DNA from: Candidatus Woesearchaeota archaeon
Lineage (GTDB): Archaea; Nanobdellota; Nanobdellia; Pacearchaeales; GW2011-AR1
Length of the DNA stretch: 32,000 nt
Reading direction: 5' to 3'
Assembly (NCBI GenBank): GCA_964601675.1
Contig: CAZROF010000002.1
Coordinates: 17,153 to 49,152 of the forward strand
Positions 1 through 32,000 of the stretch are shown piece after piece (the stretch's first letter is position 1; each line of letters opens with the position of its first letter). Position numbers and translations under genes: made by a program. The notes below the pieces were generated by a model. The model had not been told where the DNA came from. It saw nothing but the letters and a program-made list of their open reading frames with translations, and did not search any database.

Positions 1-222
1 GTTAATATAGGAATACATACTATCAGCACCACTCCTTATTGGATTGCGATTTTAGGTGGCATATTTATGTTTTTTACTATTCCTTATATTCGGTACTTTT
101 TCGATGAGAGTGGATTAGATACATATGTAGAAAAAGCGAAAGTTGCTATTGAAAGAAATACCGCCACACAAAAACTTGCCAAGGAATCCAGAGAAGGTGA
201 AGTCGGGGCCGCCACAAGTTAA
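1..222 (+). CDS. 3' end of a membrane-protein gene (5' part lies outside the window)
   Basis: Frame 1 is open from base 1 to TAA at 220-222. The translation ...TPYWIAILGGIFMFFTIPYIRYF... has one hydrophobic helix followed by a charged tail. No family recognised. Confidence 0.35.
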   Translation, partial: VNIGIHTISTTPYWIAILGGIFMFFTIPYIRYFFDESGLDTYVEKAKVAIERNTATQKLAKESREGEVGAATS

Positions 223-260
223 TCCTAAACTTTTTTAAGTAAGAAATTCTATTTTAATCC

Positions 261-899
261 ATGAAAAGAGTTGTTTTATTATTTGTTCTGTTTGGATTAA
301 TCTTTGTCTCTGCCATAGAGCAACCTAGCACTGGAATAAAGGGAGAAGATTATCAAAAGATTCAAAATATAACTGGAAGTTTACCTATTGATTCTGGCAC
401 AGGTCAGATTGATTTTGGAAAATATAAACCATTTGAAACCAAGGCAGACAAAAGGATTGTTGCTATAAATGAATATGTGGGACCAATCACTAAAGTTCTT
501 TTCGGAGTAGAATTAACTTTAAGTTGGATATTTATTTTTTCGGTTATTCTTTGGATTCTATTGACCGAATTAATTATCATGCCAGTTAGTGAGATTTTTG
601 ACTGGAATATTTGGTGGAGTTTAATTGGAAGCGGAATTATTGCTACACTAGCTATGCAGGGATTTGGAAAGGATTTTGTGATTTGGATTGATTCTATTGT
701 GACAGCTTGGTATATTGGAATAATAGCTTTAATTATGGGAGCTGTTTTTGGTGTTGTTTATTCCATTGTTATGAAATACATTGGTACGAAAATTAAGACA
801 ATGAAAGAAGCTTCGGAGAAGGTTCAGGCTAATCAAGATAGAGCCACTATACATGCGGATGCAGAGGTTGCGAAAGAGGATTTGAAAAGCAGAATTTAA
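261..899 (+). CDS. Hypothetical integral membrane protein with N-terminal signal/anchor
   Basis: 212-aa ORF. It has a hydrophobic N-terminus (VVLLFVLFGLIFVSA), several further hydrophobic helices and a charged C-terminal tail. No family motif recognised. Confidence 0.6.
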   Translation: MKRVVLLFVLFGLIFVSAIEQPSTGIKGEDYQKIQNITGSLPIDSGTGQIDFGKYKPFETKADKRIVAINEYVGPITKVLFGVELTLSWIFIFSVILWILLTELIIMPVSEIFDWNIWWSLIGSGIIATLAMQGFGKDFVIWIDSIVTAWYIGIIALIMGAVFGVVYSIVMKYIGTKIKTMKEASEKVQANQDRATIHADAEVAKEDLKSRI

Positions 900-1111
900 T
901 ATTTTGGTTTCCTGAGATAAAGCATCAAAGCGAATGTTGTTATAAGTGATATTATTAGGGTTATAACCGCATACGAACTCATCTGCCCCACACCTATAAC
1001 AGCTCCCGTTGCCAGATTTTCTCTAAGAATACCCATATTTGATGTAAAGATTATTAGGGCAGATGTCAGATTAACCGTCAATGAAATGCCTAGGAGTATT
1101 CCAATTATCAT
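896..1111 (-). CDS. Small hypothetical membrane protein (71 aa)
   Basis: ORF with two or three hydrophobic segments, convergent with 261-899 (4-nt overlap). Stop codons are frequent in this AT-rich DNA, which favours a real gene, but there is no family signature. Confidence 0.4.
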   Translation of the reverse strand: MIIGILLGISLTVNLTSALIIFTSNMGILRENLATGAVIGVGQMSSYAVITLIISLITTFALMLYLRKPKY

Positions 1112-1130
1112 CTTATTTCATGGTTAAACT

Positions 1131-1138
1131 TTTATATA
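1131..1138 (+). promoter_or_regulatory. TATA box candidate for the exchanger gene (leaderless-type spacing)
   Basis: The sequence tttatata starts 27 nt upstream of the ATG at 1158, matching archaeal TATA-to-start spacing for leaderless mRNAs. Confidence 0.45.
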
Positions 1139-1157
1139 AGCCTTACTGTGAATTAAT

Positions 1158-2114
1158 ATGGTGATTACATATATTCTATTCGTGTTTGGGATTTATCTTC
1201 TGATTAAAAGTGCGGACTGGATTGTTGATAGCTCTTCTTCTATTGCTAAACGACTTGGTGTTTCCAATCTAATTATAGGACTGACTGTTGTTGCATTTGG
1301 AACTAGTTTGCCTGAGTTAGCTGTAAATTTATTTGGGGCTGTTAGTGGAAATAGTGAAATTGTATTTGGTAATATAATCGGAAGCAATATTGCAAATATT
1401 TTGTTAGTACTTGGTATTGTTATGATGATTGGAAAAATTTATATTAGAGAGCAGACTGTTTGGAGAGAAATTCCATTCGCCATGCTTTCAGCTTTTGTTC
1501 TGTTTGATTTAACTGGAAATTTGATTGGAGGAGGAAAAGAATTTTTGACCCGAAATGATGGGTTTGTTTTGCTGTCTTTCTTCGGGGTTTTTTTATATTA
1601 TATTTTTTATATCTCCAAGGACGAGCGAAAGTATTTCGATGTTAGTATGATTGTTGATAAATCTAGTTATATTGTTGGATTGAAATTAGTTTTAGGACTT
1701 ATTGGGATTTATTTCGGAGGAGAATGGGTTGTTGGTGGAGCCATTGAAATTGCTAGGGTTTTTGGATTGAGTGAGTATCTAATTTCTGCTACTATAATTG
1801 CTCTTGGGACAAGTTTACCTGAGCTAGTTGTTGGTATTGTTGCCGTAATGAGGGATAATGTTGATTTAGCCGTTGGAAATGTTGTTGGAAGCAATGTCTT
1901 TAATATCTTTTGGGTGTTGGGTATTGTGCCACTAATATCTCCTTTAGCTATTCCTAATTTTATTGGATTTGACATTGGGGTTATGTTCTTGTCTACTTTA
2001 TTGTTATTTGTTTTTGTTTTTGTTGGAAAAAAGGGGGAACTTAGTAGGACCGAGGGAATTGTATTTTTGTTATCTTATATTTTTTATATTTGGTTTGTTA
2101 TCATTCGGGGTTAG
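1158..2114 (+). CDS. Na+/Ca2+ exchanger family (CaCA / YrbG-type) membrane transporter
   Basis: Two alpha-repeat signatures: GTSLPELAVN...GNIIGSNIANIL and GTSLPELVVG...GNVVGSNVFNIF. About 10 hydrophobic helices and 318 aa, similar in size to archaeal NCX proteins. Confidence 0.9.
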   Translation: MVITYILFVFGIYLLIKSADWIVDSSSSIAKRLGVSNLIIGLTVVAFGTSLPELAVNLFGAVSGNSEIVFGNIIGSNIANILLVLGIVMMIGKIYIREQTVWREIPFAMLSAFVLFDLTGNLIGGGKEFLTRNDGFVLLSFFGVFLYYIFYISKDERKYFDVSMIVDKSSYIVGLKLVLGLIGIYFGGEWVVGGAIEIARVFGLSEYLISATIIALGTSLPELVVGIVAVMRDNVDLAVGNVVGSNVFNIFWVLGIVPLISPLAIPNFIGFDIGVMFLSTLLLFVFVFVGKKGELSRTEGIVFLLSYIFYIWFVIIRG

Positions 2115-2352
2115 AAAAAATCCGACAACCCTTTTTGTTTTTCCTTTTCTTTTATAGCTTTTAATTTTTGTATCCCTGATTCAATTCTTGCTTCTGAAAA
2201 ATCATGTTTTAATAATATTTCTTTCAATTTTATTTCATCAACTTCATCAAATTCTATATTTTCTATATACTCTGATTTATATTCATGAAATTGTTTAAAT
2301 ACTTCTTGCCAGTCGAATATGAAGTCAAATTTACCTGAGACATAGTTAAATA
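2111..2352 (-). pseudogene. Orphan duplicate of the fen1 3' end (last ~80 codons, no start codon)
   Basis: 2115-2352 is base-for-base identical to 4012-4249 inside fen1. The same frame ends in ...GLSDFF-stop (TAA here, TGA in fen1). Upstream the frame is closed by a stop at 2360-2362, and there is no Met. Confidence 0.8.
2115..2352. repeat. Left copy of a 238-bp perfect direct repeat
   Basis: Checked by eye along its full length against 4012-4249 (offset 1897 bp) with no mismatch. Identity ends at 2353/4250, and on the left becomes imperfect at 2114/4011. Confidence 0.9.
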
Positions 2353-2413
2353 AAATTCTTCAAAATCAGTTCTGATATCAAAATAAAATTCATGGAATTC
2401 AGGGACAAGTTTC

Positions 2414-3925
2414 CTATTTTTTTCCCTGAAGCACCTTTAAGTGAACATCGGATATTGGAAGAGGATAAACTTGCTGTCCTTTCCATAATTGACTTTTTGC
2501 GAATTGTGAAGTTGGGACTTGAGCAATTCCCCTTGATTGAGGATAATAGACAGGCTCTGGTTTTCCACACATTCCAGTTTGATAACTTTCATCATCCAGC
2601 AAAACCATATTAGCTAATGCCTGATTTATTCCGCCAGTTACCTGAAGAGGAATCACTCTTTGAGGTTCTCCATTTCTAATAACATAAGCTTCAGAAGATT
2701 TAACCATATAAGTTTTGTCCTGTGGCTGAGTATGTCCTTCATGTGAAACCAATAAAATCTTTCCTTCTAAATCAAGTTTTTCTGTATGTCCGTCAACAAC
2801 AGTGCAACTCATACGAGGCTGAGGAAACATTCCGTCTACATATTGGCTCGCATTTCCAACAAACTCACTTCTTTCTAAATTGATAAATTGTTTTAATTTT
2901 TCAGGGTCAGCATATTCACTCCCTAAAAAACCATCCACTTTTCCATCTTTAAAATGTGTTCTTTCTTCTCTTCTTCTTCCATAAGCATCAAAATAAGTAA
3001 AACCTGCAACTCTAAAGTCTGCTATTTTTTGAGCCGGATTATCTTTTAAAACTAAATTTTTATTTTGAATTCTTTGTCCGTGCTTAAATGTTCCAGATTC
3101 TCCAAAATCTAAAAATCTGATGGGCTCTTCAAAATGATGTCCAAAAATTTCATGAACTGGAACGCCGGTAAGCATAACAACATCGTAAAGTCCCGACAAA
3201 GGAATCCCTGCCCCTTCTAAGCTACCAAATATTAATGGAGAGATTCTATATAATTCTCCAAACGCTTGACTAAATGTCTTAGACTTCTTAATTCTTTTAT
3301 CTGGCGTTGGATCTGCAATATACTTAATCATTTCAGGTAATCTTCTAATGTCATCATCAGAATTGCATACAACCGATAAAGACCTACTCGTAGGAATTGG
3401 ACTATATCCATGAGAATAGCTCATTTCGAAAAAAGGGATAGATTGTATTACTTTTCCACCATTTGAATTAGCAATTATTCTTTGCTCAACTCTCAAAACT
3501 CTTGTTAACCTAGAATTCGTATATTCTCTTGTAAATTCTCTCATTTCATTGTCGTAAAAGTTAATACATTCAGGCATATTTTCAAAATGGGTCGCTTCTT
3601 CTATTGGCAATGGAATTCCTTTTGGAGAAAATCTAAATCTATGTTCCTGCAAATCTCTTGCTACTGCCACTTCATTAAAATTATAATCATGTAAATCATC
3701 TACTCCAGTTTGAGTATAAATTCCCTTGTCTAAATTTTCTTTATTAAAATTAGCTTCAGTAGTATTCCACTCTGACTTTTGCCCATTAATAAATGTGGCA
3801 CCTTCGTAAATAACCCTAGTATATCTAGAAACAGAATTCTCGTTAGGTCTTCTAAGTTCTTCCATCATTAAGTCAGCGACAGCTTCCAATTCTCTTTGAC
3901 TTCGTATTAATTCCTTTTTTGTCAT
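2414..3925 (-). CDS. tldD: TldD/PmbA-family metallopeptidase
   Basis: 503 aa. Contains the HExxxGH-type metal site (VHEIFGHHFEEP) and the C-terminal GMCGK...QVP block typical of TldD. Size is close to TldD. Confidence 0.8.
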   Translation of the reverse strand: MTKKELIRSQRELEAVADLMMEELRRPNENSVSRYTRVIYEGATFINGQKSEWNTTEANFNKENLDKGIYTQTGVDDLHDYNFNEVAVARDLQEHRFRFSPKGIPLPIEEATHFENMPECINFYDNEMREFTREYTNSRLTRVLRVEQRIIANSNGGKVIQSIPFFEMSYSHGYSPIPTSRSLSVVCNSDDDIRRLPEMIKYIADPTPDKRIKKSKTFSQAFGELYRISPLIFGSLEGAGIPLSGLYDVVMLTGVPVHEIFGHHFEEPIRFLDFGESGTFKHGQRIQNKNLVLKDNPAQKIADFRVAGFTYFDAYGRRREERTHFKDGKVDGFLGSEYADPEKLKQFINLERSEFVGNASQYVDGMFPQPRMSCTVVDGHTEKLDLEGKILLVSHEGHTQPQDKTYMVKSSEAYVIRNGEPQRVIPLQVTGGINQALANMVLLDDESYQTGMCGKPEPVYYPQSRGIAQVPTSQFAKSQLWKGQQVYPLPISDVHLKVLQGKK

Positions 3926-4007
3926 TTTATATATAAAAGTAAGGATAATCTTTATTTAAAAACTTTCCTATTGTAGTCACTATTAAGTAACATATACTAT
4001 TTTTTTC

Positions 4008-5033
4008 TCAAAAAAAATCCGACAACCCTTTTTGTTTTTCCTTTTCTTTTATAGCTTTTAATTTTTGTATCCCTGATTCAATTCTTGCTTCTGAAAAATC
4101 ATGTTTTAATAATATTTCTTTCAATTTTATTTCATCAACTTCATCAAATTCTATATTTTCTATATACTCTGATTTATATTCATGAAATTGTTTAAATACT
4201 TCTTGCCAGTCGAATATGAAGTCAAATTTACCTGAGACATAGTTAAATATTTCAACTGGATATTTATGTTGCTGGACTATCTCCAATGCTCTTTTCTGTC
4301 CGAGACCTTTTATCCCTCCTGGATTATAATCTGTTCCTACAAGTATTGCGAGACAGATTAATTGATCTTTGTCTATTCCTAATTTATTTAGAACAGATTG
4401 AAATTCTATTAATTCTGGTTTCACATCTATGTAAAGACCTGAGGGGAGTTTTTTTCTTCTAGCAGAAGTTAGGTTTCGAATTAAATATGGGGTTGCATAG
4501 AGAAGTGCATCATAATCTTGGGATGCTGCTGCCCAAACTTTATGTTGTCTTGCTAGAGTCGCAGCTTCGGCTTCTCCTTCGGATGGGGCTTGAATTACCG
4601 GTATGCCTAGCGCTTCTAGTAATTCTTTTGATTCCTTAATTATTTCGTCTGTTATTTTTACTGTCCGAGAAGAATATTTTTTCATTTCTTTTATATCGTC
4701 TCTTACTTTCGCTTGTCTATATTTTTCTTCGGCTATTCTTTTTGCTTCCTTTCTTTTTTCGATTTCTTGTTGTTTTAGTAGTGGTGGAATTCCATCGAAT
4801 ACATAAACTGGCTTGATTCCTTCTTGCAAAAGATTTATGTTTCTATAAAATAGTCCGGAGAGGTGAGATGTTATATTGCCATTTTTGTCTTGAAGTGGTG
4901 TCCCATCTGGTTGTCGAATTGTTGTAAGAAATTGGTAGAGTGTGATGTAGGCGTCTATTGCTATGGTTTTGTTTTTTAAGTCTGACAGATTGATTTCTTT
5001 TTTTGGCACTATTTCTGATATTTGTATTCCCAT
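4008..5033 (-). CDS. fen: Flap endonuclease 1 (archaeal FEN-1)
   Basis: MGIQISEIVPKKEI...AIDAYITLYQFL...GNITSHLSGLFYRNINLL..GIKPVYVFDG is the canonical FEN-1/XPG N-domain. The C-terminal QKGLSDFF is a PIP box. Start placed at the internal MGIQ (5033) rather than the ORF-track Met at 5081. Confidence 0.93.
   Translation of the reverse strand: MGIQISEIVPKKEINLSDLKNKTIAIDAYITLYQFLTTIRQPDGTPLQDKNGNITSHLSGLFYRNINLLQEGIKPVYVFDGIPPLLKQQEIEKRKEAKRIAEEKYRQAKVRDDIKEMKKYSSRTVKITDEIIKESKELLEALGIPVIQAPSEGEAEAATLARQHKVWAAASQDYDALLYATPYLIRNLTSARRKKLPSGLYIDVKPELIEFQSVLNKLGIDKDQLICLAILVGTDYNPGGIKGLGQKRALEIVQQHKYPVEIFNYVSGKFDFIFDWQEVFKQFHEYKSEYIENIEFDEVDEIKLKEILLKHDFSEARIESGIQKLKAIKEKEKQKGLSDFF
4012..4249. 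repeat. Right copy of the 238-bp perfect direct repeat (inside the intact fen1)
   Basis: Identical to 2115-2352. It encodes the FEN-1 C-terminus, including the QKGLSDFF PIP-box-like tail. Confidence 0.9.
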
Positions 5034-5081
5034 ACTGATAAATAGTAAGTTTAGATATAAGTAGTTTTTGGAATTATTCAA

Positions 5082-5636
5082 CTAACAAAATTCTGGGAAA
5101 TATTCCCTTGAGAATGTATTAATAATCCTTGATATCTCCTCCGACCTTATTTTCGCATATATCTTTCCACGGTTTCTTTTTTTGAATAATGGGACTTTCG
5201 TTTCTATAATTGGGCAAATAGGATGTACCATGCCGTAAATGATTTCTTTTTGTAACTCGTCTGGTATAGTATCAATTCTTTTTTCTAAGGACTTCTTTTT
5301 TTTATAAATATCCAGTTTTTTTAGTTTTAATTCTTGACTTTCTGAAAGATAATGTATACGTCTATTTAGTTTCGGAAAGAAGTCTTTGTTGATTTTTTTT
5401 AATGCTTCATATATGTTTTTAGTATGAAGGAATATTTTGAATTGTGAATATTCATCTATAACAGATAAAACCTCTGAGAAATTTAGATATGGATATATTT
5501 TACCTAATGGATTTTCTATTAAACTTATAACATATCTCTGATCATCTAGAAGTGCATTTTCTGGGGGATTACCTCCTAAGCAGGATAGGATTAGTGGGCT
5601 TTCGCTCTTGAGTCTTTTAGGTGGTAATGTTTTCAT
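5082..5636 (-). CDS. Hypothetical protein (184 aa)
   Basis: Long open frame in stop-rich AT DNA with Lys/Glu/Ile-rich soluble composition. It lies directly upstream of fen1 on the same strand. No motif recognised. Confidence 0.6.
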   Translation of the reverse strand: MKTLPPKRLKSESPLILSCLGGNPPENALLDDQRYVISLIENPLGKIYPYLNFSEVLSVIDEYSQFKIFLHTKNIYEALKKINKDFFPKLNRRIHYLSESQELKLKKLDIYKKKKSLEKRIDTIPDELQKEIIYGMVHPICPIIETKVPLFKKRNRGKIYAKIRSEEISRIINTFSREYFPEFC

Positions 5637-5680
5637 AATAATACAATGATTTCAAAATATAAATAGTTTTTGATATTGAA

Positions 5681-6127
5681 TCAACTTAATTCTGAACCTA
5701 ATCTATAACGGAAGATGTCTCCAATATCTGCTGGGACTACGCCCTTTTGTTTGCATCTCCGATAAAAAGTAATTGCAATGTCGTTATATTTTTCAATGTC
5801 ATTGGCAGCACTAAGTTCATTAAGCTCATGGTATACCTTAATTCTTGTGGATGCTCCCTTTGTAGATAATACTTTAACAGTTATTAGTTCATCAAGATAA
5901 TAATCTAATTCACTAATTCCCAGGGATATTATTTCATCATTAGTTTCTCCTTCATATAAAACTATATGGCTATATTCTTCCCCAGAAAATTTGTAATTAA
6001 ACTTAGCCTTAGGGTCTCCTCCTATTACTGATTCTCCCTTGTATTCCATTATAGCTTCCACACTATTATTAAAAGTAATTTTAGACCCCATATCTCTTGC
6101 TAGTTCTTCAATCATTTTCTTTCTCAT
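5681..6127 (-). CDS. Hypothetical protein (148 aa)
   Basis: Open frame with soluble composition. Its ATG shares one base with the stop of the upstream 76-aa ORF (TAATG-type coupling). No motif recognised. Confidence 0.6.
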   Translation of the reverse strand: MRKKMIEELARDMGSKITFNNSVEAIMEYKGESVIGGDPKAKFNYKFSGEEYSHIVLYEGETNDEIISLGISELDYYLDELITVKVLSTKGASTRIKVYHELNELSAANDIEKYNDIAITFYRRCKQKGVVPADIGDIFRYRLGSELS

Positions 6128-6357
6128 TATACAAAAGAGTCTATTGTGCTTCCGATAGTATTTTCAAAACAATTCCTATCTTTCGGGAAACTTTCCCTTA
6201 TTTTATTTTTATAATTATTATGTGGATGAGCATCCCTATCTTGCGGAGGTGTAATTTTTATAACTCCCTCGACATCTTTCCTCGAAGGATTCTTGTATTC
6301 TCGCATTTGAGTATATAATGATCCTCCTATTGGTGTTGAAATTGCTATTGATACCAT
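6127..6357 (-). CDS. Small hypothetical protein (76 aa), first gene of the 6357-5082 unit
   Basis: Hydrophilic composition is more protein-like than the overlapping plus-strand ORF 6097-6318, which is F/L/S/I-rich. It has a 1-nt stop/start overlap with the next gene. Confidence 0.4.
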   Translation of the reverse strand: MVSIAISTPIGGSLYTQMREYKNPSRKDVEGVIKITPPQDRDAHPHNNYKNKIRESFPKDRNCFENTIGSTIDSFV

Positions 6358-6434
6358 AACTATACCACAGCTAATAAGTTTATAAATCTTTTGTATGTTA
6401 TTATGCTGGAGTAGTCACAGTCTTTGCGCAGAAA

Positions 6435-6442
6435 ATATATAA
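6435..6442 (+). promoter_or_regulatory. TATA box candidate for polB
   Basis: The sequence atatataa lies 30 nt upstream of the ATG at 6465. This supports that ATG over the TTG at 6450 used in the ORF track. Confidence 0.45.
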
Positions 6443-6464
6443 AGATTGATTGATTGTTAAATAT

Positions 6465-8906
6465 ATGGATTTCGAATTTGTTCCCATCGATTATGATTAT
6501 TTTGATTTTGAAGGGCAAAATTATGTTCAAATGATTGGGCGAGATGGAAATGAACGAAAGATTTGTGTTGTGGATTATTATGAAGCTAATTTTTATTTGA
6601 TTTTGCGAGAAGGGGCTGATTCTGACAAGATAATAAAAAGGATTGGTGGACTTGAAGTCGGAAAAATGGGGAGAGTGAGTAAAATTTTACGAATGGAGGT
6701 TTTGGATAAAAAGTTTTTGGGAAAGAGTGTCAAGGCGATTCGGGTTTGGATTAGTAATCATAAAGATATTCATGATATGATGTCAGAGATGGGAGATATT
6801 GAAGATGTCGAGGTTAGGAGAGAACACGATATTCCCTTAATTACTAAATACATCAAAGAGAAAGAAATTAATCCGTTAGATTGGTATAGGGTTGAAACCG
6901 AAGATAATGATTCCTTGAGGATGATTGAAGGACTTAGTGTCGATGATTGTTATTTTGCTAAGAGTATTAATCCGATTAAGGGGAACAAAAAGTTTATACC
7001 GAAGATTTTGGCTTATGATATTGAGACGACTGGTCGTGAGATTGGCGAGGGTGAAATTTTAATGATTTCCGTTTGCTCTGGAGATATAAAAAAAGTTATT
7101 AGCTGGAAAGATGTTGATGATTCTCCTGATTATGTTGAGATTGTCGAGGATGAAGTCGCAATGATTGAAAGGTTTTCTGATTTGGTTCGTGAGGCTGATG
7201 CCGATATATTGACTGGGTATTTTTCAGATGGTTTTGATTTGCCTTATCTAAAGGCTCGTGCTGATTTTTATAAAGTGAAACTGGATTTGGGAGTTAATAG
7301 TAGAAATCCTGTTTTTATCAGGGGAAGAATTCCTTCTGGGAAGATTGCGGGGATGGTTCATGTTGATTTATATCGTTTTATTGATGTAGTTTTTTCACAG
7401 TATTTGCAAAGTGAGACTCTAAGTTTAAACGAGGTTGCTGGCGAACTGATTGGCTCCAAGAAAGAAGACTTTGATTTTACTAGACTTGGAAATATGAGAG
7501 ATAGTGATTGGTTAAGATTTTTCTCTTATAGTATGCAAGATGCTGTTGTGACGCATGAGCTAGCATTGAAGATTTGGCCTGATATTAATGAGTTTTGCCA
7601 TATTGTTAAAGAGCCTGTTTTTGATGTGACACGAGATAGGATGGCAACACATGTCGAGAATCATATTTTACATAATTTGGATAGATTCAATGAGATTGCA
7701 GAAAGGCGACCGGGTCACAGTGAGACTAACGAAAGGAAGATGAAGAGAAAGTTTGGCGGCGCATTTGTGTTTGAGCCTACACCTGGGTTTTATGAAGATA
7801 TAGTTATGTTTGATTTTACCAGTATGCATTCTAGTCTTATTGTTACGTTTAATATTTCAGGACAGAGTTTGGGGTTTGAAAATGGTGATGATGTTTATGA
7901 ATCTCCAGAGTTTGAACTTGATGGACATCCTACACGAGTTTATTTTGACAAGAAGCCTGGTTTTTTTTCTACGCTTTTATCGGAGATTGTTGATAAACGT
8001 AAAGAGGTTAAGAAAGAATACGCAGCAGATAAGAGTCCGATAAAGAAGGCTCGGAGTAATGCTTACAAACTTTTGGCCAATGCGACTTTTGGTTATCAAG
8101 GCTTTTATGGAGCCAGATATTATTCACGTGAGGCTGCAGCTGCCACATTGGCCTTTGTTAGAAAGTTAACTCATGACACTATGGATAAGATCTCAGGAAA
8201 AGGTTACAAAATTATTTATGGAGACACAGATAGTATAGTTTTTTTGAGTGGAGGAAAAAGTCGTGAGGAAATTTTAAATTTTTTGAAAGAAATTAATGAG
8301 GACTTTCCAGGAATCATTGAATTAGATTTGGAAGACTTTTTCAAGAGAGGACTTTTTGTTGCGAAGAGAGGTTCAAAAACGGGGGCTAAAAAAAAGTATG
8401 CCCTATTGTCCACGAGTGGCAAGATTAAAATTCGTGGATTTGAAACTGTGCGTCGGGATTGGTGTAGCTTATCTAGGAGATTGCAAGATAAAGTTTTGAG
8501 AATGATTTTAAAAGATGGTAATGAAAAAGATGCTTTGAAGTTGGTAAAAGATGTTGTGGGAAAACTGAAGACACGTAATGTTGAGATGGAAGATTTAATG
8601 ATTAAGACGAAGATGAAAAGAGAGATCGGGGATTATATCTCAGAGGGCCCGCATGTTGCTGCTGCGAAGAAGATGATTGAGGCTGGGGTTAAAGTTGGAG
8701 TAGGGACATTTGTGGAGTACTTTGTTGGAGAGGGGACTGGTAAAAGGGTTGGGGATAATGTTTTTTTAAAAGGCGAGCGGGTAAAGTATAATATAGAATA
8801 TTATTTGGAAAAACAGATTTTACCAGCGGTAGAGGGAATTTTTGATGTGTTTGGGGTTGATGTTAGAGCGATTGTTGAAGGAGAGAGACAGGAGAAATTG
8901 TTTTGA
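6465..8906 (+). CDS. polB: Family B DNA polymerase (PolB)
   Basis: Exo I ILAYDIETTG, Exo II FSDGFDLPYL and Exo III YSMQDAVVTHEL are present. So are motif A DFTSMHSSLI (variant), motif B KLLANATFGY, motif C IIYGDTDSIVF and KKKYA. No intein-sized insertion. Confidence 0.93.
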   Translation: MDFEFVPIDYDYFDFEGQNYVQMIGRDGNERKICVVDYYEANFYLILREGADSDKIIKRIGGLEVGKMGRVSKILRMEVLDKKFLGKSVKAIRVWISNHKDIHDMMSEMGDIEDVEVRREHDIPLITKYIKEKEINPLDWYRVETEDNDSLRMIEGLSVDDCYFAKSINPIKGNKKFIPKILAYDIETTGREIGEGEILMISVCSGDIKKVISWKDVDDSPDYVEIVEDEVAMIERFSDLVREADADILTGYFSDGFDLPYLKARADFYKVKLDLGVNSRNPVFIRGRIPSGKIAGMVHVDLYRFIDVVFSQYLQSETLSLNEVAGELIGSKKEDFDFTRLGNMRDSDWLRFFSYSMQDAVVTHELALKIWPDINEFCHIVKEPVFDVTRDRMATHVENHILHNLDRFNEIAERRPGHSETNERKMKRKFGGAFVFEPTPGFYEDIVMFDFTSMHSSLIVTFNISGQSLGFENGDDVYESPEFELDGHPTRVYFDKKPGFFSTLLSEIVDKRKEVKKEYAADKSPIKKARSNAYKLLANATFGYQGFYGARYYSREAAAATLAFVRKLTHDTMDKISGKGYKIIYGDTDSIVFLSGGKSREEILNFLKEINEDFPGIIELDLEDFFKRGLFVAKRGSKTGAKKKYALLSTSGKIKIRGFETVRRDWCSLSRRLQDKVLRMILKDGNEKDALKLVKDVVGKLKTRNVEMEDLMIKTKMKREIGDYISEGPHVAAAKKMIEAGVKVGVGTFVEYFVGEGTGKRVGDNVFLKGERVKYNIEYYLEKQILPAVEGIFDVFGVDVRAIVEGERQEKLF

Positions 8907-8952
8907 AGTTTTTAGAGATTGGAATTTTTTATTCCGGGTATTTATTTTACAT

Positions 8953-9384
8953 TTATACTTTATAATATAATTCTATAGTCCTATCTACATCTTCCATTAA
9001 CGGCATACTTAAAGCATGAGGAATTGAAGCCCATCTTGAATCTTTATGTTCTTCATGGTTAATCCGTATCTCCTTGGGCTCATCTAATTCTGTATGAAAA
9101 ATATGATATATAAAATCATAGCCTTCAAATCTCACATAGACTTTTTGGAAATCTTTTATCTTGGAATGGGGGATTTCAAAACTAGTCTCTTCTCTTATTT
9201 CTCTTGCTATTGCTTCAAATATACCTTCTCCATCATCTACCTTTCCAGAGGGGATTCCCCATGTATTTCCTTGTGGCTTATGGTCTTGCCTGTGAAGTAA
9301 GACTATTTTATTATTACATTCCACAAAACAACCAACTATATAGAATTTTGAATTAAAATCTTCTGGCTCTTTTTCATATATCAT
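8953..9384 (-). CDS. Nudix hydrolase
   Basis: Nudix box GKVDDGEGIFEAIAREIREETSF fits Gx5Ex7REUxEExGU, with the last G replaced by S. 143 aa. Confidence 0.85.
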   Translation of the reverse strand: MIYEKEPEDFNSKFYIVGCFVECNNKIVLLHRQDHKPQGNTWGIPSGKVDDGEGIFEAIAREIREETSFEIPHSKIKDFQKVYVRFEGYDFIYHIFHTELDEPKEIRINHEEHKDSRWASIPHALSMPLMEDVDRTIELYYKV

Positions 9385-9427
9385 TTTATTTTATCGACTT
9401 ATTTATATATAAAGATTGTTGTGAAAA

Positions 9428-10285
9428 CTAACTCATGACTTTAATTTCTTCGCCAAATATATTACTGGCTTCTTTTATGTAACGTTCTATATTCTCTTTG
9501 AACCATGGCTTGTTGTTTTTCTGTATCTTCCCTATAAAATAATAACCTAAACAAAATATTAATCCAAAGTCCGCCCATTTCGGTATTTTATAATTCAGTT
9601 TATTTTTACCAAATACTTTGTTTTCTTTTCCTAAACTAATAAATAATTCTTTGTCTGAATGTATAACGGTTTTTGCATGTTTAGTCTGCTCATATGTAAA
9701 AGATTTTCCCTGAAGCATGGGTCCGAATAGCTCATCGAATTTAGTTTCAAAAAATTCTCGAATTTCGTCAAATTTTTCTGGGACTATAAAATAGTAATAT
9801 TCATATTTTTTTAGTTTTGGAACTTTTATTTTTTCTAGAAAATTTATAATTTTTTTCGGGTCTTCACCTGTTTTGGATAAAATCATTCCTAGATATGTTG
9901 AGGTATTGTATGTGTATGGTTCTATGTTTTTTTGGAAGATGTATGTTTGGTCAACTAATTTGACTGCTTCGCCTTTTTCGTTATTTGTTAGAAGGATGGT
10001 TTTTATTTTTTTATTTTTCATTTGTTTTGCAATTATTGGAGAGTGTTTGCCGGCGGAAGCTGAAATCAATATGCAGCCATCTACTTTCTCGGTTTTTATT
10101 TTTTCTAGGTAATTACTTTCGTTTGCGAAAACTCCTGTGAAAAGTATTTTTCCTAAGGCTGCTGCGTTGCCGCTCCCCACGACTAGTGGATTTTTGAAAT
10201 TATGTTTTATCTTAGGTAAATTAACTCCAGAAAAAAGGTTTAGTGCATTTAATACGCATTGATCTAAGTTTATCATTTCTTTCAT
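9428..10285 (-). CDS. SIS-like domain protein, putative sugar-phosphate isomerase (possibly PGI/PMI-type)
   Basis: VVGSGNAAALG ... LISASAGKHSPIIAKQMK ... ILLTNN resembles the SIS fold pattern (GxGxS ... SxSGxT ... hydrophobic strand). Size is near that of archaeal PGI/PMI, and the gene is divergent from the glycogen operon. The CDS is secure; the function is tentative. Confidence 0.45.
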   Translation of the reverse strand: MKEMINLDQCVLNALNLFSGVNLPKIKHNFKNPLVVGSGNAAALGKILFTGVFANESNYLEKIKTEKVDGCILISASAGKHSPIIAKQMKNKKIKTILLTNNEKGEAVKLVDQTYIFQKNIEPYTYNTSTYLGMILSKTGEDPKKIINFLEKIKVPKLKKYEYYYFIVPEKFDEIREFFETKFDELFGPMLQGKSFTYEQTKHAKTVIHSDKELFISLGKENKVFGKNKLNYKIPKWADFGLIFCLGYYFIGKIQKNNKPWFKENIERYIKEASNIFGEEIKVMS

Positions 10286-10381
10286 AAATATTTTAAGATT
10301 GGTAAATATTTAACTGTTTGTACTAATTTATCAGGGAAAGGTTTAATAGTCAGCTTATTGTGTTTCTCTAGAGATGATAAG

Positions 10382-11629
10382 GTGAAAGTTTTAATGCTTG
10401 GCTGGGAATTTCCTCCTTTTTTCGCTGGGGGGGCTGGAATAGTTTGTTATGAACTGACGAAAGAGATGGTGAAGATGGATGATATTAACCTAACTTATGT
10501 TATGCCATTTGGCCCTGATGAAGTTAAAAATCATCATCTTAGAGTTTTAATTGCGGATAGATTTAAAGGAAAGAAGATAAATTTTAAGCGGGTGCCGTCT
10601 TTACTTGGAGCCTACATAACTCACGAAAGTTATAAGACAGAGGTACAAAGACTGCTTTCGTCTGGTGATTTGAAGATGCGACAGGACAATACTATAAATT
10701 TATATGGGGTTAATCTTATTTCGGAGGTTTATAATTTTGCGGAGAGAGTTAGTACAATTGTAGAAGATGAAGACTTTGATATCGTGCATGCTCATGACTG
10801 GACAACATTTCCGGCTGCTATTAGAGCGAGTGAAAAAATGAAAAAACCCTTGGTTGTTCATATGCATATTACTGAGTTTGATAAGTCAGGTGGTGCAGGG
10901 GCTGATCCTAATATTTATTCTATTGAAAAAGATGGAATGGATAAGGCTGATAAAGTTATTACAATTAGTGAGAGGGTAAAGCAGAGGCTTATTGAGAGTT
11001 ATCATATTGACCCTGCAAAAATTGAAATTGTTTATCATGCGAAGATTGATGTTGGTTCCGATAAAGATTTTGACTTTCCAAAATTTAAAGAAAAAAATAA
11101 AGTAATTTTGTTCGCAGGCAGGATGACTTTACAAAAAGGGGCAGATTATTTTATTGAAGCTGCGGCTAAGGTAGCGAATTTTTATGATAATGTTATTTTT
11201 ATTATGATTGGTAGCGGAGATCAGATGAATCAAATGATTAGAAAAGTTGCTGAGATGGGATTACAAGACAAAATATTATTTCATGGATTTTACACGCGAG
11301 ATGAGGCTAATAAATTTTTTAGTATGGCTGATGTTTATGTTATGCCGTCGGTAAGTGAGCCTTTTGGGCTTATTCCTCTTGAAGCTATGAGCAAAGGGAC
11401 TCCGACAATTATTTCAAAACAAACTGGGGCGGGAGAGATTTTAAACAATGTTTTTAAGGTTGATTTTTGGGATACAGATAGAATGGCTAATCAAATTGTT
11501 TCATTATTAAATTATAATGAACTGCATAACACTATGAAGAAGGAGGGATTAAGTGAAGTAAATAAATTAACGTGGGATAAACCTGCACGAAGATGTGTTG
11601 ATATTTACAAGGAACTCACTGAAAAATAA
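10382..11629 (+). CDS. GT-B glycosyltransferase, glycogen-synthase-like (GT4/GT5 type)
   Basis: N-terminal MLGWEFPPFFAGGAG and C-terminal SVSEPFGLIPLEAM (the E-x7-E motif of retaining GT-B enzymes). It is followed 2 nt later by GH57. Start is uncertain: GTG 10382, ATG 10394, or the ORF-track TTG 10358. Confidence 0.8.
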   Translation: MKVLMLGWEFPPFFAGGAGIVCYELTKEMVKMDDINLTYVMPFGPDEVKNHHLRVLIADRFKGKKINFKRVPSLLGAYITHESYKTEVQRLLSSGDLKMRQDNTINLYGVNLISEVYNFAERVSTIVEDEDFDIVHAHDWTTFPAAIRASEKMKKPLVVHMHITEFDKSGGAGADPNIYSIEKDGMDKADKVITISERVKQRLIESYHIDPAKIEIVYHAKIDVGSDKDFDFPKFKEKNKVILFAGRMTLQKGADYFIEAAAKVANFYDNVIFIMIGSGDQMNQMIRKVAEMGLQDKILFHGFYTRDEANKFFSMADVYVMPSVSEPFGLIPLEAMSKGTPTIISKQTGAGEILNNVFKVDFWDTDRMANQIVSLLNYNELHNTMKKEGLSEVNKLTWDKPARRCVDIYKELTEK

Positions 11630-11631
11630 TA

Positions 11632-12885
11632 ATGGTTTCAATGTGTTTTTACTTTCAGGTTCATCAGCCTTATAGAATTCGGAGATATTCTATTTTTGAT
11701 ATTGGGCACGAGAAAGAATACTTCGCAGACTCCTCTGGTACAAAATTAGATAATAAATGGATTGTTGATAAAGTTTCTGCTAAATGTTATTTACCCAGTA
11801 ATGCGGTCTTACTGGAATTGCTAAATAAACATCCTGAATTTAAAGTTAGTTTTTCTTTTAGTGGTGTTTTCCTAGAACAGTTGGAAGAATTCGCGCCTGA
11901 GGTTTTAAAAAGTTTTCAGGATTTGGTTGCCACCGGTCGGGTTGAGATTTTAAGTGAAACCTATTATCATTCCCTATCATTTTTGTTTGATAAAGATGAA
12001 TTCCGTGAACAGGTAAGATTACATGATAAATTAATTGAGCAATTATTTGGAATTAGTCCTAGAGTATTTCGAAATACGGAGTTAATTTATAATAATGAAT
12101 TGGCAAATGAGATCGAGGCTATGGGATACAAGGGAATTATTGCCGAAGGTGCCGACCACTTGTTGAAATGGAGATCTCCAAATTTTTTGTATCGTCCCAG
12201 GGGGAGTGAAAAGATTAAGGTCCTATTGAAAAATTACAAGTTAAGCGACGATATTGCTTTTAGGTTTTCTAATCGGGACTGGAAAGAGTGGCCACTGACC
12301 GCTCCAAAATATGTTCAGTGGCTAAATGCAATTAATGGTAATGGTGAAATTGTAAATTTGTTTATGGATTATGAGACTTTTGGTGAACATCAGTGGGAAG
12401 ATACTGGAATTTTTGAGTTCCTTCGTCATTTGCCTGAAGAATTTTTGAAACATCCTGACAATAATTTTAAGACTCCTTCTGAGGTTGTAGATTCTTATGA
12501 GGCTAGAGGTGAGTATGATTGCCATAATTTTATTTCGTGGGCTGATATGGAGCGGGATTTGAGTGCATGGAGGGGAAATGAGATTCAAGACGCTGCTATG
12601 AATCGTATTTATGCTTTGAGTGAGAAAGTGAAATTAACTGGAAATGGAAATTTAATTCACAAATGGAGAAAACTACAAACGTCAGACCATTTTTACTATA
12701 TGTGTACTAAATATTTTAACGACGGAGATGTCCATAAATATTTCAATCCGTATGACAGTCCTTATGATGCGTTTATTGCTTATATGAATGTATTACAGGA
12801 TTTAGAAATGGAGATTAATGATATTTTGAAAGAGCGAGGATTTTTGAAGAATGGTAAGATTATTACAAATGAAATAAATTTATAA
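11632..12885 (+). CDS. Glycoside hydrolase family 57 (alpha-amylase / glucan-processing enzyme)
   Basis: N-terminal FYFQVHQPYR and the FMDYETFGEHQWE block are typical of GH57 catalytic domains. 417 aa, in glycogen context. Confidence 0.85.
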   Translation: MVSMCFYFQVHQPYRIRRYSIFDIGHEKEYFADSSGTKLDNKWIVDKVSAKCYLPSNAVLLELLNKHPEFKVSFSFSGVFLEQLEEFAPEVLKSFQDLVATGRVEILSETYYHSLSFLFDKDEFREQVRLHDKLIEQLFGISPRVFRNTELIYNNELANEIEAMGYKGIIAEGADHLLKWRSPNFLYRPRGSEKIKVLLKNYKLSDDIAFRFSNRDWKEWPLTAPKYVQWLNAINGNGEIVNLFMDYETFGEHQWEDTGIFEFLRHLPEEFLKHPDNNFKTPSEVVDSYEARGEYDCHNFISWADMERDLSAWRGNEIQDAAMNRIYALSEKVKLTGNGNLIHKWRKLQTSDHFYYMCTKYFNDGDVHKYFNPYDSPYDAFIAYMNVLQDLEMEINDILKERGFLKNGKIITNEINL

Positions 12886-12909
12886 AGATTAAATGATGGT
12901 AAATATAAA

Positions 12910-13212
12910 ATGGTGATGGACAGATTTTATTTTAGCAACGGTGATAGTGCTGGGAATTTAAAAGAACTTTTAGATAAATTAAAAATTATTGATAATGAAT
13001 GTTTCGAGTATCATGTAAATAAAGATAAAAATGATTTTGCAAATTGGACTGAGAATACTTTGGGTATGGGAGTCTTGGGAAAGAGGATTGGAAAGATGAA
13101 AGATAAGAAAAAAATTATTTCTACTATTGATAAGACAATAAACAGTCCAGCAAGGGTGAGGAGTAGAATTATTGAACAAATAAAGGGGGAAATCTTAAAT
13201 GGGGGCGGCTAA
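12910..13212 (+). CDS. Small uncharacterised protein, paralog A of a pair flanking the ATPase
   Basis: Shares RFY..G.S..NL..L....D..F..H.....NDF.NW.....LG with ORF 13942-14250. Its end overlaps the ATPase start by 14 nt. tttataaa at 12878-12885 could be an internal promoter for a leaderless ATG at 12910. Confidence 0.7.
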   Translation: MVMDRFYFSNGDSAGNLKELLDKLKIIDNECFEYHVNKDKNDFANWTENTLGMGVLGKRIGKMKDKKKIISTIDKTINSPARVRSRIIEQIKGEILNGGG

Positions 13213-13945
13213 AGTTTTTGGAGTGATTTCACTAAAGGGTGGGGTTGGAAAAACAACTGTCGTTTCAAATTTAGGGGCATCTTTGACTAGAGATTATGGG
13301 AAGAAAGTTTTAATGATTGATGCCAACTTTTCCACTCCTCATTTAGGTTTACATTTAGGCTTACTAACTCCAAAATATACACTTCATCATGTTTTGAACG
13401 ATAATCATTCTATTTTTGAATCAATCTATCAGCATGAGTTAGGGTTTCATATTATTCCTGGGAAACTCGCACCATTTGATACAGAACCCTTGGGATTAAG
13501 AGATAAACTCAAAGAACTACGTGATATCTATGATGTTATTTTAATTGATTCCTCTCCATCTTTGAATGATGAAATGTATGCCACGATGGCTGCCTCTGAT
13601 GAGCTATTGGTTGTAAGTTCTCCTGATTATCCTACACTATCTTCTACTATTCATGCTATTAGTGTTGCTGATAAGAAGGACGCTAAAATTCGTGGAATCA
13701 TTATTAATAAGGCCTATAAAAAGAAATTTGAATTAAAGAAAAAAGATATCGAAGGAGCTAGTGGGTCGAAAGTTTTGTCCGTTATTCCTGAAAACTTCAA
13801 GGTAATGTCTGCACTTTCTAGAATGGTTCCTATGGTTATTAATTTTCCTAGACAAGATGTTTCTGTCGAATATAAAAAATTAGCTGGTTCTTTGATTGGA
13901 GAAAAACCCAAAGGCTGGTTTAGAAAAGGAGAAAAAAAGAAATGA
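13199..13945 (+). CDS. MinD/ParA/Mrp-family P-loop ATPase (deviant Walker A)
   Basis: GVISLKGGVGKTTVVSNLG is a deviant Walker A with the signature Lys. VLMIDAN (Walker A') and VILIDSSPSL (Walker B) are also present. 248 aa. Confidence 0.85.
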   Translation: MGAAKVFGVISLKGGVGKTTVVSNLGASLTRDYGKKVLMIDANFSTPHLGLHLGLLTPKYTLHHVLNDNHSIFESIYQHELGFHIIPGKLAPFDTEPLGLRDKLKELRDIYDVILIDSSPSLNDEMYATMAASDELLVVSSPDYPTLSSTIHAISVADKKDAKIRGIIINKAYKKKFELKKKDIEGASGSKVLSVIPENFKVMSALSRMVPMVINFPRQDVSVEYKKLAGSLIGEKPKGWFRKGEKKK

Positions 13946-14250
13946 AGCTAAATAAGAAACTTGCAGAGAGAATTTTGGATAATGTTAAAGAGGAAAACAG
14001 ATTTTATTGCAATGACGGAAAATCTTTTTCTAACTTATATGATTTACAAAAAGAGATAATGGATATGGATGACGATATTTTTTCGCATCATAGCGAGCAA
14101 GGCAGAAATGATTTTTCTAATTGGGTTCAAGATTGTTTAGGAGATTCAAAATTAGCAGAAGAGTTAATTGGATTAGACAAGAGGAGCTCTTTGAAAAAAA
14201 TTGGAGCTCGGATATCTTATATTGAAAAGTATCTTGAAAAGCATATATGA
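13942..14250 (+). CDS. Small uncharacterised protein, paralog B of the pair flanking the ATPase
   Basis: Same core motif as 12910-13212, plus a basic N-terminal extension (MKLNKKLAERIL). ATGA overlaps with both the ATPase stop (13942-13945) and the GH15 start (14247-14250). Confidence 0.7.
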   Translation: MKLNKKLAERILDNVKEENRFYCNDGKSFSNLYDLQKEIMDMDDDIFSHHSEQGRNDFSNWVQDCLGDSKLAEELIGLDKRSSLKKIGARISYIEKYLEKHI

Positions 14251-16247
14251 CACGACACATTATTCTTGGCAATGGGAATATGTTAGTTTGTACTGATAAG
14301 AATGCCTTGATTCGTGATTTTTATTATCCTTATGTCGGACAGGAAAATCATGTTTCTGAGAATATTCATCGCATTGGTGTTTGGATTGACGGAATTTTTA
14401 GTTGGATGACTCAGGATGAATGGAATATTGAAATTAGATATCAAAAAGAATCTTTAGTTAGTGATGTCCATGCTGTGAATGATAGACTTGGGGTTGAATT
14501 AGTTATGAATGAATGTGTGCATTTTGAAAAAAATATTTATTTAAGAAGAGTAAAGGTTAAAAATAATTTTGACAAGGAGAGAGAAATTAGAGTTTTCTTC
14601 TCACAACATTTTCATATTTCAGAGGACGATATCGGGGACAGTATTTTCTATGACCCAAAAACTAATTCTATTGTAAATTATAAGGGGAAGCGTTATTTTC
14701 TAAGTGGAGGGCAGGGTGGAGGTAGAGACTTTGGAGACTATGCTGTTGGTATATCCGAAGGAGTTAGTAAAAAAAGAGGAACTTATGTGGATTGTGAGGA
14801 TGGAGTTTTGAGTAAGAATTCCGTTGAACATGGTTCTACTGATTCTGCTATTGGATTTAGTTTAGATATCAAGGCTGGTGAAGAGAAATATATCGATTAT
14901 TGGATTGTTGTGGGCAAAACTTATCATGAAGTTGCTGAAATTCGCGAACTCATTTCTTCTTCAACTAGCCCCGAGGAGGTCTCCGCTGGACTCAAAAATA
15001 AAGTAAAAGAACTAATAGAAGAAACTTCATCTCATTGGAAAGATTGGGCAAGTCGAAGAAATATCGATTTTTGTGGATTAAATGATGATATTATTGATTT
15101 ATTTAGACAGTCACTTCTAATTATTAGAGCACAGACTGATAATCATGGAGCGACAATGGCTGCTAATGATACGCATACTCTGCGGTTTAAGCGAGATACT
15201 TATAGTTATATGTGGCCGCGTGATGGAGCACTTATTTCTCGAAGTTTAGATCATGCTGGACATAATAATTTAACTAAAAAATTTTTTAAATTTTGTTCAG
15301 AGGTTATTAGTGATGAAGGATATTTGTTACATAAATATAACCCCGATGGTTCACTTGGGAGCTCTTGGCATTCTTGGCTAAAGGGGGATAAAATTCAGTT
15401 ACCAATTCAAGAGGATGAAACCGCTCTCGTCTTGGATGCACTTTGGAAACATTATGAAAAGTATGGGGATGAGGACAAAATGATTAAGAAAATGTATAAT
15501 GGTTTTATCAAAGAGATGGGGGATTTTATGACTACATTCCGTGATGAGAATACTGGGCTACCAAAGGAAAGTTATGATTTATGGGAGGAAAAACTTGGGA
15601 TTCATACTTTTACGTGCTCTACAGTTTATGCTGGTCTGATTTCTGCTAGCAAGTTTGCAGAAGTCTTTGGGTTAAAAAAAGATATTAAAAAGTATAAAGA
15701 TGCGGCTGAGGGAGTTAGAAGTGCTACGCTTAAGTATGCTTTTGATAGTGAGCGGGGGATTTTTGTTAAGGGTGTTTATTATGATAAAGATAACAATCTT
15801 AAAATGGATAAGACTATTGACGCTAGTACTTTTTATGGGTTACTTGAATTTCGGCTACTTGATGTAAATGATGAGAGATTGACTCGAACTATTGAGACTA
15901 CACTAAAAAGGCTTCGATTCGATGATAACTGTGGTGGTCTTGCAAGATATGAAGGAGACTACTATCATCGTGTTCATAAACAGCGTGAAAATTCTTGGAT
16001 TATTTCTACCATGTGGCTTGCTGAATATTATATCACTAAGGCTAAAAATTTAGATGATTTGGAAATTGCTAAAAATCTTTTTGATTGGGCTGTTGAGAAA
16101 GCACTTCATTCTAGGGTTTTGTCGGAGCAATTGAATCCTGTAAATTCCCACCCCTTGAGTGTTGCGCCGCTTACATGGAGTCACGCTGAATTTATTGTTG
16201 CTGTTATTAAATATTTGGCGAAGTTTAAGGAATTAAAGAAAGATTAA
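14247..16247 (+). CDS. Glycoside hydrolase family 15 (glucoamylase-type; archaeal GH15 members can also be trehalases)
   Basis: YMWPRDGALISRSL and SYDLWEEKLGIHTFT are characteristic GH15 catalytic-domain blocks. The ~280-aa N-terminal domain fits archaeal or bacterial GH15 architecture. Confidence 0.85.
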   Translation: MTRHIILGNGNMLVCTDKNALIRDFYYPYVGQENHVSENIHRIGVWIDGIFSWMTQDEWNIEIRYQKESLVSDVHAVNDRLGVELVMNECVHFEKNIYLRRVKVKNNFDKEREIRVFFSQHFHISEDDIGDSIFYDPKTNSIVNYKGKRYFLSGGQGGGRDFGDYAVGISEGVSKKRGTYVDCEDGVLSKNSVEHGSTDSAIGFSLDIKAGEEKYIDYWIVVGKTYHEVAEIRELISSSTSPEEVSAGLKNKVKELIEETSSHWKDWASRRNIDFCGLNDDIIDLFRQSLLIIRAQTDNHGATMAANDTHTLRFKRDTYSYMWPRDGALISRSLDHAGHNNLTKKFFKFCSEVISDEGYLLHKYNPDGSLGSSWHSWLKGDKIQLPIQEDETALVLDALWKHYEKYGDEDKMIKKMYNGFIKEMGDFMTTFRDENTGLPKESYDLWEEKLGIHTFTCSTVYAGLISASKFAEVFGLKKDIKKYKDAAEGVRSATLKYAFDSERGIFVKGVYYDKDNNLKMDKTIDASTFYGLLEFRLLDVNDERLTRTIETTLKRLRFDDNCGGLARYEGDYYHRVHKQRENSWIISTMWLAEYYITKAKNLDDLEIAKNLFDWAVEKALHSRVLSEQLNPVNSHPLSVAPLTWSHAEFIVAVIKYLAKFKELKKD

Positions 16248-16275
16248 TAAAGCTAAATGATATTATGCTATTGAG

Positions 16276-17265
16276 ATGAAAAAGGTGAAAGTTGCTATTA
16301 ATGGATTTGGCAGGATAGGGCGTGCGTTTTTTCGTATTGCGCTTGAGAAGGGTTATGATATTGTTGCTGTTAATGATTTGCATCCCATTGAGAATATTCG
16401 TTATTTGTTACAATTTGATTCTATTTATGGGAAGTATAACAGGCAGGTTTCTTCTGGTAATAGTTTTATTAAAGTTGGTAATAAAAAAATTGATGTTTAT
16501 TCTCAAAGAGATCCCGAGAATTTACCTTGGGGTAAGTTAGGTATTGATATTGTTATTGAGGCTACTGGAGCTTTTACAGATGGGAATATGGCGAGGAAAC
16601 ATTTGAAAGCTGGAGCTAAGCGGGTTGTTATTTCTGCTCCTGGGAAAAATGTTGATAGAACTATTGTTTTGGGTGTTAATGAAAAGAGTTTGAGGAAGAG
16701 TGATAAAATTATTTCGATGGCTTCTTGCACTACGAATTGTTTGGCTCCTGTGGCTAAGGTCTTAGAAGATTCGTTTGGAATTTCTAAAGCGTTTATGACT
16801 ACTATCCATGCTTATACTGGGGGGCAAAAATTAGTTGATTCTCCTCATCATGATTTTCGCCGAGGGAGAGCTGCTGGTATTAATTTTGTTCCTACTTCTA
16901 GCGGAGCAACTAAAGCTACTAGCGAGGTGATTCCTTCATTAAAGGGGAAAATGGATGGGTTATCTATTCGGGCTCCTATAGCTTGTGGGAGTATTGTAGA
17001 TTTCGTTGTAATTTTAAAAAAGGCCGCTAGTGTTGATGATATTAATAGGGTTATGAAAAAGGCCGCTAATGGGAAGATGAAGGGGATTTTGAGATATAAT
17101 GAGGATTATTTGGTTTCTAGTGATGTTGTTGGAGATTCTTGTTCTTCTATTTTTGATTCTAAATTAACTCAGGCTAATGGTAAGATGGTTAAGGTTTTGA
17201 GTTGGTATGATAATGAATTTGGGTATAGTTCTAGGCTGGTTGATTTGTTGGAGAAGTTGAAATAG
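16276..17265 (+). CDS. gap: Glyceraldehyde-3-phosphate dehydrogenase, type I (bacterial/eukaryotic-like)
   Basis: VAINGFGRIGR NAD-binding motif and active site ASCTTNCLAP, plus WYDNEFGYS near the C-terminus. 329 aa. Confidence 0.95.
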   Translation: MKKVKVAINGFGRIGRAFFRIALEKGYDIVAVNDLHPIENIRYLLQFDSIYGKYNRQVSSGNSFIKVGNKKIDVYSQRDPENLPWGKLGIDIVIEATGAFTDGNMARKHLKAGAKRVVISAPGKNVDRTIVLGVNEKSLRKSDKIISMASCTTNCLAPVAKVLEDSFGISKAFMTTIHAYTGGQKLVDSPHHDFRRGRAAGINFVPTSSGATKATSEVIPSLKGKMDGLSIRAPIACGSIVDFVVILKKAASVDDINRVMKKAANGKMKGILRYNEDYLVSSDVVGDSCSSIFDSKLTQANGKMVKVLSWYDNEFGYSSRLVDLLEKLK

Positions 17266-17275
17266 AGGAAAAAGA

Positions 17276-17304
17276 TAATGGCACACGGATTTCACGAATT
17301 TTTG
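17276..17304 (+). promoter_or_regulatory. Conserved intergenic motif, copy 1 (TAATGGCACACGGATT-TCACGAATTTTTG)
   Basis: Lies between gap and pgk. The same two half-motifs recur at 20421-20470 upstream of tpiA, separated there by a 19-21-nt insert. Function is unknown; a transcription-factor site is suspected. Confidence 0.4.
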
Positions 17305-17348
17305 TTTTGGGATAAGTTTTTATTTGGTAATGTGTTTATTTTTTTACT

Positions 17349-18497
17349 ATGAAATTAAAAAGTGTGCGAGATTTGGATGTCAAAGGGAAGATTATTTTGC
17401 TTCGAAGTGATTTGAATTCGGATATTGTTAAGGGGAAGATTTTGAAGGGAGAGAGAATAAAGGAGAGTTTAAAGACTATTGCTTTATTGAAAAAACGAAA
17501 GGCTCGTGTTGTTATCTTGGCACATCAGGGGAACCCGGGAAAAGGGGATTTTTTGAATTTAAAACAACATGCTAAGCTGATGAGGCTGAAGTTTGTTGAT
17601 GATGTTGTTGGGGAAAGGGCTGTTCATGTGATTAGAAAATTGAAGGATGGGGATGTTGTTTTGCTGGATAATGTAAGGAAGGTTGGTGATGAGTTTAAAC
17701 CTAGGAAACATGGAAATGTTATTTTGAAGACGTTTTTGCCGTTGGTTGATGTTTATGTAAATGATGCTTTTTCGGTCTCACATCGGAATCATACTAGTAT
17801 TGTTGGGTTTGCTGGATGTATGGAAAGTGGGGTTGGGTTGTTGTTTGAGAAAGAGATATTGGCTTTGGAAAAAGTTAAGATGAAGGGGGCTGTTTTTATT
17901 CTGGCGGGGTCGAAGCCTGAAAGTAATGTTAAGCTGCTTGGGAAAAATAATAAAGTTCTTGCTGGTGGTTTGTTTGGGCAGGTTTGTTTGGCGGCGAAGG
18001 GATTTGACTTTGGATTCCAAAATGATTTTTTAAAGAAGAGTGTTTTGGTTGATGGTGGTTATGAGAAGTTTTTGGGGGGCTTAAAGAGGAAACTTGATAA
18101 GGTTGAGACGCCTGTGGATTTTGCTGTTAATTTTGAAGGGAAGAGACGAGAGTTTGGTTTGGATGAATTTCCTATGAATTTGAGGATAGATGATATTGGG
18201 GCGGGGACGATTGCTAAGTTTGGTAAGATTATTCGTAATGCTAGGGCTGTTTATATGAAGGGTCCAGTTGGGTTTGCTGAAGATAAGAAATTTCGGAAGG
18301 GGACTGTTGGAATTTTGAAGGCTATTAGTGAGTGTAAGGGCTTTAGTTTGATTGGGGGAGGTCAGTTGTCGGAGGCTGTTGTTAAGAGTAGGATTGGAAG
18401 GGAGAAGTTTGGGCATGTTAGTTTGTCTGGTGGAGCTTTGCTTAGATGTGTTGCTGGGGAGAGGCTTGTGGGGCTTGAAGTTTTGGGTTATTATTAG
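17349..18497 (+). CDS. pgk: Phosphoglycerate kinase (archaeal type)
   Basis: LRSDLNS, VVILAHQGNPG and YVNDAFSVSHR are PGK N-domain blocks in their archaeal form. The C-terminus has GGGQLSEA and SLSGGALL. 382 aa. Confidence 0.9.
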   Translation: MKLKSVRDLDVKGKIILLRSDLNSDIVKGKILKGERIKESLKTIALLKKRKARVVILAHQGNPGKGDFLNLKQHAKLMRLKFVDDVVGERAVHVIRKLKDGDVVLLDNVRKVGDEFKPRKHGNVILKTFLPLVDVYVNDAFSVSHRNHTSIVGFAGCMESGVGLLFEKEILALEKVKMKGAVFILAGSKPESNVKLLGKNNKVLAGGLFGQVCLAAKGFDFGFQNDFLKKSVLVDGGYEKFLGGLKRKLDKVETPVDFAVNFEGKRREFGLDEFPMNLRIDDIGAGTIAKFGKIIRNARAVYMKGPVGFAEDKKFRKGTVGILKAISECKGFSLIGGGQLSEAVVKSRIGREKFGHVSLSGGALLRCVAGERLVGLEVLGYY

Positions 18498-18601
18498 GAG
18501 AAATAGATAATCTTCATAAATTACGAATGTGGGCATTTTCAAATATAAAATATGGACAGCAACATTTTTAATGAAGTTTGTTTTCTGATTCTTAAGATAT
18601 A

Positions 18602-19519
18602 ATGGTAACTTTTGATGTTGTAACTTTTGGTAGTGCTGTTGTTGATGTTTTTGCTTTGACTGATGTTGATTCTAAATATGGTCGCCTAGATTTGGAGATT
18701 GGTTCTAAATATTTAATAAAAGATATTAGAAGAGATATTGGGGGAGGTGGGACTAATGTTGCAGTTGCGTTTTCTAGGTTTGGATTTAAGACAGGATGTA
18801 TTTGTGGCGTTGGAGATGATTCAAATGGGAAGGAGATTTTAAGTTTGTTGAAAAGTGAAAAAGTTAGGTTTTTAGGAAACATCGGTAAGGGTGCGACTGG
18901 GAACTCTGTTATAATTAATGGAAAGGATAAGAACAGAACCATTCTGACATTTAAGGGGGAGAGTGATGAGGTAAAGTTGAATAGTCTTAAGAAATTTAAA
19001 ACGAAATGGATTTATTATTCTTCGTTACTGGGAAAAAGTTTTGAGACACAGAAAAAATTGGTCGCTAAACTGAATAAAAAGGGTATTAAGTTTGCATTTA
19101 ATCCTAGTGAATATTTAATTAAGAGGCAGGATATTGGCGAACTATTAAAATTAAGTGAGGTTTTGATTTTGAATAAGGAAGAGGGTGAGTTGCTTTGTAA
19201 AAAATATGGCAAGAACGGGAATAGTTTGAAATGTTTACGTTCACTCGGCCCGAGAATTGTTGTTGTGACGGATAAAGATAGGGCTATACAGTGTTTTGAT
19301 GGAAAGAAAGAATACAATATTATGCCAAACAAAAAGAAGAGGGTAGTGGATAGAACTGGTGCTGGAGACGCTTTTGGCGCTGGATTTGTTTCGGGTTTGA
19401 TTGCGGGTTATTCTATTGAGAAATGTTTGAAGTTGGGTGTTAGTGAAAGCGAGGCTGTGCTTGGATATTTTGGGGCTAAGAATAGGCTGTTAAAAAGAAA
19501 GTTGAATAAAAGCAGATAA
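18602..19519 (+). CDS. PfkB-family carbohydrate kinase (ribokinase-like; a possible phosphofructokinase or sugar/nucleoside kinase)
   Basis: N-terminal GGGGTNVAVAFSRFG and C-terminal VDRTGAGDAFGAGFVSGL are PfkB signatures 1 and 2. Substrate cannot be read from the sequence. Confidence 0.85.
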   Translation: MVTFDVVTFGSAVVDVFALTDVDSKYGRLDLEIGSKYLIKDIRRDIGGGGTNVAVAFSRFGFKTGCICGVGDDSNGKEILSLLKSEKVRFLGNIGKGATGNSVIINGKDKNRTILTFKGESDEVKLNSLKKFKTKWIYYSSLLGKSFETQKKLVAKLNKKGIKFAFNPSEYLIKRQDIGELLKLSEVLILNKEEGELLCKKYGKNGNSLKCLRSLGPRIVVVTDKDRAIQCFDGKKEYNIMPNKKKRVVDRTGAGDAFGAGFVSGLIAGYSIEKCLKLGVSESEAVLGYFGAKNRLLKRKLNKSR

Positions 19520-19596
19520 ATCTATCTGAATGATTATAAATTATTATTTAACAAAGTTTATAACGGATTGATACCTTAAGATAGTAAGGTGATACT

Positions 19597-20361
19597 ATGA
19601 GGTTAAAGAAGTTTTTTAATTTGAGGAAGATTATTTGGAAGGGAAAGATCCTTTTGTTGGCTTATGATCAGGGGATTGAGCACGGACCAACGGATTTTAA
19701 TGACAAGAATGTTGATCCTTCTTATGTGATTGATATAGCGGCGAAGGGCGGATTTACTGGGCTTGTTTTGCAAAAGGGTATTGCGGAAAAGTATTATGAT
19801 AAGATGAAGAGATTAAAGGTTCCGCTTGTTTTGAAGTTGAATGGGAAGACTTCTTTGGTGAAGGGAGATCCTGTTTCTAGGCAATTAGCTACGATTGAGG
19901 AGGCGGTTGATTTGGGGGCTGTTGCTGTTGGTTATACAATTTATATTGGGAGCTTTCATGAAGAAGAGATGTTGGTTGATGCTTCTAGGATTCAGGATGA
20001 GGCTCATAAGAAGGGGTTGCCTTTGATTGTTTGGGTTTATCCTCGGGGGAGTGGGGTTAAAGATATTAAGAAAAATGATTTAATGGCTTATGCTACCCGT
20101 GTTGCTTTGACGATTGGTGCTGATGTTGTGAAGATTCATCCTGAGGGGAGTATGAAAGGTTTTGGGTGGGCTGTGAAGTCGGCTGGGAAGGTTCGGGTGA
20201 TTTGTGCTGGTGGGTCGAAGATTAGTGAGAAGAAATTTTTAAAGATGGTTGAGAATTATATGAAACAAGGAGCCAGTGGGATGGCAATTGGACGGAATGT
20301 TTGGCAAGATAAAGATCCTGAGGGGTTAAGTGAGAAGATTAGGGATATTGTTTGGAAGTAG
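19597..20361 (+). CDS. fba: Class I fructose-bisphosphate aldolase, archaeal DhnA/FbaB type
   Basis: LLAYDQGIEHGP, ADVVKIHPEG and MAIGRNVWQ match the DeoC/DhnA class-IA aldolase pattern. 254 aa, in glycolytic context. The related ADH-synthase function is not excluded. Confidence 0.8.
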   Translation: MRLKKFFNLRKIIWKGKILLLAYDQGIEHGPTDFNDKNVDPSYVIDIAAKGGFTGLVLQKGIAEKYYDKMKRLKVPLVLKLNGKTSLVKGDPVSRQLATIEEAVDLGAVAVGYTIYIGSFHEEEMLVDASRIQDEAHKKGLPLIVWVYPRGSGVKDIKKNDLMAYATRVALTIGADVVKIHPEGSMKGFGWAVKSAGKVRVICAGGSKISEKKFLKMVENYMKQGASGMAIGRNVWQDKDPEGLSEKIRDIVWK

Positions 20362-20420
20362 GAGAGAAATTTATCTAAAGATTTCATAAATTACATAAAT
20401 TTTTATTTTTAGGGAAGGTG

Positions 20421-20470
20421 TAATGGCACACGGATTAGGGGCAGGATTTCTCGTATCACGCGAATTTTTG
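20421..20470 (+). promoter_or_regulatory. Conserved intergenic motif, copy 2 (TAATGGCACACGGATT...TCACGCGAATTTTTG)
   Basis: Upstream of tpiA. It matches the half-motifs of 17276-17304. The insert AGGGGCAGGATTTCTCGTA re-uses GGATTTC. Confidence 0.4.
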
Positions 20471-20515
20471 GTTCGAGATGGGAAGGTTTTTAATTATTGA
20501 TTGGTTAAACTTTTT

Positions 20516-21154
20516 ATGGAAAGTCCATTAATTGTAGTTAATCTTAAAACGTATCAGCATGGGATCAAGGCCTTGAAGCTTTGTAAAAAAATTGAGGAGG
20601 TTAGTAAGGATATTGTTGTTGGATGTAGCCCTTTAGATGTTTATCGTATTTCTAAAGAGACTAAGTTGAAAGTTTATTGTCAGCATGTTGATTATTTTGA
20701 GGAGGGGCGAAATAGTGGATTTGTTTTGCCTGAGGGCGTTAAGGGGAATGGTGGTGTTGGAGTTTTTTTGAATCATAGTGAGCATCCTTTGGATTTTAGT
20801 GTTTTGGGGAAGACGATTTTGAGGTGTAAAAAATTGAAATTGAAGATTCTTGTTTTTGCTTCAGGTTTGAAGGAAGCTAAGAGGATTGAGAAGTTGGGTG
20901 TGGATTATATTTGTATTGAGCCGGCAGAGTTAGTTGGGGGACGAGTTTCTGTTTCTAGTGCTCGACCTGAGTTGATTGAGAATATTGGGAAGAACTTAAA
21001 CTGTAAGTTTTTGGTGGGGGCGGGGGTAAAGAGTAGAGAGGATGTTGATGTTGCTATGAAGTATGGAGCGAAGGGTGTTGCACTTAGTTCGGCTGTTACG
21101 ACTTCTAGAAATCCTGGGAAAGTTTTGAGAGGATTGGTTAATAAAAATGCATGA
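20516..21154 (+). CDS. tpiA: Triosephosphate isomerase (short archaeal type)
   Basis: VVNLKTY, FLNHSEH and CIEPAELVGG correspond to archaeal TIM blocks. About 212 aa. Start placed at ATG 20516 rather than TTG 20501. Confidence 0.85.
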   Translation: MESPLIVVNLKTYQHGIKALKLCKKIEEVSKDIVVGCSPLDVYRISKETKLKVYCQHVDYFEEGRNSGFVLPEGVKGNGGVGVFLNHSEHPLDFSVLGKTILRCKKLKLKILVFASGLKEAKRIEKLGVDYICIEPAELVGGRVSVSSARPELIENIGKNLNCKFLVGAGVKSREDVDVAMKYGAKGVALSSAVTTSRNPGKVLRGLVNKNA

Positions 21155-21467
21155 ATATAATTTTGTTGAAGCGATTCTTAGAAATGTTAAGGACAGGGAG
21201 GATGTAAGGGAAATTGTTTTGGAGGTTGGTGAGCTGGTGGGGATTAGTCCGGGGCATTTAAAGGAGCATATGGGGGAACGGTTTGATTGGAGGGTTGATG
21301 TTTTAAAGAAGGAGGCTAGAGTGAAATGCGGGTGTGGGTTTGTGGGTCGGCCTAGGGTTTTGGAGAGGTTGCATGATTTGGTTATTTTTGAGTGTGCTGA
21401 GTGTGGTGGAATTCCTGAGGTTTTGGAGGGGAAGGATATAAAAATTATTAAGGTTGTTTATGGGTGA
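21147..21467 (+). CDS. hypA: Hydrogenase nickel-insertion protein HypA
   Basis: N-terminal MHEYNFVEAIL (the MHE metal site) and a Cys-rich zinc module (KCGCG...CAECGG). 106 aa. The start overlaps the tpiA stop by 8 nt. Confidence 0.85.
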   Translation: MHEYNFVEAILRNVKDREDVREIVLEVGELVGISPGHLKEHMGERFDWRVDVLKKEARVKCGCGFVGRPRVLERLHDLVIFECAECGGIPEVLEGKDIKIIKVVYG

Positions 21468-23632
21468 TGTTTGAGTTTGTTGTTAAAGGTATTGTGCAGG
21501 GGGTTGGATTTAGACCTTTTATTTATAATCTCGCTTCTGAATTAAATATTAGAGGCTATGTTCAAAATACCGGCACTGGCGTTAAAATTATATGCGACAA
21601 AAAAGGGTTTATTGAGGAGATTAAAAATAAGCTTCCACCGTTAGCTAGAATTGATTCTATTGAAGTTTTTAATTCAAAAGAAGAATTTTGCGGAAAGAGT
21701 TTTGCTATTAAACAAAATGAAAAAGGGGGCTCTTATTCTATGATTCCCGCTGATTTAAATTTATGTGGAGATTGTATAAGGGAGCTGTTTGATGAGGAGG
21801 ATCGTAGATATAAATATTTTTTTATTAGCTGTACAAACTGTGGTCCAAGGTATTCTATAATAGAGGGAACGCCATATGACAGAAACAAGACTTCTCTTAA
21901 AGATTTTGAGTTGTGCGATGTGTGTAAACGAGAATATAAAGATCCACAAAATAGAAGATATTATGCACAAACTATTGCTTGCCCTAGATGTGGACCTAAG
22001 CTAGATTTATATATTAAAGGAGAAAAATTTAAGGGTAACGTTATAGAGAAGACTGTTAATTTGATAGAGTCTGGTAAAGTCATCGCAGCCAAAGGCGTTG
22101 GTGGATTTCATCTCATTTGCAGAGCAGATAAAAATGGTGTTGTAAAAAAATTGAAGGGAATTTTAAAAAGACAATACAAGCCTTTTGCTTTAATGGGAAG
22201 GGATATTAATATGGCTGAAAAATATTGTTATATTAATGATAAGGAACGAGGGATTTTATTATCTAAACAAAGACCTATAGTTTTACTTGAGAAAAGAAAA
22301 GATGAAATGAGGGAAGTTAGTGAACTATCATCACTGGGGTTCATGTTGCCCCATTCTCCTATTCACTACCTATTGTTTGAATATCTAGATTTTCCATTAG
22401 TTATGACCTCATCAAATTTACCTTCTCACCCTATTACGACTAAAAGAGAAGATCAATTTGTGGATTATATCTTAGATTATAATCGAAATATAGTGAATTT
22501 TCTTGATGATTCTGTCATTAAGGTAGTAGACGAATCTCCTTTATTAATTCGGCGTTCGAGAGGATTTGCTCCCAATGAGATTCCTTTGCCAGAAGCATAT
22601 AAATTAAAGGGCAATATTTTGGCGGTTGGTTCTGAAATGAAAAATACTTTTTGCATTAAAAAAAATAATAAATTGATTCTATCACAACATATTGGGAATA
22701 TATTTAATTTGGAAAATTTGGAAAATTTTAAACTAACTATTGATAGATTATTGAAATTTACAAAAACTAATCCTGAGGTTATTTTGTGCGATTATAATTT
22801 GGAATTTAATACATCAAAATTTGCCGAGTCATTGTGTTTTGATGTTTTGTCTCTGGTTCCTATTCAGCATCATATCGCTCATGGTTTTAGCGTCGCTCTT
22901 GAGCATAACCTAGAAACTTTTTTATCTATTGTTTGTGACGGGACAGGACTCGGGCTTGATGGTAATATCTGGGGTGGAGAGATTTTTCACAATGATACAA
23001 GAATTGGGAGGCTAGAGTATCATAATTTAATTGGTGGAGACATGGCTAACAGGGAGCCAAAAAGGATTTTGGCTGGCATTTTATCTAAATTTTTGGATTG
23101 GGAAAAAATTGAGCAAATTTTAGGTAGCGAAAGTAAAATTTGGCTGAAACAACAGGAAGAAAACTTTAACTGTATAGCAAGCTCGAGCTGTGGAAGAATT
23201 TTAGATTGCATTAGTGTTTTACTTGGGTTTAGTAATAAAAATTTTTATGAAGGTAGGGGTGCAATGCTTTTAGAATCTAATTCTAAGAAGTGTGATTTAT
23301 TTTTTAATCCTAAGATTTCTAAAGATGAATGTGGACTATTTGTTTTAGATACAACTTGTTTAATAAAATTTGTCTATGAGAACTTGGAAAAAATAGATAG
23401 AAGGGAGCTTGCATATTTTACACAGATTTATTTAGTGCAGGGTTTGCTCGAGATTGCGAAAGAATATGACGAGAATTTGCCAGTTTGTTTTAGTGGGGGT
23501 TGTGCTTATAATAAATTTATGTCTAAATTTATGATAAAGAATAATGTGTTTCTCAATAAAGATATTCCCTGTGGAGATGGAGGAATTTGTGTGGGACAAA
23601 TTGGATATTGGGATTGGAAGAACAGGCGTTAA
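21467..23632 (+). CDS. hypF: Carbamoyltransferase HypF
   Basis: Acylphosphatase-like VKGIVQGVGFRPFIYNLA, and two zinc-finger repeats (CGDCIRE...CTNCGPRYSI; CDVCKRE...CPRCGP). YrdC-like and Kae1-like C-terminal parts are present. The ATG shares one base with the hypA TGA; GTG 21464 is an alternative start. Confidence 0.95.
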   Translation: MFEFVVKGIVQGVGFRPFIYNLASELNIRGYVQNTGTGVKIICDKKGFIEEIKNKLPPLARIDSIEVFNSKEEFCGKSFAIKQNEKGGSYSMIPADLNLCGDCIRELFDEEDRRYKYFFISCTNCGPRYSIIEGTPYDRNKTSLKDFELCDVCKREYKDPQNRRYYAQTIACPRCGPKLDLYIKGEKFKGNVIEKTVNLIESGKVIAAKGVGGFHLICRADKNGVVKKLKGILKRQYKPFALMGRDINMAEKYCYINDKERGILLSKQRPIVLLEKRKDEMREVSELSSLGFMLPHSPIHYLLFEYLDFPLVMTSSNLPSHPITTKREDQFVDYILDYNRNIVNFLDDSVIKVVDESPLLIRRSRGFAPNEIPLPEAYKLKGNILAVGSEMKNTFCIKKNNKLILSQHIGNIFNLENLENFKLTIDRLLKFTKTNPEVILCDYNLEFNTSKFAESLCFDVLSLVPIQHHIAHGFSVALEHNLETFLSIVCDGTGLGLDGNIWGGEIFHNDTRIGRLEYHNLIGGDMANREPKRILAGILSKFLDWEKIEQILGSESKIWLKQQEENFNCIASSSCGRILDCISVLLGFSNKNFYEGRGAMLLESNSKKCDLFFNPKISKDECGLFVLDTTCLIKFVYENLEKIDRRELAYFTQIYLVQGLLEIAKEYDENLPVCFSGGCAYNKFMSKFMIKNNVFLNKDIPCGDGGICVGQIGYWDWKNRR

Positions 23633-24615
23633 CAAATTCTTGGAACTATTTTTCCCGAAGGCATAGGTATTAGTCTAGAGCCTAATTCTGTTTTTAGGAT
23701 TACTTCTCCTAGTGATGCAATACTTTTTACTTCTCCAATTATTGAAGCATTTAAATTAAATTGCTTTAATACACTTAAGACTTTCTCTTTATTTTCCTCT
23801 TTACATATGGCTATTAGCCTTCCTTCATTTGCGAGAGTGAAATAGTCTAATCCTAACATTTTACACGCCGCCCTGACTTCTTTTTCTACTGGTATGTTTT
23901 TTTCTACTAGTTCTATTTTGATATTATTTTCTTGAGCTATTTCATTTAGCGACGAGGCCATTCCTCCGCGCGTCGGATCTTTTGCTAACTTTATTAACCC
24001 TCTTATTTCTCTCATTTCTTGAAGTAGTGGCTTAGAATCTGTTTTTATGTTTGTGAAAAAATCAAATCTTTTGGATAGTAGTGCTGTTGCATGATTCGCA
24101 ATTGGTCCAGAAATTATTATTGAGTCTCCTATTTCTATTTTTTCATTCAATATTTTTTTTGTTATGCCTACGCCCGAAGTGTTTATTACTATTTTGTCTA
24201 TCGAGCCTTTTTCCATTACCTTAGTATCTCCTGTTACAATTGGTATTTGTGTTTGCTTTGATATTTTGTTTATTGTTTGAATTATTTCTTGTAATATATC
24301 TTCTTCTAGTCCTTCTTCTATTATTAATGCTAAGGATATTCCTATTGGCTCTGCTCCCATAACTACTAAATCATTTATAGTTCCATTAATTGCGAGATCT
24401 CCTATATTCCCTCCATTAAATTTTATTGGATTTACGACGTAAGAATCTGTTGTGAAGCACAATATTTCTGAATTGGAAAGTTGGTATGTCGCGGCGTCGT
24501 TATTTTGATTTTGCCATTTTGAATTTTTGAAAAAATTTGGAAGAAATGATTTGAGAAGTTTGTTTGTTTGCTCACCTCCTGCTCCGGCTTCTATTGAAAT
24601 AGTTTTCTTTATCAT
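23629..24615 (-). CDS. hypE: Hydrogenase maturation protein HypE
   Basis: PurM-like fold length (328 aa) and the diagnostic C-terminal ...PRIC. Confidence 0.93.
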   Translation of the reverse strand: MIKKTISIEAGAGGEQTNKLLKSFLPNFFKNSKWQNQNNDAATYQLSNSEILCFTTDSYVVNPIKFNGGNIGDLAINGTINDLVVMGAEPIGISLALIIEEGLEEDILQEIIQTINKISKQTQIPIVTGDTKVMEKGSIDKIVINTSGVGITKKILNEKIEIGDSIIISGPIANHATALLSKRFDFFTNIKTDSKPLLQEMREIRGLIKLAKDPTRGGMASSLNEIAQENNIKIELVEKNIPVEKEVRAACKMLGLDYFTLANEGRLIAICKEENKEKVLSVLKQFNLNASIIGEVKSIASLGEVILKTELGSRLIPMPSGKIVPRIC

Positions 24616-24623
24616 ATCTTAAA

Positions 24624-25637
24624 TTATCCTTTTTTACTTATATATTTATACGCTATTCCACAGGCGCCTTCGCCTTCTGATACCATGCAGGCTCCGATTG
24701 GATTTTCATGTGTGCATGTTTTTGCGAACAGGGGGCAATCTTTTGGTTCACATAGTCCACGAATTATTTCAGAACACCTACATATAGAATTCTCTTGGGA
24801 GTGAATATTTTTTAAAAGATGTTTATATTTTATTTTTGCATTTAAATTATCATCTTTTGGTTCTAATCCAGAGTTTGGAATTTCTCCAATTCCGCGCCAT
24901 TTTGCATTTGATATTTTGAATGTTTTTTTAATTAACGTTTGTGCTTTTATATTTCCTTTTTCTTTTACGACTTCCTTATAATCATTAATTACTTCATTTT
25001 TATTTTCTTTGATTAGGACTAGGAGTTTGTATATTGCTCTTATGAGTTGATCTTTTTCAAACCCGCAGATTACTTGGGGCACCCTCAGCTCCTCCCAGAT
25101 ATTTGAGCCTGTAATACATGATACATGCCCTGGATCTATGAAGCCATTTATTTTATTATTTTTTAAAATTTCTTTCATTGGCGGTATCATTGTTTTATGT
25201 GTAGAGTATATTGTTATATTATTTTTTAGAAGATATGCACTCATCGGAGTTGTTGTTTCAAATCCGATTGCGAAAAAAATTCTATCCTTGTTTTTCTCGT
25301 CTAATATTTCAGTTGTAGAGTATATAATTTTAATATCTGCACCTTTTGCCTTTTCTTTTGCTAAAGATGTCGTTGTCCCTGGCACATGCATCATGTCTCC
25401 GTAAGTTGCTATTTTTATTCCTGCTTTGGCGAGAACTATCATGCTATCTATGTCTTCTTGAGATGTCACGCACACGGGGCACCCTGGACCGGAGATTAAT
25501 TTTACATTAGAAGGTAAAATGTTGCGAATTCCGTACTTCATGATTGTATTTGTATGCCCTCCACATACTTCCATTATTACAACTTCATCACTTATTTCTC
25601 TTGCTATTTTTGAAATTTCGTTTAAATATTTATTCAT
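24624..25637 (-). CDS. hypD: Hydrogenase maturation protein HypD
   Basis: Contains CGGHT, GPGCPVCV and a C-terminal Cys-rich cluster. 337 aa. Confidence 0.93.
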   Translation of the reverse strand: MNKYLNEISKIAREISDEVVIMEVCGGHTNTIMKYGIRNILPSNVKLISGPGCPVCVTSQEDIDSMIVLAKAGIKIATYGDMMHVPGTTTSLAKEKAKGADIKIIYSTTEILDEKNKDRIFFAIGFETTTPMSAYLLKNNITIYSTHKTMIPPMKEILKNNKINGFIDPGHVSCITGSNIWEELRVPQVICGFEKDQLIRAIYKLLVLIKENKNEVINDYKEVVKEKGNIKAQTLIKKTFKISNAKWRGIGEIPNSGLEPKDDNLNAKIKYKHLLKNIHSQENSICRCSEIIRGLCEPKDCPLFAKTCTHENPIGACMVSEGEGACGIAYKYISKKG

Positions 25638-25848
25638 TTTTTATATTTGTTTCATGAAGTAGGTTATACATACCTTTTGCTTTTTCTTCGTCAATAGTTT
25701 CAATTGCGAATCCTGCATGAATTAAAACGTAGTCTCCCACCTTGCATTTTATTAAAGAAATATTTGCTTCCTTTTTTATTCCATCGTAATTTATGACTGC
25801 TTTTTCATTTTCTATTTTTTCTATTTTTCCGGGTATTGCTAAACACAT
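25630..25848 (-). CDS. hypC: Hydrogenase maturation chaperone HypC
   Basis: N-terminal MCLAIPGKI with the essential Cys2. 72 aa, overlapping the hypD start by 8 nt. Confidence 0.9.
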   Translation of the reverse strand: MCLAIPGKIEKIENEKAVINYDGIKKEANISLIKCKVGDYVLIHAGFAIETIDEEKAKGMYNLLHETNIKNE

Positions 25849-25899
25849 AGTTTTGTTAAATTGATAATGTTTTTATAGTTTTGTTAGCTGGTTTATATT

Positions 25900-26262
25900 A
25901 TGAAGATTGTTTGTCTTGGGAATGAATTTATTGAGGGAGATGGTTTTGCTAAGGAAGTTGGTGCGATGTTGGCTGATGAATTTGAGGTTGTTAATATTAA
26001 GGATAGTTTTGAGCTGATGAATATTGTTTCATCTGGTGAGGATTTTATTATTTTAGATGTTGTGCAGGGATTGGACTGTGTGAAGAAGTTGAGGGTTGAT
26101 GATTTGCGGGCTGAAGGGATAGTGAGTGCTCATGATTTTGATGCTGTTTATGTTTTGAAATTGTTAGGTGAGGAAGTTGGGATTGTTGGGATTCCTATGA
26201 GGGGGGATGCTGGGGAGATTGTTGAATTGGTGAGATGTGAGATTGAGAAGTTTATCGGTTGA
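25900..26262 (+). CDS. [NiFe] hydrogenase maturation endopeptidase (HycI/HybD-like)
   Basis: KIVCLGNEFIEGDGFAKEV resembles the N-terminal GNxxxxDDGxG metal-site block, and there is a later SAHDF His. At 120 aa it is short for the family. It is convergent with the large-subunit gene. Confidence 0.7.
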   Translation: MKIVCLGNEFIEGDGFAKEVGAMLADEFEVVNIKDSFELMNIVSSGEDFIILDVVQGLDCVKKLRVDDLRAEGIVSAHDFDAVYVLKLLGEEVGIVGIPMRGDAGEIVELVRCEIEKFIG

Positions 26263-26287
26263 GATTGTTTTGTCTCCGATTAACTAA

Positions 26288-27568
26288 TCACAACCAGTTT
26301 ACTTTTAAAAAATGTGTCGAACAGCTAAAGCATGGGTCGTAAGCCCTGATTAGTTTTTCTATTTTACTTGTAATTTCTTCATTAGATGTTTTTTTCTTTA
26401 GGAGATTATTCACTAATGTTGTGATATCCTGTTCCATCATATTGAGATTTTGTGCGGTGGGGGTTATTATGTTACAGTAATCTATTGTCCCTTTTTTGTT
26501 AATTTTGTATTCGTGGAAGAGTGTTCCCCTTGGTGCTTCTACAGCGGAAACTCCAATGCCCGCCTTTCGGGATTCGGGATTCGGGATTCGGGATTTAGAC
26601 GGAGGAGAACTAAGTAATTTTATTACTCTATTTGTTGCTTGAAGAATTTCTAATGCTTGACATATTAAGTTATGATATGGATTTGTTATTGGTAATGTGA
26701 TGTCTAGTTTTTTTAGGATTATATTAAGATGTTTTTTTGTTTCTTTATCTAATTGCTTAGAGTTATTGCTTATTCTGGCTATTGCTCCTGTCGAATATGG
26801 TTTATCATTATGAAGAACGAATTTTGATGTTGCATACTCTTTGATGTTTTCGGTTAGGTGGGATTTGTAGTTGTCGTCTATGAATGTTTCTTTTCCGTTT
26901 GATATTTTTCCTGAAATACTTGCATAGGCTTTGGGTTCTTTTAGTGCGAGGTATTCTGAACTTCTTTCTAGTTTTGGATATTTTAAATTAGAGAAAACTT
27001 TAATTGTTTTGATAATAATTGGTTTTATATCTTTTAGTTGTTGTAGTAGTTCAGAAAAATCTTCTGATGGAGATTCTTCTTGAATCTTTAGGAAGGGGTG
27101 CATTTCTCTTCCTCCGAATTTTTCTACTAATTTATTGCCTGCCGTAACTATTTTTAACGCATCCATAACTTTGCTTTTATGTTCTTTTTTTAGGGTTAGT
27201 GCAGATGATGCCCCTAAGTAGTCTGGGAGCGAAAGAAAATAAAGATGTGTTGCATGGCTTCGGATTCTTTCAGCCAGTAGAAGTATTTCTCTTATAAATT
27301 TTTGTTGTGATGTCGGTTTCATTCCCAATGCCTCTTCTAATCCTTGAATTGAGGCTACACTGTGAGAGCATGAACAGATTCCACATATTCTGGAAACTAT
27401 TTCTTGTATATCTTCAATATTTCTATCAAGCACTAATGCTTCGAAAAATCTTGCACCTTCTGCGGTTTTCAATTCACATTCTTTCACTTCGTTTTTTTCT
27501 ATCTTTAAAGTAAGGTCTGCGTGTCCTTCTATTTTGCAGATATGATTTAGGTTTATTTCTCTAACCAT
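26288..27568 (-). CDS. [NiFe] hydrogenase large (alpha) subunit, group 3b-like (position of hydA in a hydBGDA-like operon)
   Basis: N-terminal RICGICSCSHS (RxCGxCxxxH), VEAPRGTLFHEY, and C-terminal DPCFSCSTH followed by a 7-aa tail for protease cleavage. Confidence 0.95.
   Translation of the reverse strand: MVREINLNHICKIEGHADLTLKIEKNEVKECELKTAEGARFFEALVLDRNIEDIQEIVSRICGICSCSHSVASIQGLEEALGMKPTSQQKFIREILLLAERIRSHATHLYFLSLPDYLGASSALTLKKEHKSKVMDALKIVTAGNKLVEKFGGREMHPFLKIQEESPSEDFSELLQQLKDIKPIIIKTIKVFSNLKYPKLERSSEYLALKEPKAYASISGKISNGKETFIDDNYKSHLTENIKEYATSKFVLHNDKPYSTGAIARISNNSKQLDKETKKHLNIILKKLDITLPITNPYHNLICQALEILQATNRVIKLLSSPPSKSRIPNPESRKAGIGVSAVEAPRGTLFHEYKINKKGTIDYCNIITPTAQNLNMMEQDITTLVNNLLKKKTSNEEITSKIEKLIRAYDPCFSCSTHFLKVNWL
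26567..26594. repeat. Perfect heptanucleotide tandem repeat (TCGGGAT x4) inside the large-subunit CDS
   Basis: Read directly: tcgggat tcgggat tcgggat tcgggat. On the coding strand it encodes ...SRIPNPESRK..., just upstream of the conserved GIGVSAVEAPRG block. Confidence 0.9.
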
Positions 27569-28446
27569 TTTGATGAATCTCCTTGTTCCTGTTTAAATTG
27601 TATCCCTGCAAATGTTTCGAGTTTGTCCTTTATTGCCTTATTAGTGTGCCCCATCTTTTTTAACATTTTAAAGAAGGCTTCGTAATTTGCGTCTTTACTT
27701 GGACCTCGGCATCCGTAACAGACTGTATTGTTGCTTGGACAGAGTGCACCACAGCCTCCCGTAGTTATTGGGCCTAGGCATATTTTGCCTTCTTCTAATA
27801 AACAGGGATTTTGTTTTCTTCTGCATTCAAAGCAGACTGGATTTGCATAGGGTTTAAATTCTCTATTTGTTATAATGCACTTTATGAATTCTAATATTTC
27901 TTTTTTGTCTGGTGGGCATTGTGGGAGATAATAATCAACTTTAATATGTGCATCTATTGGTGTTGGATCTTCTTCTTTTAGATGATTGTATTTTGGGTAT
28001 ACGAATTTCATTGTTTTTTCATTGTCATGAAAATTTCTTATTGAGGGCACGCATCCGAAACAAGAACAAGTTCCGAGAGCAACAATTTTTGTTGCACGTT
28101 TTCTTAGTTCATTTATTGTTATTATATCTTTGTCGAAACATACCGTTCCTTCTATGAATATATAATCTAGTTTTCCTTTGTATGTTTCTTCCTTAATGAA
28201 TGGAAATGATTTTATGTCTACTAAGTTTGTTAATTCTTTGAAGCAGTCTTCGTATAGAACTGTTAGGAGGCAGCCTGCGCATCCTGAGATTCCGTAAAAT
28301 CCTAGTGTTGGGACATTGGAGCTCTTATGATTTCCAGAAGAAAAAGTCAAAGACTTTTTAATATTTCTTTTTTTAACGAGATGTGACTCCTTAGAAACAG
28401 ATATATTCGACTTCACTTTTATTTTTTTTACAGGGTTATTTTTCAT
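27553..28446 (-). CDS. [NiFe] hydrogenase small (delta) subunit, group 3b-like
   Basis: Cys clusters GISGCAGC, GTCSCFGCVP, GGCGALCP and CYGCRGP fit the small-subunit Fe-S ligand pattern. It is preceded by a ~47-aa Lys/Ser-rich N-terminal extension. Overlaps both neighbouring genes. Confidence 0.85.
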   Translation of the reverse strand: MKNNPVKKIKVKSNISVSKESHLVKKRNIKKSLTFSSGNHKSSNVPTLGFYGISGCAGCLLTVLYEDCFKELTNLVDIKSFPFIKEETYKGKLDYIFIEGTVCFDKDIITINELRKRATKIVALGTCSCFGCVPSIRNFHDNEKTMKFVYPKYNHLKEEDPTPIDAHIKVDYYLPQCPPDKKEILEFIKCIITNREFKPYANPVCFECRRKQNPCLLEEGKICLGPITTGGCGALCPSNNTVCYGCRGPSKDANYEAFFKMLKKMGHTNKAIKDKLETFAGIQFKQEQGDSSKWLEK

Positions 28447-29251
28447 TTTTCTTTTGATTAGAATTTTCGTTATCTAGTCTTGATTTAATTTTAGAATATT
28501 GAAATATTGGTCCGTCTTTACATACATAAAGGTCTTGGATTTGGCATCTTCCGCATGAACCAAAAGCACATTCCATTCTTCGCTCTAGTGACCAGTAAAT
28601 GTTTTCATTTGGTACACCTAGCTTATTGAGTTCTTTTGTTGCATCTTCCATCATCCCTTCAGGTCCGCAGAGAAGTGCTGTGGTGTTTTTTATTGTTGGT
28701 TTATGTTTCTCCATTATCTCATTTATGAATCCTTTTTCGTGTTCATGCGAATTTGGATCCCGAGAAAGTCCAATAAAAACTTTAAACTTTTTTTCCCACT
28801 TTTGAATCCTCTCTTTTAATAAAATACATTCCTCATTTCTAAATCCAAAGTAGATAAATATTTTTTTAAAACATTTTCTATTTTGTTCTATATAATTTAT
28901 CATTGATGTTATTGGGGCGATTCCTGTTCCTCCAGCTATTAAGATTAAATTTTTATTTTCTAATTCTGAGGTTGGAAAACCGTGACCATATGAACCTCGA
29001 ATTAATATTGTATCTCCTTTTTTTAGGTTAAAAATTGCGGATGTTACATTACCTGCATTTCTTGTTAGGAATTCTATATAATCTTTGTCATGGGAGCATG
29101 AGGCTAATGGGCATTCTCCGATTCCTGGTACGGATACTTCTAAGAAAGTTCCTGGACATGGATTTAGATTACATTTAATTTTGAAAAGTTTTACATCTGG
29201 TGTATGTTTTTTTACTGATGTTATTTTATGGGGTTTTGGCTGGTAGCTCAT
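28436..29251 (-). CDS. Hydrogenase gamma subunit: PyrK-like FAD/NAD(P)-binding protein with 2Fe-2S
   Basis: LILIAGGTGIAP nucleotide-binding block and the C-terminal CAFGSCGRCQ...C cluster, as in sulfhydrogenase gamma and PyrK-type reductases. Confidence 0.85.
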   Translation of the reverse strand: MSYQPKPHKITSVKKHTPDVKLFKIKCNLNPCPGTFLEVSVPGIGECPLASCSHDKDYIEFLTRNAGNVTSAIFNLKKGDTILIRGSYGHGFPTSELENKNLILIAGGTGIAPITSMINYIEQNRKCFKKIFIYFGFRNEECILLKERIQKWEKKFKVFIGLSRDPNSHEHEKGFINEIMEKHKPTIKNTTALLCGPEGMMEDATKELNKLGVPNENIYWSLERRMECAFGSCGRCQIQDLYVCKDGPIFQYSKIKSRLDNENSNQKKNEK

Positions 29252-30189
29252 TATTTTTTCTTAGGCAATTTATTTATTGTTTTTACCCAGTCTATTTTTG
29301 TTGGGCAGACTCTAAGACATCTTCCACATCCAACACACATAGGACGATTGTGGAGTTTTTTGTAATACGAAATTTTATGATATACGAAATGCTTGAATCT
29401 TGAAATACGGGAATCTCTGTATGATTTTCCTCCAGCTACACGTGAAAAAGATTTTAGTTGACATGAAGAGTGAGATCTAGTCCTTTTTCCTGACTTTAGG
29501 TCTATATTAAGATCATCCTTTATATCGAAGCAGTTACATGTAGGACAGTATACTGTACAGGCTGAACAGCTTAGACAGTTATTTACATCACTTTCCCATA
29601 TTTTGTTTCGATAGTTTTCTGTTATATCTAAATTTTTTAGAACTTTCGAGTTTTTTGGATTTGGTATTTTAATCTCCTTTTCTAGCGAGGGAAGTTTTTT
29701 TACTAAAGTTTCTCCTTTTTTTGAACCTACGCTTATTATAAAATTTTTCCCTTTTGGATAAAAGAAGAGGTCATAATAGTCTTGGAGTTGCATTGAATTA
29801 CAAAAGCAGAACTCATCTGGTTTTTTACAGAACATGCCTATTAAAATTGTGTTTTTTCTTTTGGCTATATATTGCTTGTCATACATTACCTTATCTACTA
29901 CTTGAATTGCATTGAGGTCGCATTTCCTAAGTCCGAAGAGAATCGTTTTTTTTATTTTTCCTGTTGATTCTATTGCTTTGTTATTTTTGAATTTTAAAAG
30001 TGTTTCATTTTCTGGAATGAAGTGAGATTTTGCTGGAACTTGGGTTATTGAATCTAGATATATTTCGTCAAAAGATTTTACCTTTTGGAATTTAGATATT
30101 TTTGTTTTAACTGGAGCTATAACCTGATAGTTCTTTATTAAATTATTAACAAACGCGGGGAAATCTTTTTTTGAAATTATTTTTTGCAT
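29251..30189 (-). CDS. Hydrogenase beta subunit: 4Fe-4S ferredoxin-domain protein
   Basis: CLSCSACTVYCPTCNC and CVGCGRCLRVCP cluster motifs. It is the first gene of the beta-gamma-delta-alpha operon, with a 1-nt overlap with gamma. Confidence 0.85.
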   Translation of the reverse strand: MQKIISKKDFPAFVNNLIKNYQVIAPVKTKISKFQKVKSFDEIYLDSITQVPAKSHFIPENETLLKFKNNKAIESTGKIKKTILFGLRKCDLNAIQVVDKVMYDKQYIAKRKNTILIGMFCKKPDEFCFCNSMQLQDYYDLFFYPKGKNFIISVGSKKGETLVKKLPSLEKEIKIPNPKNSKVLKNLDITENYRNKIWESDVNNCLSCSACTVYCPTCNCFDIKDDLNIDLKSGKRTRSHSSCQLKSFSRVAGGKSYRDSRISRFKHFVYHKISYYKKLHNRPMCVGCGRCLRVCPTKIDWVKTINKLPKKK

Positions 30190-30471
30190 TCTCTCACCTA
30201 TTGTTTTATTGGAGGTTGTCGGTTATAAGGTTTTTGGGACTTAGTTGTACAAGAATGATTAAAGAAAGCTTTGGAGGTATGATAAGTAAAGTATTGGAAA
30301 CTAAACTGCAACGAGGTTTTCGTTAAATTCTTGTTCTATTTCCTGACGAATAAGGTGAGGAGAGTTTTGGATTTGCCGATTTTTTAGAACCAATGTAGTT
30401 TTTTGAAAATTAGTTTTTATCTTGATAAAAATTATGTTGATTTGATGATTGATATTTTAAAAGATTTGGGT

Positions 30472-30860
30472 CGAATGTAATGAGCGATGTTATCTGAAGT
30501 TTTAATTTTAGATTGAAGTGTTATGTCAAGTTGGCTCGTTGAGAAAAATTGGGGACGTTCTAACGTGAAACGCTTGGAGGCAAATCTAAAATTAAACTGA
30601 ACATTGGGATTAAGAAAAGTTCGACGAAATCTAATTTGGTAAAATTCAGCCGGAATTTTCCTCATAATCCTTGTTATGCGTCCCGAACGGAACGTAGTGT
30701 AGTGAGAGTGCAACGTGGTCGACCGAAGGGAGAAGTTCGGGGCTCGCCGAAAATTCGTTGTTATCATAGTTGTTGAAAAATAAGTTATTAACTTTCAAGT
30801 GGTAAAAGAAACGAAAGATTTATAAAGTATTAATAGATTCTAATTCTAAGGAGAATTAAA
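30472..30860 (+). repeat. Noncoding unit A: locally GC-enriched, structured segment plus conserved promoter block
   Basis: Alignable in four blocks with 31183-31622: a hairpin block, GGAGG..TGAACAT..ATTAA, GAGTGCAACG, and a 75-nt promoter block about four-fifths identical by eye. Possibly a plus-strand ncRNA. Confidence 0.55.
30819..30826 (+). promoter_or_regulatory. BRE/TATA candidate (cgaaaga-tttataaa) for 30861-31154
   Basis: tttataaa is preceded by a purine-rich cgaaag and lies 42 nt upstream of the ATG, with AGGAG 8-12 nt before the ATG. The geometry is nearly identical at 31580-31587. Confidence 0.5.
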
Positions 30861-31154
30861 ATGTCATTAAGAAAAACATTAACAAGCATTATATTGGCTT
30901 CAGCAAGTATAGTTGGACTGTCAGGATGTGGAAGAGGGGAATTACCACAAATAAAAGAAACAAGATATTTTAATGGCTCTGTTTTGCAAACATATCAAGA
31001 TAAAAACGGAAATTATAAGATTGACAACATAAAAGTAGACTTTATTGGTTCATTCCCTGTGGGTTCGATGTCATATAACAGAAGTCCAACAGAAAGAGAG
31101 CTAAAAGACTCTAAAAAAATATTGGCTTCAGAAAATATTTTTTTAGAGCAATAA
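30861..31154 (+). CDS. Small putative lipoprotein / secreted protein (97 aa)
   Basis: Signal peptide MSLRKTLTSIILASASIVGLSGC with a lipobox-like LSGC. An AGGAG ribosome-binding site lies upstream. No family recognised. Confidence 0.65.
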   Translation: MSLRKTLTSIILASASIVGLSGCGRGELPQIKETRYFNGSVLQTYQDKNGNYKIDNIKVDFIGSFPVGSMSYNRSPTERELKDSKKILASENIFLEQ

Positions 31155-31182
31155 ATTTTTCGCTAAATATTTCTTTCAACAA

Positions 31183-31622
31183 TTTCGTTTAATCAGCGAT
31201 GTTATGCGACAATTTTAATTTCGCATTGGAGCGTTAAACGAAGACATCAAAATTAGAATTTTTGGTTTACCGACGCCGAGGAGGAGATTGGAAATTGAAA
31301 TGAACATCCGCATTAAACGACCCGTAGGGCTCGAGCGGAACAAAGTGACCTCGAGTGTTTTTTGCAAAGCCAAAAATTTGGGTGAACGAGTGCAACGGAG
31401 CGAACCGTTTAATGCATGTTAAGGAATCCGAGCCAAAGGCGAGGACAAGGAATAGTCTGCAAGACGGTTTTTCACGAAGTGAAAAAATTCCGAAGAGTAT
31501 TCCCACTTTCAAAAATTCTTTGATATTGTAGTCGCTGAAAAATAGTTATTCATTTTAAAGTGGTAAACGAACCGAAATGTTTATAAAATATTAATTTATT
31601 CTATTGGCAGGAGAAAAACAAA
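31183..31622 (+). repeat. Noncoding unit B: diverged paralog of unit A
   Basis: Same four conserved blocks in the same order as 30472-30860. It occupies the whole 468-bp spacer between two unrelated small genes. Confidence 0.55.
31580..31587 (+). promoter_or_regulatory. BRE/TATA candidate (cgaaatg-tttataaa) for 31623-32000
   Basis: tttataaa lies 43 nt upstream of the ATG, with a CAGGAG ribosome-binding site. Paralogous to 30819-30826. Confidence 0.5.
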
Positions 31623-32000
31623 ATGTTAAGATATATTGCAAATAGGGTTGTAGGAAGAAGAAAATCAACAGATGAATCTTTGAGCGTAAGCGAAGCAACT
31701 GAATTGCTTGGTAGTCTGAATGGCTTGACAAAAGGAAATATTAACTATAATACAGGATCTACACAATTTGCACTTAGCGATGTTGCTCTAAGAGAAATGG
31801 TTGACTTTGTCGAAGATAAATTCTGCACGAGAGGAAATTATTACACAGATATCGAACATGAAATTTATCATGGGGGATATGGAGACAAACATTATCTTGA
31901 ATTATCTCAGGGGAAAATTAGCGGAACATTCGGAACAAAAGAAGTTAAAGGACGTCCGTTCAGAGAAGCAACAATCGATTTTCTTGTTCAAGAAGAATAA
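31623..32000 (+). CDS. Hypothetical protein (125 aa)
   Basis: Complete ORF ending with TAA at 31998-32000. Soluble composition and a ribosome-binding site upstream. No motif recognised. Confidence 0.6.
   Translation: MLRYIANRVVGRRKSTDESLSVSEATELLGSLNGLTKGNINYNTGSTQFALSDVALREMVDFVEDKFCTRGNYYTDIEHEIYHGGYGDKHYLELSQGKISGTFGTKEVKGRPFREATIDFLVQEE

Follow-up and report, generated by a model that had tools for sequence, protein, structure and literature searches.

Archaeal integrons and integrase-less clusters of attC sites (CALINs) have been described (Ghaly et al. 2022, PMC9668308). In CTX phage, the unpaired centre contributed by attP1 and attP2 measures 12 and 7 nt (PMC3089051). On Acinetobacter plasmids, small modules delimited by 28-bp Xer-type sites (pdif) are shuffled between replicons, and because these sites alternate in orientation each module is flanked by inverted repeats. 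Gene gain and exchange are poorly understood in DPANN archaea, which have tiny genomes and depend on hosts. Here we analysed a 32,000-nt stretch (the window) of the genome of a Candidatus Woesearchaeota archaeon, in which two tandem non-coding units, A and B, each precede a small gene. Comparative sequence analysis suggests, with rather better than even confidence, that these units are the DNA junction scaffold of a gene-cassette array that runs from a hydrogenase operon to, by synteny, an accessory XerA-like gene. Conserved, hairpin-forming junctions frame swappable small genes near a spare Xer-type gene, which points to an integron-like system and not to a structured RNA.

Units A and B align in the order of the four blocks recognized by the initial annotation, and a sequence check found all the motifs that it quoted in place. 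In BLASTN searches of the region against the genome, block 1 of the two units was 79% identical over about 46 nt (E about 2e-3) and block 4 was 80% identical over 106 nt (30750-30855 versus 31512-31615, E 2e-18), in line with the four-fifths identity first noted. The suspected continuation of the array past position 32000 was seen directly: a third unit, C, starts straight after the 125-aa gene (window-equivalent 31996-32182), just beyond the window end, matches unit B with 81% identity over 187 nt (E 1.5e-45) and reaches the end of the contig. Units are mosaics whose separate pieces match different loci, and about ten module loci are present in the 0.94-Mb genome, mostly at contig ends in variable DNA; two motif scans were overly permissive, and their output was mostly noise. 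The DNA scaffold is a run of back-to-back imperfect palindromes, and each unit makes up one of its periods. On its contig (C2), the array adjoins the hydrogenase operon. Only 55 nt separate the hydrogenase gene from a ROK-kinase gene in genome G024, and at the end of contig C26 of the genome studied here (G000) a xer gene is directly followed by the ROK orthologue (75% identity); from this spacing and gene order, the array fills the hydrogenase–ROK gap. Its far end would then be the accessory XerA-like gene, the link between C2 and C26 being one of synteny, and it is in this sense that a recombinase, anticipated downstream in the initial annotation, appears to be there.

Each promoter-plus-gene is bracketed by an inverted repeat of 12 bp (b'/b), and block 4 opens with one of its arms. 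In cassette 1, the b' arm TTGTTGAAAAAT (30770..30781, + strand) pairs with 31170-31182, and this pairing covaries over six cassettes: the helix is 93% paired, 6 of its 12 pairs are compensatory, and its covariation score was reached in 0/500 shuffles. The promoter and ribosome-binding site of cassette gene 1 follow at 30812..30853 (+ strand; TATA 30819-30826, GGAG 30850-30853), then the open reading frame of a 97-aa lipoprotein-like orphan (30861..31154, + strand) and a 3' frame (31152..31182, + strand) in which an inverted BRE/TATA-like box containing the stop codon (TAAATTTTTCGCT) precedes the b arm (TTTCTTTCAACAA); this frame is complementary to 30770-30781 and 30812-30824. Cassette 2 is built alike, with a b' arm TCGCTGAAAAAT (31532..31543, + strand) that pairs with ATTTTTCAGCAA just beyond the window end, a promoter and ribosome-binding site at 31572..31613 (+ strand; TATA 31580-31587, GGAG 31610-31613) and the open reading frame of a 125-aa orphan (31623..32000, + strand). 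Each cassette gene thus has its own BRE/TATA and ribosome-binding site. The similarity of block 4 between units held up, but its BRE/TATA is generic to the genome: the cassette 1 promoter fits the genome-wide consensus GAAA-N1-3-TTTATAAA, present in 31 copies, and only the ~45 nt upstream are unit-specific. The first 12 nt of block 4 lie upstream of the gene's own TATA box and find their partner beyond the gene, which speaks against an RNA.

Outside the bracket, a d' arm (30747..30769, + strand), homologous to the conserved ...AAAATTCTTTGATATCGTAG of relatives, forms the 5' side of a three-way junction's basal stem and pairs with the d arm of unit B (31243..31265, + strand), the 3' strand of that stem. 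The d' arm of the next junction (CAAAAATTCTTTGATATTGTAG, 31510..31531, + strand) pairs with the d arm of unit C, and a 30-mer there is about 93% conserved in G031, G003, G035 and G029. The three-way junction is predicted to be perfect, with GTAG as its sole unpaired junction bases, and its predicted fold has z -4.4 in a compact, 185-nt copy in G032 and z -3.1 in cassette 2 of G000. An alternative 'split hairpin' rule, which matches the right inner-helix arm of each junction to the left arm of the following one, fitted cassette 2 and not cassette 1; it was dropped for the block-1 inner helix, and the b'/b bracket fits instead.

What the bracket holds varies widely. The slot is empty in one relative and in others carries one to three unrelated genes in either orientation, with cargo on the − strand in G035, G036 and G025; the loop accordingly ranges from 47 nt without a gene to 1.4 kb with three genes. 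A 67-nt cargo-free version of the bracket is carried by G032. From b through topA, contigs L187 and L198 share 84% identity, but to the left of b their cargo is unrelated. No target-site duplication was visible at the bracket ends, and no joint of d' straight to the hairpin, with the bracket missing, was found in 49 genomes. As first noted, the 97-aa and 125-aa proteins are unrelated to one another; neither matched a Pfam family above cut-off, and the 97-aa gene is unrelated to the other cargo. The 125-aa protein has distant homologues only, at 31-35% identity; they occur in 8 of the order's 301 genomes, this one included, and are too divergent to help in mapping boundaries. These observations favour the landing pad for small genes that had been offered as one possibility: unrelated cargo, an empty slot, a sharply bounded core and, in many relatives, a Xer-type gene directly downstream together give it comparative support.

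The second arm of each junction is the block-1 hairpin. In unit B (31183..31243, + strand), where it is documented by folding, covariation and an exact 62-mer in metagenomes, the outer helix TTCGTTTAA/TTAAACGAA and the inner helix ATGCGA/TCGCAT are separated by an internal loop of 11 nt versus 7 nt. Its 5' half has an 11-6-11 Xer/dif layout, which its 3' half repeats in inverted form around a shorter centre. We set this format against the table of dif and attP sites in PMC3089051. Core 1 of unit B (31185..31212, + strand) reads TCGTTTAATCA GCGATG TTATGCGACAA, and the 5' half of the degenerate unit A hairpin (30474..30527, + strand; covariance-model match 67 bits) is the dif-format core AATGTAATGA GCGATG TTATCTGAAGTT. 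A further, inverted copy of the core (reverse complement TCGTTTAATGCGGATGTTCATTTCA) lies at 31296..31320 on the − strand, contains the AACAT boundary at 31303-31307 and is where cross-genome homology stops. Within a unit, dif-format cores 1 (+), 2 (−) and 3 (+) alternate, and the gene module lies between core 3 (+) and the following core 1 (+).

Added homologues bore out the compensatory changes first seen between units A and B: in an alignment of 10 block-1 homologues, 87% of the cells in the two helices are paired, 7 of 13 pairs are changed on both sides, and the covariation score was reached in 0/500 shuffles. Stability is another matter, as only the unit B hairpin is thermodynamically significant. 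Folded as + strand DNA, 31180-31245 has a dG of -12.5 kcal/mol and z -3.4; the − strand and the RNA form of the unit B hairpin each give z -2.7. The unit A hairpin does not outperform its shuffles (z about 0). Unit C joins a left arm of B type to a right arm of A type and carries 22 inserted nt, which breaks its inner helix.

After the hairpin, each unit continues with a palindromic element. In unit A this element (block 2; 30600..30677, + strand) starts with AACAT and has complementary arms, AACATTGGGATTAAG ... CATAATCCTTGTTAT; near-copies lie on contigs C4, C7 and C18 and at C2:14500. It is followed by a GC-rich local stem (block 3; 30681..30744, + strand), GTCCCGAA/TTCGGGGC enclosing GAGTGCAACG. 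The corresponding element of unit B (31303..31421, + strand; AACATCCGCATTAAAC ... GTTTAATGCATGTTA; fold z -2.3) has a structured interior of 88 nt with CTCGAG/CTCGAG and GAGTGCAACG. The CTCGAG local stem, already picked out in the initial annotation, covaries, being CACGAG/CTCGTG on contig C40 and CTCGGG/CCCGAG in G032. The arms of the AACAT palindrome are copy-specific: over 31 copies, cognate arms match better than non-cognate arms, and 0/5000 permutations reached the observed value. Single AACAT...TGTTA elements with 11-16-nt terminal inverted repeats also occur in core intergenic DNA, on C7 beside the ribosomal protein operon, on C15, on C18 and at C2:14500. GNA-triloop mini-hairpins are scattered across the array, 10 on the + strand and 3 on the − strand; two of them lie at 31455..31486 (+ strand), GTCT-GCA-AGAC and TTTTTCAC-GAA-GTGAAAAA.

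A 135-nt core of unit B (31174..31308, + strand), comprising the b arm, the block-1 hairpin, the d arm, a GGAGG linker and AACAT, is 94-96% identical across genera and families, in G056 (from another family), G035 and G025, compared with 65-72% for FEN-1 coding DNA. Its boundaries at 31174 and AACAT are sharp: among 68 metagenome loci that carry the core, homology begins at 31174 in 59 and ends at 31307/8 in 34. The exact 62-mer of the block-1 hairpin is present in 28 metagenome contigs and the 18-mer TTTAATCAGCGATGTTAT of core 1 in at least 120, and in most genomes and contigs the hairpin is single-copy and not arrayed. Here the module lies 3' of + strand genes, whereas G035 and G036 have it next to − strand genes, at their 5' end; its orientation is fixed relative to xer, not to the flanking genes.

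Xer-type proteins of these genomes fall into two clades in a 49-protein tree, each with 100/100 support; one is housekeeping, with a single member per genome, and the second is accessory and includes the G000 protein of contig C26. That protein, lying outside the universal one-per-genome XerA clade, is thus not a housekeeping XerA. The best model for it is archaeal XerA NF040815 (243.5 bits, above the 220-bit cut-off), against which three other tested Xer proteins scored 216-218.5 bits, just under the cut-off. Against the integron integrase model TIGR02249 (IntI), the tested proteins scored 182-205 bits (cut-off 265), with the match split into two stretches. The block-1 hairpin is frequently adjacent to an accessory xer gene: in G025, G035, G032 and G066 it precedes one by 110-250 nt, and the same arrangement is seen in 10 of the 42 metagenome loci with enough downstream sequence. 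About three quarters of the evaluable metagenome loci have no directly following xer; in five of the loci a housekeeping gene follows directly (topA in four, galE in one). For 13 of 17 accessory xer genes with readable upstream DNA, AACAY and a genome-specific imperfect palindrome lie just upstream of the TATA box, and in the remaining four (G035a, G022a, G030b and G032a) AACAY is present and no palindrome was traced. Among 36 genomes of the genus, 11 have modules and accessory xer, 5 xer only, 8 modules only and 12 neither, a loose overlap, too weak and too confounded by assembly gaps to serve as evidence.

In the reading that we favour, one period of the scaffold consists of a basal stem (d'/d), an arm whose 12-bp b'/b stem brackets the cargo (here a promoter and one small gene), a second arm formed by the block-1 hairpin with its 11-6-11 dif-format 5' half and inverted, shorter-centred 3' half, a linker ending in AACAT, and a palindromic element whose arms differ between copies. 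The accessory recombinase would act on the dif-format cores, either as duplex or as folded single strand, much as Xer acts on CTX phage attP(+) or IntI on attC, and cargo modules could be inserted, excised and exchanged, each bringing or receiving its own promoter. The role of the recombinase, the position of strand crossover and the use of a single-stranded intermediate are what we infer here. Cargo flanked by inverted, not direct, repeats is not the product of a simple integrase reaction between two duplex sites.

The array resembles an integron in being a row of small, mostly orphan genes between recurring imperfect palindromes, with a tyrosine recombinase gene at one end (here by synteny), and in having stems that stay paired while their sequence changes around an asymmetric unpaired centre. 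The unit B boxes GTTTAAT and GTTAAAC fit RYYYAAC and GTTRRRY save for the last base of the left box, but the attC R' consensus GTTRRRY is not kept elsewhere (GTTATGT in unit A; GTCAAAC or GCTAAAC in relatives). The recombinase, moreover, is plain XerA-like without the IntI insert, the spacers are 11 and 7 nt compared with 5 and 6 in attC, and the junction is about 470 nt long with several palindromes, compared with 60-140 nt for attC. Cargo sits inside a hairpin arm with inverted repeats at its flanks, and cassettes have their own promoter and either orientation in relatives, whereas integron cassettes are promoterless, one-way and served by a common promoter.

With CTX phage attP(+) and other integrative mobile elements exploiting Xer (IMEX), the locus shares inverted dif-like sites that can anneal in a single strand to give paired arms and an unpaired centre, as in the fold computed for unit B. 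The two sides of the centre differ in length in both systems (by 11 to 7 nt in this locus and 12 to 7 nt in the phage; PMC3089051), and a further inverted core about 90 nt away matches the attP1–attP2 spacing. Phage genes are absent, however, and the host is an archaeon with a single-protein Xer system; a dedicated accessory xer lies beside the site, whereas IMEX use the host's housekeeping Xer and chromosomal dif. The arms resemble bacterial dif only loosely. Like pdif modules, the array could be read as small gene modules delimited by 28-bp Xer-type sites of alternating orientation, but here only short non-coding modules clearly lie between cores of opposite orientation, the gene module is bracketed by a distinct, copy-specific 12-bp repeat, and the array is chromosomal and archaeal.

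The units might instead be dispersed mosaic palindromic repeats of the REP/BIME, BOX or MITE type, self-spreading or moved by an unidentified transposase, with Xer a mere neighbour and the varying cargo reflecting a recombination-prone region. This we regard as unlikely, if worth serious attention. The units are modular, palindromic and intergenic, with G+C above their surroundings; their pieces match different loci separately, single AACAT...TGTTA elements sit in core intergenic regions as a dispersed repeat would, the bracket resembles terminal inverted repeats and has the cargo-free form in G032, and many hairpin loci have no xer nearby. RAYT repeats, however, number hundreds, whereas the modules are few and clustered in one kind of variable locus; the 83%-complete assembly gave no match to the Y1/RAYT transposase family (PF01797), the bracket ends show no visible target-site duplication, genes lie inside the palindrome, and the core is laid out like a tyrosine-recombinase site and directly precedes accessory xer far above chance.

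Nor does a new structured-RNA family, whether of long leaders, of 3' elements belonging to the cassette genes or of trans-acting partners of the neighbouring recombinase, account well for the data, and we hold it to be improbable. Covarying helices, an internal-loop sequence invariant over many lineages, the + strand bias of the GNA-loop mini-hairpins and a weak TATA-like AAATATTT before the unit B hairpin would all suit an RNA. The initial annotation, which proposed a cis- or trans-acting RNA family, had argued that G-T pairs in unit A are tolerated only in RNA. Mismatch pairs are, however, G-T in nine cases and A-C in eight; being equally common, they favour no strand and count against this argument. 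Both strands fold about equally well, the unit A and C hairpins are unstable, C-GNA-G triloops are classic DNA mini-hairpins, and as much as 1.4 kb of cargo is enclosed by a single helix, which begins upstream of the cargo's own promoter. The module, following xer in orientation and found 3' of + strand genes here and 5' of − strand genes in G035/G036, is not tied to a transcript. Rfam 15 gave no match over the whole window at the gathering threshold and, at E up to 1 over the array, only a chance miRNA match (E 0.36); a tRNA scan found none. T-shaped palindromes could also belong to an integrated single-stranded-DNA element, as the origin from which it is replicated, primed or packaged, after the models of parvovirus T-shaped terminal repeats and the single-strand origins of rolling-circle plasmids. 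The perfect three-way junction and the enriched GNA mini-hairpins recall these, and parvovirus repeats likewise have a stem closing two adjacent small palindromes (A-B-B'-C-C'-A'), but only this geometry is shared, the scaffold having no relation in sequence, genes or life-style. We consider such an origin very improbable: the recurring neighbour is a tyrosine recombinase, a viral contig collection held no match to a 22-mer, and no Rep/HUH or capsid gene was noticed beside any copy (the profile search covered the Y1 transposase). Least credible of all is the idea that each unit is a decayed protein-coding gene. Both strands do carry open frames of 44-111 codons, and the motif ATGAACAT follows GGAGG, but the 'start codon' there varies between copies (ATG, CTG, TTA, ATA), frames stop at once in relatives, and conservation tracks base pairing, not codons; a small ORF at ATGAACAT was rejected for the first two of these reasons.

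Returning to the gene-cassette scaffold, we tentatively propose, as a possibility somewhat short of even, that it represents an undescribed DPANN platform for gene capture: a T-shaped foldable scaffold built on dif-format cores, one arm of which takes cargo in either orientation, served by the accessory XerA-like clade and either independent of bacterial integrons or ancestral to them in design. Such a platform could account for the integrase-less 'attC clusters' reported in Nanoarchaeota, and site-specific capture, above all if built from a spare Xer recombinase and a foldable dif-like site, would offer a concrete mechanism for variable DPANN gene content and a natural comparison for the evolution of integrons from Xer-type enzymes. 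The recombinase and its 28-bp site are small enough for direct biochemistry, and a 62-nt core that is identical across dozens of contigs from many metagenomes can be used to retrieve cargo genes by probing or by PCR anchored on it.

The assembly contains no partner for GGGGTGTCGCCGTC, the box of cassette 3. A look-up of the exact sequences of both cassette proteins returned a sole match, a 3.8-kb contig with the same arrangement that breaks where C2 breaks. A terminator-like frame is the one feature shared by the contig ends of C2, C40 and C4.

Two tandem noncoding units, A (30440-30860) and B (31155-31622), had been described in the initial annotation, and a sequence check found every motif it quoted in place. 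The units are alike in block 1, a two-helix hairpin (E about 2e-3), and in block 4 (80% identity over 106 nt, E 2e-18). As had been suspected, the array continues past 32000: unit C, 81% identical to B over 187 nt (E 1.5e-45), directly follows the 125-aa cassette gene and extends to the contig end, 418 nt beyond the window. The block 4 promoter, cgaaa..tttataaa, is present, but it is the genome-wide BRE/TATA consensus (31 copies); a weaker inverted copy of the box follows each cassette stop codon. BRE/TATA promoters and XerA-type genes fit the archaeal (DPANN) affiliation of the low-GC assembly (G000; 0.94 Mb, 58 contigs, 83% complete), whose contig C2 holds the window at 17153-49152. Neither the 97-aa nor the 125-aa cassette protein matched a Pfam family, and homologues of the latter are distant and patchy (8 of 301 genomes of the order, G000 included). 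Within its 3' end, the 97-aa gene contains a perfect 15+15-nt palindrome, CTCTAAAAAAATATT ... AATATTTTTTTAGAG (31109-31148).

The compensatory changes proposed for the hairpin were borne out across 10 homologues, in which 87% of two-helix cells were paired, 7 of 13 pairs had changed on both sides and the covariation score was reached by none of 500 shuffles. Folding, however, exceeded shuffles only in unit B (z = -3.4 for plus-strand DNA, -2.7 for minus-strand DNA and -2.7 for RNA), the unit A hairpin folding no better than its shuffles; in unit C the left arm is of B type and the right arm of A type, with a 22-nt insert. A covariance-model search for more copies recovered three in G000, all within the array, and homologues in 12 of the 48 further genomes examined from the genus. 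Eleven of these 12 genomes carry one copy and G066 carries two, at contig starts.

Each unit consists, over its full length, of successive palindromes. Block 4 opens, right after ...GTAG, with 12 nt (b') that are complementary to the 12 nt right before the next hairpin (b). In six distinct cassettes, pairing held in 93% of b'/b cells and 6 of 12 pairs were compensatory (variants include GAAAAT/ATTTTC, TCGACG/CGTCGA and GAAGAAC/GTTCTTC); none of 500 shuffles reached the covariation score observed. Between b' and b, G032 has 47 nt and no gene, whereas the distance is about 0.4-0.6 kb in G000, G009 and G031; in G035, G036 and G025 it reaches 1.1-1.4 kb and accommodates two or three genes. The proteins encoded in this slot are unrelated to one another, and several are encoded on the opposite strand. 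A further arm, d', before b', pairs with d, after the hairpin, so that d'/d closes a three-way junction whose other two arms are the cargo arm and the block-1 hairpin. This junction was predicted for the compact 185-nt copy in G032 (dG -28.6 kcal/mol; z = -4.4 on the plus and -3.7 on the minus strand) and again for the 634 nt around cassette 2 of G000 (z = -3.1). Blocks 2-3 make up another palindromic element, AACAT-arm ... arm'-TGTTA, whose arms vary between copies yet remain complementary (cognate score 5.87 versus 2.88 for non-cognate arms; 0 of 5000 permutations reached it). Two metagenome loci, L187 and L198, share 84% identity over the stretch that runs from the b arm across the hairpin and into topA, and have unrelated genes left of b, a contrast that we read as probable cargo exchange.

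A 135-nt core of unit B (31174-31308) has 94-96% identity in G035 and G025, of the same genus, and in G056, of another family, compared with only 65-72% for FEN-1 coding DNA in the same genomes; either extreme constraint or recent spread could account for this. At least 120 metagenome contigs contain its 18-mer TTTAATCAGCGATGTTAT. The hairpin was found in 68 of 79 fetched loci, with the exact unit B 62-mer in 28. Of those 68 loci, 59 begin to match at 31174, and in 34 the match runs out at AACAT(C), 31307/8. These sharp shared edges indicate that the core is a discrete element. At L187, L198, L209 and L235 it directly abuts the start codon of a putative topoisomerase gene, whose product resembles a Toprim domain at its N-terminus, and there forms the edge of a housekeeping gene, not of xer.

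The sole full Xer gene of G000 lies at a contig end (C26:13174-13974). A tree built from 49 Xer proteins of the genus placed 31 in a one-per-genome clade and 18, including that of G000, in a separate accessory clade (100/100 support each). The 83%-complete G000 assembly has no housekeeping-clade XerA, which nearly every relative has. All Xer proteins examined are XerA-like, without the integron-integrase insert. Among the 17 accessory xer genes with readable upstream DNA, 13 have AACAY and an imperfect palindrome upstream of the TATA box, the palindrome varying between genomes; upstream of G035a, G022a, G030b and G032a, AACAY is present and no palindrome could be traced. In G025, G035, G032 and G066 the block-1 core precedes accessory xer by 110-250 nt, and it likewise precedes such a gene in 10 of the 42 metagenome loci with enough downstream sequence to judge; at five others the next gene is a housekeeping one (topA at four, galE at one). 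In G024, 55 nt separate the hydrogenase gene from a ROK-kinase gene, and the G000 orthologue of the latter (75% identity) overlaps the xer stop on C26. Given this adjacency and overlap, the C2 end with the array and the C26 end with xer are most likely the two sides of one assembly gap. In G014 the interval between hydrogenase and ROK lacks the scaffold modules and has four other genes, along with a different short repeat, tccacgaatt..cacgaatttt (L100, the reverse complement of G014:C2, 100-1190). The hydrogenase operon promoter region ggttataaggtttttggg (30190-30245) is conserved with G014 and, as the point at which homology ends, sets the left-hand limit of the variable region.

In its 5' half the hairpin has the sequence TCGTTTAATCA GCGATG TTATGCGACAA, two 11-nt arms flanking 6 nt. 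As in dif sites, the right arm carries TTAT on its inner side, whereas the left arm ends in ATCA rather than the ATAA of dif. The 3' half repeats this core in inverted orientation, with its paired arms 7 nt rather than 11 nt apart, and a third core copy, also inverted, lies about 90 nt off at the AACAT boundary. The CTX phage attP1/attP2 sites share this design of inverted dif-like cores, unequal centres (12 and 7 nt) and about 90-nt spacing, and fold as a single strand into an XerCD substrate (PMC3089051). Archaeal XerA has been reported to bind stem-loop structures besides dif (PMC8371274).

We consider it somewhat probable, from sequence comparison, that the units form a cassette scaffold that works as DNA and is acted on by the accessory Xer. 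The landing-pad alternative of the initial annotation, in which small genes are captured, is supported by the unrelated cargo in the b'/b slot. Its structured-RNA interpretation is not: the argument that mismatches are tolerated only in plus-strand RNA fails because G-T (9) and A-C (8) are balanced, Rfam and tRNA scans found nothing, and an RNA element now seems improbable. Against the accessory-Xer scaffold, neither an excision product nor a filled and an empty slot in one strain was seen in the assembled sequences, most genomes hold a single hairpin copy and no array, many copies have no neighbouring xer gene, and the cargo repeats are inverted, not direct, a pattern that a plain integrase reaction does not leave. 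Single AACAT elements in core intergenic regions also count against it; they resemble dispersed repeats and favour palindromic repeats independent of Xer, an explanation that we think unlikely, if less so than RNA. Minor alternatives together share the remaining probability. Apart from the integrase-less attC clusters reported in Nanoarchaeota (PMC9668308), we found nothing published that describes such a system.

An A/T hairpin-forming frame, TTTTTTGC(C)TTCTTTTTTTCTAAAAAAGAAG, is common to the C2 end (window-equivalent 32386-32418), C40:32-58 and C4:7951-7979 and 13050-13078. It precedes cassettes with genes on the opposite strand, the assembly breaks there, and it looks like a two-way terminator. 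At another contig end (C3:42547-42621, minus strand), an accessory-type xer 3' remnant (...TTQIYTHIANKDIKNL...) adjoins cassette-like modules. A variable region of C4 that also holds scaffold modules contains duplicated ORFs (MPKTEHRHMVFSVPEVLWW...; 9269-9832 and 11569-12132), which are putative IS91-like transposase genes.
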